This document shows, piece after piece, positions 1 through 64,000 of a stretch of 64,000 nt of DNA. Within the stretch, counting starts at the first letter, position 1; each line of letters starts with the position of its first letter. The stretch comes from an uncultured cyanobacterium. Its GTDB lineage: Bacteria; Cyanobacteriota; Cyanobacteriia; Pseudanabaenales; Pseudanabaenaceae. The stretch lies in the NCBI GenBank assembly GCA_963703315.1, contig OY969811.1, positions 2,752,001 through 2,816,000 on the forward strand, in the 5' to 3' direction. A program made the translations under genes and the position numbers. The notes below the pieces were generated by a model. The model saw only the letters and a program-made list of their open reading frames with translations, made no database searches and was not told where the DNA came from.

Positions 1-2
1 AC

Positions 3-98
3 TATGTTCATGAGCTAGAAAACAAGTTTGACTTAAAGCGAGTTTCCGTGAGATTTTTGCCGAGAAAACGCGATCGCGCCGTGCCAATCATGACTTAA
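3..98 (+). CDS. 3' end of an unidentified CDS entering from the left edge (partial)
   Basis: Open frame YVHELENKFDLKRVSVRFLPRKRDRAVPIMT* ends at TAA 96-98 and is followed by two palindromes; product not identifiable. Confidence 0.4.
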   Translation, partial: YVHELENKFDLKRVSVRFLPRKRDRAVPIMT

Positions 99-113
99 AG
101 AACACACAGAATC

Positions 114-221
114 AAGAACCCGATTTTTTGTGGCGTGGCTTCGCCACAAAAAATTGGGTTCTTATCACACCCTAAACAAAAAAGTCGTGCGAAGCGCGAC
201 TTTTTTGTTTAGGGTGTGATA
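114..221. repeat. two adjacent long palindromes (REP/SDR-like, possibly also terminators)
   Basis: AAGAACCC...GGGTTCTT (114-163, core GCTTCGC) and ATCACACCCTAAACAAAAAAGTCG-TGCGAAGCG-CGACTTTTTTGTTTAGGGTGTGAT (164-220). Confidence 0.8.
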
Positions 222-298
222 TCCCCACTTCGGTTAATTTCTGTAAAGTTGACCAAGCTTGTAAAATTAGAATAGATGTAAGTAAGCAGAGCAATAAA

Positions 299-622
299 AT
301 GGCATTTTTTGATTCTGAAATTGTTCAACATGAAGCTCGTAATCTATTCCAAGATTATCAAGCTCTGACTCAGCTTGGCGGTAGTTATGGCAAGTTCGAT
401 CGCGAAGGCAAAATTCTCTTCATTGAAAAAATGGAAGAGATGATGGATCGTTATAAAATTTTTATGAAGCGCTTTGAACTTTCTGATGATTTCATGGCGC
501 AAATGACTTTGAAGCAATTGGAAAGTCAGTTAGGTAATTTTGGGATCACACCGCAGCAAATGTTTGATCAGATGAATATGACTTTAGAAAGAATGAAATC
601 TGAACTTGAACTGCATAATTAA
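299..622 (+). CDS. DUF1825-family conserved cyanobacterial protein
   Basis: MAFFDSEIVQ..YGKFDREGK..FMKRFELS..FGITPQQMF matches my recollection of the family. Confidence 0.8.
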   Translation: MAFFDSEIVQHEARNLFQDYQALTQLGGSYGKFDREGKILFIEKMEEMMDRYKIFMKRFELSDDFMAQMTLKQLESQLGNFGITPQQMFDQMNMTLERMKSELELHN

Positions 623-640
623 TTAGCTGTTAGCTATTGG

Positions 641-1363
641 CTATTGGCTTTTAAATTGGGGACGGGCAATAACGATGACACCACATACCTTAATGCTGCT
701 GGCGGTAAAAGTGGCGATCGCTTCGCGGATAGTTGCACCAGTCGTATAAATATCATCAAATAGAATCACGTCTTGATGATTAAATTGGCGATTTGATGGA
801 ACTGTAAAAGCCCTAGACAAATTCTGCTCACGCTCTTGTTTACTTTTTGTTTGCATTTGCGCCTTAGTGTCTTTAACTCTTTGCAATAATTTGGGGTGGC
901 ATGGCATAGCAGTCAAGTCACAAAATCTACGGGCGAGTATTTCTGCTTGGTTAAATCCTCGTGATTTTAATTTGTTGTCATGGAGGGGAATGGGAACTAC
1001 GGCTATTTTCTTGAAGTTGGGGATTTGCATACTTGGCGATCGCTTCCACGTGTCGGCAATTTTTTTAGCGATCGCTTCCATAATTTCAGGATGATTTTCA
1101 TATTTGCAAGCGGCAATCGCCCGTTTCAATGCGCCATCATAAATCCCCCAACTATAAAGGGGAATCTCTGGGGCAATGGGATCATCTTTTTGTAAGAATT
1201 CTGGTGATTGATAAGCAGTAATTTGGCGATCGCAATCTTTGCATAAGATTCCATCCGCAGGACGCTTACATAATGGACAATTTGCTTGCCAAAGAGAATC
1301 TTTAGCAATATTTGCGATGCGATCAATTTTCAAACTGCTACCAATCGATTTGAGCCATTCCAT
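641..1363 (-). CDS. comF: ComF-family competence protein (Zn ribbon + PRTase-like)
   Basis: CPLC/CKDC zinc ribbon, VPIPLH..RGFNQA, ILFDDIYTTGAT. Confidence 0.9.
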   Translation of the reverse strand: MEWLKSIGSSLKIDRIANIAKDSLWQANCPLCKRPADGILCKDCDRQITAYQSPEFLQKDDPIAPEIPLYSWGIYDGALKRAIAACKYENHPEIMEAIAKKIADTWKRSPSMQIPNFKKIAVVPIPLHDNKLKSRGFNQAEILARRFCDLTAMPCHPKLLQRVKDTKAQMQTKSKQEREQNLSRAFTVPSNRQFNHQDVILFDDIYTTGATIREAIATFTASSIKVCGVIVIARPQFKSQ

Positions 1364-1369
1364 AGCTGC

Positions 1370-1792
1370 TTAAATATTACTGATTGCAAAAAAATTTTCA
1401 ACAGTGACGATAGGACAAGAAAAGCTGTCTGACAGACAAAGTAAATCGCGATCGCCTGTCACCAAATAGTCGGCACGACCAACAACGGCTAAAAATAAAA
1501 AAGGTTCATCAAAAGGATCTCGACATTCAGGAATTGGTGGCAATTGAGAAGGCATCAATACAGTGTCGCAATGAGGCAAATAGTCTGACAATAAATTCTC
1601 CTGCTCAGCTTTTGTGAGTTTGAATTTGGGATAAGCCAGCACTCGAATTAGCTCAGTAATTGTTGCTTTAGACGCTAAAGGGATAAACCTATTACTCTGC
1701 CATGCTAGCCGTAGCCGTGCAGTGTTGCCACCAAAAACTAAGGCTGACAACACCAAATTAGTATCTATCACCACTCGGAAATTATCGGTCAT
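1370..1792 (-). CDS. PIN-domain toxin (VapC-like)
   Basis: RVVIDTNLVLSAL, CRDPFD, ADYLVTGDRDLL; ATG at 1792 overlaps the antitoxin stop (TAATG). Confidence 0.85.
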   Translation of the reverse strand: MTDNFRVVIDTNLVLSALVFGGNTARLRLAWQSNRFIPLASKATITELIRVLAYPKFKLTKAEQENLLSDYLPHCDTVLMPSQLPPIPECRDPFDEPFLFLAVVGRADYLVTGDRDLLCLSDSFSCPIVTVENFFAISNI

Positions 1793-2010
1793 TACTTCCT
1801 TGCCCAAGTTACGGCATCAGCAATGTCCTGTTCAGTCAAATTCAAAGCAGCTAATTTAGCCCTCACTGCATCCGTATTTTGTATTTTTACAGGTGTAAGG
1901 ATAATCTGTCCCTCCACAACCTTTACATCAAAATATTTTGTATCTCCAATTTCCTTTTTGATGCTTTTAGGAAGTGTAAGCTGATTTTTAGAGGTTAACT
2001 TAGCAAGCAT
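1792..2010 (-). CDS. AbrB/MazE-type antitoxin
   Basis: MLAKLTSKNQLTLPK swapped-hairpin start; translationally coupled upstream of the PIN gene. Confidence 0.85.
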   Translation of the reverse strand: MLAKLTSKNQLTLPKSIKKEIGDTKYFDVKVVEGQIILTPVKIQNTDAVRAKLAALNLTEQDIADAVTWARK

Positions 2011-2036
2011 AATAAACTTCCTGAATTTTTAATATG

Positions 2037-2188
2037 ATAGGACTTACGCAAACTAACCAAGAACTCAAGTTCTTGGCTGAAAGCTAAAGTCAGCTAAAGC
2101 AGACTAAAACACTCCTATGATCAACCCGTTTCAACGGGTTTAAGCTTTTAGCCCGTAATTTATTACAGGGCTGTTGCGTAAGTCCTAT
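2037..2188. mobile_element. MITE-like element, 152 bp, 15-bp terminal inverted repeats
   Basis: ATAGGACTTACGCAA (2037-2051) / TTGCGTAAGTCCTAT (2174-2188); internal hairpins CCAAGAACT..AGTTCTTGG, AACCCGTT..AACGGGTT, AGCCCGTAAT..ATTACAGGGCT; no ORF. Confidence 0.75.
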
Positions 2189-2246
2189 ATGAAATATAAG
2201 ATTTCTTTGATTTATTATACTCTCGCTACATTCTTCATGTTCATCA

Positions 2247-2289
2247 AAAACCTAAAAGAGAGTTGCGGCGCAACTCTCTTTTAGGTTTT
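2247..2289 (-). terminator. palindrome at the glmS stop (terminator / REP-like)
   Basis: AAAACCTAAAAGAGAGTTGCG-G-CGCAACTCTCTTTTAGGTTTT. Confidence 0.65.
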
Positions 2290-4171
2290 ATTCAACAGTG
2301 ACAGATTTCGCAAGATTACGAGGTTGATCGACATCTAAACCTCGATGGGCTGCCACATGATAGGACAGTAATTGCAAGGGAATCACCGTGAGAATTGGCG
2401 AGAAAATCTCATCAACTACGGGAATCGGCAGAATGTAGTCAAATACCTCATGGGCGGCGGGATCATCTAAAGGCGCAACCCCAATCAATTTTGCATCTCT
2501 AGCTTTTGCCTCTTGAGAATTAGAAAGAACCTTCTCATAGACACTACCGGGGGTAGCGATCGCCACTACAGGCACATCTTCATCCAGTAAAGCGATCGGT
2601 CCATGCTTCATCTCACCTGCGGGATAGCCTTCTGCATGAATGTAGCTAATTTCCTTGAGCTTGAGCGCACCTTCGAGGGCGATCGGGAAGTTGATGCCAC
2701 GACCTAAGAAAATAAAATCCTTAGTATGGGTAAATTGACGCGAAAGCTCCTCAATATAACGTTCTTGACTTTCGAGAATTCGTTCCATATAGGCGGGAAG
2801 TTGACGTAATCCTTCAATTAGTTCTTGGACTCTCTCTTCTGTTAATGTACCTTTATCAATACCAAATTCTAAAGCTAATAAATAGAACATTAGTAATTGA
2901 GCCACAAAGGTTTTCGTTGCGGCTACCCCAATTTCAATCCCTGCTTGAGTATCGATAACTGCATCCGAAATTCGTCCAATGGAACTTTCCACGCGATTGG
3001 TAATACCGAGACAGCGATCGCCTCTTGATTTGGCAAGTTCCAAAGCTGCCAATGTATCAGCAGTTTCACCCGATTGGGTCACGCCGATTACTAGAGTATT
3101 CTTCAAAGAAGGTGGTGGTGAATAGCGATATTCTGAAGCATACTGCACGCTAGTGGGAACGCCTGCAATCTGCTCTAGTAGATATTTCCCCACTAAAGAG
3201 GCGTGCCAACTGGTTCCACAGGCAAGAATCTCTACCCGTTCAATGGAATTGATAAATCCCGTAGGCAGCCCTAACTGAATTTGATTGGCTTCACTAATAT
3301 AACTAGCTAGCCCTGCGCGAAATACTCCTGGTTGCTCATAGATTTCCTTGAGCATATAGTGTTTGAAGCCTTGCTTCTCCACCATTGTCGGATTCCAATT
3401 CAGGGTTTGGGGCGCACGACGGAGGCGATCGCCTTTAGCATTATAAACTTGCACAGTTTCTCTAGTCAGTCTGGCAATTTCACCATTCTCTAAAGGAATC
3501 ACCGTGCGGGTATAGGCAACTAGGGCAGGGGTATCAGAAGCGCAGAAGTTTTCATCTTTGCCAATGCCAATTACGAGGGGCGCTTGCTGACGCACGACAA
3601 TCAATTCATCTGGATAGTCCGCATGAATAACAGCGATCGCATAAGCTCCTTGTAACTTGCCGACTGTTAGCCTGACTGCTTCAAATAGAACGGTCGGCGA
3701 ATTGTCGGGAATAATATTGCCTAGTTTTTCCAATTGCGTCAAAAATTCGGCAATCAGATGGGGAATGACTTCGGTATCGGTTTCACTGACAAAAACATGA
3801 CCGAGTGCTTTTAACTCAGTTCGCAGTAGATGATAGTTCTCGATGATACCATTTTGGACAACGGCAAGATTTCCCATCGTATTGGTATGGGGATGGGCAT
3901 TATGTTCTTCAGGTTTTCCATGAGTTGCCCAGCGTGTATGACCAATGCCGATCGGTGCTGCGGGAGCCGTATCGGCATTTAATTTTTCTTCAAGTTGAAT
4001 CAGCTTGCCCTTGGCTCTAACCCGATGCAAACCGCGATCGGCTGGGCGATCAAGTAAAGGAATTGTGGCAACGCCTGCTGAGTCATAGCCGCGATATTCG
4101 AGCTTGCGTAGTCCTGAAATCAAAACTTCATTTGCTGAGCGATGTCCAATATAGCCAACAATTCCACACAT
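2288..4171 (-). CDS. glmS: glutamine--fructose-6-phosphate transaminase (isomerizing)
   Basis: MCGIVG, LEYRGYDSAG, GHTRWATHG, PRNLAKSVTVE C-terminus. Confidence 0.98.
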   Translation of the reverse strand: MCGIVGYIGHRSANEVLISGLRKLEYRGYDSAGVATIPLLDRPADRGLHRVRAKGKLIQLEEKLNADTAPAAPIGIGHTRWATHGKPEEHNAHPHTNTMGNLAVVQNGIIENYHLLRTELKALGHVFVSETDTEVIPHLIAEFLTQLEKLGNIIPDNSPTVLFEAVRLTVGKLQGAYAIAVIHADYPDELIVVRQQAPLVIGIGKDENFCASDTPALVAYTRTVIPLENGEIARLTRETVQVYNAKGDRLRRAPQTLNWNPTMVEKQGFKHYMLKEIYEQPGVFRAGLASYISEANQIQLGLPTGFINSIERVEILACGTSWHASLVGKYLLEQIAGVPTSVQYASEYRYSPPPSLKNTLVIGVTQSGETADTLAALELAKSRGDRCLGITNRVESSIGRISDAVIDTQAGIEIGVAATKTFVAQLLMFYLLALEFGIDKGTLTEERVQELIEGLRQLPAYMERILESQERYIEELSRQFTHTKDFIFLGRGINFPIALEGALKLKEISYIHAEGYPAGEMKHGPIALLDEDVPVVAIATPGSVYEKVLSNSQEAKARDAKLIGVAPLDDPAAHEVFDYILPIPVVDEIFSPILTVIPLQLLSYHVAAHRGLDVDQPRNLAKSVTVE

Positions 4172-4201
4172 AATATCAAGTTCCTTAGCCAGTTTAGTTT
4201 T

Positions 4202-6247
4202 TTAATTACGAAGATCGGCGATCGCACTGAGGGCAACATTAGCGATCGCCTGATCGGTCGCCTTGGGCAAATGGTAATACTTGCCACCACCTGCGGCAGC
4301 GAGTTCCTTCGCAAAGCCCGTCGATACAAATTTATTTTCCGTATCAATTACCAACAATCCCATATTCAAGGCGCGAATCTTGCGACAAATATCGATTAAT
4401 TCACCTTTGATATCGGGCTTATTGTCAGGATCGATCGGTTCACCTTGCGATCGCGCTAATGGTACATTTCCTCGTCCATCGGTAATTGCCACAATGGTTA
4501 CAGAACCGACATCACCCGACTGTCTAGCATTCAAGCCCACCCGCACTGCCTGAGTTAACCCATGTGCCAGAGGTGAACCACCACCGCAGGGCATGGTATC
4601 CAAACGCCGCCTTGCTGCCTCAATGGAACGGGTGGGGGGCAATAATACATCCGCCTTTTCACCTCGGAAGGGAATTAGAGAAATCTGGTCACGGTTTTGA
4701 TAGCTATCGGTGAGCATCCGTAAAGCCGCACCCTTAGCTGACTGCATCCGATTTAATGCCATTGAGCCAGAAGCATCCACTAAGAAAATGGTTAATGCTC
4801 CCGCCTTACGCGCTAACTTCTTCGCTCTAACATCAGTACTCTCAACGATGACTTTGCGATGGGGTTGGCGCAATCTTCTCGCCTTTTGATAGGGAGCCGA
4901 AGCGCGGAGGGTGGCATCGACAGCAATGCGATCGCTCTTTCCTTGAGGTAAAACTGGCTTAATATAACGTCCACGTTCTTGGGAATAGATCACATTGCGT
5001 GTTCCCGATCGCCCTTGCTTTTGCATCGACTGCGCGAAAAATAGCACTTCAGGATCGAGAATTACCCCTTCAGGATCGAAGATAAACTCTTCAGGAATTT
5101 CAGGAGATTCATCTTCCTGCTCTTGATCCTGTTCCTGATCCTCTTGATTATCCTCCTGCTCCTGTTCACCATCATCATTGGGCGGCGGCGGTGGGGCTTG
5201 CTGTTGCTGCTGTTCAGGTGGTTGTTGCTGTTGTTCTGGAGAAAGAGGCGATCGCGGCACAATTACTAATTCCACCGCTTGACGCAAATCATCGGCATTA
5301 ACTTGAGTGCGACTTTCTAAAGCCGCCGCCGCCTTCGCTACGCGCACCGCAAATAACTCGGCACGATGTCCTTGCACACCACCACGTACTGCTTCCGCGA
5401 TTAAGTACTGCATCTGCGCTCTGGAAATGGTCACATCATTCAGCCATTCCCGCGCCAAAATAATTTGGGTTCGCAAATCATCGACATCGGCATCATAGCC
5501 ACGCAAAAAGGCTTCTGGAGAATTGGCATAATCCAACACCATATCCACAGCTTCCACCCGTTGATCGAGGGAGAGAACTCCATCGGCGGAGAGATTAACG
5601 GCAATCCGATCCATTAAATGCTGGCTCAGTGCGCCTTCCTCTGGATTGTAAGTGGCAATCAGTAAAGGTTGACAAGGGTGTTGATAGCTAATTCCTTCAC
5701 GTTCGACTTGGTTATAACCTGTGGAGAGAACCGAAAGCAGTAAATTAGAAATCTGTGGATCGAGTAGATTAATTTCGTCAATGTAGAGAACGCCACGATG
5801 CGCTTCTGCTAATAACCCCGGTTGAAATATAGTCTGACCTTCACGCACCGAACGGCTCACATCTACCGAACCAATTAACCGATCTTCAGTAATTCCCAAG
5901 GGAATTTGGATAAACGGCGCAGGAATGACTTTTGTTTGAACTTCACTAGGATCTTTATCCTGCATTGCCTTGACCAGCACATCGTCCCATGTGTCGGGTT
6001 TAGTCGGATCGCAATTACTTAGGGATTCGACAGCGACTTCGATCGGTGGCAGCAAAGCGTGAATACCACGCGCAAGGACGGATTTAGCTGTGCCGCGTCT
6101 ACCTGCGAGGGCAATCCCCCCGATCGCAGGATCGATCGCTGCTAGCAGTAAAGCGGTTTTAATCGCTTCTTGACCGACCACAGCCGCAAGGGGAAAGGTG
6201 ATCGGGGTGTAAGAGATGTTTGTGGTTAGGGGCAGCGAAGATACCAT
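4202..6247 (-). CDS. chlD: magnesium chelatase subunit D
   Basis: AAA domain GRRGTAKS, Pro/Gln/acidic linker, vWA domain [11 protein letters not shown]. Confidence 0.97.
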
Positions 6248-6498
6248 GCGATCGGGTTATTAGGTTGGAAAATGTAAAAATTTTAAGAAATGAAATTTTA
6301 AGCTTCGGGTTGATTATAGCGTTTACTTGATTTGCATGAGAAGAAAAGTTGACACGGAGTAGCGATCGCGCCCCTGTTGTTTAGCTTGATAGAGATCATT
6401 ATCGGTCGATATTATAGGCGAATCGCTAGGTTTATCTAAGTATTATGAGCAAATGACTAATTGACTAAACCTGTTAAGCTATGTCAATTAGAAGCTAT

Positions 6499-6588
6499 AA
6501 ATCTCCATTAAAATCTCCATTAAAATTTTAGCAGTTTAGGTATAGCGGTTTAGGTATATCGGTTTAGGTATATCGGTTTAGGTGTAGC
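6499..6588 (+). repeat. short tandem repeats upstream of the kinase gene
   Basis: AAATCTCCATTA x2 (6499-6522) and a 14-bp unit, consensus GTTTAGGTATATCG, x4 at 6534/6548/6562/6576. Confidence 0.85.
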
Positions 6589-6589
6589 A

Positions 6590-8959
6590 GTGAAAAATCA
6601 AGTATCTATCTTAGTTGTTGATGATGAAGCTGATAATTTTGATGTGATTGACAACCTACTAGGCGATCAAGACTATCAATTGCATTATGCAGCCAGTGGG
6701 GAATCCGCGATCGCTTGCCTTGACTTATTTGAACCAGATTTAATATTGCTAGATGTGATGATGCCCGCCATGGATGGCATTGAGGTTTGTAGAAGGATCA
6801 AAGCTTTGCCTGAATGGAGTTTTGTGCCGATTGTGATGGTGACGGCGCTCAATACTAAAGAAGATTTAGCTAAATGTCTGGAAGCAGGTGCTAATGACTT
6901 CATCAGCAAGCCTCTAAACTCGTTAGAATTCCGAGCTAGGGTGCGATCGATGCTCCGCATTCAAGATCAACACCAGAAACTAGAAAGAGCTTATGCCCTA
7001 ATTCACGCGCAACTAGAAGCCAGTTTAGAAGGGGTCATTGCTGCTGACGAGGAAGGTAAATTAGTCGCCTATAACCAAAAAATGTGCGAGATCTGGGGAA
7101 CTGATCCCGTTACTATCAATCCTAGTGATGAAAAATTACCACTACTGCCACTATTAGAAGAAGCCAATTTTCCGCAAGTAATCACCGAAGTTCTCGAAAA
7201 CACTTACGACTCAACCGATAAAACTACCTATGGTGAAATCGTCCATAACCATCTCACCTACGAATATTTTAGTAGCTCTGTCATGTCTCCTAGTGGCAAG
7301 TTTTTGGGGTTTGTGTGGCGATTTCGAGATGTTAGCGATCGCAAGCAATACGAAGCAACGCTAAAAGAATCGAAAGAAATAGCAGAATCTGCCTTGAAAG
7401 TTAAGTCTGATTTCTTAGCGATGATGAGTCATGAGATCCGCACTCCAATTAATGGCGTACTCGGCATGACCGAGCTACTATCCACCACCACACTCGATCT
7501 CGAACAAAGTAAATTTGTGCAGTCGATCCAAACCAGTGGCGAAATTCTATTGAAAGTAATTAACGATATTCTCGATTTTTCTAAATTAGAATCTCAAAAA
7601 TTATTATTGGAGAACTTACCAGTTGATTTGCACGACATGATCACTGATACTTGCTCACTGCTCAAAAATCAGGCTGAAGCCAAAGGAATTGAAATCAACT
7701 GCCAAATCGATGAAAAAACGCCATCCTATATTCTTGGTGATCCAATTAGGCTAAGACAAATCCTGCTTAACCTAGCTAATAATGCTGTCAAATTTACCAG
7801 TGTTGGCGCAGTCAATCTATCTGTATCACCACAGCTAGACCCACAGCTAGAGCAAGACAACAAATTATCACTACTTTTTGCAGTCAAGGATTCAGGAATT
7901 GGACTCCTCCCTGAACAGATCCAAAAGCTATTTCAATCATTTACTCAAGCCTCGATTTCCACAGCTCGTAATTATGGCGGCACAGGACTAGGCTTAGTGA
8001 TTTGTCAAAAACTAGTGCAGATGATGGGAGGAAAGATTTGGGCAGAAAGTACTTACAATCAAGGTTCTACTTTTTCGTTTGTCATCCCTGTCACCGTAAC
8101 TGACGAAGCGCCATCAACAGTTAATCCAATTATCAACAGGGATAACTCGAACTATGCCAAGTCGCCGATAAAATTAGCCGAAAAATTACCATTAAATCTA
8201 TTAATTGCCGAAGATAACGTAATTAACCAAGAGCTAATGTTGGCGATGTTTGGTAAAATGGGCTATACGCCAGTGATAGCCAATGATGGGATTGATGCTC
8301 TTAACGCCCTCAGAGCCAATAGTTTTGACATTGTATTTCTAGATGTGCAAATGCCGCGCATGAATGGACTAGAAACTGCGGGGCATATTGTAAATGAATG
8401 GGCGGAAATATCGACTAATCCTGTGCGTCCTAAGTTGATTGCCCTAACCGCTAATGCCATGCAAGGCGATCGCGAATTGTGTTTAGCCGCAGGTATGGAC
8501 GATTACATCAGTAAGCCCGTCTCCTTCGACACTTTAACCAGAATCATTGAGCGCTGGGGCAACATTGATCAGCCATCAACAGGTCAAAACATATCCGCAG
8601 ATACATCAACCATCGAATTTGACGATCAAGCCCTCTTAGAAATTGAAAATATATCGACAACCTTACCAAAACGGATGATTAATATATTTATCAATGAAGA
8701 ATGTCGATCGCTAGTCCCTAAACTGCATCAAGCAATATTAGATAACGATGCTCCGCAAGTGGAATACTTAGCACATACCTTAAAAGGTAGTAGTCGGACG
8801 CTTGGAGCTAAGGCTTTGTCAGCAACTTGTTTAGAATTGGAAATTGCAGGTAATAAAGGGCAGTTAGAAGAAGCCGATCGCCTAATGCAAAATATTGATC
8901 GCCTCTTACCCACAGTGATTACTCACCTAGAAAATTACCTTGCTAATCAAAAATCATAG
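6590..8959 (+). CDS. hybrid histidine kinase REC-PAS-HisKA-HATPase-REC-Hpt
   Basis: DVMMP receiver, MSHEIRTP H-box, GGTGLGL, DVQMP receiver, AHTLKGSS Hpt. Confidence 0.93.
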   Translation: MKNQVSILVVDDEADNFDVIDNLLGDQDYQLHYAASGESAIACLDLFEPDLILLDVMMPAMDGIEVCRRIKALPEWSFVPIVMVTALNTKEDLAKCLEAGANDFISKPLNSLEFRARVRSMLRIQDQHQKLERAYALIHAQLEASLEGVIAADEEGKLVAYNQKMCEIWGTDPVTINPSDEKLPLLPLLEEANFPQVITEVLENTYDSTDKTTYGEIVHNHLTYEYFSSSVMSPSGKFLGFVWRFRDVSDRKQYEATLKESKEIAESALKVKSDFLAMMSHEIRTPINGVLGMTELLSTTTLDLEQSKFVQSIQTSGEILLKVINDILDFSKLESQKLLLENLPVDLHDMITDTCSLLKNQAEAKGIEINCQIDEKTPSYILGDPIRLRQILLNLANNAVKFTSVGAVNLSVSPQLDPQLEQDNKLSLLFAVKDSGIGLLPEQIQKLFQSFTQASISTARNYGGTGLGLVICQKLVQMMGGKIWAESTYNQGSTFSFVIPVTVTDEAPSTVNPIINRDNSNYAKSPIKLAEKLPLNLLIAEDNVINQELMLAMFGKMGYTPVIANDGIDALNALRANSFDIVFLDVQMPRMNGLETAGHIVNEWAEISTNPVRPKLIALTANAMQGDRELCLAAGMDDYISKPVSFDTLTRIIERWGNIDQPSTGQNISADTSTIEFDDQALLEIENISTTLPKRMINIFINEECRSLVPKLHQAILDNDAPQVEYLAHTLKGSSRTLGAKALSATCLELEIAGNKGQLEEADRLMQNIDRLLPTVITHLENYLANQKS

Positions 8960-8962
8960 ACC

Positions 8963-10711
8963 ATGAATACTGCATCTATTTTAGTTGTTGACGACGAACC
9001 AAATAATTTTGACGTAATTGATATATTTCTATGCTCTGGTGAAGAATCAGATCAACAAACTGAAGATTATCAATTACATTATGCGGCTAGTGGCAAAACA
9101 GCGATCGCGTCTCTAGAAAACTGTCAGCCTGATTTGATCTTGCTAGATGTAATGATGCCCGAAATGGATGGCATTGAGACCTGTAAGAGAATTAAGATGA
9201 TGCCTAAATGGAGTGCTGTGCCAATTATCATGGTGACTGCTCTAACATCAAAAAATGATTTGGCAAAATGTCTAGAGACTGGAGCCGACGACTTTATCAG
9301 TAAACCAGTTAGCCGCTTAGAGCTAATCTCTAGAGTGCGATCGATGCTGCGGATCTACGATCAATATAAGCAATTAGCCAACTTCAACGCTAAGTTAGAA
9401 TCCATGGTGCAGCAACGCACCTCTCAATTACAAAGTATGCTCTTAGAAGATTCGCTCACCAAATTACCGAGTCGGGTTTTATTGCTGCAAGTCCTAACAG
9501 AACGCTTACAAGCAGAAAATTCATCCCTAGCCCTGATTTACCTAGACTGCGATCAGTTCAAATTGGTCAATGGCTCCTTTGGTCATGCGGTTGGCAATCA
9601 ATTACTAGTTGCGATCGCCAATCGTTTACAGCAACATCTTCGCTCTGGCGATTTACTCGCAAGAATGGGCGAAGACGAGTTTTGCTTCTTAGTTGATCAT
9701 GTTGAAAATGAATCAGACGTTACCGCATTCCGCGAAGAAATTATTAATAGCTTTTCTAAACCATTTCTAGTGTCAAATTGCGAGATCTATATCTCCGTAT
9801 GTATGGGAATTGCTCTGAGTAAAAATAGCAATTGCCAAGCCGAAGAACTTTTACAAGATGCTGATACAGCTATGTATCAAGCAAAATTGCGAGGCAAAGA
9901 TAGTCATCAAGTCTTTGATCGGCAAATGCACAATCTTATGTTAAATCGGCTGACCCTAGAAAATGATCTTACAAGGGGGCTAGAGCAGCAAGAATTTATT
10001 CTCTATTACCAACCAATCATTGATTTGGGAACCGAAAAGCTAGCAGGTTTTGAAGCATTGATCCGTTGGCAACATCCCGATCGCGGTATGGTTTCGCCCG
10101 CCGAATTTATCCCTTCAATGGAAACTACAGGATTAATTGTGCCTGTGGGTATGGTGGTGTTTCAGCAAGCCTGCGAACAATTGCGGATTTGGCAGCAACA
10201 GGGCTGGACAGACATCACCGTGAGCGTGAATCTCTCTGTGCGACAGTTCTCTTGCCCGACCTTACTCGCTGATATCGATCACATTCTTGCGGAAACTCAA
10301 GTAGATCCAACTAAGCTGAAGCTAGAAATTACCGAAAGTGCGATCATGGACAATGCCGAATCGGCGATCGCAATTACCAAAGAGTTGCGATCGCGCCAAA
10401 TCCAAATCAGCATTGATGATTTTGGGACAGGTTACTCTTCGCTCGGTTATCTCCATCGCTTTCCCGTAGACAATCTCAAAATTGATCGCTCCTTTGTCAT
10501 CCAAATCCAATCAGAGAGTCTTAACTACCATGTTATCGATACAATTATTTCTCTCAGCAATCAACTCAAATTAGATGTAATTGCAGAAGGTATTGAAACC
10601 GAAGAACAGCTTAAATGGTTACAAAAAATGGGCTGTAAATACGGACAGGGTTATCTATTCAATAAACCGCTACCGATCGCCGAAGTCGAAAGAATATACA
10701 TTAAGAAGTAA
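8963..10711 (+). CDS. REC-GGDEF-EAL protein (degenerate GEDEF; likely c-di-GMP phosphodiesterase)
   Basis: DVMMP, RMGEDEF, GFEALIRW, IDDFGTGYSSL. Confidence 0.92.
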   Translation: MNTASILVVDDEPNNFDVIDIFLCSGEESDQQTEDYQLHYAASGKTAIASLENCQPDLILLDVMMPEMDGIETCKRIKMMPKWSAVPIIMVTALTSKNDLAKCLETGADDFISKPVSRLELISRVRSMLRIYDQYKQLANFNAKLESMVQQRTSQLQSMLLEDSLTKLPSRVLLLQVLTERLQAENSSLALIYLDCDQFKLVNGSFGHAVGNQLLVAIANRLQQHLRSGDLLARMGEDEFCFLVDHVENESDVTAFREEIINSFSKPFLVSNCEIYISVCMGIALSKNSNCQAEELLQDADTAMYQAKLRGKDSHQVFDRQMHNLMLNRLTLENDLTRGLEQQEFILYYQPIIDLGTEKLAGFEALIRWQHPDRGMVSPAEFIPSMETTGLIVPVGMVVFQQACEQLRIWQQQGWTDITVSVNLSVRQFSCPTLLADIDHILAETQVDPTKLKLEITESAIMDNAESAIAITKELRSRQIQISIDDFGTGYSSLGYLHRFPVDNLKIDRSFVIQIQSESLNYHVIDTIISLSNQLKLDVIAEGIETEEQLKWLQKMGCKYGQGYLFNKPLPIAEVERIYIKK

Positions 10712-10715
10712 ATCA

Positions 10716-10739
10716 AAAGGTGTTACGAAGTAACACTTT
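10716..10739. terminator. hairpin between convergent genes
   Basis: GTGTTAC-GAA-GTAACAC with A/T flanks. Confidence 0.55.
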
Positions 10740-10745
10740 CAAGTT

Positions 10746-13700
10746 TCACTGCCCTCGCAATAGTTCTTGAATAGAATTAGATAGATTTCGCAAGCGCACA
10801 GGCTTGGTTATGTACTTGTTAGCTCCTGCCTCTATACATTTTTCGTGATCGCCAGTCATTGCTAAAGCCGTCAGTGCAATAATCGGAATCTCAACCAATT
10901 CAGGATCAAGGCGAATTTGTTTAATTGCTTCCATCCCATCCATAACTGGCATCTGGATATCCATCAAAATCAAGTCGGGATGCTCCGCTTTGGCAAGATC
11001 GATCGCTTCTTGTCCATCAGTTGCCGATAAAATGCGGTAGCCCTTAGCTGTGAGGTAACTGGTGAATGTCGCAATATTAGCCTCGTTATCTTCTGCTAGC
11101 AAAATTAAGGGTGAAATTAGTCCTTCAGTTTGGCTTTGACCTATCTGAGACTGTCCTGACAAGTCCTGCTCAGTTTTTTCTTCGATTGCTGGGGAGTCGA
11201 TATGAATGGGAAGATTAATCGCAAAGCAACTACCGATTCCCAACTCACTTGTCAGTTCTACGTTTCCTCCATGAAGTTCGACAAACTTTCTGACTAAAGC
11301 CAAACCTAATCCCGTGCCATTATATTGACGGTTCAGCGCACTATCGATTTGGATAAAGGGCTGGAACAGTTTCTGTATGTTCTCTGCCGAGATGCCTATT
11401 CCCGTATCAATCACGGCTATCTTTATGTAATTTAGAGGCGTTAGATTAGTTGGACTACTTTCAATTTGAACTTGCGATACTTCTAAAGTGATTGTTCCTC
11501 CTTCTAGAGTGAATTTAACAGCATTATTGAGCAGATTGATTAAGACTTGTCGAATCCGCCTTTCATCTAGCATTATTTCTGGCAAATACTTAGGAATTCT
11601 ATGTATTAATTGAATTCGCTTGGTTAATGCTTGCTGCTTGATAAATGCTAAGCTCGACTTACAGAGACTGTCGAGATCTGTCGCTGTTATCTCTAGCGTG
11701 ACTTGTCCAGACTCAATTTTGGCAACATCGAGAATGTCATTAATCAATGCTAAAAGATGCGTACTGCTACTCTCAATGATTTGCAATGCTTTAAGCTGGC
11801 GCTCATTAATACTGCCAAATACTTCATCCTGTAGAACTTCATTCATTCCCAAAATCGAATTGAGCGGTGTCCGCAGTTCATGGCTCATATTGGCGAGAAA
11901 TTCGTCTTTGAGCTTAGTGGCACGGAGCAGTTCATCGTTAATTTTTTGGAGTTGCGCTTCAGCTTGTTTGCGATCGCTAATATCGCGAATAAAAAAGACT
12001 GCTTCGTCATTTCCACAGGGAGCAACACGCACTTCTTCATAGGTTAGATTTCCCCTAAGCACAATTTGCTGTTCATAAATTTGTAAAACTTGGGTAGTAA
12101 GAGCTTGCTGAAGGTGAAAAAAGTGAAGTTCTGCAATGTAAGAGGGCATAACTTCGTGAATGTTTTTACCAATTACGTGCTTCGGATCGATTAGATTTTT
12201 ATCTTGGGGTGACACCAAAAAATCCACATATTTACCTTGGCGATTAATTCGGAAAACGATATCTGGCAAAGCCAAGAGTGTGGCGCGAGCGCGTTCTTCA
12301 CTACGCTGTAAAGCTCTTTGCATGGTAAAGCGATCGCTAATATCCATCGCAATACCAAACAATCGCGTGCCTTGACTAACGGCATCCCAGACCGCTTCGG
12401 CTTTAATAAAAATATAGCCGTCGGAACCGTCAGCGCGAATAATTTGAATATCAACCTCAAAGTCTTTTTGATGCTGAATTGCATGTTCATTTAATAACTT
12501 CAGACAATCTCGATCATGGACGGCAATGTATTGAAAGAACTCTTCGTATGTTGGTGCGGGACGATTAGGATCAAGCCCAAAAATCTTGAAGATTTCTTCT
12601 GACCAAGTAAATTTGAGGGTAAGAGCATCTAGCTCCCAACTACCAAGATGGGCGATTTGTTGCGCTTCTCGCAGACGAGATTCACTTTGCTGTAATGCCT
12701 CAGTGCGTTGTTGCACGCGATCTTCTAGTTCTCGATTTATCTGCTCTAGGGTTTGATTAGCCTGTTCGCGCTCGATCGCAATTTTGACGATATTGGCGGC
12801 AAGGGCAATTACTTCTAGCTCTTGTATCTGTGGATTGTGGATCTTTTTGTGATAGACAGCAATGGTAGCGAGAACTAGACCATTGCTAGCGATCGCAGGA
12901 AATGACCAACATGCTTGCAGATCGTGAGCCAAGGCTAATTCTTTAAAATCTTGCCAAAGTGGGTCGGTAGCAATATCAGAAACAACCACAGGCTCTTTGC
13001 GAAAAGCTGCTGTTCCGCAGCAGCCAAGACCTTCGCCAATGGAGAGTGTCTTGAGCGCCTGATTGTAAGCTTCGGGTAAATTGGGAGCTGCATTAAGATA
13101 GAGTTTGTTTTTGTGATGATCGCACAGTGAAATAGAACATATTGCGCCCTCAATTTGCGATTCTATAGAAAGCACTAAAGCCCCAAGAATATTGACTAGA
13201 GGCTCCCCCTTGGCGATGCGTCTCATGATCGAATTTTGCATCTCTACTCGCAATTCAGCTTGTTTGCGATCAGTAATGTCTAAATGCGTACCGATCATCC
13301 GTATCGGTTTATCTGCTTCCCATTCAACCACACTTCCCTGAGTCAATATCCAAACCCAAGCACCAGACTTGTGGCGCATCCGTACTTCGCATTCATAATG
13401 ACTAATTTCTTTGCGGAAGTTCCTTTCTAGCGCTAAATTAACCATCTCTAAATCTTCTGGACAAACATACATTTCCCAAGTTTCAATACTAATCGGTTCT
13501 AACTCTGCGATCGTATAACCAATTATTTCTGCCCACCGCTCATTGACAATTAAAATTCCTGTCTGAACTAACCAGTCCCACAGTCCGATCCCTAAACCTT
13601 CTATCGCCATTTGCGAGCGTTCTTTGACTCGATCCAGCTCAACTTTTGCGCGTTGCCGCTCTGAGCGAATTTGCACTTCGCGAATCTCTCGGCGGACTGT

Positions 13701-14045
13701 TTCGGGCAGGCGAGATAAGTTTCCTTTCATGAGGTAGTCATGAGCGCCTGCCTTCATGATTTCGACAGCCGCACTCTCGCCAATCTTGCCAGAAACGACA
13801 ATAAAAGGGATGTCAGGAGCTATTTGCCGAGCGATCTGGAGCGCCGCAGATGCATCAAATTTAGGTAAGTGATAATCAGAAATAATCACATCCCAAGCAA
13901 ATCCAGATAAAGCACTGTGCAGTTCTTCCGCCGTTTCTACTCTTTCTAAAACGGCATCAAACCCACCGCGACGCAGTTCTCGCAGAACTAAAATTGAGTC
14001 GTCCTCTGAATCTTCAATATTTAAAACTTTTAGGCTATCGGTCAT
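10746..14045 (-). CDS. hybrid histidine kinase REC-PAS-GAF-PAS-PAS-HisKA-HATPase-REC
   Basis: SDYHLP receiver, PAS/PAC repeats, GAF ([17 protein letters not shown]), [14 protein letters not shown]. Confidence 0.93.
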
Positions 14046-14470
14046 AGTTTGCGAACCCTAGGATTTAATTCATTAATGACCGCCCAATAAAGCCCCAGTT
14101 GACTCACTGCCTCAGTGAACTTGTCAATTTCCACAGGCTTTCGCACATAGCTATTTGCCCCCAGATTATAGCTCTCAATAATATCACTCTCTTCACTGGA
14201 GGAGGTAAGTACAACCACAGGTAATAGTTTTGTGCGTTCATTAGCGCGAATCTGTCTTAATACTTCTAGTCCATCGACTTTCGGGAGCTTTAAATCTAGT
14301 AAAACGACACTTGGTAGAGGATTGGCATTTAAAACAATTGTTAAGGCTTCCTCCCCATTACGAGCAACAAGAATTTCGTTGGCAATATTGCCTCGGCGCA
14401 AAGCTCGAAGCGTCAATCTTTCATCGTCAGGGTTATCTTCAACTAAGAGAATTGGAGGTAGAGAAGTCAT
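14042..14470 (-). CDS. single-domain response regulator (Rcp1-like)
   Basis: LLVEDN, LLDLKLP, LTSS, NSYVRKP. Confidence 0.92.
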
Positions 14471-16902
14471 TATTTAAGCTCCTGTGATGATGAATTAGGT
14501 AAGGTAAAGTAAATGGTTGCGCCTTTTTCGACGGCTCCTTCCGCCCAGACTGTGCCACCATGTCGATGAATTGCCCGTTGCACGGTGGCAAGCCCAATGC
14601 CAGTTCCTGCAAATTCATTAGTATTATGTAGGCGTTGAAAAACCCCAAAAAGCATCTTGGCATAGTTCATGTCAAAACCTGCTCCATTATCTCGCACAAA
14701 ATAAGTGAATTGTTCATCATCTTGTTGACTTTCTGAGGCATTCATACCAAATTCAATCAGAGCAGTGGGATGATGACTGGTAAATTTCCAAGCATTTTGG
14801 ATTAAGTTGCTAATCACCACTCGCATGAGGGTGGAATCGGCTGAGACCCAAACGTTAGGGGCGATCGCAGTTTCTACCTGTCTTTCTGGGTCTGTTGTTT
14901 GTAGTTCATCTAGCTGTTCTTGCACTAATATACTGAGGTTCACCTTCCGATATTCGATATCAGAGCGAGACACGCGGGATAAGCTTAGTAAGTCATCAAT
15001 CAACGTCCCCATCCGAGCTACATTTCTCCGAATTCGATCGAAGTAATCTTTAGCATCGGCATCAAATTTGTCGCCATAGTCTTCGAGTAAGGCTTGGCTA
15101 AAACCATCGATCGCTCGTAATGGCGATCGCAAATCGTGGGAAACCGAGTAAGCAAAAGCCTCTAGTTCAAGATTAGAGGCGGATAACTGGGCGGAGGTTT
15201 CCCTGAGCTTGGCTTCGGCTCGTTTCTGATTGGTGTTATCAATGTTTATTCCAATCATTCGGATTGCTTCACCCTGAGCATCACGCTGTACCAATGCATA
15301 AGCTCTGATAAAGCGAATCGTGCCATCGGGATGAATCACTCGAAATTCGGGGTCGTAGTCTTTTTCGCCTGTTAAAGCTTTTTGAATGGCGGTTTCGGCA
15401 ATGAGGCGATCTTCGGGATGCAGGCTACTCGCCCAAGCATCATAGACGCTTGTAAACCGATCTGGAGTAATGCCATAGAGTTCGTACATGCGATCGTCCC
15501 AAGTGAGAATATTCTCGGTGACGTTCCAATCCCAGATACCAATATTTCCAGATTTGACGGCTAAGGTCAGGCGATCGGAGAGGTCTTGTAATTCTGCTTC
15601 AGCTTGCTTGCGATCGGTAATATCTAGAACTGTACCGATCAGTTTCGCAAATTGATTTTTAGCATCCACAATTGGTTCTCCCCTTGCTAAGAAGTAACCG
15701 AATGAGCCATCACAGCGATAGAATCGAACCTCAAGGTCATAGGATTGGATAGTAGCAATAGCTGTCTGTACTACTTGCTGATGATGGGCGCGATCGTCAG
15801 GATGGATCTGCTCTTGGAGTTCATCAAAACTAGGAGTTCCCATTGCGGGATCGCGACCAAAGATGTGAAATACCTCATCCGACCAAATAACCTGTTCAGC
15901 ATATGGATCGAACTCCCAACTGCCCAATTTAGCAATGCGCTGTGCAGTTTTTAGGTGAATATCGCTCTTCCGCAACTTTTCTTCAGATAGCTTGCGATCG
16001 CTAATATCTTGGGCGACACCTAAAAAGCCAATAATTTGTTGATCGACATCCTTCAGAGCTGTAACAGATAGCAACACAGGAAACCGAGAACCATCTTTGC
16101 GTATGTAAGTCCATTCATCTTCACTAGCAATACCTAGACGAGCTTTGGCGACAAAAACCTCAAAGCCGACAGGAATATCTCGATCAAGTTCAACAGAAAG
16201 TATGGCTGCCTTATCAATTATTTCCTGAGGCTCATGAATAATTGCTGGCGAGACTTTACCAATTACTTCACTAGCACTATAGCCAAGCATTCTCTCAGAT
16301 GCATTATTAAAGGTCTGAATTACGCCATTTAAATCGGTGGTAATAAATGCATAATCAGCACCATCAAGAATAGCTTTTTGCAAATTATTAACTTGCCAAA
16401 GCGCTTGGGTACGTTCTTCGACCTTGGCTTCTAGCTGTTGATTTAGTTGCTGTAGAGCAGCCTCGGATTGTTTGCGATCGCTAATATCTGTAATCGTGCC
16501 GATATAGCCAATAATTTCGCCTGTCTCATTTCGTTCTGACACCGCCTGTCCATACGCCCAAGTAATTTCCCCTGCTTGATTTTGAAGCCGATACTCAAGT
16601 TGGAATGGACGTTTTTCTTGAATAGCGGCATTCCACTCCATCGCCACAAGATCGCGATCGCTGGGATGAATACCATTTATCCAGCCAAGCCCTGCTGCCT
16701 CCTCAGGCGTAAGTCCCGAAATTTGACACCAGCGATCGTTCACATAGAGGCAGTTACCAAGAACGTCAGTACGATAAATTCCTACAGGTGCAGATCTGAT
16801 CAGCGAGATAAGCGTTTGTTCGCTTGCCGACATCAAGTCATTTGCGGAGAAGCTATTTTCAGGGGTAGACATAATATTGTGTAATCCAAAAAATACAGGC
16901 AA
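14470..16902 (-). CDS. multi-PAS sensor histidine kinase (Cph1-type kinase core)
   Basis: Four PAS/PAC domains, [25 protein letters not shown]; start may be ATG at 16872. Confidence 0.92.
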
Positions 16903-17054
16903 AAGTCAGGAATTATTTCTTATTTTACCCCCTACACCTTTAACCATTTGAAAAATTTTGAGAATTATTTGAAAAATTTTTATGTTAAATTCTGTCTTCC
17001 TGTCGAACATCATGCTGTGGCTTTAGCTTTATGTCATGAATTGGTTGGTGATAT

Positions 17055-17145
17055 CTATAACATCTTGAGAATAATTGCAGCCAGATCCTTCAATTTCATA
17101 GGTTTACTTAAATATGCATTTGCCCCTGCTTCTAAGCAGCGATCG
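17055..17145 (-). pseudogene. detached C-terminal fragment of the 18436-21969 kinase
   Basis: Reverse strand reads DRCLEAGANAYLSKPMKLKDLAAIILKML*, continuing the receiver cut at ...TGDRDRC. Confidence 0.92.
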
Positions 17146-18438
17146 TAGGGCAACCGCACACGTTTCTTAACAAACTAGCGAACATTTCTTAACGAGGAAA
17201 AAAGGGAGAAACGGGAGAATTGAGGATATTTAGAAAGATAAGTCCAAAATGCTAGCAACAGTCAGTCCCGTCGGATTAATCGAAACCCACTTTGGGAACT
17301 TGCAAGATCCCAGAGCAGCACACAGTATCCTGCATAAGCTACTCGACATATTGATAATCACGATTTGTGCAGTGATCTGTGGAGCCGATAACTTCGTAGC
17401 AATCGCCGAATATGGCAAAGAGAAAGAAGAATGGTTAAAGACATTTTTGGAATTAGCAAACGGCATACCGTCAGTAGATACATTCGAGAGATTATTTGCG
17501 AGACTGAAGCCAGAAGCATTGCAAAAAAGCTTTATTAGCTGGATGGAAGCAGTCCATGAATCCACCGACGGAGAATTGATAAACATAGATGGCAAAACCC
17601 TGAGAGGAGCAAAGGAAGCAGGAAATTCGCGTAGTCTGATTCATATGGTGAGTGTGTGGTCAGCATCACAACATTTGGTATTGGGACAGCAAAAAGTGGA
17701 CGAGAAATCCAATGAAATAACAGCGATTCCATCATTGCTAAAAATGTTAGCGATACGAGGTTGTGTGGTGAGCATAGATGCAATGGGATGTCAGACCGAA
17801 ATCGCGAAAACAATCATCGAAGAGGGAGCAGATTATGTGTTAGCACTGAAAGGCAATCAAGGTAATCTCCATAAAGATGTGCGTGAACTATTTACCTCTG
17901 CACGAGAACAGAACTTCAAAAATATTGAACATCAGTTCTATGAAACGGTTGAGAAAGGACATGGGCGCATTGAAACTCGTCGCTATTGGACAATGGGTAA
18001 TACCGAATACTTAATCGGTGCAGAGAAATGGATAGGTTTGAAAAGTATTGGTATGGTTGAATCAGAGCGCATTATAAATGGAATTATTTCTACTGAGCAG
18101 CGATACTATCTGCTTAGTCTTGAGAGTGATGTCCACAGATTTTCCCAATCTGTCAGAAATCACTGGAGTATTGAAAATCAACTACATTGGATTCTTGATG
18201 TTGGTTTTGGTGAAGATGCTTCGCAATCCTGCCGAGGCTATATTGCCGAAAACTTGGCTGTTATACGTCATATCAGTTTAAATTTGTTGTCAAGAGATAA
18301 AAACAGTAAGGTCGGTGTCAAGACAAAACGTCTTAAAGCTGGCTGGAACAACAACTATCTTAAGGATATCCTGAGTACCTTAAACATAGTCGCTGTCTAA
18401 ATCTCGTTAATTGTTAAGAAACGTGTGCGGTTGCCCTA
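17146..18438 (+). mobile_element. ISAs1-family insertion sequence, 1293 bp
   Basis: 28-bp TIRs TAGGGCAACCGCACACGTTTCTTAACAA / TTGTTAAGAAACGTGTGCGGTTGCCCTA; 10-bp TSD GCAGCGATCG at 17136-17145 and 18439-18448. Confidence 0.96.
17249..18400 (+). CDS. ISAs1-family DDE transposase
   Basis: INIDGKTLRG, KSNEITAIP, SIDAMGCQ, HWSIENQLHW. Confidence 0.96.
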   Translation: MLATVSPVGLIETHFGNLQDPRAAHSILHKLLDILIITICAVICGADNFVAIAEYGKEKEEWLKTFLELANGIPSVDTFERLFARLKPEALQKSFISWMEAVHESTDGELINIDGKTLRGAKEAGNSRSLIHMVSVWSASQHLVLGQQKVDEKSNEITAIPSLLKMLAIRGCVVSIDAMGCQTEIAKTIIEEGADYVLALKGNQGNLHKDVRELFTSAREQNFKNIEHQFYETVEKGHGRIETRRYWTMGNTEYLIGAEKWIGLKSIGMVESERIINGIISTEQRYYLLSLESDVHRFSQSVRNHWSIENQLHWILDVGFGEDASQSCRGYIAENLAVIRHISLNLLSRDKNSKVGVKTKRLKAGWNNNYLKDILSTLNIVAV

Positions 18439-21400
18439 GCAGCGATCGCGATCGCCTGTCATCGCCAGAGCCGTAAGTGCAATAATCGGAATATTTGCCG
18501 TTTCTGGATTAGCTCGAATTAGTTTGATTGCCGTCAAACCATCCATTTCAGGCATTTGAATATCCATCAATATAATATCTGGCTTTAAAGCGATCGCCAT
18601 ATCCACAGCTATTTTCCCATTAGACGCGGTACTTACTTGATAACTCCTACCTTCTAAATAACTACGGGTGGTTTCCACATTGGCAGTATTATCGTCAGCA
18701 ATAAGAATTGTATAAGGGGTATCTCTATTGCCTGAGTGTTCTGAAGGTTCAGATATCGCAGATTGTAGGTCTATTGGATGATTAGTAGATGAATTAGTTT
18801 GGTATGGAATCCTAATCATAAATTTGCTGCCTTTGTTGAATTCACTTTCAAGCCCAACTGAGCCTCCATGCATTTCCACGATCTTTTTCACCAAAGATAA
18901 ACCTAGCCCAGTACCTCCGTACTTACGATTGAGAGCGCTATCGATTTGGACAAAGTTTTGAAAGAGCTTATCGATATCTTCTGATTTAATACCAATGCCT
19001 GTATCGATTACGAGAAAATCAATATAAACTTTGTTCTCTCCCTCTTCACCAGCAATTTCAGTCAGTTTGACTTCCAAAGTGACATTCCCGCCATCGGGTG
19101 TGAACTTTACAGCATTTGTGAGTAGATTGATTAATGCTTGACGCATCCGTAATTCATCAACTTGAATATAAGCAAATTGAGTTTGTTTGACGCGATCGGG
19201 AATATTGAAAATTAGTTGAATATTCTTTTTATGAGCTAGTTGTTTTATAAAAACAAAACTATCACTACAGAGTCTCTCTATCCCTGTGTTTTCAATATGT
19301 AATTCCAATTTTCCAGATTCTATTTTAGCAAGATCGAGAATATCCGTGATCAGTGCTAATAAATGCTGACCGCCAGATTCAATAGTATTAACTGCTTTTT
19401 TTTGTCGATCGCTTAATTCTCCCAAAATGCCATCTTGCAAAACCTCTGACATTCCCAAAATTGCATTTAGAGGCGTGCGTAATTCATGGCTCATATTGGC
19501 AAGAAACTCGTCCTTGAGTCGGGTTGCTCTAGCTAGTTCAATATTTGCGAGAGCTAGGCTGTCATTATTTTTTTCTAGTTGTATTTCGATTTGTTTGCGC
19601 TCTTCCAGTTCTAATTGAGCTTGATGATATAAATCGGCTTGTTGAATGGCGATCGCTAGTTGTGAAGCAATCTGAGTTGCTAAATCGATCTCAATCTGTT
19701 GCCATTGACGAGGGTGAGAACATTGATTGATGCATAGCAATCCCCATAGGGTTTCACCTTTTAAGCCTTGGAATATGGGAACTACCAGTTCGGCACGGAC
19801 TTGAAAATGCTGGAGAATCGCTAGATGTGAGTCTGGTAGCGCAGATGCGTTGATATCGGAAATATGCTCTATTTTGCCAGATTGGTAATAAGGGGCAAAC
19901 TTAGGGCCGCAGTCATTCTTAATTGACTCTTCATACATACTGATTGAGCATTCCCTCATTTCTTCAGCAACAAACACACCATCACTAAGATTGGATTCGG
20001 GATCGAAACAGAAAATACTCACTCGTTCGACCTTGAGTAATTGTTGCAGTTCTGAGACTACGGTATTAAAAATAATTGGCAACTCAATGGATTCGCGGAT
20101 ACGTTGGGTTATTTCTCGTAAAGACTTCTCCCATTCGGCTCGTCTAACGATCTCGGCTTCTGCTTTTTTGAGATCAGTGATATCAATGGCGATCGCAACT
20201 ACAACATCATCATCGCTATGATCCTCAATGATCGCGCCACTCAGCAATACAGGAACTCGACTCCCATCCTTCCGAATATATTCCTTTTGATAGGGCCTGG
20301 TAAAACCGAATTCATGTAATTCCTGTATGGCAGTCTCATCAAGATGCTGAAACTCAGACGGAGTAATCTCATCCCAACGCAATAAGCCATTTTCCATATC
20401 TTCAGGAGTATAGCCAATCATCTGCAAAAAACGACTGTTGGCGCTGAGTATTTTCCCAGTTAATGTCGCGATTAAAGTTCCTGCGGCATCGGACTCAAAT
20501 AAGCGGCGGAACCGATGCTCACTGTTCTTAAGTTCGGTAGTGCGTTGTTCGACCCGAAATTCTAATTCGTGATTTAGCTGGTTTAGGGCATATTCGGCTT
20601 GTTCTTTTTCATATAGTTCGATTTGCAACTGATGATAGAGAGAGGCTTGGGAAATGGCGATCGCCAACTGATTGCTGACCTGATGAAAAAACTCTATTTC
20701 CCAATCCTGCCAATGGTGTTCGGTATGATGATGGGCAACTAGTAAACCCCAGAGGCTATTTTCATTCTTGAGAACTGGCGCAACTAATTTTGCTTTGACA
20801 CCCAAACTATGCATAAATTCATTAAGACAGGGAGCCATTTCATAATTATCGCAATTATCGACATGATGCACTTTGCCTTCGATATAGATTTGGTAGGTCT
20901 CGCGAGGAAATACTTCCGAAGAGAATACAGTGCCTAAGACTTTATCTAAATTTTCATTTACCGATTCCGCAACGGCTTTCCCTGTGCCATCGTCAAATAT
21001 TTGATAGGCTAAAACTCGGTCAATGCCCAAAATTCGCATTAATTCTTGAACTGTCGTATCTAGTATTTGAGAGAGATCTAGAGACTGGCGAATATTGAGC
21101 GTTAATTCAGACACCATTCTCTCTCGTTCGATCTGCTGGAGCAACTCTAATTCTGCTTGCTTGTGGAGCGTAATATCTTCTTTGACAGCTACATAATGGG
21201 TTATTTTACCATCACCATCTTTAATTGACGAAATTGAAGCCTGTTCCCAATAGAATTCGCCATTACGTTTTTTATTATGGAATTCTCCATGCCATTCAAG
21301 TCCATTGGAGAGCAGTTTCCACATATGGGCATATTCTTGAGGATGGGTTTCGCCTGATTTAAGGATACGCGGATTTTGACCGATTACATCTTCTGATGTA

Positions 21401-21969
21401 TAACCTGTTACTTCCTCAAATTTAGGATTTACATATTCAATATCCCCTTGCACATTTGTAATTATAATCGAGGCAGGGCTTTGTTCTGACACCTTAGACA
21501 GGATTCTAATTTGCGCTTCTGCTGCTTCCCGTTGAGCGATTTCTGCTTGAAGTTTTTGGTTTTGTTCAGCTAGGTCTTGACTGAGGTAACGCAGTTGTAA
21601 ATGCAACTCTAATCTAGCAATTAGTTCTTCTTCTTGAAATGGTTTGGTAATATAGTCTACTGCACCAAATTTAAGCCCTTTAACCTTATCGGCAGTACTG
21701 GCGAGCGCCGTCATAAAAATGATGGGAATATCACGAGTAACTTCAGACTGCTTAAGTCGTTGACAAGTTTCAAATCCATCAATTTCGGGCATGAGAATAT
21801 CTAGCAAGATCAGATCGGGCAGAGATTTGGTGATTTTTTGAATTCCACTCAGTCCATCCATCGCCACTAAAGTTTTATAGCCAAATGATTTTAAAGTCTC
21901 AGATAGAACCTTAACATTTGAGGAATTATCATCAATGATAAAAATGACTGGTGGCGTTTGAGATGACAT
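18436..21969 (-). CDS. hybrid histidine kinase REC-PAS-GAF-PAS-GAF-HisKA-HATPase-REC, truncated at the C-terminus by ISAs1
   Basis: DILMP receiver, PAS GQNPRILKSG, two CBCR-like GAFs, MSHELRTP; stop codon supplied by the IS end. Confidence 0.92.
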   Translation of the reverse strand: MSSQTPPVIFIIDDNSSNVKVLSETLKSFGYKTLVAMDGLSGIQKITKSLPDLILLDILMPEIDGFETCQRLKQSEVTRDIPIIFMTALASTADKVKGLKFGAVDYITKPFQEEELIARLELHLQLRYLSQDLAEQNQKLQAEIAQREAAEAQIRILSKVSEQSPASIIITNVQGDIEYVNPKFEEVTGYTSEDVIGQNPRILKSGETHPQEYAHMWKLLSNGLEWHGEFHNKKRNGEFYWEQASISSIKDGDGKITHYVAVKEDITLHKQAELELLQQIERERMVSELTLNIRQSLDLSQILDTTVQELMRILGIDRVLAYQIFDDGTGKAVAESVNENLDKVLGTVFSSEVFPRETYQIYIEGKVHHVDNCDNYEMAPCLNEFMHSLGVKAKLVAPVLKNENSLWGLLVAHHHTEHHWQDWEIEFFHQVSNQLAIAISQASLYHQLQIELYEKEQAEYALNQLNHELEFRVEQRTTELKNSEHRFRRLFESDAAGTLIATLTGKILSANSRFLQMIGYTPEDMENGLLRWDEITPSEFQHLDETAIQELHEFGFTRPYQKEYIRKDGSRVPVLLSGAIIEDHSDDDVVVAIAIDITDLKKAEAEIVRRAEWEKSLREITQRIRESIELPIIFNTVVSELQQLLKVERVSIFCFDPESNLSDGVFVAEEMRECSISMYEESIKNDCGPKFAPYYQSGKIEHISDINASALPDSHLAILQHFQVRAELVVPIFQGLKGETLWGLLCINQCSHPRQWQQIEIDLATQIASQLAIAIQQADLYHQAQLELEERKQIEIQLEKNNDSLALANIELARATRLKDEFLANMSHELRTPLNAILGMSEVLQDGILGELSDRQKKAVNTIESGGQHLLALITDILDLAKIESGKLELHIENTGIERLCSDSFVFIKQLAHKKNIQLIFNIPDRVKQTQFAYIQVDELRMRQALINLLTNAVKFTPDGGNVTLEVKLTEIAGEEGENKVYIDFLVIDTGIGIKSEDIDKLFQNFVQIDSALNRKYGGTGLGLSLVKKIVEMHGGSVGLESEFNKGSKFMIRIPYQTNSSTNHPIDLQSAISEPSEHSGNRDTPYTILIADDNTANVETTRSYLEGRSYQVSTASNGKIAVDMAIALKPDIILMDIQMPEMDGLTAIKLIRANPETANIPIIALTALAMTGDRDRC

Positions 21970-22009
21970 ATTATTCGCGCTCTTGGTGTGTTGGGGGAAT
22001 GGAGAAATA

Positions 22010-25000
22010 TTACGGTTCCTTAGAAGAACGATCGCTTGTTATGTCCTGTAACAATTGTAGAATAGCCTGTTCATCAAAAGCCTGAGCTAAGGCTAGTAAT
22101 TTATTGGCAAAACCTTGATATTGCGGATCAAGTTGACTAATTCTCCGAGATTCTTGCTCGATCGCACTAAAATCACCAACATCCAAAGCCTTGAAAATTC
22201 CTTCTAATTCAGATGCTTCTGGCATAACTAGGCGATCGCTGCCATTCGTCACAGATTTTATTGGTGGCAATGAATCCTCATAGATCCAAATTAGTTGGAG
22301 ATGTTCTTGCAACTTATTCAAGAGAATAGTCGAATCAATTGGTTTTGCTAAAAAATCATTGCAACCAGCCATATTACTTCTGATTTTTTCCGCTTCTAGG
22401 ACGCTTGCCGAGAGAGAAAGAATCGGGATCTGTTGAAATTCAGGCATCATTCTTAACCTGCGGGTCATTTCAAAGCCGTCAAGTTCAGGCATCACCAAAT
22501 CAGTAATGATCAAATCTACGGCATTTGTTTGCGCCATTGATATACCACTATTGCCATTATCCGCTTCTAGCACTGTAAAGCCTATGGGTTCTAGTAAATG
22601 TTTGATTACAACTCGATTGACCCAGCGATCGTCAACTGCCAAGATTGTCAACCTTCGACCTTTATAGCCTGTAATCTTTCCGTAATTTTCGCTGTTGGAA
22701 TTGCTATTGCTAATTTGAGAATCAATAGCTTCGGCTTTAGGTAGTTCTAAGTCAAACCAAAAGCGACTACCTTGATTTAGCTCACTTTCAACTTGTAACT
22801 TGCCACCCAGCATGGCTACTAATCTTTGAGAGATCGCTAATCCTAAACCAGTACCTTCGGGACGATTATTGCGATCGCCTACCTGTTCAAAGGGTAGAAA
22901 TATCTTTTCGAGATTTTCAACAGAAATACCCTTGCCAGTATCAGCAATCATGAAACGTATTTTCGGTGAAAGTTGATCTGCCAAAGGTTTATCTAATGGC
23001 GCTAAATCGACATTGAGCGCAACATGACCACTATCGGTAAATTTGATCGCATTGCCTAAAAGATTGAGCAAGATTTGACGTAACCTTTGCTCGTCTGTAA
23101 TTACATGTTCGGGAATGCGATCGGAAAATTCATACAAAAACGAGATTCCTTTCTCTTTAGCCTTGACCTGACAGATCAGCGCAACTCCTATTAACAGATT
23201 TGGTAAGGAAATTACTTTTGGGAACAGCTCTAGTTTTTTCGCCTCAATTTTTGATAAGTCCAAAATCTCAGCGATCAAATCTAGTAAATGCGATCCACAT
23301 TGCTGAATTACATTAACGCCGTCAATTTGTTTGGCGGTTGCATCTGGATCGCGTTGCAAAATTTGAGCATAGCCCAAGATGCCATTGAGAGGTGTTCGCA
23401 ATTCATGGCTCATGCTTGCCAAAAAATCACTTTTAGCTTGGTTCGCAGCTTCCGCTTGTTCTTTAGCTTTGGCAAGGGCTATCTCGTTAGCTTTGCGATC
23501 GGTAATATCTGCTGCCATCGAAATGATCGTCTTTCTGCCATCAGCAATGCGTCCTAATGGGGCAGAAGCAAAACTCCAAATTAGCTTAGAGCCATCTTTT
23601 GTTGTGACCTCAATTTCACCTTCATCGCGTTTATCTGTGATTGTATAGATATCTTGAACGATCTCTTGAACATGTTCTACAGATAAATGATTCTGGCTAT
23701 AGGCTTTAGCGATCCAATCGCCAATAGTAGGGATGTCTTCAATACTATAGCCAGTGAGTTCTGTCCAAACTTGATTGATTTGTAACACTTGACCATCTTC
23801 AGCGTGGAAAATAATTGGGAATGGAGCATTTGTAATGGCTAGGCTCAGTCTTTCTTCGCTATTTTTGAGAGCCAATTCGGAAGCTTTGCGATCAGTGATA
23901 TCCATTGCTATTGAAATAACGGTACGTCTACCATCGACAATCCGTCCTAAAGGAGCAGAAGCAAAATCCCATATTCTTTTAGAGCCGTCTTTTGCTGTGA
24001 TTTCATATTCACCTTCTTTGCGCTTTTCATTCATAGCGTAGAGAGTGGTGATGTAGTCTTGGACGACAGATTTTTGAATACCATAGGCTCTTAAAGTCCA
24101 GTCTTCTATCGTGGGAATATCTTCAATACTATAGCCACTAAACTCAGTCCAAGCCTCGTTGATTTGTAATATCTGTCCACCTTCAGCGTGAACAATGATC
24201 GGAAAAGGCGCGGAAAAGATGGTTTTACGCATTCTCTCTTCACTTTCTTGGAGGGCTAACTCGATCTGTTTTTGTTCGGTGACATCCATTGCCATTCCAA
24301 TGAGCAACTGTTTGTCATCGCTAATATCTGAGAGCATGGCTGAGTCAAATCTCCAAATGCGCGGCGATCCATCGGCAGCAATAACTTCAATTTCCTTCGT
24401 TTCTAGGCTGTTTCTATTGCTACGCTCCAAGTTACAGGCTAAGGTCTTGAGGTCTAGTAATTTTTCCTCACAGAATCGATCTGTCCATGCGGTTATTTCT
24501 CTAATGTCGCGATCGGCATATCCTGATTGATCGATCCAAGCGCGATTTATTTGGATGGGCTTGAGATTACTTGAATATAGAATGATCGGAAATGGTGCAT
24601 TCACCAACGCCAAGCGAAACCTCTCCTCACTTTGGAGCAAGGTTAATTCTACTTGTTTACGGAGTTTTTCCGATTCATTAAGGCGGAGTGCTAAACAGAC
24701 ATCTTCCGTTAACTCTATTAGTAACTTCTCGACATCATCACTAAAAAAACCTATTTCAGAAGAACAGAATGATAGTACACCGACCACTTGACGATCAAAA
24801 GATAAAGGAAATACCCCATTAGATTGAATGTTATGTTTTTGAGCGATCGCTTGCCATGTCGATGTGGGAGGAACGCTTGTCAAATCATTGGTTATAATAA
24901 TGCGATTTTCTCTAATCGCCCTACTATAAGGACTGAGACTAGTCTCTGAGTTAGGATCGATTAAAATTTGAATTTCTTGGGTATAGGAGATTTCCTTACC

Positions 25001-26641
25001 TGCTGAGGCTACTACTTCTAGCATTTGCGTTTGATGATTTGGCATACCCACCCAAGCCAGTTGAAATCCGCCATAGTCGATCGCAATTTGACAGATTGCG
25101 GGTAATAGCTGCTGAGGATCTTGAATCCGAACGATCGCTTCATTCGCCTTACTTAAAAATGTATAGAGTTTGGTGGAGCGTTCAAGTTGATATTGGATCT
25201 TGAGCAAATTGGTCAAGTCTTGAACGAATATGAAAAAACATCCATTATTTTTTTTTGCAAAATAAGAAGCACCAAGTTGCACGTCAATAATATCGCCATT
25301 CTTATGTTTCCATTTTTGCTGTAAGCGCTGTTTTTTCATGGCGAGGATATTGGCGACAAATTCTTCAGGCTGAAAGTCCTCACCGACCACCAAATCAAAA
25401 ATAGTCAAAGACAATAATTCATCGGTACTGTAACCTGCGATCTCCTCAAACGACTTATTTACTTCGATAAATTTACCATCGCGATCGATCATGGCATAGC
25501 CATCAATGGAAGTCTCAATCGCCGTGGCATAACGCGAGGCATTCTCGGCAACGATCTCGACACGTTCTAATTCAGCTTTTTGATTCAAGGCTATTAGCGC
25601 GATTTGCCCAGATTTTCTAACTTGGTAAGTGGTATACAGCAATATCCCGATGAGCAAGATCGTCAGACTGCTAATCGTAATTAGTAACCTTTGTAAGGGC
25701 TCATTTGCCTCACTGCTATCAATTTTTGAGATCATCACCCAATTTGTGTTTGGGACTTTGATTGCAGTTGCTAGTACTAGTTTATTACGATAGTCAAAGC
25801 CCTCTAGGATGAGTGGAGATATAGGCGATCTAAGCGCCTGCGCTGCAAAAAGTTGGGGATAATCTAGCGGTAAAGTAAATTCTAAATCAGGATCTTTTCG
25901 ATGGCGGAGAGGGGTGAGAAATCTGACAATGTCTTTTTCTTGACGTACTAACTGAGTTTCGGCAGAGTGACTTGATGTCGGCGAAAAGGCTAATAGCGGA
26001 AATAAATAATTATTTGGATCGGCTTCTAGATACACTGCTCCCACTAATACTTTTTGGTTCTTGTCATAGACTGGGGATAATATGCCATATACGGCTTTTT
26101 TACCTTTACTTGTCTCAATCAAAGCGAGATCGATGAGTTGTGGTTCGACGAAAATATTAGGAGTAGATTGGAGCTTTTGTTGAAAGGTAATGGCAACTTC
26201 TGCGGGTAAGTCTGAATCTTCTGAGGAATTCCCAACAGCTTTGCCTTCACGATTTAGCAAAACAATTCTCTGATAGCCATACTCTGATTTTGTGGCGATG
26301 ACCGCAGGTGCTAGGGTGGCGGCAATAGCTTTGGAGGCTGCATCTTGATTAGGGTTGTCACTGGCTTCGATGGTCAATCTCACCGATGGTCTAGCCGCAA
26401 AAATTCCCGCATCACCTTTACGCTCTCTCAGCCATTTTTCGATATGATTCGCTTTTAATTGGGCGATCGCTAACAAATTTTCTTCAGTATTTTGTTGTAT
26501 CTGCGCCCCAAACCACTGGAAAGCCCAGAAACCACCGCCTAGTATTCCTGCTAAAGCGATCGCTAAACCAATAAACAAACTTTGGCTATCTGAACGCTTG
26601 GGTTGAATAATTTGCTTGTCTTTAAGTAATTCTTGTAGCAT
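22010..26641 (-). CDS. membrane hybrid histidine kinase (2 TM with Cache-like region, PAS, GAF, 3xPAS, HisKA-HATPase-REC)
   Basis: Two hydrophobic segments, repeated APFPII PAS domains, [14 protein letters not shown]. Confidence 0.92.
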
Positions 26642-26655
26642 TCTCTCACCGAATC

Positions 26656-26728
26656 CTTTTTCTAGTAATATCTTTTTCTAGTAATATCTTTTTCTAGTAA
26701 TATCTTTTTCTAGTAATATCTTTTTCTA
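26656..26728. repeat. perfect 16-bp tandem repeat (~4.5 copies)
   Basis: CTAGTAATATCTTTTT at 26662, 26678, 26694, 26710. Confidence 0.95.
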
Positions 26729-28442
26729 CTTCTACGGTTGTTATGTAGCGATCGCGCCCTTGCTGCTTGGCTTGATAGAGAGCAGCATCGGTCATCTTAA
26801 TTAAGCCATCAACAAATAGATCGGCTGTAGGAATTAGGCAACTAATTCCCATGCTGACAGTAACAACATCACTAACTTTTGAATCTTGATGAGGAATGCA
26901 CAAGTCGCGGATCGCTTGTTGGATTGACTCAGCTACCATAATTGCACCATCTACATTGGTATTCGGCAGAACCACGACAAACTCCTCGCCGCCATAACGC
27001 GCAAATAGATCGGCTGGGCGTTTTAGTTGTTTTGCCGCAGTCTGAGCAACTTGAATCAAGCAAGTATCACCAGCTTGATGACCGTAGAAGTCGTTGTAAA
27101 ATTTAAAATAATCGATATCTAAAAGAATTAGCGATAAATATGCTTTTTCTCGCAATAACCTTTGCCATTCTATTTGGATTGTTTCGTCAAACCTGCGGCG
27201 GTTGGCGACTTGGGTTAAGCCATCGGTCAAGGCGATCGCCCGTTGATATTCTGCTTGCTGTTTGAGGATCTGTTGCGCTTGGTATTGTTCAGTCATATCC
27301 CCAAAAGAAGCTACGGCTGCATAGGGATGCTCTTGCTCGGGATGGAACAAGGGTTGAGAATTAATCGAGATCCAAGTGGTTGGCAAATCTTTGCGGCAAA
27401 TACCCATGATTACATTGGACTGACGCTCTCCAGTTTTAAGGGTGACTAAGGCAGGATGGGTTTCCGCAGGAAAATCTGAACCATCTTCGTGAATTGTCCG
27501 CCAATCAATATCAATTGAAGTCTTTCCCATCAGTTGATCGGCAGTTAATCCTAAAATCTTTTCGGCACTCTGATTACAGGAAATAATTTTGCCATCGGCT
27601 TGATGGAAAACCACGCCTTCGGCAAGACTAGCAATTACAGAACGGTTACGTTCTTCACTAGATTGAAGTTCCAGTTCTGCTCGTTTTAATGACGTGATAT
27701 TCCGAATTATGCCAACTCGGACTCGTTTATTCCTGTTTTTTATAACCGACTCTGTTAACATTCCATAGAAAGTTTGACAATAGGGAATTTCTACAGTTAT
27801 TTCAATTTCTGTGTCACAAATTGTTCCTTTGCAAGGATCAAACCTCATTCGTTGCGTTAGTTGTGGGCTTCCTAAAATATCAATCGCGCAAGCCGTAACA
27901 TTTTTGATTCCAATACCAAACAGTTCTCGTAGAGAGTCATTGACAAATAGTAATTTTCCATCCATTTCGGCGATATAAATGCTATCTTTAACGCTCTGGA
28001 TGGCACGGGTTAGTAATTCAAGCTCATCTTCCGCTTGCTTACGAGAGAGTGCTCTATCAACGGTGGCGGGTAAAACTTTGAGATAGTTGCGATCGGGATC
28101 TTTAATTAAATAGTCATAGGCTCCTTCTCCCATTAGCCTTGCGGCGGTCTCTTCATCACCACTGCCTGTAGAGATAATGAAGGGACAGTTTTGAGATTTT
28201 AAAACAGCAAATAGCTCGCTACAGACTCCATCACCGAGGTTGTAATCGAGAATTGCAATTTCAAAAGTTTGGGTAAGGAGAATTTTTTTGGCTTCGGTGA
28301 GTGAGCTAGCGATCGTGTAGTCGTAGGATAAGTCTAACTTTTTGACGGTGCGATTAAAGGCAAGGCGATCGATTTGATCGTCTTCCACGAACAAAATCTT
28401 AATCATGGGTAACTGAGATTCAGGATTCTTAGCTGTCGTCAT
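26694..28442 (-). CDS. REC-PAS-PAS-GGDEF diguanylate cyclase
   Basis: LDYNLG receiver, DGLTQVANRR, RPAD I-site, RYGGEEF. Confidence 0.93.
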   Translation of the reverse strand: MTTAKNPESQLPMIKILFVEDDQIDRLAFNRTVKKLDLSYDYTIASSLTEAKKILLTQTFEIAILDYNLGDGVCSELFAVLKSQNCPFIISTGSGDEETAARLMGEGAYDYLIKDPDRNYLKVLPATVDRALSRKQAEDELELLTRAIQSVKDSIYIAEMDGKLLFVNDSLRELFGIGIKNVTACAIDILGSPQLTQRMRFDPCKGTICDTEIEITVEIPYCQTFYGMLTESVIKNRNKRVRVGIIRNITSLKRAELELQSSEERNRSVIASLAEGVVFHQADGKIISCNQSAEKILGLTADQLMGKTSIDIDWRTIHEDGSDFPAETHPALVTLKTGERQSNVIMGICRKDLPTTWISINSQPLFHPEQEHPYAAVASFGDMTEQYQAQQILKQQAEYQRAIALTDGLTQVANRRRFDETIQIEWQRLLREKAYLSLILLDIDYFKFYNDFYGHQAGDTCLIQVAQTAAKQLKRPADLFARYGGEEFVVVLPNTNVDGAIMVAESIQQAIRDLCIPHQDSKVSDVVTVSMGISCLIPTADLFVDGLIKMTDAALYQAKQQGRDRYITTVEVEKDITRKRYY

Positions 28443-28480
28443 TTAGTTTTGAGCGATTAGATATTATTTTAAGGAGCAGA

Positions 28481-28903
28481 TCAATTCATTAAATCGGGAA
28501 TCTCACTTAAACACCAATATTGATAAACAATCAGTAATTTTTCCACAAAATCAGGATAAGTTAGGGGCTTGATAATATAACCCGCAACACTTAGCTGGAA
28601 ACTGGCAAGCCGATCCTGTTCCTCTTGCGATGTGGTCAATACCACGACAGGAATTTTGCACAAATCGACATCGGCTTTGATAATTTTCAGAAACTCCAAC
28701 CCATTCATGCGTGGCATATTTAAATCTAATAGAATTAGCAATGGTTTAGGATTGGCTAGATCGCGTAAAAATTCTAGGGCGGATTCTCCATTGTTTCTAA
28801 TATGAAGAGGATTAGTCGCCTTAATGTCTTTTAAAGCGCGTTTGAGGGTCATCACATCTAATTGATCATCTTCTACGAGTAGAATTGGGTCAAAGCTTCT
28901 CAT
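28481..28903 (-). CDS. single-domain response regulator (Rcp1-like)
   Basis: LLVEDD, LDLNMP, LTTS, YIIKP. Confidence 0.92.
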   Translation of the reverse strand: MRSFDPILLVEDDQLDVMTLKRALKDIKATNPLHIRNNGESALEFLRDLANPKPLLILLDLNMPRMNGLEFLKIIKADVDLCKIPVVVLTTSQEEQDRLASFQLSVAGYIIKPLTYPDFVEKLLIVYQYWCLSEIPDLMN

Positions 28904-30021
28904 GATTGAACCTCAGTCATATCTGCGATTATAGGTAACGTAAAGTAAAAAGTACTACCCTGATTAATTTCTGATTTTACCCAGATTTTACCACCATACA
29001 TTTCGACAATCTTCTTAGCGATCGCCAATCCCACCCCAGTACTTTCGGATTGATCGCGAGGTACAAGGGTTTGAAAGATCTGAAAGATTTTATCAAAATG
29101 TCGCTCTTCTATCCCAACTCCTGTATCACTGACATAAAATTCCCAAAATCCATTTTTTTCACTATGTCCGATGTGAATCTCGCCATCTGGTTTATCGATA
29201 TATTTGATCGCATTGCTCAGCAAATTTTGAAATAACTGGTGCATTCGCGTTTTTTCGGCAATTAGCTTTGGCAATTCAGTATCGATCGCAATCTTAATAC
29301 CTTTGGGCGGCGCGATCGCATCAATCACATCACGGACTAATGCTTGCAGATCGACTCCTGTTTTCTCCTCTTTAACACGACCGACACGGGAATATTGCAG
29401 CACCCCATCGATCAGATCGCTCATTCGCCGCACCCGTCCACCCATGAGATTCAACATCTCTTTGCCTTCATCATCAAGGCGATCGCCATAGTCATTTAGC
29501 ACCCAGTCAGAGAGGGATGCAATGCCCCGCAAGGGCGCTTTGAGATCGTGAGAAACAATATAGGCAAAGTCTTTGAGTTCTTGATTAACGGCTGCTAGTT
29601 CGGCAACTAATTGCAATTGCCGATTTTCAGAGCGTTTGCGCTCGATCGCATGGATAATTGAACGCTCTAATAACGTGGCACTTAAGAATCTGCCCTTGAC
29701 TAAATAATCCGATGCACCAGATTTCATGGCTTTTTGATCGATTTCACTATCACCTAGCCCTGTCAATAAAATGATCGGCTTATTACAGCCCATAGCGATC
29801 GCTTCTTCTAAAAGTTCTAAGCCATTGCCCTTGCCAAGTCGAAAGTCTAAGAGATATACATCATGCTGATTTTTACCAATCTCAATTAATCCATCATCGT
29901 AGTTATCGACCCAATTTAATTTAAAAGATAACTGCTCGGCTTCGTCCAAAAAATCACGAGTCACAATATAGTCATCTTCGTCATCATCGATAAGTAGAAC
30001 TTTACAGATATCTACGGTCAT
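28900..30021 (-). CDS. REC-HisKA-HATPase hybrid kinase
   Basis: LLIDDD, LLDFRL, FAYIVSHDLKAPL, STGVGLA. Confidence 0.92.
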   Translation of the reverse strand: MTVDICKVLLIDDDEDDYIVTRDFLDEAEQLSFKLNWVDNYDDGLIEIGKNQHDVYLLDFRLGKGNGLELLEEAIAMGCNKPIILLTGLGDSEIDQKAMKSGASDYLVKGRFLSATLLERSIIHAIERKRSENRQLQLVAELAAVNQELKDFAYIVSHDLKAPLRGIASLSDWVLNDYGDRLDDEGKEMLNLMGGRVRRMSDLIDGVLQYSRVGRVKEEKTGVDLQALVRDVIDAIAPPKGIKIAIDTELPKLIAEKTRMHQLFQNLLSNAIKYIDKPDGEIHIGHSEKNGFWEFYVSDTGVGIEERHFDKIFQIFQTLVPRDQSESTGVGLAIAKKIVEMYGGKIWVKSEINQGSTFYFTLPIIADMTEVQS

Positions 30022-30282
30022 GGAGGGAAAACATTAAAAAATTAGAAAAAAACAGCAATGCGGTTTATTAAGTGCAAACAATGAATTAATTCAATTTATT
30101 TGAAGTATTAAATAGCAGGCATCATTAGAACTGTTACCTATTTTAACAAGAAACGTAACGCCCCTATCTACTTAGCTATTTACAAAAAATATCAAGATTT
30201 TAAAAAATCGTATCTAAAAAATTAGATAAATTCATTTCTTTTCGTATTTCATAAATGGCTAAAACAAATCCTCAACAAATTT

Positions 30283-31266
30283 ATGAGTGTAATTACTAAT
30301 AATCTAAAATATGTAATGCTGAGCCTGTTGGGGGTGATTGTGGCGATCGCCTTGACTAATTGCACTCCCCAAACAGCCATACCATTACGCATTGGGGCAA
30401 ATCTTTGGACGGGATATGAGACTTTATATCTAGCACGAGACTTGGGCTACTATAACGACAAACCGATCCGTTTAGTTGATTATCCTTCAGGAACAGAAGA
30501 AGTCCGCGCCTATCGCAATAAAGAAATTGAAGGAGCAGGACTATCAATCGATCAAGCCTTAGTCCTTGCTGCGACTCAAGAAAATATTCGGATTGTCGCA
30601 ATTATGGATGTGTCCAATGGCGGTGATGTGATTTTAGGTAAGCCAGAATTCACCGACATGAAAGCCCTCAAAGGTAAGCGGGTGGGTGTGGAAGCAACTT
30701 CTCTCGGCGCTTTCTTCATTGCCCGTGCTTTGGAAAAGAATGACATGACCACCAAGGATATTCAGATCGTATCTTTGGAATTGACAGAACATGAACGTGC
30801 TTACAAGGAAGGGAAAGTAGATGCGGTGGTTACTTTTGGTCCTGCGCGAACCAATCTATTAGCGGCTGGCGCAAAACTGTTATTTGATAGTAGTCAGATT
30901 CCTGGGGAAATTGTGGATACATTGGCGGTAAGTACAGAGGCGATCGCTAACTCTCCCGAAACAATTCAAGCCTTAGTGAATGGTCGATTTCGCGCCCTAG
31001 ACTATTTCGAGAAAAACCCTCAAGATGCCGCAGTACGAATGGCAAAGCGAACCAAGGTCAGCCCTGAGCAAATCCTCAATGCTTTTAAAGGACTCAGTCA
31101 ACCAAATTTACAAGAAAATCAGAAATTGCTTGATAAAAGCGATCCATCTCTGATCAATGGCATGACCAAACTAGTAAAAATTATGGTTGACAACAAATTA
31201 CTACCCAAAACCATTGATCCTGCTAGTATTCTAGATGATCGCTTTATTAAGAACGCTAAGATTTAA
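30283..31266 (+). CDS. periplasmic substrate-binding lipoprotein (SsuA/NMT1-like)
   Basis: Lipobox-like ALTNC, WTGYE, DVSNGGD, LKGKRVGVE, LFDSSQIPGEIVD. Confidence 0.85.
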   Translation: MSVITNNLKYVMLSLLGVIVAIALTNCTPQTAIPLRIGANLWTGYETLYLARDLGYYNDKPIRLVDYPSGTEEVRAYRNKEIEGAGLSIDQALVLAATQENIRIVAIMDVSNGGDVILGKPEFTDMKALKGKRVGVEATSLGAFFIARALEKNDMTTKDIQIVSLELTEHERAYKEGKVDAVVTFGPARTNLLAAGAKLLFDSSQIPGEIVDTLAVSTEAIANSPETIQALVNGRFRALDYFEKNPQDAAVRMAKRTKVSPEQILNAFKGLSQPNLQENQKLLDKSDPSLINGMTKLVKIMVDNKLLPKTIDPASILDDRFIKNAKI

Positions 31267-31277
31267 GTATTTGCCCA

Positions 31278-34200
31278 ATGGTTTCCATGAAAAGATTGTC
31301 AGGTTTTCCGATCTCCTTAAGAATTTCAATTCCTGCGATTTTAATTTTTTGTGGGGGATTATTGGGCTTGACTTCTTTTAATCAGGAAATTAATGAGGCT
31401 TATCAAAAGACAGAAATTAACACCAAAAATTATGTCCAAATTTCCGCAGGACAGACCTCTAGAATCTTAGATTATTTATATCGGCGCACCAATATTGAAG
31501 AAGCTGAAATCACAATTATTAGTCAACTCGGCAGCGATCCCAATCTTAATTTGGTGATGTTAATTGACGATCGCGATATTGTACATCTCTCCAATCGTTA
31601 TGAATTGCGCGATGAACCAATTACTAAAACGGCAGGTGCGCCCTATGTCGAAAAATTTGGAGCGGTACGCAAAAATCTATCGGGAGATGTGCTGATATCG
31701 GCGGATCGGTCAAAACTAATTGCGATGTATCCGATTATTTTGCCAGTGCCGCGCAATGAGCTTCAGTCTTCAAAAGTGGGAGTTTTATTCTTTGAATATG
31801 ACTTAACCCGCGCTAAACAGATTGCTTTTAATGATGCTTTAAAGCGATCGCTCTTTTTTAGTGGCAGTTTAGCGATCTTCTGCATAGGGATTTGGGTTTT
31901 CTTTGAACTCACACTGACAAGGCGAGCCTCGCGTTTAGTGGCGGCAAGTAATAGCCTTGCAGAAGGAAAACTAGACAAACGCGCTGGACTAACAGGCTCA
32001 GATGAATTATTTCAAATCTCTGTCGCCTTTGATCGCATGGCGGGCAAGATCCAAGAAAATGCCAATACCTTGCTTCGTCAAAATGCTGTACTACAAGCCC
32101 AACTCGAAGCCTCCATTGATGGTATTTCGATTGTGGATGAAAATCGTAATATCGTCTCTTACAATCAACGCATTTGTGATCTCTGGCATATTCCTACAAA
32201 CATTATTGAAACAGGGGACGATCGCCAATTTATGCAATGGGTATTGAGTAACTTAGTTGATCCTGAAATATTTTGCGCTAAAATTGAACATCTATATGAA
32301 AACCCTGACAGCAGCAGTGTTGATGAAGTCTTACTGAAGGATGGACATATTTTTGACTGTTATTCAACCAGTGTGAAGTCATTGTCGGGAGATTTTTACT
32401 ATGGCAGAATTTGGTATTTTCGGAATATTACCGATCGCCGCAAAGCCGAAAAATTAATTCAGCAGCAAGCGGAAAGAGAAAGGTTACTCAGGGAAATAAC
32501 CCAAAGAATTCGGCAATCTCTAGATCTCGTCACAATCTTTAATACCGCCACCGAAGAAATTAGACAGTTTCTAAATGCTGATCGCGTGGGCGTATTGAAA
32601 TTTGACCCTAAAACCAATAATACCCAAGGCGAATTTGTCTCCGAATCCTTAGTCGCTGGCATTAACTCAATAGTGGCAATTTCCATAGATGAACATTGCT
32701 TTGGTGAAAAACATACGGTCTATTACCAAAATGGACAAATCCAAGCTTTAGATGATATTTATCAAGCAAATATCAAATCTTGTTATCGCGACCTCTTAGA
32801 AGGTTTTCAAATTCGCGCTAATCTAGTCGTGCCATTACTAAATAGCGAATCTCTATGGGGACTGCTTTGTATCCATCAATGTCATGAACCAAGAACTTGG
32901 CAGCAATCGGAAATTGAATTTGTCCAGCAAATTGCCAATCAACTGGCGATCGCTATTCAACAAGCTAATCTATTTGAGCAAATCCAGAAGGAACTAACCG
33001 AAAGACAACAAGCCGAGTTACGACTGACCGAAAGCAACCAACAACTTGCCATCTCTAACGAAGAACTTGCGCGTGCGACTCGCCTCAAAGATGAGTTTCT
33101 TGCCAATATGGTCACAAGCAATCAAAAGCTTGCCATCTCCAACGAGGAACTAGCTCGCGCTACCCGCCTGAAAGATGAATTTCTTGCCAACATGAGCCAT
33201 GAATTGCGGACTCCGCTCAATGCCATTTTGGGAATGTCGGAGGCAATGCAAGAGCAGGTCTTTGGCACAATTAATGAAGAACAAAAAGAGTCATTAGAAA
33301 CAATTGCCAGCAGTGGCACACATCTATTGGAATTGATTAACGACATTCTTGATGTTGCCAAAATTGAATCTGGACAAGTAGAAATGATCTGTTCGCACAC
33401 ATCCATCCAAGAACTCTGTCAATCTAGTTTGCCCTTTATCAAGCAGCAAGCATTACGAAAACGCATTCATCTTGAATTAAAAATAGCGCCCAATTTACCA
33501 GAACTATTTGTCGATGAACGCCGTATCCGCCAAGCTTTGATTAATCTGCTTAATAATGCGATTAAGTTCACTCCCGAAAGAGGACGGGTATCATTAGCGG
33601 TTAGCCTCCAGCAAAATCCAGCCACAGGTAAATCAAGTGAAATGACAAGCGAAATTAGATTTGCCATAACTGACACAGGAATTGGCATTTCTCCCGAAAA
33701 TCTCCAAAAATTGTTTCAACCCTTTGTACAAATAGATGGAGCGCTCAATCGTCAAAACACAGGCACTGGACTAGGGCTTGCCTTAGTTAAGAGCATTGTG
33801 GAGATGCATAACGGCACTGTGAATGTAACGAGTGAGGTGGGCGTAGGTAGTTGTTTTACGATCGCTCTTCCCTGTGAAAACATCGCCATTTCATCGCCTA
33901 TATCCGTCAATTCACCTGCAAGTTCTTTAGAGCCAGCTTCTAACAATGGTATTGCAGAAGGATTACCCACCCTATTACTCGCGGAAGATAATGAGGCAAA
34001 TAAACTGACCATCTCTCGATACCTCAAAGCCAAAGGTTACCAATTACTATTTGCAAAAGATGGTCAAGAAGCGATTGATATTGCTAGATCACTCCAACCT
34101 GATTTAATCCTGATGGATATTCAAATGCCAAATATTGATGGATTAGAGGCAATCAAAATTATTCGTAGAGATAAGGTTCCTAAACTCGCTAACATTCCCA

Positions 34201-34337
34201 TTATTGCCTTAACTGCCTTGGCGATGACAGGCGATCGCGAGAGATGTATAGATGCTGGTGCAAATGAATATTTAACTAAACCCATAAAACTCAATCAACT
34301 AACCACAACAATCAAACAAGTTTTAGCCTCAAAGTAA
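31278..34337 (+). CDS. membrane hybrid histidine kinase (TM-HAMP-PAS-CBCR-like GAF-HisKA-HATPase-REC)
   Basis: Two TM, HAMP (GSDELFQISVAFDRM), GAF with EHCF and [16 protein letters not shown]. Confidence 0.92.
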   Translation: MVSMKRLSGFPISLRISIPAILIFCGGLLGLTSFNQEINEAYQKTEINTKNYVQISAGQTSRILDYLYRRTNIEEAEITIISQLGSDPNLNLVMLIDDRDIVHLSNRYELRDEPITKTAGAPYVEKFGAVRKNLSGDVLISADRSKLIAMYPIILPVPRNELQSSKVGVLFFEYDLTRAKQIAFNDALKRSLFFSGSLAIFCIGIWVFFELTLTRRASRLVAASNSLAEGKLDKRAGLTGSDELFQISVAFDRMAGKIQENANTLLRQNAVLQAQLEASIDGISIVDENRNIVSYNQRICDLWHIPTNIIETGDDRQFMQWVLSNLVDPEIFCAKIEHLYENPDSSSVDEVLLKDGHIFDCYSTSVKSLSGDFYYGRIWYFRNITDRRKAEKLIQQQAERERLLREITQRIRQSLDLVTIFNTATEEIRQFLNADRVGVLKFDPKTNNTQGEFVSESLVAGINSIVAISIDEHCFGEKHTVYYQNGQIQALDDIYQANIKSCYRDLLEGFQIRANLVVPLLNSESLWGLLCIHQCHEPRTWQQSEIEFVQQIANQLAIAIQQANLFEQIQKELTERQQAELRLTESNQQLAISNEELARATRLKDEFLANMVTSNQKLAISNEELARATRLKDEFLANMSHELRTPLNAILGMSEAMQEQVFGTINEEQKESLETIASSGTHLLELINDILDVAKIESGQVEMICSHTSIQELCQSSLPFIKQQALRKRIHLELKIAPNLPELFVDERRIRQALINLLNNAIKFTPERGRVSLAVSLQQNPATGKSSEMTSEIRFAITDTGIGISPENLQKLFQPFVQIDGALNRQNTGTGLGLALVKSIVEMHNGTVNVTSEVGVGSCFTIALPCENIAISSPISVNSPASSLEPASNNGIAEGLPTLLLAEDNEANKLTISRYLKAKGYQLLFAKDGQEAIDIARSLQPDLILMDIQMPNIDGLEAIKIIRRDKVPKLANIPIIALTALAMTGDRERCIDAGANEYLTKPIKLNQLTTTIKQVLASK

Positions 34338-34342
34338 TAATC

Positions 34343-36160
34343 ATGAATAACCAATCCATTCTTATCGTTGATGATGAGCCGCGTAACTTTGATGTTATAG
34401 AAGCACTCCTGAATGAGTATGACTATGAATTAAATTATGCATCTAGTGGACAGGAGGCGCTCGAATCCCTAGAAATATTAGACATAGATTTGATTTTACT
34501 GGATGTAATGATGCCAGACATGGATGGAATTGAAGTTTGCGAACGCATCAAAGCGATCGCTAAATATAGACCGATCCCCATCATCATGGTCACATCCCTG
34601 ACCGCCAAAGAAGATCTTGCTCAGTGCTTAAATGCGGGTGCGACTGACTTTATTAGCAAGCCTGTTAACCCTCTGGAATTGAGGGCTAGGGTGCAATCAA
34701 TGTTGAGAATGAAACATCAATACAATGCTTTGCAAATATCCCTCGATCGCCAGTCCGTGTTAGAGGCAGAAAAGAGAGAGTTACTAGAAGATCGCAATGT
34801 GGAACTAGAGCGGCAAGTGTCAGAGCGGACTGCTGCCCTCAAAGCGGCTTCAGAAGTGATTACTCACAATGCCTTCCACGATGCTCTCACAGATTTACCA
34901 AATCGACGGCTGTTGTTACAACGGATTGAGTTAGCAATTCAGCGATCGCATCAATTAGATTCCTATGGTTACGCAATTTTGTTTCTAGATTTAGATCAAT
35001 TTAAGGTCGTTAATGATAGTTTGGGGCATATCGTTGGCGATCAATTGCTAATTAGCATCTCTCAGAAGTTAAAAGCTCATTTAGAGAATGTTTATTTCGT
35101 AGCTCGATTTGGCGGTGACGAGTTTGTAATTTTATTGGAGTATATTGCCAATATTGATGAAGTAATTAAGATTACAGAACAGATTTTGCATGATTTTCAA
35201 CTGCCATTAATTTGGAATGGTGGTGAAATATTTATTAATGTCAGTATTGGCATCGTCTTAGGAAACACAGATTATCATCAAGCCGCCGATCTGCTCCGTA
35301 ATGCCGATCTTGCCATGTACAAAGCCAAAGCACAGGGACGAAACACCTACAAGATTTTTGATGTCCAAATGCATAATCAGGCGATTAAACGACTGATCCT
35401 CGAAACCGATCTGCGTAATGCGATCGATCGCCAAGAGTTTATGGTCTATTATCAGCCAGTTATCAACATCCTTGATGGCGATCGCTTAATTGGTTTTGAA
35501 GCTCTAGTCCGTTGGCGACACCCGACTCAAGGTATGGTTTCTCCGATGGATTTTGTGGCGATCGCCGAAGAAACAGGATTAATTGTCGCTCTTGATAGTT
35601 GGGTATTTCATGAAGCTTGTAAGCAACTCGTCAAATGGAAAGTAAAATTTGCGAGTTGTCCCACTCTCAAAATGAGTATTAATCTATCGGCTCAAGATAT
35701 TCGTAACCCCAACTTACTGAAAGACATTGATCGCGTATTGGCGGAAACTGGGCTAGATGGTAAATCGATCACTTTAGAAATTACTGAGAGTATGTTAATT
35801 GCAGATATTAACCAAACAATCGATCTACTCACTCAAATTAAAGCCAGAAATATCCAAGTTAGTATTGATGACTTTGGCACTGGCTATTCATCGCTAAATT
35901 ATATCCATCGTTTACCTGCGGATTACTTGAAAATTGATCGCTCCTTTGTCAATCAAATCCAAGAAGCAAGCCGTAATTACCAAATCGTGCGTACGATCAT
36001 CGCTTTGAGTAATCAACTAGAATTAGCCGTTATTGCTGAAGGTATCGAAACATCGGAGCAACTTCAAATCCTGCGGGACTTAGAATGTGAATTCGGGCAA
36101 GGTTATTTATTTTCTAAGCCCTTATCTGTTGAAGAAATCGAAGCAAAATTTATTCTCTAG
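34343..36160 (+). CDS. REC-GGDEF-EAL protein
   Basis: DVMMP, RFGGDEF, GFEALVRW, DDFGTGYSSL. Confidence 0.93.
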   Translation: MNNQSILIVDDEPRNFDVIEALLNEYDYELNYASSGQEALESLEILDIDLILLDVMMPDMDGIEVCERIKAIAKYRPIPIIMVTSLTAKEDLAQCLNAGATDFISKPVNPLELRARVQSMLRMKHQYNALQISLDRQSVLEAEKRELLEDRNVELERQVSERTAALKAASEVITHNAFHDALTDLPNRRLLLQRIELAIQRSHQLDSYGYAILFLDLDQFKVVNDSLGHIVGDQLLISISQKLKAHLENVYFVARFGGDEFVILLEYIANIDEVIKITEQILHDFQLPLIWNGGEIFINVSIGIVLGNTDYHQAADLLRNADLAMYKAKAQGRNTYKIFDVQMHNQAIKRLILETDLRNAIDRQEFMVYYQPVINILDGDRLIGFEALVRWRHPTQGMVSPMDFVAIAEETGLIVALDSWVFHEACKQLVKWKVKFASCPTLKMSINLSAQDIRNPNLLKDIDRVLAETGLDGKSITLEITESMLIADINQTIDLLTQIKARNIQVSIDDFGTGYSSLNYIHRLPADYLKIDRSFVNQIQEASRNYQIVRTIIALSNQLELAVIAEGIETSEQLQILRDLECEFGQGYLFSKPLSVEEIEAKFIL

Positions 36161-36163
36161 AAA

Positions 36164-36625
36164 TTATTCTCTAGAAGCGCGATCGGGCAATTCCACAATT
36201 TCAAACCAGTAAGTCCCAATCATTTTCATGATTTGCACCATCGAATCAAAGACGACAGGCTTAGCAATAAATGAACTTACACCGAGATCGTAGGTACGGA
36301 GAATATCCTCTTCGGCTTTAGAAGTCGTAAGTACGACAATGGGAATTTTGCGAAGATTGGGATCTTCCTTAATTTCTTTGAGGGCTTCGCGTCCGTCTTT
36401 GCGGGGCATATTTAAGTCGAGCAAGATCAAGCTAGGGCGCGGCGCACTTTTAGGGTCGCTATAGTTGCCACGTTGTAAGAGATAATCCATCAACTCTTCG
36501 CCATCTTCAACAAAATGTAGATCGTTAGCAAGGCGATTTTCTTCTAGAGCCTCTTGCATCAATAGGCGATCGTCTTCATCATCTTCCGCCACTAAAATCG
36601 TAATACTTTTTCCTTTAATGGGCAT
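36164..36625 (-). CDS. single-domain response regulator (Rcp1-like)
   Basis: LVAEDD, LDLNMP, LTTS, FIAKP; start taken at MPIKGK behind AAGGAG (alternative 36634). Confidence 0.9.
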   Translation of the reverse strand: MPIKGKSITILVAEDDEDDRLLMQEALEENRLANDLHFVEDGEELMDYLLQRGNYSDPKSAPRPSLILLDLNMPRKDGREALKEIKEDPNLRKIPIVVLTTSKAEEDILRTYDLGVSSFIAKPVVFDSMVQIMKMIGTYWFEIVELPDRASRE

Positions 36626-39425
36626 CGTGAGCATCTCCTTGGGCTTGATGAATGGGCATGGTGAAAATAAAAGTCGCGCCTTGATTTGGTTCGCTTTCAG
36701 CAACTAACGATCCGCCATGACGTTCTGCTATTTTACGACAGATTGCTAGACCAATACCTGTACCTTCGTAGGTTCCGCGTCCGTGCAGACGTTGGAAGAT
36801 CTGGAAAATGCGATCGGTATATTTCTGCTCAAAGCCAATACCATTATCGATGACACGGATTTCACAACATTCTTCGCCGAGTTTAGTAAACATCCGCGAT
36901 CGCACCTGTACTAATGGCGCAACCCCTTCTTGGCGAAACTTGAGCGCATTACCGATTAAATTTTGTAAAATTTGCCGCATTTGCATCGCATCCGCATCAA
37001 TCACTGGTAGGCGATCGCGTTCCACCGTAGCCCTAGTTTGCTCGATCCGAATCTCTAAATCCGAGAGAACACCATCTAAAATTTCCGATAAATCAACTGG
37101 TGCAAAGGGCTTGGCTTGGGTAGTGACACGGGAAAAAGATAGTAGATCGTTGATTAAGACCTGAGCGCGTCCCGCCGCATTTAGCATTCTTTCGAGATAG
37201 TCCTGCCCTTTTTCGTTCAATCCATCGTTGCAAGTTGATTTGAGGCGATCGCCAAAAGCCTGAATTTTTCGCAACGGCTCCTGCAAATCATGGGAAGCAA
37301 CATAGGCAAAATCTAGTAATTCGCGATTGCTAACCTCTAATCTTTCCGTTAAAATATTCAACTTTTGGACGGCAATACGCCTCTCTTCAATCTCCAATTT
37401 AAGATTGCGTTCCATCTCTTTACGGGTTGTGATTTCGTTCTCGATCGCAATGTAATGTTGGAGATTACCATCATCATCAAACACAGGATTGATCTGTAAC
37501 AATAACCAATAGGATCTACCATCCTTGCGATAATTCAAAATTTCACCGCTAAAGGGTTCTTGTCTTGCTAAGGCATAGCGAATTTCGGCAACGGTTTCTT
37601 TAGAAGTTTTCGCACCCTGCAAAACGTCCCCTGGTTTCTTACCAATTACTTCCGCTAATGTGTACCCCGTGATGCGATAGAAACTGTCATTCACCCATTC
37701 AATCCGTCCCTGTGGGTCAGAAATAATCACCACATTATCGGTTTTGCTAGCAATCAATGACAGTTTTTGCAACTCAGTCTCGGCGGCTTTGCGATCGGTG
37801 ATATCCTTCCGAATTGCAAGGTATTGATAGGGTTTGCCATCTTCATTTACAAATGGCACGATCGTCGTATCGACCCAATAGAAAGAACCATCCTTAGCCA
37901 GATTTTTAATCTGCGCTCGCCATGTTTGTCCGCTAGCGATCGCCTTCCACATCTCCGTAAAAAACTGACGCGGATGATATCCAGAATTGAGAATCCGATG
38001 ATTTTGTCCGATCAACTCTTCTCGGCTATATTTAGAAATTTCGCAGAATTTATCATTCGCAAAGATAATCGTGCCTTGAATATCCGTAATCGCCACAATC
38101 GCCGTTTTGTTTAACGCATCAGTAATATCGAAAGATTGTTTTTCGGCTAGCCTTTGAGCGCTGATGTCTTTGGCAATCCCCATAAATCCTTTAAGCTCAT
38201 CGTTCTCGGTGCGAATGGCGGTAATCGTTAACAGCACTGGAAATTGAGAGCCATCCTTACGGATATAAGTCCATTCCTCTTCATCTACCTGTCCTAACTT
38301 GGCTTTGGCAACAAACACTTCAAAACTAGGTTCAATCGGTTGTTGGAGTTCCTGCGATAATATTTGGGCGCGAGTGACGATTTCTTCATCCACATGAAAG
38401 ATTGCAGGGCTAGTTTTTCCCACCACCTCCGAAGATTTGTACCCCAACATCGATTCGGCTGCCGCATTAAAAGATTGGATTGTCCCCTCTAAGTCAGTGG
38501 AAATAATCGAAAAATTAGCATTGTCGAGAATTGCCTTTTGCAACATCGAAAGATTATTCAACTGCTCTTGAGATGCTTTAAGGGCGGTAATATCACGCAC
38601 AATTTTAGACGCACCCAAGACTTCTCCAGTTTTGCTCACCAAAGGAGAAATGGTCACAGAGACTTCGCGGCGACTACCATCTTTATGTAATCTAACTGTT
38701 TCAAAATGTTCTACTTTTTCTTGATGCTTGAGCCTCTCGACAATTAAGTTCTCTTCTGTTAAGTGATCGGGCGGAATCAGTGTGGAAATTGATTTTCCCA
38801 CTATTTCATTAGCGGAATAGCCAAATAACTGAGTTGCGGCAGGGTTCCAACTGGTGATGATGCCATCTAAATTTTTAGTGATAATCGCGTCATTAGAGGA
38901 CTCAACGACGGAGTTTAATAGGCGCGATAATTGCTCATTTCTTCTTAGCTCTAGCTGACTAATGACTAGACGACTGATGGATTCTAATTGGTTAATTTGC
39001 TGCGGTGTCAGATTCCTAGGCTGGCGATCGATTACACACAAAGATCCTAAAGTATACTGATCGGGGGTTATTAAAGGAACTCCAGCATAAAAACGAATAC
39101 TTGGAGCATCGATCACTAATGGATTATCAGCAAAACGCCAATCTTTAGTCATATCGGGAACATTCAAGATCGCATCGTCAAAAACAACATGAGCGCATAA
39201 GGAAACTTCGCGAGGTGTTTCCGTTGCGTCAAGTCCGACATTGGATTTAAACCATTGCCGATCGCGATCAACGAAAGAGATTAAGGCGATCGGCGTTCCA
39301 CAAATATCCGCAGCCAGTTGGGTCAGGTCGTCATACACTTGTTCTGGCAAGGTATCGAGAATCTGATAGCGATCTAATGCGGCTTGGCGATCGCTTTCAT
39401 TGGTGGGGATTTTAGGTTTCTGCAT
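36615..39425 (-). CDS. GAF-4xPAS sensor histidine kinase
   Basis: N-terminal GAF (DRQWFKS, IRFYAG), four PAS, FAYVASHDLQEPLRKI, GTGIGLA. Confidence 0.93.
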   Translation of the reverse strand: MQKPKIPTNESDRQAALDRYQILDTLPEQVYDDLTQLAADICGTPIALISFVDRDRQWFKSNVGLDATETPREVSLCAHVVFDDAILNVPDMTKDWRFADNPLVIDAPSIRFYAGVPLITPDQYTLGSLCVIDRQPRNLTPQQINQLESISRLVISQLELRRNEQLSRLLNSVVESSNDAIITKNLDGIITSWNPAATQLFGYSANEIVGKSISTLIPPDHLTEENLIVERLKHQEKVEHFETVRLHKDGSRREVSVTISPLVSKTGEVLGASKIVRDITALKASQEQLNNLSMLQKAILDNANFSIISTDLEGTIQSFNAAAESMLGYKSSEVVGKTSPAIFHVDEEIVTRAQILSQELQQPIEPSFEVFVAKAKLGQVDEEEWTYIRKDGSQFPVLLTITAIRTENDELKGFMGIAKDISAQRLAEKQSFDITDALNKTAIVAITDIQGTIIFANDKFCEISKYSREELIGQNHRILNSGYHPRQFFTEMWKAIASGQTWRAQIKNLAKDGSFYWVDTTIVPFVNEDGKPYQYLAIRKDITDRKAAETELQKLSLIASKTDNVVIISDPQGRIEWVNDSFYRITGYTLAEVIGKKPGDVLQGAKTSKETVAEIRYALARQEPFSGEILNYRKDGRSYWLLLQINPVFDDDGNLQHYIAIENEITTRKEMERNLKLEIEERRIAVQKLNILTERLEVSNRELLDFAYVASHDLQEPLRKIQAFGDRLKSTCNDGLNEKGQDYLERMLNAAGRAQVLINDLLSFSRVTTQAKPFAPVDLSEILDGVLSDLEIRIEQTRATVERDRLPVIDADAMQMRQILQNLIGNALKFRQEGVAPLVQVRSRMFTKLGEECCEIRVIDNGIGFEQKYTDRIFQIFQRLHGRGTYEGTGIGLAICRKIAERHGGSLVAESEPNQGATFIFTMPIHQAQGDAHDAH

Positions 39426-39602
39426 TAGTTTTAGGCGATCGCCACATCATTACTATTCTTCCCAGTCGAAGAAAAAATGTGCTTTTAGATTTTTGATGTC
39501 TACTCTAAGTTCATCAAAATATAAGCTTCTGCTCAATTATACCTTTTAGTAGTCTAAGCTAAGATTTGGATCTGGCTCACTTAGTTGAAAATATAAGCAG
39601 TC

Positions 39603-40052
39603 ATGGCAAAAACAACATGGGATAATTTGGTGTTTGAGTCGCCATATCTAGCAGTGGTGACAGCAAAGTAATTGTTGTAAGAAGGACAAATGACTGAAGC
39701 CTACAGCCTTTTGGAGAGTTTAGAAGAGTCAATGGGGCGATCGAAAAGAAGGGGTGTGAGTAGTCAGCTAACTCGATTGATGTTGGATATCATCAAGTGG
39801 AAATGCCAACCTGAGAAACGTAGTGCGAGTTGGGTGATTTCAATTCGTTCGGCGCGGCGTGAGATTGCGGAAAGTCAAGAGGAGATGCCAAGTCTGAATC
39901 GAGATTTTTTAAATTCGATTTGGGATAAGTGCTTTGCGGCGGCGAAACAGGATGCGAGGGATGAGATGGGTAAAAAAGCCGAAATTACGGTGCTAAGTTG
40001 GGATGAGGTTTTTGAGCAAAAATATACAATTTGGGAAGATGATGATTTATGA
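39603..40052 (+). pseudogene. DUF29-family gene with two in-frame TAA stops in its N-terminal part
   Basis: ATG 39603 is in frame with ORF 39690; TAA at 39669 and 39678; C-terminal IIKWKCQPEKRSASW..SIRSARREI is DUF29-like. Confidence 0.7.
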
Positions 40053-40167
40053 TATTTATTAGATTTTAAATTGAAATTAGCTTTTTAGGAGATTTTTTCT
40101 CGCAAAAGTCTTTTTTGCTGACTGATTAAGCTAGAATCAAACAATAAATCTATATGAATTAAAAATC

Positions 40168-41583
40168 ATGTTAATTCAATTCACTATACAAAACTTTTTG
40201 TCCTTCAGAGATGAAGTAACTTTTAGTATGGTGGCAGTGAATAGCGACAGTCAACATATCGATCATCTCGCACAGAATGAAGCAGGAGAAGGTCGAGCCG
40301 TGTTGCCAGTTGCCGCAATTTATGGAGCTAATGCAGCAGGGAAATCAAATCTCATAAAGGCTATAAGTTTTGTGAAAAACTTAGTTGTAAAGGGGACTCG
40401 AAGTGGTCAAACTATTCCTGTTTCTACATTTAAATTGGGTAATTATAGTAGCCAACCCAGTAAGTTTGAACTTATTTTTACCTATGAAGGGAACCAGTAC
40501 TCTTACGGGTTTAAACTAGATAAAGAACAGATTTTTGAGGAATGGCTCTATGGAATTCCTAAAAACAAAAAGAAAGAAGTGATGTATTTTGAAAGAATTA
40601 CTTCAACCAAGAAAGAAAGCACTATTGAATATGGTGCAATACTCAAAGGGAGAAGTGAAAAACATCAATTACGCCTAGCATTTATTGCTGAGGGAACTCG
40701 CCACAATCAGCTTTTTCTGACGGAAGCAGTTGAGCGAAATATCCAAGTACTTGTACCGATTGCAACTTGGTTTAGAAATGTATTAACTATAATTTCAGCA
40801 GAAGCAAATTATATAGGATTAGAGACTCGTCTGCATAGTGACGAAGCTTTTACCGACTTCTTAAGTAAGTTTCTTCAGTTTGCAGGCACAGGGATTGATT
40901 CAATAGCAACAGAAAAGGTTGAACTAAATTTTGATCGACACTTTCCGTCTATGCCTAAATCTATGAGAGAAGAAATTCAAGAAAAATTTGAAGAATTAGA
41001 TAAGAATTCATCAGGAATTATTGAAACCAATCAAGGTGGGCGACTGATTGTGTCTAAAACTCCAGAAAATCTAGTAAGTGTAACTGAACTAAGAACTAGA
41101 CATCTTGATGAAAATGGCAATCTTGTAGACTTTTCTTTAGAAGAAGAGTCAGAGGGAACTCAACGTTTGATTAATCTTCTACCAGCTCTTTTTCTCTTAA
41201 AACAAGACTTGGAAAAAGTTGTTTTCTTGGATGAACTAGATAGACGTTTGCATCCTCAACTTTCTAGACGCTTTGTAGAAGCAGAAATAGGCTGTAGGAA
41301 TAAAAGTAATCAGCTTATTTTTACAACCCATGATACCAATTTGCTTGATTTGGATTTATTACGCCGTGATGAAATTTGGTTTATTGAAAAAAATCAACAA
41401 GGTTCATCTAGCTGTTACTCTTTAGCAGAGTTTAAAATCAGACCCGATCTTAAAATTGAGAAGGGATACCTAAATGGTCGTTTTGGAGCTTTACCATTTT
41501 TTGGAGATATCCAAAATCTAGGATGGCTTAGCTGCGAATCCAATTTATCTAGCGAAATTAGCGGAAAGCCATCAGATGAGTAA
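40168..41583 (+). CDS. AAA_21/ABC-like ATPase (RloA/AbiLi-like)
   Basis: IQNFLSF, YGANAAGKSN, ESEGTQRL, FLDELD..LHP, QLIFTTH, RRDEIWF, YLNGRFGA. Confidence 0.9.
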   Translation: MLIQFTIQNFLSFRDEVTFSMVAVNSDSQHIDHLAQNEAGEGRAVLPVAAIYGANAAGKSNLIKAISFVKNLVVKGTRSGQTIPVSTFKLGNYSSQPSKFELIFTYEGNQYSYGFKLDKEQIFEEWLYGIPKNKKKEVMYFERITSTKKESTIEYGAILKGRSEKHQLRLAFIAEGTRHNQLFLTEAVERNIQVLVPIATWFRNVLTIISAEANYIGLETRLHSDEAFTDFLSKFLQFAGTGIDSIATEKVELNFDRHFPSMPKSMREEIQEKFEELDKNSSGIIETNQGGRLIVSKTPENLVSVTELRTRHLDENGNLVDFSLEEESEGTQRLINLLPALFLLKQDLEKVVFLDELDRRLHPQLSRRFVEAEIGCRNKSNQLIFTTHDTNLLDLDLLRRDEIWFIEKNQQGSSSCYSLAEFKIRPDLKIEKGYLNGRFGALPFFGDIQNLGWLSCESNLSSEISGKPSDE

Positions 41584-42175
41584 GATTAACCGAACTAGGC
41601 TATTAGATCGCCCGCATGATTTTAGAAGCTCTAAATTATTTGTAATCGCAACCGAGGGAGAAAAAACGGAAGAGCAATATTTTCGATTATTTCATAGTAG
41701 TCAAATTAGGATAAGAATCTTACCTACTGGAGAAGATGGCAGATCATCACCACAACATGTGATCGAGAGATTGAATGCTTTCAAGCAGGAAGATGGGATA
41801 GACGAAAATGATATGCTCTGGCTTGTTGTTGATGTAGATCGTTGGCATAGATTAAAATCAGTTTGTGCTGAAGCCAAGGAGAAAGGTTATTATCTAGCTG
41901 TCAGCAACCGATGTTTTGAAGTTTGGCTGTGTCTACACTTTCAAGATTTATTGCCTGAAGATAAAACTTGTGATGACTTCAAGAAGAGATTGAGAACTAT
42001 TTTAGGTAGTTACAACAGTAGCAATTTAGATCTATCTAAGTACAAGCCTTATATTCAAGATGCTATTAGTCGAGCAAAAAAGCTAGATATAAACCCGAAT
42101 GAAGACTTTCCATCAACATTAGGAACTCATGTCTACAAGTTAGTTGAGAGTATTCAGGAGAGTTTAAGAAATTAG
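41576..42175 (+). CDS. RloB-family protein (TOPRIM-like)
   Basis: IATEGEKTEEQYF, WLVVDVD, SNRCFEVWLCLHF; overlaps the ATPase stop. Confidence 0.88.
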   Translation: MSKINRTRLLDRPHDFRSSKLFVIATEGEKTEEQYFRLFHSSQIRIRILPTGEDGRSSPQHVIERLNAFKQEDGIDENDMLWLVVDVDRWHRLKSVCAEAKEKGYYLAVSNRCFEVWLCLHFQDLLPEDKTCDDFKKRLRTILGSYNSSNLDLSKYKPYIQDAISRAKKLDINPNEDFPSTLGTHVYKLVESIQESLRN

Positions 42176-42189
42176 ATATTTTTTACATA

Positions 42190-42315
42190 ATCGCCAGAGC
42201 AAAAGATCTTGATAACTTAGCTAAACAAAACAAATTGCCTGAATATGCAAACCCTTGCTGTAGTGGGATATTGCAATTAGTCGAGATGATGTTGAAATTG
42301 GGCGATCGCTCTTAG
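42190..42315 (+). pseudogene. probable 3' fragment of a second rloB allele
   Basis: IARAKDLDNLAKQNKLPEYANPCCSGILQLVEMMLKLGDRS* parallels the RloB C-terminus ISRAKKLD...THVYKLVE. Confidence 0.55.
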
Positions 42316-42337
42316 CTCCATCAAAATTATCAGGTAT

Positions 42338-43330
42338 CTAGATAATCACCGTCTGATTAGTGGTAGCAGACTTTTCCGCAGCATTGGCAACAGCTAAGGA
42401 ATGTAAAATACTTTCATAATTAGTATAGAGTGGCGTTCCATTGAGTAGGTGAGACAGAACATTTTCTGTATCTTTTTTAAATAAACCTCGCGTTGTTCCT
42501 GCATCAAGTTCCATTTCTCCAGATTCGGTGATCAACTTACCCTTATCACCAGAAAAAATTAACGCGCCATCACTTCCTTGTAACTCCATGATGCGCTCTG
42601 GCTGCCAAAAGCTCTCACCTTTGCTATAGCTGATATCGGCAAGTACTCCATTCTCAAACTGAAGCTGAGCATTACAGACACAGGAAGTAAAATGATGGGG
42701 TAGATTATCGCCACGATAGCGTAATTGACAAGAGACAGATTTCACCTTGCCAAAAAGAACAATAATGCGATTGAGGCGAGATACCGCAGCAGTTAGAGGG
42801 AAGCCAAATAGGTCTGGTTTGTATGTCCATTTATCAGGGACAGGACGCTGTGGACTTTTGGTGGAATATCTGGCATAGAAAGGCGATCCGATTTTCGATA
42901 GATGTTCGATTACTAACTGATGCACACCACCCAATAGTTCAATATGTTCAACGTGAAGGAGTAAGTTATTCTGTTTGGCAAGATTAACCAATTCTTCCGC
43001 TTCTGCCAAGTTAAAGGACAGAGGATATTCAACAATTACGTGCTTACCCGATCGCAGTGCTTGCCCGACCACAGCCGCATGATCGCGGTTGACATTGCAT
43101 ATCACTACCAAGTCAATATCATTACGCACCACTAGTTCTGACCAGTATTGATGCAGGTTAGGAATGGCAAACTCTTGGGAGATCGCCTGTGCCTTTGCAA
43201 AATTACCTGCGATCGCCATCACCTTAGTTCGGGAATCTTGGCTAAATATCTCTGCCCGTAGCTTGGCAACAAAACCCGAACCAACGATACCAACCCGCAA
43301 AGGTTGATCTAATGAAGCATAACTGGTCAT
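42338..43330 (-). CDS. bvdR: biliverdin reductase (Gfo/Idh/MocA family)
   Basis: VGIVGSG, KHVIVEYP, HVEHIELLGGVH as recalled for cyanobacterial BvdR. Confidence 0.82.
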   Translation of the reverse strand: MTSYASLDQPLRVGIVGSGFVAKLRAEIFSQDSRTKVMAIAGNFAKAQAISQEFAIPNLHQYWSELVVRNDIDLVVICNVNRDHAAVVGQALRSGKHVIVEYPLSFNLAEAEELVNLAKQNNLLLHVEHIELLGGVHQLVIEHLSKIGSPFYARYSTKSPQRPVPDKWTYKPDLFGFPLTAAVSRLNRIIVLFGKVKSVSCQLRYRGDNLPHHFTSCVCNAQLQFENGVLADISYSKGESFWQPERIMELQGSDGALIFSGDKGKLITESGEMELDAGTTRGLFKKDTENVLSHLLNGTPLYTNYESILHSLAVANAAEKSATTNQTVII

Positions 43331-43350
43331 GATTGGGAAAGTCTCTTAAT

Positions 43351-43638
43351 TTATTTCAGACGATGCAGTTTAGAGGGTGGTAATAGCTTCCGCTCTTGGA
43401 CAACTTTAGGACGTGGCGATCGCACATAAAAGATTTTACGTCCTGTTGTCTCATTGACCCAACGCGCAAAGCGATTCCAGATTTTTTCTGATAGGTATTT
43501 TTGAGCAACGATCGCTAATCCAATGACTATGGCGATCGGAAATACAGAGTCAAAGGGATTGCCATCACGACTGCCTATAAACAGCATCACAACTGCGGAA
43601 ATCAGTGCTGATATGATCAAAAATTGAAATTTAGACAT
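43351..43638 (-). CDS. small hypothetical membrane protein
   Basis: Two hydrophobic helices and a basic tail; co-oriented between thrB and bvdR. Confidence 0.7.
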   Translation of the reverse strand: MSKFQFLIISALISAVVMLFIGSRDGNPFDSVFPIAIVIGLAIVAQKYLSEKIWNRFARWVNETTGRKIFYVRSPRPKVVQERKLLPPSKLHRLK

Positions 43639-43670
43639 AATGGTTCCTCAACTATAGAGTTCATTTATTG

Positions 43671-43729
43671 GCTAAGGAATAATTTTGTGTGGCGCGGCGT
43701 AGCTGCGCCACACAAAATTATTCCTTAGC
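43671..43729. repeat. long palindrome overlapping the thrB stop
   Basis: GCTAAGGAATAATTTTGTGTGGCGCG-GCGTAGC-TGCGCCACACAAAATTATTCCTTAGC. Confidence 0.85.
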
Positions 43730-44633
43730 GACTTGTGAAGGTTGTACCATCTTTGGCGATCGCTAGACATTTTGTTATAGCCTTGACCCCAATTGATTGC
43801 CATGCTTGTTGCATTGCTTGGGCGACTATCTCTATTGTACCCACTGGGGCTAAAGAAAGTAGTGTAGGACCTGCGCCGCTAATTACCATGCCGTATGCTC
43901 CTGACGAGATCGCTGCCGTTTGCACCTCTGCCATACCGACAATAAGGCTTTCGCGATAGGGCTGATGTAGTCGATCTTGCAGTCCTGCCCTTAGCCAATC
44001 CACATTTCCTGTAGAAATTCCATGACTGAGGAGTGCCAAATGGGAAGCATTAAAAATCGCATCATGCATTGAAACTTGTTTTGGCAAAACTTGTCGCGCT
44101 TTGGCTGTCGATAACTCAAAGTCAGGAATTGCTACAGCGATCGCAATATCTTCATGCCAGTTTAAATCGCAAAATTCCCAGCCTTCAGACTGATTTGATG
44201 CCATCAGTTGACAACCACCTAATACGGCGGGCGCAACATTATCGGGATGTCCTTCCATCGCGATCGCCAAATCCAGTAATTCTCCACGCTCAAGCGGTGA
44301 ACCAGCTAACAAGTTTGCGCCAAATAGACCGCCTACAATGGCAGTTGCCGAGCTACCCAGTCCTCTCGATAAGGGGATTTTGGTATCAGTATGCAAGGTG
44401 ATCGCAGGGATGGGGCGATCGATATGCTGATAAAGCTTGACAATACCTTGATATACAAGGTTAGTTTCGTCTCGTTCTACCTTGTCTGCGCCTTCACCCG
44501 ATGCTGTAATCCGCAATTCATCAGACAGGGAAAATTCAAAATGGTTATATAGCGACAGGGCTGCACCGAGGCAATCGAACCCAGGACCGAGGTTGCCTGT
44601 TGTTGCAGGAACGGAAACTTCAAAAATGGTCAT
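43725..44633 (-). CDS. thrB: homoserine kinase
   Basis: VPATTGNLGPGFD, PLSRGLGSSA, EGHPDNVAP, ISGAGPT. Confidence 0.97.
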   Translation of the reverse strand: MTIFEVSVPATTGNLGPGFDCLGAALSLYNHFEFSLSDELRITASGEGADKVERDETNLVYQGIVKLYQHIDRPIPAITLHTDTKIPLSRGLGSSATAIVGGLFGANLLAGSPLERGELLDLAIAMEGHPDNVAPAVLGGCQLMASNQSEGWEFCDLNWHEDIAIAVAIPDFELSTAKARQVLPKQVSMHDAIFNASHLALLSHGISTGNVDWLRAGLQDRLHQPYRESLIVGMAEVQTAAISSGAYGMVISGAGPTLLSLAPVGTIEIVAQAMQQAWQSIGVKAITKCLAIAKDGTTFTSR

Positions 44634-44750
44634 GTTGAAAATCTAAAATATGCTGGAGCCAAGAAACGTGAGTTAATCTCCGTCAACGTAGGACATTATA
44701 GCTATCGGTATGCTTATTACAGCAATTTTCGGGCAAACAAATGCATTTCC

Positions 44751-46163
44751 TTAATGAAGCGATCGCCATGTTTCTAAAAAATCATTAATTTCTTGCGTCA
44801 ACCATTCCTTCTCAATTCGGTTCAATCCATCACCAAATTTATGAGAATAAACACCTTGTTGGAGACATAATGCCATAACAGGCTGATTGTTTACCTCATA
44901 AGAACTCTTCATTTCAACCCGTCTTAAATCTTTGGTTTTGCCCTGTACATGGCGCTTTATCCCTAAAACGTCCCAATCAATGCTGAAACTGCGATCGCCG
45001 ATGACTAGATGCACCTTCCCGAATACATTCGATAAAGCGGCATAAGCCATCGCAATTCCTATAATCCAAAATGGAATTGAAAAAAGCACCATAAACAATC
45101 CTGCCCTAGAAGCTCCTGCTGTCCAAAAGACCAGAAATGCATTCCAGAAAATTGCAAAGGTTAATAGACTCGATCCTTCGCCACGCCAACCCGCAGGAGG
45201 AATATGAATTTCTAATAGGTTGTCAGTTTTGTTTATTTCGATCCGACTGCCTAGAGGCTTGTCATAATGACGATTGCTAATTGGTTGAGCGCCTGTACGG
45301 TTGAGCAATTGCATAATATCAAGATCTCTAATCCGACTTTCTAGGGATGGAGATGTTTGATTCTGTAAGGCTTTTAGAGATTGTCTCGCACTGCTAAAAC
45401 GATCCTCGATCGCAGGTTCAATCATTTTGTCGAGCCAGTCAGCAAAGTGTGGCGAAATATTTACTGAATCCCGAAAACTGATTTTAAATCTAATCTCAGG
45501 TAAATCCGATGGCGATCGCCCTGTTAATAAAAATAAAATTGTCGCCCCTAGCGCATACAAGTCCGTTGCAGGTACAGCCTTACCACGAAACTGTTCAGGA
45601 GGCATATAGCCATAGGTTCCGACCACCGTACTACCCCCGATTTGAGTATTGCGATAAGTATCTTGCACTGCCCCAAAATCTACGAGCGCGATCTTGTGAT
45701 TAGGTTGCAGAATTAGGTTTTGCGGTTTGATATCACGATGTATGACGGGCGGCTTGAGTTCATGGAGATAGATCAATACATCGAGAACTTGCTCCACAAT
45801 TTTTTTAATATCTGCTTCAGTGCCATGCCAACCGTCCGCGATCGCCTGTGCTAATGATTTTCCCTCTACTAATTGCTGCACGATGTAAAAATCGCGATCG
45901 CTTGCCGTATCAATTTGAAAATAGTCTAAATAGCGGGGAATTGCGGGATGATCGAGTTGGGAGAGTACCTTAGCTTCACGCTCGAATAATTCTAATATTT
46001 TCCAATCATTCATGCGGCGCAAAGATAGAGCCTTGAGAGCAACGCGATCGCCTGTTTGTGAATCTAGCGCCATATAGGTAATGCCAATGCCACCTTGTCC
46101 CAAAACGTTAGCAATACGATAACGAGACTGGATAATTTCGCCAATTTGATGTATCTCTGACAC
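44751..46163 (-). CDS. Ser/Thr protein kinase with C-terminal membrane domain
   Basis: LGQGGIG, VALK, HRDIKPQN, DFG, GYMPPE; start placed at GTG 46163. Confidence 0.92.
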   Translation of the reverse strand: MSEIHQIGEIIQSRYRIANVLGQGGIGITYMALDSQTGDRVALKALSLRRMNDWKILELFEREAKVLSQLDHPAIPRYLDYFQIDTASDRDFYIVQQLVEGKSLAQAIADGWHGTEADIKKIVEQVLDVLIYLHELKPPVIHRDIKPQNLILQPNHKIALVDFGAVQDTYRNTQIGGSTVVGTYGYMPPEQFRGKAVPATDLYALGATILFLLTGRSPSDLPEIRFKISFRDSVNISPHFADWLDKMIEPAIEDRFSSARQSLKALQNQTSPSLESRIRDLDIMQLLNRTGAQPISNRHYDKPLGSRIEINKTDNLLEIHIPPAGWRGEGSSLLTFAIFWNAFLVFWTAGASRAGLFMVLFSIPFWIIGIAMAYAALSNVFGKVHLVIGDRSFSIDWDVLGIKRHVQGKTKDLRRVEMKSSYEVNNQPVMALCLQQGVYSHKFGDGLNRIEKEWLTQEINDFLETWRSLH

Positions 46164-46266
46164 AAATTTTTCCCTTGAGTGCGACCAAAAAACGCAGTAA
46201 AGGCAATGCATGAATTTGCCCTTACTACATTTTATAGCTGTCGCCAGTCTTGTTAAAACAAAAAAC

Positions 46267-46305
46267 AGAAGCGAGTTGCGGCGCTTTGCGCCGCAACTCG
46301 CTTCT
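46267..46305. repeat. palindrome (REP/SDR-like)
   Basis: AGAAGCGAGTTGCGGC-GCTTTGC-GCCGCAACTCGCTTCT. Confidence 0.85.
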
Positions 46306-46315
46306 AAATCATGAT

Positions 46316-48985
46316 TTAAGCGTGAAGCCAAGCTTCAGTGGCAATTCCTAATTTGCTAGCGGTATCAATTAACTGATGTAGCTCTAAATTAGAAATACTT
46401 TCACAGAGATTGACCTCAATGTGAATCGGTTGTTTTTCGACAGATTCTAAATCGAGAATTTGTCTAGCAAGCACGCATTGGGGAGCAATCCGTTTAAAGA
46501 GATAATTCAGGAAAGCCTCTTGAGATAGATTCAGATCAAGTTTCAGATTTAGGCGATCGCTAATTGCTAAAGACTCCTCAATTTGATTGAGATAGTTAAA
46601 TAGCGATTTTTCATCAATTTCTTGAAGTTGCGAAAGTTGATTAATCTGGCTCAAAATATAGTTTTCCAGAATCTTGGCATCTTCCTCATGGGTAAACTTG
46701 CAACCGAGATTAAGAGCTTCGATCGCCACCGCATCTAGTCCCACATTCGGCAGTGATGCACCAGTCTCTAAGCGCGTCAGTTCCTCGGTGAGGCGATTGT
46801 TCAGTACGATATCAGCCGCAACTTGGAGTTCACGCGGCACGGGTAGATCATCACGACGGAAGGAAATCAAAATTCCATAATTATCGCGATAGACCTGTTC
46901 GTATAACTGATCAAGTCTAGTCAGCGTCTCATCCGCCAGCATTCGCAAAATTTTGTGCCGTTCTTCTGCAAAGAGATGATGCAGATTGAACTGTTCACCG
47001 CTAAAGTTGCTTGCCATTGCCAAGATGACTGACGCTGTATTCGCTTGTTTGAGAACCTTAAATAAGGTTGCCTTGATCTCCTCATATTCGCGCCTTCCTG
47101 TGAAGGGTTGAATGCAGCAATGGAAGTCATCACCACCCAGATGCAGCACCGCAAAAATATAATTAACGGATTCTTGGGTAATTCCTGAGACTAGTTGAAT
47201 TTGCCCGATCGCTAAGGACATCGAACCAATTCGTTGCAGTTGATAATCCTGCTGTTGAATTTGGTAACAATAGATTTGTTGCGATCGCGCATAATTCCCC
47301 AAAGTCGAACTGAGAGCATATTGAGCCGCCACTTGAGCCAGACTAATCCGATTGGTGACGACCTGTTCTCGATACATACCCTCACCATCGCGAAACTCAA
47401 CAAGGTTACTCGGCGCTTTTGCCATGCGCTTAATAAACTCATCCTCTAGCAACACACCTGCGACATCGGCGGCGAGCTCGATCGCTCTGGCGGCATAGCG
47501 CAAAATCTGCACAGTTTCAGGACGCGATAATTCCTCAAAGAACCAGCCACAACTAGTAAACATCAGCAAGGCATGGCGCTGCATTTCCAACAAACGCAGA
47601 GCATCGATTCTCTGAGCCGAGGAGGTGACTTTACCGCCACATTGCTGTTCAAAGAACTTCTCTAATACTGGTGAATGTGCCGCAATGCCATCGCGTAGCG
47701 AATATTGCAACACGTCAATATAGCGATCGCGAGCTTCCCAAGGATCGTTAAAATATTTGCGTCCAATGTCCACATAAACTGTGGCAAGGCGATCGCGCAA
47801 CCAGTTGAGACTATCGCGCAAGGGTCGCCGCCAAAGTTGCTGATAGGTGGAGCCTTCACCGCCACAGGTACAACCACCTTGCCAGCGATCGACACCATGA
47901 GCGCAACTCCAAGCCGTCACTGACTTAAGTTCGGCTTCGTAGGTGGGCGGAAAAATACTCAGATAATGAGCATAATTAGTCACTGTCCAGCCGCGTTTCG
48001 GAAATTCTTCGACAAAAGCATAGGAAAGAGTTTTTTCAGTGAAGTGCTTGTGATGCCCGAAGGTTTCGCCATCGGTTGCGACTGATACCATTTGATGCGA
48101 ACGACCATCATTTCGCACCGCTTGACTAAGACGCTTTGCGAAATTGTGAGAACTGCCTAAGAGATCCCCAAATCCCATATCCCGCGAGATCGGACCATCA
48201 TAGAAAAACACATCAATGTAAGCATCGGTGTCAGGCGGCAAATGGAACTGCCCTAGTTCTGACACTTTACCCGCGCTACTACTATGGCGACGCAAATAGC
48301 AACGATAGGGACGATTGGGATCAATCTGTGCGCCACCGACTTCTTCCCATGCAGGATTGGGATGATTTTCACTGGGCATAGGGCGACAGCGTTGTGCCTG
48401 TGAAGGAGCTAGCACAATAAATTTGATCCCCTCTAAAACCAGCGCCTCAAGGGTTTCATAATCAACGGCTGTTTCCGCTAGCCACATCCCTTCAGGTTCC
48501 CGCCCAAAACGGGATTTAAAATCTTCTTTACCCCAACGAATTTGGGTTAATTTATCCCGCCAATTGGCTAAGGGCATGATGATGTGGTTATAGACCTGTG
48601 CGATCGCATTGCCATGACCATTTAGGCGATCGGCACTGCGTTTGTCAGCATCCAGAATTGCTTGATAGGTATCGCGATCGTGAAATTCCATCCATGAGAG
48701 CAACGTGGGTCCCATGTTGAAACTCATGTACTCATAGTTATTGACAATCTTCACGATTTTGCCGTCATAACGCTCAATCCGTGAGAAGGCGTTAGGACGA
48801 TAGCATTCATGATGAATCCTCGCATTCCAGTCATGAAAAGGAGCGGCACTTTCTTGGCGCTCGATCGCATTGAGGTAAGGATTTTCACGCGGGGGCTGAT
48901 AAAAGTGACCGTGAATCGTAATATAAATTCCCGAATCAGTGGCACGCTGAACATCAGGTGGAGAAACAGAAGCAGCAACAGTCAC
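46316..48985 (-). CDS. glycoside hydrolase family 57 protein with DUF3536 domain
   Basis: IHGHFYQPPRENP, GMWLAETA, ATDGETFGHH, WSCAHGVDRW, MFTSCGWFF. Confidence 0.92.
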   Translation of the reverse strand: MTVAASVSPPDVQRATDSGIYITIHGHFYQPPRENPYLNAIERQESAAPFHDWNARIHHECYRPNAFSRIERYDGKIVKIVNNYEYMSFNMGPTLLSWMEFHDRDTYQAILDADKRSADRLNGHGNAIAQVYNHIIMPLANWRDKLTQIRWGKEDFKSRFGREPEGMWLAETAVDYETLEALVLEGIKFIVLAPSQAQRCRPMPSENHPNPAWEEVGGAQIDPNRPYRCYLRRHSSSAGKVSELGQFHLPPDTDAYIDVFFYDGPISRDMGFGDLLGSSHNFAKRLSQAVRNDGRSHQMVSVATDGETFGHHKHFTEKTLSYAFVEEFPKRGWTVTNYAHYLSIFPPTYEAELKSVTAWSCAHGVDRWQGGCTCGGEGSTYQQLWRRPLRDSLNWLRDRLATVYVDIGRKYFNDPWEARDRYIDVLQYSLRDGIAAHSPVLEKFFEQQCGGKVTSSAQRIDALRLLEMQRHALLMFTSCGWFFEELSRPETVQILRYAARAIELAADVAGVLLEDEFIKRMAKAPSNLVEFRDGEGMYREQVVTNRISLAQVAAQYALSSTLGNYARSQQIYCYQIQQQDYQLQRIGSMSLAIGQIQLVSGITQESVNYIFAVLHLGGDDFHCCIQPFTGRREYEEIKATLFKVLKQANTASVILAMASNFSGEQFNLHHLFAEERHKILRMLADETLTRLDQLYEQVYRDNYGILISFRRDDLPVPRELQVAADIVLNNRLTEELTRLETGASLPNVGLDAVAIEALNLGCKFTHEEDAKILENYILSQINQLSQLQEIDEKSLFNYLNQIEESLAISDRLNLKLDLNLSQEAFLNYLFKRIAPQCVLARQILDLESVEKQPIHIEVNLCESISNLELHQLIDTASKLGIATEAWLHA

Positions 48986-49083
48986 GCAAATCTTCCCTTA
49001 TAAGGCAAACGACATCTAAACCATCTTGGCAGATTTTCCTAGTGGTTTGCAAGGAAGTATAGAAAAGTTTGAGAAACTAGAGC

Positions 49084-49187
49084 TAAGTATCTGAGCATAG
49101 TTAAAAACCAGAACCAAAACCTGTGGCGCACGCTGCGCGTGCGCCACAGGTTTTGGGATTGTATATTTAATTGCGCCCAGATACTTA
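49084..49187. mobile_element. 104-bp MITE-like repeat, copy 1
   Basis: Ends TAAGTATCTG../..CAGATACTTA, central hairpin CCAAAACCTGTGGCGCAC..GTGCGCCACAGGTTTTGG; near-identical copy at 60726-60829. Confidence 0.8.
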
Positions 49188-49289
49188 GATCTGTCGAGCC
49201 TGCTTTTGATGGCTAGGTTTCAAGTCTTGCGGTGCAACCCTTATGTCATAGACTGACTATAAAAATTGTTGAGAAACTATTTTTTGCAA

Positions 49290-49339
49290 AGGCGATCGCT
49301 TGATTGCTTGTTTACAGGTTTATGAGTATGCTGATCGCA
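49290..49339 (+). repeat. 50-bp direct repeat, left copy (starts with HIP1)
   Basis: AGGCGATCGCTTGATTGCTTGTTTACAGGTTTA...; 44/50 identical to 50544-50593. Confidence 0.85.
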
Positions 49340-49404
49340 TAGAGAATATTGCTAAAATATTCAGTAAATTCATCATTTCAGTGTATCGCTTGGAGAATCT
49401 GTGT

Positions 49405-49611
49405 ATGCTAACTAGACAAAGGCTTGAACTATTATCGGCAAGTGCTTGGGATGTTGCCATGAGTGAGATTAATAGTAGCAATCCAGAAAAGCTAAATCTC
49501 AGACGACAAAGAATCAATCAATTATTTACAACATGGGCTATGTTGGACAGTGAAGATGAACAGAAAGAAGCATTGAAAGTCATTGCATCTGTTGAAGGTG
49601 TTTCGATCTAA
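49405..49611 (+). CDS. small hypothetical protein, probable orphan antitoxin
   Basis: GGAG before ATG 49405; stop overlaps (TAATG) the start of a truncated PIN-like ORF. Confidence 0.55.
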   Translation: MLTRQRLELLSASAWDVAMSEINSSNPEKLNLRRQRINQLFTTWAMLDSEDEQKEALKVIASVEGVSI

Positions 49612-49676
49612 TGAGTCAGATTATCTTTTTGGATTCTACGCCTGTTGGATTAATTGCGAATCATTACGAATTCTAA
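49611..49676 (+). pseudogene. 5' stub of a PIN-like toxin gene
   Basis: MSQIIFLDSTPVGLIAN resembles a PIN N-terminus (hhhLDS/T); ends after 21 codons against the opposing PIN gene. Confidence 0.55.
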
Positions 49677-50119
49677 TAGGAAGAAGATTTTTCAGTTGCC
49701 CAGTCTTCAATTGATAAGTTTGGAATTTGTCCAAAATCCTTAGCATTGCGGGTAATTACAGTGGCGTTGATAGATAAGGCGATCGCGGCGATCCTTAAAT
49801 CTCTTGTCCCCAAACGCCTAAACTGGCGGCGCAAAATCTCAAACTGATTATAAGCTTTAGTGTCAAAACTAACTCTCTGTATAGTTTGGAAGAAATCCAA
49901 AGCTTTCTCAATCTCTGAATAGGCTAAAAGTAGTCTTGATGACTGGGAGGCTTGGCTATATTTATTAATTTCACTGAGCCATCCTTGACAAATCTCTTCA
50001 GCCGTTATGATTGAGATGGCTAGGTCATTTGGTTCGGTTTGAAATACGCGATCACAAACCAGATTATTTCCTTTGAGAAATAAAGAAGCATGATCGGTAT
50101 CAAGTATCAATAGACTCAA
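49673..50119 (-). CDS. VapC/PIN toxin
   Basis: LILDTDH, ITAEE, DLRIAAIAL, TRNAKDF..IPNLSIEDW. Confidence 0.9.
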   Translation of the reverse strand: MSLLILDTDHASLFLKGNNLVCDRVFQTEPNDLAISIITAEEICQGWLSEINKYSQASQSSRLLLAYSEIEKALDFFQTIQRVSFDTKAYNQFEILRRQFRRLGTRDLRIAAIALSINATVITRNAKDFGQIPNLSIEDWATEKSSSY

Positions 50120-50472
50120 GCGATTTTTTCCTCTTGATAGTCAATTTTGGTCTGTGAATCTAGTTCACGACGATGAGATTCAATGTTGGCTAGTACGGAG
50201 TCAAATAGCTGACTATTTTTATAAATTCCTGCGAACTTTCGCCAAGGATGTTCTTGTTTGGGAATTTCTAGTTCTAGAGATATGACTTCATTCTCTGATA
50301 AATTTGCAGTAATTAATCGATCTAATTCAGAAATAGCTGAGTGGCGATCGCTGCTAGTAACTCTATATTCAGGCAGTTCTAATGCTCTAGCGCTGACTCT
50401 ACCATCTTTTTCATTTTTGACTAAGACGTTAATAGACAGTTTAGTTTGTCCGTTAATCAGTTTAGCGTTCAT
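50116..50472 (-). CDS. antitoxin partner (HicB-like N-terminus)
   Basis: Overlaps the PIN start; EHPWRKFAG..FDSVL motif; start at ATG 50472. Confidence 0.72.
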   Translation of the reverse strand: MNAKLINGQTKLSINVLVKNEKDGRVSARALELPEYRVTSSDRHSAISELDRLITANLSENEVISLELEIPKQEHPWRKFAGIYKNSQLFDSVLANIESHRRELDSQTKIDYQEEKIA

Positions 50473-50543
50473 AAAATTTACCTTTGGCGATCGCATTGCT
50501 TACAATGCTTTATATTATGACACTGCTTAATGATTATGGGCAT

Positions 50544-50593
50544 AGGCGATCGCTTGATTGCTTGTTGACAGGTTTAGGTGTGTGGCGATCGCA
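50544..50593 (+). repeat. 50-bp direct repeat, right copy (HIP1 at both ends)
   Basis: AGGCGATCGCTTGATTGCTTGTTGACAGGTTTAGGTGTGTGGCGATCGCA. Confidence 0.85.
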
Positions 50594-50783
50594 ATAATTA
50601 CTCTATGAACTTTGTGAGCTTTTACATATTTTAAAAGTTTTTAATCCTTAGAAAATTTAGAAAAAAGGACATAAAAGTATTATCCTAAAAATAGTGGGTG
50701 TGATATTTTTTAGGGTTGGTGTTGCTCTAATTTCTGCAAATTTCTGGGGAATAGTCCTCAAAGTCTATTGAGAGTAAATCAAG

Positions 50784-51422
50784 ATGTCTATAAATAATAC
50801 TGAGATTCGTTTGCTTCTAAATCTATGGGATTTGGGGGAAGGTCAAGGCATGGTAAACAAGGGTAAGGTCTTACCGTCCTTTAGTGGAAAGGATAAGGAT
50901 ATTAAGAAGGCTGAGTATAAGAATGCTTTGCAGATTTTGATCGATGGTGGGGCGATCGCTGTGTCTACTAAGTATTCGCTGACAGATGCGGGTTTGCAGA
51001 GGTTGGCTGATGGTTTACGATCGCCTGATTTTAGTTTTGAGGGGGCAACGTTGGTCAGCAGCCGTTTGGCAAATGCGGCTTTGCGATGGTTTCAGCAAAA
51101 TTCCGATCAGGTAGTAAGTGTTGAGTCTGCGCCTAAGATTTCGTCTTACGATGAGTTTAAGGTTGTGGCTTTAGAAACTTATAAGCGTCTGAGCTATGAA
51201 TCTAATGTAAGTAAGCTCGTCCCTATCTATCAGATCCGCCGTGATATTGGCGATCGCGTGACTCGTACTCAGTTTAATGACTGGATGCTAGAGATGCATC
51301 GCACTGATGTTTTGCATTTGCATGATGGCGGTTCTTTGCAGGCAACGGAAGATCAAGCTAAGGACTCGATATATAGCGAGTTACTAAAAACTTACTACTT
51401 CAACGCCGAACTGTTTAACTAA
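50784..51422 (+). CDS. cyanobacterial winged-helix-like protein (RcaD-like)
   Basis: LLLNLWDLG..; C-terminal SYDEFK..LVPIYQIRR..TRTQFNDWMLEM resembles, from memory, RcaD-type proteins encoded upstream of ATPases. Confidence 0.6.
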   Translation: MSINNTEIRLLLNLWDLGEGQGMVNKGKVLPSFSGKDKDIKKAEYKNALQILIDGGAIAVSTKYSLTDAGLQRLADGLRSPDFSFEGATLVSSRLANAALRWFQQNSDQVVSVESAPKISSYDEFKVVALETYKRLSYESNVSKLVPIYQIRRDIGDRVTRTQFNDWMLEMHRTDVLHLHDGGSLQATEDQAKDSIYSELLKTYYFNAELFN

Positions 51423-51442
51423 TCATCCAACTTTTTCCCATC

Positions 51443-53995
51443 ATGATTGCCCATAAAAATCCATTTCTCAAACCTCCAATTGTCAACTCAAAAGATATTT
51501 GGAGTGATCAGATCTCTGACTTTGAGGAAATTCATGCAGATGCTTCTCAAAAAATATTTGACGCTTTACAACAAGTCAAGGGGACTTTTTCAATTGCTGT
51601 TGTCGGCAATGTCGGCTCAGGAAAAACCCAGCTTTTTTCTAGGGTTCGTCATAAACTTTCTAGCAATACGGAAGCTTTTTGTGTCTATATAAATGCCGAT
51701 CAGATTGCCTCACTAGATTTTGTCTCTGTTGCATTTCAGCAATTCTTAGTTGATAGCCTTTTTCACACTGGAAAATCTGGAGTCACCTATTTACAAGAAA
51801 TTGCTACTAATCTGGTAAATCAGGCATTAGAAGGGATTAAATCAACCAAACGATTTTCTACTCATGAATTACTAGATCAGTTCAATCAACTTGCAACTAA
51901 TAAATCGTTGGTTGATAAAATTACTGGACAAGTTCAACAACTAAAGCCCTATCTATCAGATAGTTCAGAGGTGATTCGGGCTTTGCTTTGGACTTTATCA
52001 GCATCTAGCAAGCCTATTCTAGATGAATCAGATTTTTTGTCAGATTCTCCCACATCATCAAAGTCAACTAACTACTATCTTGCACCTAGTGCTACAGATT
52101 GGCTTAAAGGTATTGAAATTAATGCAGATGATGCTCAAATCATGAAACTATCTAATAAAAGTTTCAAGGATGAAGAGAAAGAATCAGAAGCGCTAAGACG
52201 TGCAATGCAGCTATTGCGTATAGCATCTGAGTACAAATCAGTAGTTATTTGTTTTGATGAATTAGATGCAATCAAACATAATAAACACGCAACTGGAACG
52301 GCAGAAGTAATTTCAGACTTGATCAAGACATTGCATAATGGGTTAGATAAAGTTGAATGTAGAAACTCGATTTTAATATTGTCTCTTTGGGTCAATGATA
52401 CATTTAGAAAGTCGGACTTTCTAACTACTTTTGGCTTAATAGAAAGAGTTTGTTCACTAGCTGATTTAAATAAAGAGCCAATTTCGCTAGATAAAAATCT
52501 TCTCACTGAAGACACTGGACTCAGATTAGTTGATTTTTGGCTTGATAAGTTGAATGCGAAAAACGCAGAAAATTCTTATCAACCATTGGGCGGTGAAGAA
52601 AAGATTAGACATTTTTGTAAAAATCGTCCTAATCCCAGACAACTATGGCGCTGGTGTGCTGAAAACTGGATGGAACAACCAGAGCCAGTTGGCGGAAAAG
52701 TCACTCCTCCACCTCCACCTCCTGTTGATCTTGATTTGATTTATCAAAGTCTGATAGATGATGAGTACTCTCAACTCATAGAAGATGATGATTTAGTAGT
52801 TAAGTCTTTGATTTTTGGCTTCAACAAGGCAATTACACAAACAGTTGAGAAAGTCTTAATCAAAAAAATCACAACACAACCCAAAACTGCTAGATTTCAA
52901 TTCAAAATCGAAGGCATTGAAGATGGAAAACCTGTCTCAATTGGTGTTGGTGTTTGTCAGTCTGCAAAGGCTGCAACAGTTGGTGCAATGTTGCTAAGGC
53001 TTTTGGACTATCAAAGATACAAATTAACTCGCGGCTGTCTAGTACGCTCCAAAAACAAGAGAATCAGCCCAAGAACTCAAGCTTTTGAAAATCTAACTAA
53101 ACTCATAAGCGCACCTTTTAACGGCGAATTTGTACCTCTCAAATATGCCGAAGTTGTTGAAGTTTATGCTTTGTTTTTGCTATCACAACATCCTGAAGTA
53201 GCAACACTAAATCCTGATGAAGTTGATAAATTTATTATTGAGAAAGCCATTAATAATGGATTAATCAAAGAAATCCTCAGCGATCCATCTGGTGAAATCC
53301 CTGCTGCTGCAATCTCGCAACCCACATCATTTAGCGATACTGGAAATACAGCTAAAAGCAATGATACAGGCTTATCTGATGATGACTTTAAGGTTACTGA
53401 TGACGATGACAAAGAAGATGAACTAGAGAAGTTAATTAGTGATTTGCTATCAGAGCAGTACTCAGAGCCTTTAATTGTCATATCTCATAACAGGGATGAA
53501 GATACAGGCTCTCTGTATGGTCTATTTGTAGATATCAATCGCAATTTTTTCTTCGATTATCAAATCACTGATTCGGGCGTTGCTTACCAACCTTGTGAAT
53601 TTATCAGAGAATTATCAAAGGGGAAACTAAAAATCCTGTCCGCACTTAATACTGATGAGATGGTTGCATTAATGCGGCTTCTCAGAATATCTAAGGCGAT
53701 CGGTGGATCAGTCACAATCCTTGACGATAAAGATTTTGAAGACCAAGAAGCAGCTTTAGAAATTTATGGTTTCTATCCTCCAGATTTAGATGCTAACCCA
53801 GCAATTTATTACAGACACGAACAGCTAGGTGTATCCATTGGCGCTCAACTATTTTGGGGTGATGACGATACCGAGAGCCTGTCTTTTGGCTTTGTGAATG
53901 ATATTCAAACAGAAGATTTTTCTGTATTTGATAGCTTTGATGAAGCTCTAGACTTTGGCATCATGCGCCTAAACTACTACATCGAAGAGTCATAA
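51443..53995 (+). CDS. P-loop/AAA+ ATPase with nuclease-fold-like middle region and acidic C-terminal extension
   Basis: Walker A GNVGSGKT, Walker B VVICFDELD, poly-Pro linker, YKLTRGCLVRS region, D/E-rich tail. Confidence 0.82.
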   Translation: MIAHKNPFLKPPIVNSKDIWSDQISDFEEIHADASQKIFDALQQVKGTFSIAVVGNVGSGKTQLFSRVRHKLSSNTEAFCVYINADQIASLDFVSVAFQQFLVDSLFHTGKSGVTYLQEIATNLVNQALEGIKSTKRFSTHELLDQFNQLATNKSLVDKITGQVQQLKPYLSDSSEVIRALLWTLSASSKPILDESDFLSDSPTSSKSTNYYLAPSATDWLKGIEINADDAQIMKLSNKSFKDEEKESEALRRAMQLLRIASEYKSVVICFDELDAIKHNKHATGTAEVISDLIKTLHNGLDKVECRNSILILSLWVNDTFRKSDFLTTFGLIERVCSLADLNKEPISLDKNLLTEDTGLRLVDFWLDKLNAKNAENSYQPLGGEEKIRHFCKNRPNPRQLWRWCAENWMEQPEPVGGKVTPPPPPPVDLDLIYQSLIDDEYSQLIEDDDLVVKSLIFGFNKAITQTVEKVLIKKITTQPKTARFQFKIEGIEDGKPVSIGVGVCQSAKAATVGAMLLRLLDYQRYKLTRGCLVRSKNKRISPRTQAFENLTKLISAPFNGEFVPLKYAEVVEVYALFLLSQHPEVATLNPDEVDKFIIEKAINNGLIKEILSDPSGEIPAAAISQPTSFSDTGNTAKSNDTGLSDDDFKVTDDDDKEDELEKLISDLLSEQYSEPLIVISHNRDEDTGSLYGLFVDINRNFFFDYQITDSGVAYQPCEFIRELSKGKLKILSALNTDEMVALMRLLRISKAIGGSVTILDDKDFEDQEAALEIYGFYPPDLDANPAIYYRHEQLGVSIGAQLFWGDDDTESLSFGFVNDIQTEDFSVFDSFDEALDFGIMRLNYYIEES

Positions 53996-54004
53996 AACCA
54001 AACA

Positions 54005-55375
54005 ATGCGCCTCGAATTATCTTTAACAGTCGATCCAACAGACTACAAAAAACTAACAACGGGAGAGAATATCGCTATTCTCTTCCGTCCTTTTCCCGTT
54101 GGCAGAAAATTCGCATTAGCGCCACTAATAAACAGTGACAATAGTGAAAAAATTGAATTTCTTACCAATACCTATGTAGAAATTGTAGACAAAGAAGTTA
54201 TTAGTCAAGACAAAATCAATAATGACTTGGCTAAAATACTAAGCATAACTTTAGAAGATCTGCAAACAAAGCTAAATAATGCCGATAACTTGCTACTAAT
54301 GTACTTTCGAGTTTATTGCTTTGAACCACAGATCAAAGTTTTCACCAGTAATCAAATCGGCTTTATCCCATTACCACAAGTAACAGAAATCAAGAACCCC
54401 GTCCCATTATTTAGCGATCATCTATTCCAAAAACGAAAACAAGAAATTAAATCGCGCCAGCCATCCAAACATTCAAAACTAGAAAACTTACAAATATCTC
54501 TTAATCAACTATCAATTACAAATCCATTAGCCCAAGTCCTGAATCAACAAATTCAAACTTTTTTAGGCTATACGGATAACACACCCACAAGAATAAATAA
54601 TCAAAATTTATCTTGGATTAGCACTATTTCAACTTTAGGCGATCGCAGTATTGAAACAGATACAGGTAAGAACAACTGGCAAGCAGGGACAGATTTTGAA
54701 AATATTGCAAAGCAAGGCTTAGAATTTCTAGGCTTTACAATTGATGAATCCCATAAAGGTGGAGCGGGAGGCTTAGATTTATTCTGTTCAAAACCTTATC
54801 CACTAACAGGAGAATGTAAAGCAGGAAAAAGCGTTCCCAGTCGCACAACCGAAGAATTGCTTAAGCTTGGAGGTATGAGATTAGGAATAGATAAATTTTT
54901 AGAATCTAAAAAACTAATTATTGGTGCTGGCAAAATCAATAACGATGTAATTACAGCCTCTCACGAATGGAAAGTTAGTATTATTAAAGCTATGACATTA
55001 CAAAAACTCGTTGAACTCAAAGCCAAATATGATGGCGCTATCAATCTATTTGAACTCAAGGAACATTTGCAAGCAGGACAAATTGATGACAAAATTCATG
55101 AGTATATCCAAAAGGTTGAAAGTGAGATCAAACTGCGATCATACATTGTTAAAACTGTTAAAGAACTGCAAGATACAGACTCTGAATATCCTAGTCCAAT
55201 TGAAATTCGGACTCATTACAACGCTAAAAAACAAGGTTCCAATCTTAGTCTTGATTCCACTAAAGAAATACTAATCGAGCTTTCTTCACCATTGGCGGGA
55301 TATTTGGGAAGAGTTAAGGGTGATGGAGGAAAAGGCGATCGCTTTTATTACTTACGAGATTTACCAATTGAATAG
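54005..55375 (+). CDS. DUF1802/PUA-like domain fused to a PD-(D/E)xK (Mrr-like) endonuclease with wHTH-like C-terminus
   Basis: GTDFE..LEFLGF..GGAGGLDL..GECKAG catalytic pattern; the N-terminal assignment is inferred. Confidence 0.75.
   Translation: MRLELSLTVDPTDYKKLTTGENIAILFRPFPVGRKFALAPLINSDNSEKIEFLTNTYVEIVDKEVISQDKINNDLAKILSITLEDLQTKLNNADNLLLMYFRVYCFEPQIKVFTSNQIGFIPLPQVTEIKNPVPLFSDHLFQKRKQEIKSRQPSKHSKLENLQISLNQLSITNPLAQVLNQQIQTFLGYTDNTPTRINNQNLSWISTISTLGDRSIETDTGKNNWQAGTDFENIAKQGLEFLGFTIDESHKGGAGGLDLFCSKPYPLTGECKAGKSVPSRTTEELLKLGGMRLGIDKFLESKKLIIGAGKINNDVITASHEWKVSIIKAMTLQKLVELKAKYDGAINLFELKEHLQAGQIDDKIHEYIQKVESEIKLRSYIVKTVKELQDTDSEYPSPIEIRTHYNAKKQGSNLSLDSTKEILIELSSPLAGYLGRVKGDGGKGDRFYYLRDLPIE
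55294..55363 (+). repeat. direct repeat A (3' end of the nuclease gene; HIP1 at 55335-55342)
   Basis: GGCGGGATATTTGGGAAGAGTTAAGGGTGATGGAGGAAAAGGCGATCGCTTTTA.. Confidence 0.92.
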
Positions 55376-55392
55376 ATAACTAAGAAAATATT

Positions 55393-55683
55393 ATGGAACT
55401 ACAACAAGCCCTAACAATTCTAGAAAACCATCGTCATCAAATCAAAACCTTAAATGTAAAATCGCTATCTATTTTCGGATCAGTCGCTAGAAACGAAGCT
55501 ACAGAAAACAGTGATATTGACTTTGTAGTAGAGTTTGAAGGAACTACAACCTTTGACAAATATATGGACTTAAAAATTTTTCTAGAAGACACATTACAAA
55601 CAAAAGTCGATCTCGCCACATGGCGATCGCTAAAACCTCAAATTAAAACTAACATAAATAAGGAAGCCATCCGTGTCGCGTAG
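55393..55683 (+). CDS. minimal nucleotidyltransferase antitoxin (MntA-like)
   Basis: IFGSVARNE..SDIDFVVEF, KVDL. Confidence 0.92.
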   Translation: MELQQALTILENHRHQIKTLNVKSLSIFGSVARNEATENSDIDFVVEFEGTTTFDKYMDLKIFLEDTLQTKVDLATWRSLKPQIKTNINKEAIRVA

Positions 55684-56020
55684 CTTAAAACTCTATCTAG
55701 AAGACATCTTAAAGAGCGGTAACAAAGTACTAGATTTTACCGTAAACATGACCATCGAAGAACTTGTAAGAGATGAGCGCACATTTGACGCGGTTGCTCA
55801 TAACTTACAAATCATCGGAGAAGCTACAAAAAACATACCTGAAGAAATACGCTCTCAATATCCTCAAGTTGAATGGAGAAAAATCGCAGGACTACGGGAT
55901 ATTATTGCTCATGCATATTTCAGTATTGACGAAGAAATTATCTGGGATATTATCCAAAACAAACTTTCAATTTTATTAGAGCAAATCCAAAACATTCTTC
56001 TCAATTATGTAGAGGAGTAA
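55673..56020 (+). CDS. HEPN/DUF86 RNase toxin (HepT-like)
   Basis: IIGEA, WRKIAGLRDIIAHAYF (RX4H), IIWD. Confidence 0.92.
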   Translation: MSRSLKLYLEDILKSGNKVLDFTVNMTIEELVRDERTFDAVAHNLQIIGEATKNIPEEIRSQYPQVEWRKIAGLRDIIAHAYFSIDEEIIWDIIQNKLSILLEQIQNILLNYVEE

Positions 56021-56067
56021 AAATAGCGGACAAAGTGATCGAGATTCATACTTCCAGACGAGCCTAA

Positions 56068-56132
56068 GATATTTGGGCAGAGTTAAGGGTGATGGAAGAA
56101 AAGGCGATCGCTTTTACTCCCTGCGAGACTTA
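56068..56132 (+). repeat. direct repeat B (displaced 3' end of a nuclease allele; HIP1 at 56104-56111)
   Basis: Reads YLGRVKGDGRKGDRFYSLRDL versus YLGRVKGDGGKGDRFYYLRDL in the gene. Confidence 0.92.
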
Positions 56133-56217
56133 TTGCTACGATAAATAAGTGACATTTACCAAAAATGTTAAAATCATCTACGCTAGTCTACTAAAACAGA
56201 CCAACTGGAGTAACACT

Positions 56218-56445
56218 ATGCTTTTGCAAGAACTTAAGAATCAGGTGCGTAAATTACCTGTAAGCGATCGCCTAGAACTTGTGCGCTCTATCATCGATTC
56301 GATCCAAGAAATTCCAATTTCAAAACCTACGCGAACCCAAGCAATCAGCCGCATGAAAGGTTTACTCAAAACTAGTCAGCCATCCCCGACCGATGCTGAA
56401 GTCGGATCAATGTTAGAACAGCATCGCATGGAGAAATACCTCTAA
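56218..56445 (+). CDS. putative antitoxin
   Basis: GGAG + ATG 56218; MLLQELK..LPVSDRLELV..GLLKT..EKYL; TAATG coupling to the PIN gene. Confidence 0.78.
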   Translation: MLLQELKNQVRKLPVSDRLELVRSIIDSIQEIPISKPTRTQAISRMKGLLKTSQPSPTDAEVGSMLEQHRMEKYL

Positions 56446-56855
56446 TGAAAGTTCTTGTTGACACAAATGTTCTACTTGATTTTTTGTTAGAAAGAGAACC
56501 TTTTAAAAAGGATGCAGAAGAACTGTTTGCAGCGATCGACTCTGGACAAATCATTGGCTATATAACCGCTACAACCCTGACCGATATTTTCTACATTGCG
56601 CGTAAACATACTCGCAGCCTAGAACTCGCAAGAGAAGCAGTTTCCAGCACCTTAGAAACCATGACTATTTGTCCAATCAATCGAAATGTCTTAGAGGCAG
56701 TATTTACATCTGGCTTAACAGATTTTGAAGATGCTGTCCAGATTTATGGTGCGATCGCTCAAAATTTAGATGCAATAGTAACCCGTGATGCTAAAGGATT
56801 TGTAAGTTCAACTATCCCTGTATACTCTGTTCAAGAATTACTAAAGAGATTGTGA
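56445..56855 (+). CDS. PIN-domain toxin
   Basis: VLVDTNVLLDFLL, TTLTDIFY, DFEDAVQ, AIVTRD..F. Confidence 0.92.
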   Translation: MKVLVDTNVLLDFLLEREPFKKDAEELFAAIDSGQIIGYITATTLTDIFYIARKHTRSLELAREAVSSTLETMTICPINRNVLEAVFTSGLTDFEDAVQIYGAIAQNLDAIVTRDAKGFVSSTIPVYSVQELLKRL

Positions 56856-56864
56856 AATGCTAAA

Positions 56865-56913
56865 GGCGGGATATTTAGGAAGAGTTAAGGGTGATGGAAG
56901 AAAAGGCGATCGC
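56865..56913 (+). repeat. direct repeat C, ending exactly at HIP1
   Basis: GGCGGGATATTTAGGAAGAGTTAAGGGTGATGGAAGAAAAGGCGATCGC, 47/49 identical to repeat A. Confidence 0.92.
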
Positions 56914-57047
56914 AGGTTATGGGGAGATGGATAGGCGATCGCTATTTAATTTATTTTTGAGAGAGGCGATCGCTCAGGTTGCTAAGTATTGATTCTCCCG
57001 TAAGCAGAAATTGTGTCATAGTTTTTTAATACTTTAGGTAAGCAGCT

Positions 57048-57929
57048 ATGAGTGGGAGAGTCTTAGGGACAACCAAAATTTTAGGGGTGATGGGTTTTCC
57101 TGTGAGTCACAGCCTTTCACCTGTAATGCATAATGCCGCGATCGCCGCGATGGGTCTGGACTATGTGTATGTGCCATTTCCGATCCCCATTGACGATTTA
57201 CCTGCGGCGATCGCGGGGTTAAAGGCAATTCAATCAGTACAGGGCTTTAATCTGACAATTCCCCATAAAGTTGAAGTGATCCCCTTACTTGATGAGATTT
57301 TACCAATCGCTCAATCTGTTGGTGCAGTCAATACCGTCAAGCGTATTGGCGATCGCTGGGTTGGCACAAATACTGACGTGGCAGGTTTCCTAGCTCCACT
57401 CAAGCAACTTAACTGTGACTGGACACAACTGCCAGCCGTAATCCTTGGTAGTGGTGGTGCAGCAAAGGCAGTTGTTGCCGCCTGTTTAGAGCTTGGTTGC
57501 CCTGTCATCCATGTAGTAGGACGCGATCCCAAAAAACTCAAAAAATTTCACGGCACAATGACTAGTCAACTCCGCGATTACAATCTGCGCGTCCATCCTT
57601 GGGCTTCATTACCGCATTTGCTCGAAGTCGCAGGCATTGTCATCAACGCGACACCGATCGGCATGGCTAGTGATCCGCATACGCCTATTTCCGAGACAGA
57701 GATAGCTATGCTCTCTGAGCAAGCGATCGCCTATGATTTGATTTACACTCCTCGCCCCACTAAGTTTTTACAAATCGCTACGGCAAGAGGACTTAAAGCG
57801 ATCGATGGGTTGGAAATGCTAATTAATCAAGGGGCGATCGCCCTTGAATGGTGGCTGGATCAACCAGTTCCGACTGAAATTATGCGACAAGCTCTATTGG
57901 AACATCTTACTTACGAAAGTTTGCATTAG
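57048..57929 (+). CDS. aroE: shikimate dehydrogenase
   Basis: PVSHSLSP, NLTIPHK, GAVNT, GTNTD, INATPIGM, DGLEML. Confidence 0.96.
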   Translation: MSGRVLGTTKILGVMGFPVSHSLSPVMHNAAIAAMGLDYVYVPFPIPIDDLPAAIAGLKAIQSVQGFNLTIPHKVEVIPLLDEILPIAQSVGAVNTVKRIGDRWVGTNTDVAGFLAPLKQLNCDWTQLPAVILGSGGAAKAVVAACLELGCPVIHVVGRDPKKLKKFHGTMTSQLRDYNLRVHPWASLPHLLEVAGIVINATPIGMASDPHTPISETEIAMLSEQAIAYDLIYTPRPTKFLQIATARGLKAIDGLEMLINQGAIALEWWLDQPVPTEIMRQALLEHLTYESLH

Positions 57930-57938
57930 CGCCACATT

Positions 57939-57974
57939 ATTAAGGATGAGTGTTTTTCAATCACTCATCCTTAA
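57939..57974. terminator. hairpin between convergent genes
   Basis: TTAAGGATGAGTG..CACTCATCCTTAA. Confidence 0.65.
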
Positions 57975-57992
57975 ACGGTTAGACATTGCATA

Positions 57993-58862
57993 CTATGCAG
58001 TTACTTCACTCTTACGACGGTTTCTCTTGGCAATAGACCATGCCGACCATGCTCCAAATACAACAGGAGCAAGGAATCCCGCAGGTACTGGAACTGGAAC
58101 TGGTTGAACTTGTCCTTCTCTTACTTGAAAAGTATAACGCCCAAGAACATTACTGTTGAGGCTGTTACGAATCAATGCAGTTGACAGAGGTCCATTATCC
58201 AAGAAAGCACCATTTGAGAAGGAACCAAGCAATTGGAAGAAACTGCCAGATACACCAGTACCATTAGAGTAGCCTACAGCAGCAGATGTACCACCTAAGC
58301 CATTTGTACCATTGCTTGCGTCACCAGTTTCCCATTGAATTTGATCATAGTTAAACTCAATGTCAAAGTTATTGGTTCCAGTATCAGCGCGATTAATCAA
58401 CAACAACTGAAAACTATTCAGCAAATCAGCTCTAGTGTTATAGTAACCAACATTTCTGTAGCTAACACCAAAGGCATTGCGACCATCCACTGTCCCATTT
58501 CCATACCTAGTTAGTCCACTCGCAGGATTTCGAGTATCTACGTCAGCAAAGAATGCAGCAATGATAGGTATACTTGTAGAACCATTCAGAGCAAAAGGGG
58601 TGTATTCAAATTGTGCTGAATTAAAAGTTATATTTCCATTGTTGTTAACAAATGTATTGGAATAGTTAGTACCAAAAAAGTTAACATCGAAACCAATGGG
58701 GACAGCACCTGTAGAATCATCATCATTTGCAGATAATACATTGCTATCAAATCCTGTTCTAATAGCAGCAGCACTAGCAGATGTTGCCATGCTTACACTA
58801 AATGCCAAAGTACAAAGACCGCCAACAACAGCTTTTTGTATATTAGTTAGTACTTGTGCCAT
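57993..58862 (-). CDS. secreted nidogen-like (NIDO) domain protein with PEP-CTERM-like tail
   Basis: Signal peptide, NDDDST, FVNNNGNITF, IIAAFFADVDTR, IQWETGDAS; VPVPA-TM-KRNRRK; alternative GTG start at 58904. Confidence 0.85.
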   Translation of the reverse strand: MAQVLTNIQKAVVGGLCTLAFSVSMATSASAAAIRTGFDSNVLSANDDDSTGAVPIGFDVNFFGTNYSNTFVNNNGNITFNSAQFEYTPFALNGSTSIPIIAAFFADVDTRNPASGLTRYGNGTVDGRNAFGVSYRNVGYYNTRADLLNSFQLLLINRADTGTNNFDIEFNYDQIQWETGDASNGTNGLGGTSAAVGYSNGTGVSGSFFQLLGSFSNGAFLDNGPLSTALIRNSLNSNVLGRYTFQVREGQVQPVPVPVPAGFLAPVVFGAWSAWSIAKRNRRKSEVTA

Positions 58863-59326
58863 AAATCTGTTCCTCAAACTTGAAGTTAATGAAATAGAAC
58901 TCACCTAAATTACGAGAGCAATTAAACTAAGTTATTACACACCAAGCTTTTTGTTACTACTTCAGCAACGAAATTAAATAGATTAACTTAAGTTAATTAC
59001 CAAAATAGATATTTCGAGATGCATAAGTAAATAAATTTTTGATTACTACTTATTGAATAAATTGTAATTTGATACATCGTAATTAATGAAAATATACTCT
59101 TTTTCGATAAAATTTAGCAAGTAACTTTTAGTTATATCTTTAGTCATATATTTCAACTAATTTTAGTTACTTTAGTTATATTTAGTTACTTTTGGTTATA
59201 TATCAAACACATGATCATAAGAAAAAAACCAAATATTTTTCAGGGGAAATTATATTTATTCGTTTAAGCTCAGAAGTATTTTTGCAGATAATCCTCAACT
59301 ATTCAGGATTATCTGCTTTTTGGTAT

Positions 59327-59393
59327 TAAGTACATCTACACAATTAAAAAGCTGTGGTACACGCTGCAAGTGCGCCACAGCTTTTTAATGTAG
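59327..59393. repeat. degenerate relative of the 104-bp element / palindrome downstream of the symporter
   Basis: TAAGTAC..ATTAAAAAGCTGTGG-TACACGCTGCAAGTGCG-CCACAGCTTTTTAAT. Confidence 0.6.
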
Positions 59394-59434
59394 TTTTATT
59401 AAGAATTAAAAAATCTCAATTTGTAATTTGTAAT

Positions 59435-60667
59435 TTAAATGACAAGTACTTCTTCTAACTCAGATATTTGCTCTGGTTCCCAATAACTAAGAATGATTGC
59501 ATTGGTACTATTCCCAATAATGTTCACTACGGTTTTGAAACCATCGGTAAGTCGATCTATACCTGCAACTAGGGCGATCGCCTCTAGGGGTAATCCTGAT
59601 GCTGACAGTACTGTTGCCATCGTGATTAATGCTGCCCCTGGGACACCGGGAGTACTAAAGGAAACTAGTAAACTACTCACCGCGATCGCTGCTAAGAGCG
59701 AAGGTGTTAAGGGAACTTGATAAATTTGGGTAACAAATAGAGCATTAAACCCTTGCAAAATTGCGGCTCCATCACGCTTGAGCGCCGTACCTAAGGGAAT
59801 AGCAAAGCTGGCGATTTCCTCCCGCAAGCCATAGTTTTCTTGAATATTTTGTAAGACTACTGGTAAAGCTGCATTAGAACTAGCTGTACCAAAAGCTAGG
59901 GCGATCGCCTCAGACAGACTGCGAAGCAACTTGACAGGATCGGCTTTGAGCAGCAGCAGCATCAGGATATCTAAGCAAATCATAATTGATGAGGAAATCA
60001 CTAGACCTAAAACATAAAGAAATAACTTGGCAACTAGTTCTAATCCTTGGGTAGCGATCGTGGAACTCATCAAGGCAAATACCCCTAAAGGTGCAGCATA
60101 TAGAATTATGGATAAAGTTTTTTCGCTAATGTGATAAATGCTTTCAATGAATTCTACAAATGGCTTTGCTTTCTCTTTGGCGAGTTGGACTCCAATGCCC
60201 AATAAAATTGCTGAAAAGATAATTTGTAATAAATTGCCAGTACTCAGAGCTTCTAACGGATTGACAGGAATTAGGCTCACTAGCCAAGTTATTAGAGAAG
60301 GAGATTCGGTAATGACGATAGTTTCGGAGATTGAGAAACCAGATAATCCGCTACCAGGTTGTAAGAAATAAGCTGTCCCCATGCCAACACAGAGAGCGAT
60401 CGAGCTAGTAATCAAGTAACTAATCATTAATTTGACTGTATATCTTCCTACTTGCCCCGCGCCTTGAATTCTCGTCAAGCCCATAATTAAGGAGGAGAAG
60501 ACAATGGGAACTACCACAAACTGAATTAACCTTAAAAAAGATTCTCCAATGGGAGCCAAAATATTGTAATTAATTAGTCCAATATATTCAGGAAAAGTTG
60601 TATTAAGTAGAGTCCCAAAGACAACGCCAACTCCAAGGGAAAGTAGGATAAATGTAGATAGATTCAT
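59435..60667 (-). CDS. dicarboxylate/amino acid:cation symporter (DAACS, GltP-like)
   Basis: FLRLIQFVVVP, AFGTASSNAALP, TPGVPG, IDRLTD; multi-TM. Confidence 0.93.
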   Translation of the reverse strand: MNLSTFILLSLGVGVVFGTLLNTTFPEYIGLINYNILAPIGESFLRLIQFVVVPIVFSSLIMGLTRIQGAGQVGRYTVKLMISYLITSSIALCVGMGTAYFLQPGSGLSGFSISETIVITESPSLITWLVSLIPVNPLEALSTGNLLQIIFSAILLGIGVQLAKEKAKPFVEFIESIYHISEKTLSIILYAAPLGVFALMSSTIATQGLELVAKLFLYVLGLVISSSIMICLDILMLLLLKADPVKLLRSLSEAIALAFGTASSNAALPVVLQNIQENYGLREEIASFAIPLGTALKRDGAAILQGFNALFVTQIYQVPLTPSLLAAIAVSSLLVSFSTPGVPGAALITMATVLSASGLPLEAIALVAGIDRLTDGFKTVVNIIGNSTNAIILSYWEPEQISELEEVLVI

Positions 60668-60725
60668 AGTTCAATTTGCTAACGTGAAAATCACCATAGG
60701 AATTCTTGATACTAGCGGCTTTAGG

Positions 60726-60829
60726 TAAGTAGCTGGGCATAATTAAAAACCAGAACCAAAACCTGTGGCGCACGCGCAGCGTGCGCCACAGGTTTTGGGG
60801 TTTTATATTTAATTGCGCCCAGCTACTTA
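60726..60829. mobile_element. 104-bp MITE-like repeat, copy 2
   Basis: Ends TAAGTAGCTGGGC../..GCCCAGCTACTTA; same length and body as 49084-49187. Confidence 0.8.
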
Positions 60830-61004
60830 AGTAACGATCGCATTTCAAGTTAACCTAGTACGATCCATAGGAAAGTCCAAAATGAACTGCGATCGCAAAG
60901 ATACCTTTCAAAATAATTAAGTCTAGAGAGTTATCCCGAATCTTGTAACAAATTGTTAAAATAGTCTGTACACTAAGTCTACAAAAAAGTCTACGAAAAT
61001 CCTT

Positions 61005-62966
61005 ATGCCTTCAACCAAAACAGACTTTGAGTTAGATCGTTATGACATTAACGCGATCGCAAACTACTACCGCAACCAACCTTTGCGGGTCTGGTGGCGA
61101 TGCATAGTGATTTTTGTACCATTGATCTGGTTATTTCTCCGACTCCGCCTCAGTGCCAAAGCCTCAGCCCAAGAATTAAAAAAATTAGCGATCGAGTCGC
61201 GTCAGCTATTAACTCGTTTGGGACCTGCTTTTATCAAGATCGGGCAAGCACTTTCAACCCGTCCTGACATCGTGCCGCCAGTCTTCATGGATGAGCTTGC
61301 GGAGTTGCAGGATCAATTACCCCCATTTCCTAACGAAATTGCTTTTCAGTTTATTCGTGAGGCTCTAGGGGCTAATCCATCGGAAGTTTATGCAGAAATA
61401 TCCGACAATCCGATCGCCGCCGCCTCATTGGGACAGGTCTATAAAGGTAGGTTAAAAACAGGTGAACTCGTGGCGATTAAAGTACAGCGCCCCGACATTG
61501 CCGCAGGGATTGCCCTTGATATGTATATCTTGCGAGGCATTGCTACGTGGTTAAAGAAGACTTTCAAATTTGTGCGTACGAACTTAGCGGCAATCCTTGA
61601 TGAATTTGCGAGTCGCATTTTTGAAGAAATGGACTATACCTTTGAGGGGAAGAACGCTGAAAAATTTGCTAAGTACTATGGAGAACTAGAAGGAATATAC
61701 GTTCCTAAAATCTATTGGCAATACACCGCTAAACGGGTGCTAACAATGGAATGGATTGAAGGAATTAAGCTCACCAATGTAGAAAAAGTCAAGGCAGCAG
61801 GTTTTGATAGTCGCCATGTGATTGAAGTTGGTGTGCAATGCTCTTTACGTCAGTTACTCGACTATGGATATTTTCACGCTGATCCTCATCCCGGAAATTT
61901 GTTGGTAATGGGTGATGGCAGATTGGCTTATCTAGATTTTGGGATGATGAGTGAAGTTTCTGCCGATCAACGGTTTGGACTGATTGAGGCGATCGTGCAT
62001 TTAGTCAATCGTGATTTTGCGGCGCTTTCTAAGGACTATGTACGTTTAGGCTTTTTAACGGAAGATATCGATTTTAGTGCGATCGTCCCTGCGCTATCGG
62101 AAGTATTTAATCCACCTGAAGGTCAGAGCTTGACCCAAATGGATTTCAAGGACATGACCGATCAGCTTTCGCAGATCATGTATGACTATCCATTTCAAGT
62201 TCCTGCTTACTATGCACTGATCATCCGATCGCTAGTCACCTTAGAAGGAATCGCCTTTAGTGTCGATCCTAACTTCAAGGTCTTAGCAGTTGCCTATCCT
62301 TATGTAGCCAATCGCTTATTGAATGATTCGGCACCTGAACTGAGAATGGCTCTCAAGGATTTACTGTTCCGTGATGGTGAATTTCGTTGGAATCGTCTAG
62401 AGAATCTCTTGAGTAATGCTCAGACAAATCCTGACTATAACTTAAATGGAACCTTAGATAAAGGAATCGATTTTCTATTGTCCGATCGCAGCGAATTTAT
62501 GCACGATCGCATCATTGATGAGATTGTCAAAGGGATTGAGGTTGAGGCGAGTAAGCGTTTACCTGATAACCTCCGCACTTCTCTAGTCGGTGATATTGTG
62601 GTTGATCCTCAAGTCAAAGATACTATTGCTAAAACGGAAACTCCATCAAGTTTGAGCTATATCGCTAGGATCTGGACAATTTTACAAAAAGATCAAGCGA
62701 TCGCCCCAATAGATATTTTGCCTCTAGCTACGCGCATTCTCAGCAAGCGTCAGACCCTCACCTTTGGGCGCGATGTTATTTCTAAGCTGGCGCAGCGATC
62801 GCTAGTCAGAGCCGTACGTGGGGTCTTACTTCGCGATGAAAATAAATACCAAAATGATAAGCAACAAAATCTCGTCAACAATCAAAATCTGGCAGGCGAA
62901 GAGAGAGAGCTAGTTGGTGCTAATACTTCTGGTTTAAGGCGATCGGTCAACGGACGCAGTTGGTAA
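61005..62966 (+). CDS. ABC1/UbiB/AarF-family atypical kinase
   Basis: LGPAFIKIGQ, AAASLGQVY, VAIKVQRP, FHADPHPGN, LDFGM. Confidence 0.95.
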   Translation: MPSTKTDFELDRYDINAIANYYRNQPLRVWWRCIVIFVPLIWLFLRLRLSAKASAQELKKLAIESRQLLTRLGPAFIKIGQALSTRPDIVPPVFMDELAELQDQLPPFPNEIAFQFIREALGANPSEVYAEISDNPIAAASLGQVYKGRLKTGELVAIKVQRPDIAAGIALDMYILRGIATWLKKTFKFVRTNLAAILDEFASRIFEEMDYTFEGKNAEKFAKYYGELEGIYVPKIYWQYTAKRVLTMEWIEGIKLTNVEKVKAAGFDSRHVIEVGVQCSLRQLLDYGYFHADPHPGNLLVMGDGRLAYLDFGMMSEVSADQRFGLIEAIVHLVNRDFAALSKDYVRLGFLTEDIDFSAIVPALSEVFNPPEGQSLTQMDFKDMTDQLSQIMYDYPFQVPAYYALIIRSLVTLEGIAFSVDPNFKVLAVAYPYVANRLLNDSAPELRMALKDLLFRDGEFRWNRLENLLSNAQTNPDYNLNGTLDKGIDFLLSDRSEFMHDRIIDEIVKGIEVEASKRLPDNLRTSLVGDIVVDPQVKDTIAKTETPSSLSYIARIWTILQKDQAIAPIDILPLATRILSKRQTLTFGRDVISKLAQRSLVRAVRGVLLRDENKYQNDKQQNLVNNQNLAGEERELVGANTSGLRRSVNGRSW

Positions 62967-62970
62967 ATTC

Positions 62971-63017
62971 CAAGTAAAAAGAGAGGCGGTGCAAAGCACC
63001 GCCTCTCTTTTTACTTG
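62971..63017 (+). terminator. palindrome/terminator after the ABC1 kinase gene
   Basis: CAAGTAAAAAGAGAGGCGGT-GCAAAGC-ACCGCCTCTCTTTTTACTTG. Confidence 0.75.
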
Positions 63018-63121
63018 CTTCAGCAAAATTGCTGAGAACTAAATTTTTGTTAATTCTTAACTTGTGTAACTAGACTTTAGTCCATAAAATAAAATTGATC
63101 ATGTGAGGATTGTAAAAGTTT

Positions 63122-64000
63122 ATGCTTAGACTCAAATCTAAAGGTTCGATCAATTTAGTAGCGCTTACCGCCACAACACTCGCTTCCACCCTGATATCTA
63201 GTGCCTTAAGCACCAATCAAGCTCAAGCGGAAACTCAAAAGAATTCAGCGATCGCTACTAATGAATCTGAACTAGTCAGATCTATTGGCAATGATCCAAT
63301 GATCGCCCCACAGACATCTGAGACATTTCAAGAAACAGTTAGCCCCAAGACTGACTCACAGATTATTCGGGCGATCAATACTGAATTACCACAATCTACA
63401 TCACCTAAAAGCCAAAATTCTACAACCGAAAATCTTACTGCTCAAGGCGTTACCTCAGTCTCCCAACTCAGTGATGTCAAACCCACCGACTGGGCATTTA
63501 CCGCATTGCAATCCCTAGTTGAACGCTATGGCTGTATTGCAGGCTATCCTGATCGCACCTATCGTGGTAGACAGGCTACTAGCCGTTACGAATTTGCCGC
63601 AGGTCTCAATGCTTGCCTAGACAAAATCAACGAAATCATCTCCGCAGGACTTGCCGATAAAGTTAGCAAAGAAGACCTTGCTACATTACAAAAACTACAG
63701 GAAGAATTTGCCGCAGAACTTGCCACCTTACGCGGTCGTGTTGATGCGCTTGAGGCAAAAACTGCCAAACTCGAAGCCCAACAGTTCTCGACCACAACCA
63801 AGCTGTATGGTCAAGCAATTTTTGGCTTACAAAGCCGTTTTGCCAATACAGGCAACCTGACCCCTAGAAACGGCACACGCAACACCGTTGATGATGCGAC
63901 TAACCTCACCTTCGGCTATAACTTGCAATTGAGCTTAGTTACCCAATTCGACAACCGTAGCCTTTTGCTAACGGGCTTGCAAGCAGGTAATGCCACTACA
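63122..64000 (+). CDS. cyanobacterial SLH-domain outer-membrane porin (OprB / iron-uptake porin family), partial, runs off the window
   Basis: Open frame from ATG 63122; VTSVSQLSDVKPTDWAFTALQSLVERYGCIAGYPD, RYEFAAGLNACL, QFSTTTKL; missing from the ORF track because it has no stop in the window. Confidence 0.93.
   Translation, partial: MLRLKSKGSINLVALTATTLASTLISSALSTNQAQAETQKNSAIATNESELVRSIGNDPMIAPQTSETFQETVSPKTDSQIIRAINTELPQSTSPKSQNSTTENLTAQGVTSVSQLSDVKPTDWAFTALQSLVERYGCIAGYPDRTYRGRQATSRYEFAAGLNACLDKINEIISAGLADKVSKEDLATLQKLQEEFAAELATLRGRVDALEAKTAKLEAQQFSTTTKLYGQAIFGLQSRFANTGNLTPRNGTRNTVDDATNLTFGYNLQLSLVTQFDNRSLLLTGLQAGNATT

Follow-up and report, generated by a model that had tools for sequence, protein, structure and literature searches.

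What do three tightly spaced genes flanked by toxin-antitoxin (TA) modules do in the genome of an uncultured cyanobacterium of the Pseudanabaenaceae? The genes, here called A, B and C, lie in a window of 64,000 nucleotides in which the initial annotation had proposed an undescribed defence operon. The features of the locus are as follows:

49673-50496, minus strand: divergent antitoxin-like gene and PIN gene (Pfam PIN, E 2.8e-5), with no bounding repeat
50784-51422, plus strand: gene A (ORF, 212 aa), a two-domain, probably winged-helix, DNA-binding protein (hhalign to an RcaD-type profile)
51443-53995, plus strand: gene B (ORF, 850 aa)
51443-52690, plus strand: Cdc6/Orc1/TnsC-like AAA+ module of B, aa 1-416 (AlphaFold model, structure comparison)
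52724-53296, plus strand: conserved alpha/beta domain of B, aa 428-618, with a TRGCLVRS motif (predicted secondary structure)
53360-53995, plus strand: acidic, allele-specific C-terminal domain of B, aa 640-850 (48 D/E versus 15 K/R)
54005-55375, plus strand: gene C (ORF, 456 aa)
54005-54415, plus strand: ASCH (PUA-superfamily) domain of C, a divergent DUF1802 allele (structure searches)
54599-55129, plus strand: PD-(D/E)xK nuclease domain of C, with E232, D258, E270 and K272 (structure comparison, alignment)
55136-55375, plus strand: C-terminal domain of C, a probable winged helix (wH) with a conserved tail (helix-helix-helix-hairpin topology, pLDDT <55)
55290-55369, plus strand: repeat copy 1, the coding 3' tail of C, with HIP1 at 55335 (nhmmer)
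55393-56020, plus strand: first TA cassette, an MNT-HEPN pair (Pfam: NTP_transf_2 E 1.6e-15, HepT-like E 3e-30)
56068-56132, plus strand: repeat copy 2, 65 bp, 89% identical to the C tail, with HIP1 at 56104 (nhmmer)
56149-56855, plus strand: second TA cassette, antitoxin and PIN toxin (Pfam PIN_3, E 6.3e-24)
56865-56913, plus strand: repeat copy 3, 49 bp, 96%, ending in HIP1 at 56906 (nhmmer)

The layout is as initially described: all three genes are on the plus strand, separated by 20 bp (A/B) and 9 bp (B/C), both Walker motifs of B are intact (A as GNVGSGKT at aa 55-62, B as ICFDE at aa 269-273), and the Mrr-like E..D..ECK pattern of the third gene corresponds to E232..D258..E270-C-K272 of C. 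Pfam places TA genes on both sides (PIN plus partner upstream, MNT-HEPN and antitoxin-PIN downstream), and no sign of a methyltransferase was seen nearby, with no DPPY, NPPY or PCQ motif in ORFs of at least 150 aa between 40000 and 64000. The 126-aa partner of the upstream PIN gene has no Pfam match, and comparison of loci indicates that this pair is no conserved part of the A-B-C cassette. Scanning the locus for promoters and terminators gave signals at shuffle level; contigs from RNA runs overlap each of the three genes in part, from which transcription cannot be deduced and whose coverage gaps are uninformative.

The A-B-C cassette is a conserved cyanobacterial set, common to many filamentous cyanobacteria. 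The expected co-occurrence holds: of the 63 loci that could be assessed, 60 have the genes in this order, and the cassette is near-universal in two families (29/37 and 13/16 genomes), mostly in single copy. ATPase-nuclease (B-C) fusions also occur (four among the 150 representatives listed, 12 of those examined). The anticipated enrichment of defence genes near homologues failed to appear: outside Pseudanabaena the recurrent neighbours are housekeeping genes, and the cassette occupies fixed chromosomal sites beside, e.g., fpg, psaE, pgi, and gpmI. Of 130 representatives of the flanking proteins, PADLOC matched 10 at E <= 1e-25, mostly in a generic way and with no control set for comparison, and only two of the 130 are restriction enzymes, both type IIG. 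No methyltransferase is among the recurrent neighbours. The plasmid, phage, and viral contig collections searched hold no copy, which argues against a mobile origin.

Gene A matches an RcaD-type profile (hhalign, 98.6%, E 1e-15), its halves corresponding to the second and third of three RcaD domains (95.6% and 97.4%). It has no match in Pfam or NCBIfam and no meaningful one in PADLOC. The evidence on its earlier wHTH-like label is weak: the top matches of its profile among PDB sequences, eS10 and the RIO2 N-terminus, both winged-helix folds, reach an E of just 0.13. No repeat between the two halves of A, and no likeness to the wH of C, was detected by hhalign. A predicted A-B complex scored 0.39 versus 0.00 for the best control (runs 0.43/0.03/0.39), with contact agreement of at least 76% and a partner pLDDT of at least 78. 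At scores of 0.60 or under, 18 of the 157 solved complexes attained the mark, as did both mismatches that passed, and the model lends weak support to an A-B partnership.

The AAA+ module of B (mean pLDDT 86.6, AlphaFold) resembles Cdc6/Orc1 (2qby: Z 15.2, rmsd 3.8, 238 aligned) and TnsC (Z 12.3-13.3). Residues G58, G60, K61, D272, and R399 are kept in 55/55 homologues, and position 273 is E in 46 and Q in nine. A viral fold search with B returned nothing at E <= 0.001. The alpha/beta domain (aa 428-618) has no significant match in a PDB profile search or an Atlas search and no similarity to the C nuclease by hhalign; from its predicted strand order alone we infer a resemblance to an inactive restriction-endonuclease fold. 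The tail varies among alleles: some stop at about aa 640, and others have a SeqA-like domain in its place (four relatives; 3sk7 E 0.0044, Pfam SeqA E 0.015).

In C, the N-terminal domain aligns with YqfB (Z 7.7, rmsd 3.1, 94 aligned), CXorf40A (Z 7.6), ZmASCH (Z 6.8), and TRIP4 (Z 6.1); the top nine Foldseek rows are all ASCH proteins, none at E 0.001 or better, and relatives of C carry PF08819. The nuclease resembles N.BspD6I (Z 7.4, rmsd 4.4, 147 aligned) and FokI (Z 6.8), relatives match Mrr_cat, and the catalytic residues are conserved among 59 full-length proteins (E232 58/59, D258 59/59, E270 59/59, K272 58/59). Structure comparisons thus agree with the AAA ATPase, PUA-like, and PD-(D/E)xK calls first made for B and C, while sequence searches of C against the PDB gave no match. 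In some variants the ASCH domain is swapped for ParB or TPR domains or, in B-C fusions, is missing, and is therefore dispensable there. The wH core (aa 380-422) is hypervariable (17 allele classes across 51 loci), and the segment 55141-55261 is exchanged for other sequence in metagenome contigs.

No named system accounts for this set, as had been supposed: PADLOC (2023 release), NCBIfam, and Pfam gave no above-cut-off match except generic AAA. DS-41 is rejected (NF053860, 27 bits against a cut-off of 370), being a single-gene system with one CDS in its supplement row. RcaD and RcaG, which A and B had been said to recall, are chromatic-adaptation regulators, and to our knowledge promoter binding by RcaD is the only experimental role for the family. 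Homology holds: A and B match RcaD-named proteins and their downstream ATPases (hhalign, 98.6% and 99.9%), and at the loci of these RcaD-named relatives of the Fremyella (Tolypothrix/Calothrix) PCC 7601 proteins the gene order is the same as here and a PD-(D/E)xK nuclease gene likewise comes third. Orthology does not: identity is about 19%, as between distant paralogues, A (212 aa) lacks the first domain of the ~285-aa, three-domain RcaD, and the third gene encodes ASCH-nuclease-wH in the cassette but (3'-5' exonuclease)-nuclease-FtsK beside RcaD/RcaG (nuclease-FtsK in 9/12 loci). The All4300/5335 family fits A in size (217-245 aa) and weak RcaD similarity, by its description in the excerpted text of PMC2799420. 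This genome has no closer RcaD/RcaG copy.

McrBC combines an AAA+ NTPase, a PD-(D/E)xK nuclease, and a modified-base reader, and the cassette likewise has an ATPase, such a nuclease, and a predicted modified-base reader; however, the reader sits on the nuclease and not on the NTPase, the ATPase is Cdc6/TnsC-like, A is an additional component, and McrB and McrC models are missing from the PADLOC, NCBIfam, and Pfam matches. Tn7 offers a parallel in TnsD/TniQ-TnsC-TnsA, with a DNA-binding adaptor, a TnsC-like ATPase fold, and a PD-(D/E)xK plus HTH nuclease (the architecture of TnsA), but no DDE transposase is among the recurrent neighbours, the sites are fixed, and alleles are exchanged rather than transposed. 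BREX, DISARM, and Dpd are excluded by missing linked methyltransferase, PglZ, and base-exchange genes, leaving scattered weak P-loop matches to BrxD and DpdH. SspFGH, DndFGH, and MADS share a three-gene set including a Walker A protein (PMC8092258, in the part available), but the cassette has neither FtsK nor linked modification genes, and the lack of this translocase subunit sets it apart from SspFGH/DndFGH. The modification-dependent enzymes VcaM4I, TagI, and YenY4I, as presented in excerpts of PMC6765204, share an N-terminal PUA-like and a C-terminal nuclease domain with C. Like the cassette, such fusions are reported there away from methyltransferases; they are not typically in defence islands, whereas DUF3427 fusions are. 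Consistent with a type IV enzyme of this kind, we found a PUA-superfamily reader (at moderate scores), an intact nuclease, and no cognate methyltransferase; the cassette differs in its ASCH/DUF1802 reader, its wH, its obligate AAA+ and DNA-binding partners, and its shuffling.

Alleles of the cassette are 24-45% identical where the flanks are 87-99% identical. At one site, L041 and L044 agree in gpmI (99%), nuclease (91%), and wH (98%) and diverge in ATPase (24%) and ASCH (34%); L041 and L059, at the same site, share the ATPase (98%) and differ in nuclease (58%) and wH (17%). Over 51 loci the distances of A, B, and ASCH covary (r 0.66-0.74), and those of nuclease and wH show almost no covariation (r -0.03 to 0.14). 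ATPase allele classes cross family lines with support of 100/100 in the tree; the nuclease tree was built with FastTree. Breakage is also frequent: B or C is split in 6/60 loci and two further loci are decayed, compared with one short gene of 67 across six control families. In the relic L088 the middle of the cassette is replaced by Schlafen-TPR and a reverse transcriptase, and in L106 A is followed by a PLD-SNF2 helicase.

HIP1 sites follow the modules of C. The reported gap is present, with flanking sites at 51250 and 54639 and none between, in a genome with 8189 sites and only 72 gaps of at least 3300 bp; 21 of 413 ORFs of at least 1800 nt are HIP1-free. The sites are clustered at module borders in C and at chance level in B, and GATC avoidance by B is ruled out (observed/expected 1.06). 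Pairwise comparisons of C gave 303 breakpoints, not independent of one another, of which 52 lie at aa 370-389 and 24 at aa 200-219. Other peaks, at 320-329, 420-429, and 180-199, coincide with no shared HIP1 site, and the idea that every crossover lies at HIP1 is therefore not supported.

Because of this allele shuffling, gene loss, and replacement, we regard the cassette as probably a defence system of some kind, and the immune-like swapping of parts at fixed sites points to a putative, undescribed system against foreign DNA. The anti-phage or type IV-like proposal thus remains the best reading, though on these grounds and without the defence-island context once expected of it. Its specific form we consider an even bet: a three-protein restriction system, type IV-like and activated by ATP, whose specificity is shuffled and which is under balancing selection. 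Sequences or models directly show the domains, the intact active sites, the linkage of the genes, the B-C fusions, and the shuffling of alleles; on them the following scheme could be built. A would bind DNA and load B, which would form oligomers on DNA, as Cdc6 and TnsC do, and switch C on in the manner of McrB-McrC. The ASCH domain would read a modified base and the winged helix would supply sequence context, and the FokI-like domain would thus cut invading phage or other mobile DNA bearing a foreign mark. Recombination between relatives, probably HIP1-aided at module borders, would reshuffle the A-B-ASCH block, nuclease, and wH, yielding new specificities at one fixed chromosomal slot. L086 favours this scheme: the only full-length C of 59 without A and B is also the only one to have lost E232 and K272. 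Against it stand the structural Z-scores of C, all below 8, a near-universal single-copy retention that is stabler than that of most defence systems, and the position outside defence islands and absence from plasmids, phages, and viral contigs. An ASCH domain as methyl-DNA reader is moreover unproven, the characterised member YqfB being an amidohydrolase (PMC11037411, in the text available).

In abortive infection, which we think rather unlikely, B would use its variable body or its acidic tail to sense a protein of the phage, oligomerise, and free C on host DNA, with ASCH as a docking or regulatory module. B does vary over its whole length (18 classes across 51 loci), its top Foldseek match is the RADAR ATPase RdrA (E 2e-4), ASCH tracks B (r 0.74) and not its own nuclease (r 0.02), and there are the fusions lacking ASCH and a variant with TPR in its place. 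However, neither a Pfam scan nor the structure model reveals a repeat sensor domain in B, physical adjacency also explains the ASCH-B covariation, and the DNA-binding fold of A and the hypervariable wH favour DNA recognition. Self/non-self restriction as with DndFGH/SspFGH, in which the host would shield its chromosome by an unlinked mark (phosphorothioate, or methylation of HIP1 at GATC or CGATCG) and unmarked DNA would be cut, is improbable. The FtsK domain of the sister RcaD-RcaG locus, which ends in nuclease-FtsK, matches SspH and mad8, some B proteins have SeqA-like tails, and most cassette-bearing genomes have dndC; but this genome (G000), G047, G089, and G233 carry the cassette with no dndC match, and an obligatory phosphorothioate partner is not supported. 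A search for DUF4007, the Ssp marker, matched nothing, controls included, and is uninformative. HIP1 is also reported to lie outside any restriction system in PCC 7002 (bioRxiv 2024.09.10.611283, in the part available), a strain that may or may not carry the cassette.

A housekeeping role is quite improbable, whether in controlling transcription, as published for RcaD/RcaG, or in repairing bases that are modified or damaged. Fixed sites beside housekeeping genes and wide retention agree with it, as does binding of the cpc2 promoter by RcaD with RcaG as proposed helper (PMC2799420, citing Noubir 2002), yet in vitro an RcaD-like protein showed non-specific binding to unrelated DNA (same excerpted source), the alleles diverge far beyond their flanks, copies are often broken, lost or replaced, and the nuclease site is conserved. 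Very improbable is selfish or kin-discriminating action in polyploid, transformable filaments, where an incoming or sister allele would cut chromosomes lacking matching parts, breed many alleles, and draw in addiction cassettes: alleles shared by different families at fixed sites, TA arrays joined to C, and the absence from mobile-element collections suit it, but no antidote gene was identified and inactivated or deleted copies are common.

If the cassette is a restriction system, its homologies suggest a machine of similar type for RcaD and RcaG. A nuclease gene now stands beside these two proteins, known as regulators. More speculatively, and with doubt, RcaD/RcaG-like pairs could be the shared engine of a cyanobacterial family of restriction machines with interchangeable effectors (ASCH-nuclease-wH, exonuclease-nuclease-FtsK, and PLD-SNF2). 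In the present subtype HIP1 palindromes would serve at module borders as crossover points for combinatorial shuffling of specificity; the ATPase would be kept free of them, and the C tail would employ them again as attachment site of an integrase-free TA array. HIP1 would then gain a concrete role in immune diversification. Its pattern (enriched at the borders in C, no more than chance in B, present within the cassette repeats) offers a handle on what HIP1 does, and the cassette would be the first case in which to test ASCH/DUF1802 as a reader of DNA modification. Being in most sampled genomes of two large families, the cassette could affect both phage range and genetic tractability in bloom-forming and model filamentous strains.

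Flanking TA genes occur chiefly in Pseudanabaena. The array resembles an integron in that its TA cassettes are repeat-bounded and change position; in contrast, the coding tail of C serves as the repeat, which bears HIP1 and is non-palindromic (-2.5 kcal/mol). An integron is rejected, since the weakly folding repeat lacks an attC-type palindrome and no IntI integrase was found among the scanned neighbours. Contigs of run X2 skip the first TA cassette, and the second is third in L009 and first in L010 and L073 (722-732 bp, 91-97% DNA identity). These sequence comparisons indicate that Pseudanabaena has mobile TA cassettes delimited by copies of the 3' end of C.

Three adjacent genes, each single-copy in a search of the Pseudanabaenaceae genome G000, which is Pseudanabaena-like by its nearest named relatives, form a cassette that the initial annotation had proposed as an undescribed defence operon:

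50784-51422, + strand, A, predicted DNA-binding protein of 212 aa
51443-53995, + strand, B, AAA+ ATPase of 850 aa
54005-55375, + strand, C, predicted ASCH-nuclease-winged helix (wH) protein of 456 aa

The window sequence confirmed the three-ORF layout and gene spacing, as well as the Walker motifs of B and the E..D..ECK pattern of C. The stretch described as free of HIP1, a short palindrome abundant in the genome, is bounded by sites at 51250 and 54639, and no methyltransferase motif was found within 40000-64000, as had been claimed. The cassette has no match in the libraries searched for named systems (PADLOC, NCBIfam, and Pfam), where B returned generic AAA matches only and A and C nothing useful. 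A full-text search, in which subscription papers are thinly covered, found no published account, and supplementary system lists could contain one. The cassette is real, conserved, and unmatched to a named system in these libraries.

Of 301 cyanobacterial genomes sampled, 57 gave a match to C, among them 29/37 and 13/16 genomes of two families and 1/166 genomes of the last ten families pooled. We examined 64 loci: the window, 10 loci from a separate search, and 53 regions that represent 52 of the 56 remaining genomes with a match; genomes G227, G223, and G201 lie outside this set, and G044 was added later. One locus has no upstream DNA, and the expected co-occurrence held at 60 of the 63 assessable loci, which carry A-B-C in order (59 initially, one completed later); two of the remainder are decayed and one is an orphan. 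The cassette was absent from the plasmids, phages, and viral contigs searched. It occupies genus- or family-specific sites (psaE-fpg-ndhO...pgi, secG-gpmI-NUDIX-rhodanese, and pilM-O), and the recurrent neighbours of its homologues are housekeeping genes, not the defence genes that had been predicted. Among 130 cluster representatives of 220 flanking ORFs of at least 150 aa, a cutoff that drops small TA genes, ten matched PADLOC at E <= 1e-25 in a scan that had no control set: two type IIG enzymes, the rest being Uma2-type, kinase, TnpB, intron RT, ABC-like, and similar proteins. The cassette is not a defence-island system.

The predicted structure of C has a mean pLDDT of 67.9, with values of about 90 over the first 150 residues. 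Residues 1-137 appear to resemble ASCH proteins (YqfB, Z 7.7, rmsd 3.1, 94 aligned) and residues 198-375 the catalytic domains of BspD6I (Z 7.4) and FokI (Z 6.8); the structural match lists are coherent, with all Z-scores under 8 and no Foldseek hit at E <= 0.001. The last 80 residues may, at low confidence, adopt a winged-helix topology. The catalytic residues are kept almost throughout (E232 58/59, D258 59/59, E270 59/59, K272 58/59), and the sole protein deviating at E232 and K272 is the one without an upstream A or B. Relatives have DUF1802 at their N-terminus. A search with the nuclease-wH part listed 150 representatives; among the 12 checked, which were those of unusual length, four are ATPase-nuclease fusions and three have ASCH replaced by ParB (two, one from a separate search) or TPR (one). 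A 685-aa relative, P0261, has two tandem nuclease domains and is probably a recombination product.

B comprises an AAA+ domain, a further conserved domain, and an acidic tail that is confined to one allele group; four other long relatives instead have a SeqA-like tail (best E 0.0044). The modelled AAA+ domain is Cdc6/Orc1-like (Z 15.2) and TnsC-like (Z 12-13). Nine alleles (L044, L051, L053, L067, L068, L075, L082, L084, and L087) have Q for the Walker B glutamate, seven of which form one class paired with its own ASCH class; these are possibly ATP-binding, slow-hydrolysing forms. Sequence pattern and database matches tentatively suggest that A has two domains with a winged helix, and complex prediction hints at A-B binding (0.39 against 0.00 for the best control).

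The cassette most plausibly works like a type IV restriction machine, and we give even chances to ATP-activated, modification-reading restriction, of which we infer all steps from DNA loading through cleavage. Abortive infection triggered by a sensor is possible but unlikely. Restriction in which a host mark protects the cell's own DNA is improbable; no dndC match was found in G000 and three other cassette-bearing genomes, and a required phosphorothioate partner is therefore unlikely. A housekeeping role seems more improbable still, and a selfish or kin-recognition role the least credible. It falls outside McrBC, SspFGH, and BREX, and its A and B are not RcaD orthologues.

The suggested likeness to RcaD/RcaG is borne out by profile alignments (98.6% for A; 99.9% over 481 columns for B; about 19% identity), and A corresponds to RcaD minus its first domain. 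According to PMC2799420, RcaD binds a promoter and RcaG is a putative ATPase (citing Noubir 2002), and an RcaD-like protein shows non-specific DNA binding. Second-tier A-profile matches fall at 12 loci, all with a B-like ATPase next. Of five first genes whose clusters were checked, four belong to ones titled 'transcription factor RcaD'. The third gene is a PD-(D/E)xK-FtsK gene at nine of the 12 (L094-L101 and L103), with an added 3'-5' exonuclease in seven of the nine, and its FtsK part matches SspH and mad8; both subfamilies therefore end in a nuclease. At four of these loci the operon is followed by a gene of 294 aa, and the single copy scanned is ParA-like. This RcaD, RcaG-like ATPase, and (exonuclease)-nuclease-FtsK operon is a candidate for a separate system.

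Signs of conflict come from allele shuffling and from gene breakage and replacement. At the gpmI site of ten genomes of one genus, gpmI is 89-99% identical, whereas identity is 24-98% (median 43) for the ATPase, 40-98% (median 44) for the nuclease, and 10-98% (median 21) for the wH core; the fpg/pgi site shows the same pattern. Across 51 intact loci, distances of A, B, and ASCH covary (r 0.66-0.74, 0/500 shuffles), and nuclease and wH vary almost independently, both of these three and between themselves (r -0.03 to 0.14), figures that describe rather than test because kin are non-independent. B, nuclease, and wH classes occur there in 40 combinations. In a 23-row ATPase tree, nine alleles of the gpmI-site genus fall in four places, with classes shared with another family (support 100/100), and the nuclease tree of the same rows groups differently. 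Contigs of three public runs have the wH segment 55141-55261 swapped for 130 other letters.

B or C is split at 6/60 loci, against one short gene in 67 in six flanking families; assembly errors may lie behind some splits. Relics at L088, L058, and L110 retain the start of A and the end of C around foreign genes, which are unassigned ones at L058 and L110. At L088:8606-10991 the middle is replaced by a Schlafen/AlbA_2-TPR gene and, 223 bp from it, a gene for a 364-aa reverse transcriptase; the pair may be a retron- or DRT-like system. At L106:5157-9376 an intact A homologue precedes a 1097-aa PLD-SNF2 helicase in place of B and C. Truncated A is followed in two genomes by 267-aa and 433-aa genes (L108:10925-13044 and L110:10762-12885), the L110 block being closed by a C tail remnant.

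Over 57 loci, A carries 1.73 HIP1 sites per kb, B 0.03, C 1.39, and the flanks 0.95. B has one site in 47 compatible peptide contexts (55 intact genes), where flanking ORFs have 572 in 840; its count is at chance level, and A and C are more than 200-fold enriched. The scarcity of HIP1 in B may reflect selection that removes chimeric forms, or else rare recombination between divergent alleles. Three module borders hold 88 of the 116 sites in C (aa 212, n=13; aa 377, n=42; aa 444, n=33), and the window C has none at 377. Methylated HIP1 is reported to raise integration more than 100-fold, like a crossover hot spot (bioRxiv 2024.09.10.611283). HIP1-driven shuffling is a lead, since breakpoints peak near 377 and also elsewhere, and conserved sequence such as that around these sites should host crossovers in any case. 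HIP1 absence from long ORFs could offer a cheap defence-gene filter for cyanobacteria; the 21 such ORFs in G000 appear, from their N-terminal sequences, to mix AT-rich defence-like and highly expressed genes.

The initial annotation noted TA modules on both sides. The TA pairs are present, but they are weaker evidence of a defence island than they appear. The last 50-90 bases of C are repeated, each time behind a TA pair, at

56068-56132, copy of the C tail
56865-56913, copy of the C tail

and the TA flanks thus arise from a cassette process using the C tail. This repeat, which is not palindromic, occurs at all ten Pseudanabaena-type loci with more than 800 bp downstream and at 3/52 other loci. 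Most of the 24 repeat-bounded segments are TA-type pairs (YoeB, ParE, PIN, MNT-HEPN, BrnT-like, DUF433, and MazF-like), and the same cassette occupies differing array positions among loci. At a second G000 site (C1:4285699-4286183, equal to L114:6699-7183), in a TA-rich stretch at the 3' terminus of a gene encoding a 585-aa P-loop protein, two repeats flank a gene 94% identical to a DUF433 cassette gene. Two C-tail repeats lie upstream of A at L001:80-810, and metagenome joints in relatives connect the C tail to 49324-49647; the array and upstream genes may therefore be rearranged or tandem. Downstream of C at L043, L055, and L058, C-tail repeats bound a divergent pair of 105-aa and 120-aa genes, the latter aspartic-protease-like, and this pair is common after C in one family. 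L006, a locus deposited as Rhizobium, has a Pseudanabaena-like cassette and TA array and is probably a mis-binned contig. A separate dispersed repeat of about 105 bp, at 49082-49190, has well over 50 copies in G000 in both orientations.

Follow-up and report, generated by a model that had tools for sequence, protein, structure and literature searches.

In a 64,000-nucleotide stretch of DNA from an uncultured cyanobacterium (the window), the 3' end of a DUF1802-family nuclease gene is repeated between toxin-antitoxin (TA) cassettes of a genus-wide pool, and we hold it about evenly probable that host homologous recombination moves these cassettes singly, with crossovers favouring a core centred on HIP1. 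The three directly oriented copies of the gene's 3' end reported in a preliminary description were recovered at 55299, 56068 and 56870 (A and C reach left to 55294 and 56865), with the HIP1 spacings of 769 and 802 bp as claimed (Table 1). Over 65 nt, B is 89% and C 72% identical to repeat A, and the genome-wide BLAST search proposed there retrieved B and C with E 4e-18 and 2e-16, excluding chance similarity; a single other pair of this genome (C1:4285699-4286183) was above background. Copy B still reads like a gene tail (YLGRVKGDGRKGDRFYSLRDLL in B, YLGRVKGDGGKGDRFYYLRDLP in the gene), and the similarity of C to A ends at the last base of HIP1, with 47 of 49 nt matched before it. Each interval holds one TA module, also as described, namely NTP_transf_2 (MntA-like) plus HepT-like in the first and Unstab_antitox-like plus PIN_3 in the second, the Unstab_antitox match being weak and under the cut-off. 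The two additional HIP1 pointed out downstream of copy C are present, but alone mean little as the genome holds 8231 HIP1 sites (1.8 per kb). The stretch that carries them weakly resembles HIP1-bracketed spacers of an array just upstream of the window (E 0.004 in 17.5 kb).

Table 1. Features of the array, the nuclease operon and the flanks (positions in the window).
Feature	Position	Strand	Remarks
HIP1-bracketed spacer (~47 bp), copy 1	49292..49338	+	87% identical to 50546-50593; likely left edge of the island
PIN gene (49673-50119) and 126-aa partner (50116-50496)	49673..50496	-	pair also found within arrays of relatives
HIP1-bracketed spacer, copy 2	50546..50593	+	matches copy 1
Operon gene 1, 212 aa	50784..51422	+	no family match; precedes ATPase and nuclease in relatives
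Operon gene 2, 850-aa P-loop (AAA/KAP-like) ATPase	51443..53995	+	
Operon gene 3 (last), 456-aa DUF1802-family nuclease gene	54005..55375	+	from homologue names, PF08819
Repeat A, inside the nuclease gene	55299..55365	+	HIP1 at 55335-55342; leftward extension to 55294
Cassette 1, type T17, 769 bp HIP1 to HIP1	55335..56103	+	MntA-like 55393-55683; HepT-like 55673-56020
Repeat B	56068..56134	+	HIP1 at 56104-56111
Cassette 2, type T6, 802 bp	56104..56905	+	antitoxin-like 56218-56445; PIN_3 56445-56855
Repeat C, left arm and HIP1 only	56865..56913	+	HIP1 at 56906-56913; right end of the array
Stretch with two further HIP1	56914..56973	+	HIP1 at 56935 and 56966
aroE, right flank	57048..57929	+	

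The repeat is a copy of the final ~66-70 nt of the nuclease gene, and a cassette unit consists of HIP1, a right arm (the gene's last codons and stop), a TA pair and a left arm. The final codons and the stop of the gene in the window are supplied by cassette 1. Across the genus, 14 cassette types occupy the first place behind 24 gene copies and provide the stop codon there, and copies of all 18 recurring types contain an in-frame stop soon past the RDL motif. The 119 non-gene copies retain a coding signature of the gene, as changed codons in their right arms were synonymous in 165 cases versus 48 others, compared with a ratio of 16:65 for single changes as such. The right arm was missing from 15 of 45 terminal repeats compared with 4 of 145 internal ones (terminal L083 and internal L089 are register errors, internal L051 a short deletion), and by reading of the alignment 11 of the terminal repeats break at most 4 nt past HIP1. 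Damaged right arms were found in 2 of 23 repeats at the first non-gene position versus 14 of 38 farther along (P 0.018, post hoc), with no clear trend of polarity along the arrays (Spearman P 0.20). For the nuclease itself, an ASCH/PUA-like barrel plus a restriction-type nuclease domain is predicted; a fold search matched FokI and YqfB/ASCH weakly, with nothing at E<=0.001. The product of operon gene 1 we take, as a guess, to be a helix-turn-helix protein. An identity of genes 1 and 2 as RcaD and RcaG was not confirmed by searches and was given up.

Across the genus, which is likely Pseudanabaena, 46 of 48 genomes carry the repeat, 40 of them in at least two copies. The 64 stretches examined contained 207 repeats, 184 with a perfect HIP1, and 145 inter-repeat segments that fall into 18 recurring types and 25 singletons. 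Cassettes measure ~0.35-1 kb, most types carry TA families, and the recurring types are nearly constant in length (T3 is 751 bp in 8 of 11 copies). T17 also has 769 bp in a relative's locus (L038), there in a different context, and T6 is present nine times among the 145 segments (801-847 bp) with differing neighbours. Multi-cassette arrays showed 38 orders among 40, and 53 of 63 adjacent type pairs were distinct, no different from shuffled arrays (P 0.54), as expected if cassettes move singly. The main inference of the preliminary description, cassettes that carry a gene-end copy and use a HIP1-anchored site, is therefore supported, since number, content and order vary between the same repeats in relatives. 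Its prediction of variable cassettes held for the repeat family at many loci but not for the nuclease-aroE interval, the array being absent from the 1.5 kb upstream of aroE in all 29 other aroE loci compared, six of which have GH57 and aroE as neighbours. The ends of the island are only approximate, because relatives at the GH57-aroE site are just ~83-87% identical. The arrays lie amid housekeeping genes, and neither gene nor repeat matched any of 72,556 plasmid records; phage sequences gave no match, an Rfam search a chance match only, and a cassette promoter scan stayed at background (6 found, 5.4 expected). Metagenome run X3 contained a 754-nt contig identical to cassette 1 and beginning at 55336. 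Among the metagenome contigs, neither a circle nor an empty form of this strain was seen; joints at 55315-56092 and 56885-56104 are no evidence for circles, as they match one repeat to another and stem from other strains. Two crossovers of linear DNA would yield the same product as circle excision.

To map crossovers, cassette pairs of at least 97% identity with different neighbours were compared at 38 junction pairs. Left-arm mismatches numbered 43 after the cassette (134 expected) and 159 before it (165 expected), and right-arm mismatches 38 before (69 expected) and 50 after (56 expected). A cassette is thus linked to the right half of the preceding and the left half of the following repeat, and as it travels with these halves, most crossovers lie at about -5 to +20 of HIP1. 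The clustering at a HIP1-centred core and the replacement gene end brought by each cassette agree with the preliminary description. Simulation of uniform crossovers gave P<=0.0003, with a statistic picked after the data had been seen and junction pairs that are partly dependent; identity-weighted nulls gave P<=0.03 in 8 of 10 settings. Crossovers are not confined to one base, because upstream-side linkage is weak at +13..+19 (ratio 0.77-0.98), and a strict single-point crossover received no support from the likelihoods. When all cassettes of the same type were compared, no linkage was seen within the core; its restriction to near-identical cassettes indicates repeated turnover.

A passive role of HIP1 in host recombination is a less probable explanation, in which the block HIP1-Asp-Arg-Phe-Tyr is simply the longest conserved one and HIP1 the commonest chromosomal microhomology. 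Repeat positions 0..+12 are nearly invariant, and breaks at HIP1 are expected without special activity because partners overlapping HIP1 make up 71% of the 8-mer and 88% of the 10-mer genome matches to the repeat. In addition, the null requiring 18-nt perfect blocks stands (P 0.07), and a uniform model about ties with the best HIP1-only model for disjoint pairs at >=97% identity (-386.2 vs -388.0) and is better at >=95% (-767 vs -780). Against this, nulls with blocks up to 14 nt gave P<=0.03, few crossovers fall in the equally conserved block -35..-22, and integration in Synechococcus PCC 7002 is reported to increase when a homologous HIP1 is present (10.1101/2024.09.10.611283).

A dedicated enzyme acting at the HIP1-centred site is unlikely, be it a ~510-aa tyrosine recombinase in trans or the operon's ATPase and nuclease, cutting the gene tail for repair capture. 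The near-palindromic core (four A, HIP1, four T) and the single movement of cassettes would fit such an enzyme, a ~510-aa tyrosine-recombinase ORF is matched in many genomes of the genus, and PMC4390886 cites a report of HIP1-linked site-specific recombination in PCC 7002. However, crossovers spread over about 25 bp with ragged junction edges, variation tracks codons rather than inverted binding arms, no serine recombinase was found in this genome, and recombinase families, including an integrase of the cassettes' own, were absent from 47 cassette or neighbour proteins and from 120 cluster representatives of 150-700-aa flanking ORFs. Arrays that lack a linked nuclease gene are no less intact than linked ones, with damage in 20 of 85 cases against 16 of 61.

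Most unlikely is an integron array without integrase (CALIN) on which IntI acts in trans. As far as the available passages of Cury et al. (2016, PMC4889954) go, both share co-oriented small cassettes with one site each, variable order, TA cargo and an integrase that is sometimes unlinked, and IntI is encoded in 23 of the 48 genus genomes. Unlike in integrons, the tail of a coding gene serves as the site, crossovers are spread over about 25 bp and polarity is not clear; folding showed no hairpin on either strand of A or B (z +0.2 to +0.5), the attC core pair was found at 2 of 145 junctions (1.6 when shuffled), the best IntI score in this genome was 32 bits for a cut-off of 265, and no IntI was listed within any fetched array locus. 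As an attC fold, a linked recombinase and an IntI encoded in this genome are all lacking, the array is not an integron; of the earlier wording 'integron-like without integrase', the lack of a nearby integrase stood and the rest is resemblance only. Target-site or tandem duplication, or an assembly artefact, is scarcely tenable, since adjacent repeats are slightly more similar than unrelated ones (0.78 vs 0.76, P 0.008) but have identical left arms in just 1 of 112 cases, linkage of the arms to the moving cassettes refutes duplication, and arrays occur in independent contigs and in dozens of independent assemblies, with contigs of metagenome run X1 (perhaps the source sample) spanning repeat A with 0-1 differences and reaching B and C from either side to overlap within them.

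Gene-3'-end islands, including tandem arrays (SCCmec at rlmH, tRNA islands), enter as a piece that brings a replacement 3' end, repeat the tail upon serial entry, encode their own integrase and span many kb. A replacement 3' end restoring the target gene is found here as well; unlike these islands, the cassettes are below or near 1 kb, lack an integrase and repeat both site arms. Polymorphic toxin orphan cassettes (CDI, Rhs, MafB) and Neisseria minimal mobile elements form toxin-immunity arrays with main-gene fragments and homologous exchange, and a cassette there swaps the functional toxin domain, whereas the present cassettes exchange only some ten codons and bring TA genes of their own. The 28-bp site of dif modules consists of a 6-bp spacer flanked by a XerC and a XerD arm, an anatomy not evident in the gene-tail repeat, whose variation follows codons. 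Acinetobacter dif modules (pdif/XerCD) are likewise integrase-free, often hold TA pairs and are shuffled by host machinery between repeated sites, as described in the part of PMC13141974 available; unlike them, the present arrays are chromosomal without plasmid match, and their sites are 66-bp gene-tail copies, all direct. Homology-facilitated illegitimate recombination combines a homologous anchor at one end with a microhomology crossover at the other and would give a first tail copy and HIP1-broken ends; it is a process rather than an array system, and HIP1 is not mentioned in the available passages (PMC3240628). HIP1-associated recombination, known from smtB excision and from plasmid recombination and transformation in PCC 7002, shares crossovers at GCGATCGC with this array; the earlier cases, in the available portions of these sources, are single events or engineered constructs, compared with a natural genus-wide cassette pool here (PMC13756078, PMC4390886, bioRxiv 2024.09.10.611283).

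If host recombination at the HIP1-centred core is correct, a cassette brought in by transformation (or as a circle) would recombine with any of the resident repeats, at HIP1 or immediately to its right; upon entry at the gene's own repeat, the cassette's tail would restore the reading frame. The first array may have originated when DNA paired with the gene through homology and a second crossover joined the HIP1 behind a neighbouring TA pair to the in-gene HIP1. This would have duplicated the gene tail, a simpler state observed in Nostoc and others. Array ends such as copy C were likely made by crossover with unrelated chromosomal HIP1 sites. TA pairs may persist because losing a cassette would be toxic, and some may be anti-phage. 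A length of 66 bp is short for RecA. comEC, dprA and recA are present in this genome, and judged from sequence both natural transformation of this strain and TA activity of the pairs are putative.

A literature search, most subscription papers and supplements being outside its reach, returned no description of this array type, and the function of HIP1 is described as still largely open in the accessible part of PMC13756078. The arrays display an integron-like shuffling of TA modules without integrase that attC-based tools would miss. Tentatively, HIP1 could even play an active part, as the crossover site of a host-encoded cassette system without integrase, in which every gene that carries HIP1 close to its 3' end could become an attI-like dock and, in this genus, the DUF1802 nuclease tail would have grown into a shared site for trading TA cassettes between species. 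If true, this would add a fourth route to cassette arrays next to integrons, dif modules and integrative islands, and provide a concrete HIP1 function. As about 200 natural junctions carry markers on both sides of HIP1 and the 66-bp site is clonable, the questions of a HIP1 hotspot and of the proteins required are directly assayable. Such arrays may also explain the accumulation of TA pairs beside defence operons in cyanobacteria.

Tail copies are also found outside the genus. Of 103 loci considered, 80 with a full gene were counted, after removal of 8 classed as genus-type, 12 without a parsed tail and 3 in which the gene was incomplete; 15 of the 80 have a downstream tail copy, and 13 of these copies align from 0 to -4 of HIP1. 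Nine of the 13 carry one common cargo and may reflect one event, and one further case (L215) has a diverged left arm.

The three repeats of the window, copies of the 3' end of the DUF1802 gene that each contain the octamer palindrome HIP1, were recovered at the spacing of the preliminary description. As it had reported, there is a single two-gene module per interval, MntA-like and HepT-like first (cassette type T17), then a weak antitoxin match and PIN_3 (T6), and copy C loses similarity at the last base of HIP1. Metagenome contigs (contig-only runs) agree with the assembly of the array. HIP1 by itself is no evidence because it is common in this genome (8231 sites); the evidence lies in matches of 49-65 bp. 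The genome-wide search that had been proposed returned, besides the window copies, just one pair in the 4.57-Mb single-contig genome. In this second, orphan mini-array (L050), a NACHT gene is accompanied by a repeat shortened on its left, by the T1 DUF433 gene, whose partner is missing, and by a repeat that breaks off directly after HIP1. The repeat is made up of the final ~22 codons of a gene encoding 456 aa. Relatives of this gene are annotated as DUF1802 proteins, and the nearest of those with names come from Pseudanabaena, the basis of the genus assignment used below. The gene is third in an operon, behind a 212-aa gene of no assigned family and a P-loop ATPase, and a fold search with its AlphaFold model (mean pLDDT 71) gave only weak matches, with FokI-type nucleases and with ASCH domains.

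Features of the array and its surroundings (window positions unless C1, the genome's contig, is named)
Feature	Position	Remark
Inverted-repeat element, short	49116-49155	very high contig depth, many loose ends, 4/4 metagenome runs
Insertion	~49290-56970	between GH57 and aroE
Second small HIP1-bracketed repeat, left	49292-49338	left of PIN pair
Second small HIP1-bracketed repeat, right	50546-50593	right of PIN pair
Contig junction	49338-50629	three metagenome runs, 24 different letters in between
HIP1, repeat A	55335	
HIP1, repeat B	56104	spacing 769
HIP1, repeat C	56906	spacing 802
NIDO-domain secreted protein	57993-58904 (-)	presumably with a PEP-CTERM-like tail
Mini-array L050	C1:4285699-4286183	

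In the genus, likely Pseudanabaena, the repeat was present in 46 of 48 genomes, with at least two copies in 40. The window and 63 loci fetched by their repeat matches (60 in the genus, three outside) held 207 repeats, HIP1 being perfect in 184 of them. Of the 145 segments between repeats, 120 belong to 18 recurring types and 25 are singletons. HIP1-to-HIP1 length is near-fixed within each type, and TA families (DUF433/DUF5615, DUF2281/PIN, ParE, YoeB, MNT/HEPN, DUF4258, BrnT-like) make up most type cargo. The 63 adjacent type pairs comprised 53 distinct ones, like shuffled order (P 0.54) and therefore consistent with one-at-a-time movement, and 40 multi-cassette arrays showed 38 different orders; a common cassette pool is reordered one cassette at a time. 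Variable cassette number and content between the same repeats, expected for the nuclease-aroE interval, was thus found genus-wide, but not at aroE itself, as none of 29 other aroE loci had an array within the fetched 1.5 kb. Together with the adjacency of GH57 and aroE, the window flanks, in six of these 29, this shows about 49290-56970 to be an insertion.

Cassettes of one type, at least 97% identical and with different neighbours, had the left arm of the following repeat in common (43 mismatches vs 134 expected), not that of the preceding one (159 vs 165), and the right arm behaved in reverse and more weakly (preceding 38 vs 69, following 50 vs 56). Arms therefore move together with cassettes. 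The best single breakpoint lay at -5 to 0 of HIP1, with weak linkage as far as +19, which we read as a crossover window of about -5 to +20. Array ends are broken at HIP1: the right arm was lost in 15 of 45 terminal vs 4 of 145 internal repeats, counts that include two register errors (L083, terminal; L089, internal) and a short deletion (L051, internal), and in 11 of the terminal repeats lacking it the break comes, as in copy C, no more than 4 nt past HIP1. As 71-88% of the short matches between genome and repeat come from HIP1, such breaks are no proof of special activity.

We give about an even chance to host recombination as the mover, probably during natural transformation and with crossovers favouring HIP1; the genome encodes comEC, dprA and recA. 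Published support for an active HIP1 comes from PCC 7002, where, according to bioRxiv 2024.09.10.611283, a homologous HIP1 increased integration up to 7-fold and, with methylation, >100-fold; PMC4390886, PMC13756078 and PMC9239245 cite older reports of HIP1-located recombination. A HIP1 behind cargo would cross over with the in-gene HIP1 and yield a downstream tail copy, as outside the genus. There, HIP1 lies at the same codons in 68 of 80 full-gene loci, and 15 of the 80 have a single tail copy downstream. In 13 of these the alignment starts between 0 and -4 of HIP1 and runs to the stop, and nine have one common cargo (Nostoc loci L142, L144, L154, L155, L161, L173, L182, L183, L188). This cargo consists of two genes of 105 and 120 aa, encoded on the opposite strand, which lie between the HIP1 of the gene and the tail copy that extends from HIP1 to the stop; two loci have an additional small gene pair. 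Among the loci examined, long two-armed arrays occur in this genus only. On crossover position, simulation rejected uniform crossovers (P ≤ 0.0003), and of 10 identity-weighted nulls it rejected 8 (P ≤ 0.03), with a post hoc statistic and partly dependent junction pairs; nulls requiring 18-nt perfect blocks were not rejected (P 0.07), and a likelihood comparison did not favour HIP1-only over uniform crossover. A passive HIP1 we consider less likely. Still less probable is that a recombinase dedicated to the task, or the nuclease of the operon, is the mover: in line with the integrase-free window first described, neither 47 proteins from cassettes and their neighbours nor 120 representatives of flanking ORFs included a recombinase family, and the genome search found no IntI or serine recombinase, but one ~510-aa tyrosine recombinase ORF and one weak match far away. 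Duplication in place is excluded because neighbouring repeats are scarcely more similar than unrelated ones.

The array is real and a new variant of cassette arrays; no description of such an array was found in the literature. It works like integrons and dif-module arrays, and to this extent the label integron-like holds, but it fails integron tests, lacking IntI in its genome and any attC fold or motif in repeats and junctions, and, unlike gene-end islands, it carries no integrase. An integron integrase scored above cut-off in 23 of the 48 genus genomes, this one not among them. Gene and repeat had no match in plasmids, nor the repeat in phages. That cassettes bear an att-like gene-end copy was borne out, and this tail is a functional end of the gene: in the right arm of 119 non-gene copies, which share ancestry, 165 changed codons were synonymous vs 48 others (chance 16:65), copies in all 18 types have an in-frame stop soon past the conserved motif, and 14 types take first place behind the gene across 24 gene copies. 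Cassettes thus either move by way of the gene position or are renewed from there. The stop codon of the window gene falls in T17 sequence.

Operon surroundings vary among relatives, an agmatine-deiminase-family gene often adjoining (18 loci). The closest nuclease allele (88%; L002/L041, G023:C100) carries an internal TGA, and in L041, L062 and L038 the entire operon, or a remnant, lies cassette-like between two repeats. The slot of ATPase and nuclease, from the 212-aa gene to the first repeat, holds other genes in L038, L049, L052, L059, L062 and L084 (MmeI-type restriction-modification gene, UvrD-like helicase, AAA_21 ATPase, 627-1057-aa genes without assigned family); this may be a defence slot with exchangeable content, for which the 212-aa gene and the repeat provide the homology arms. 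The short inverted-repeat element is a dispersed repeat, and the second small HIP1-bracketed repeat, here on both sides of the PIN pair that precedes the operon, recurs near many arrays.
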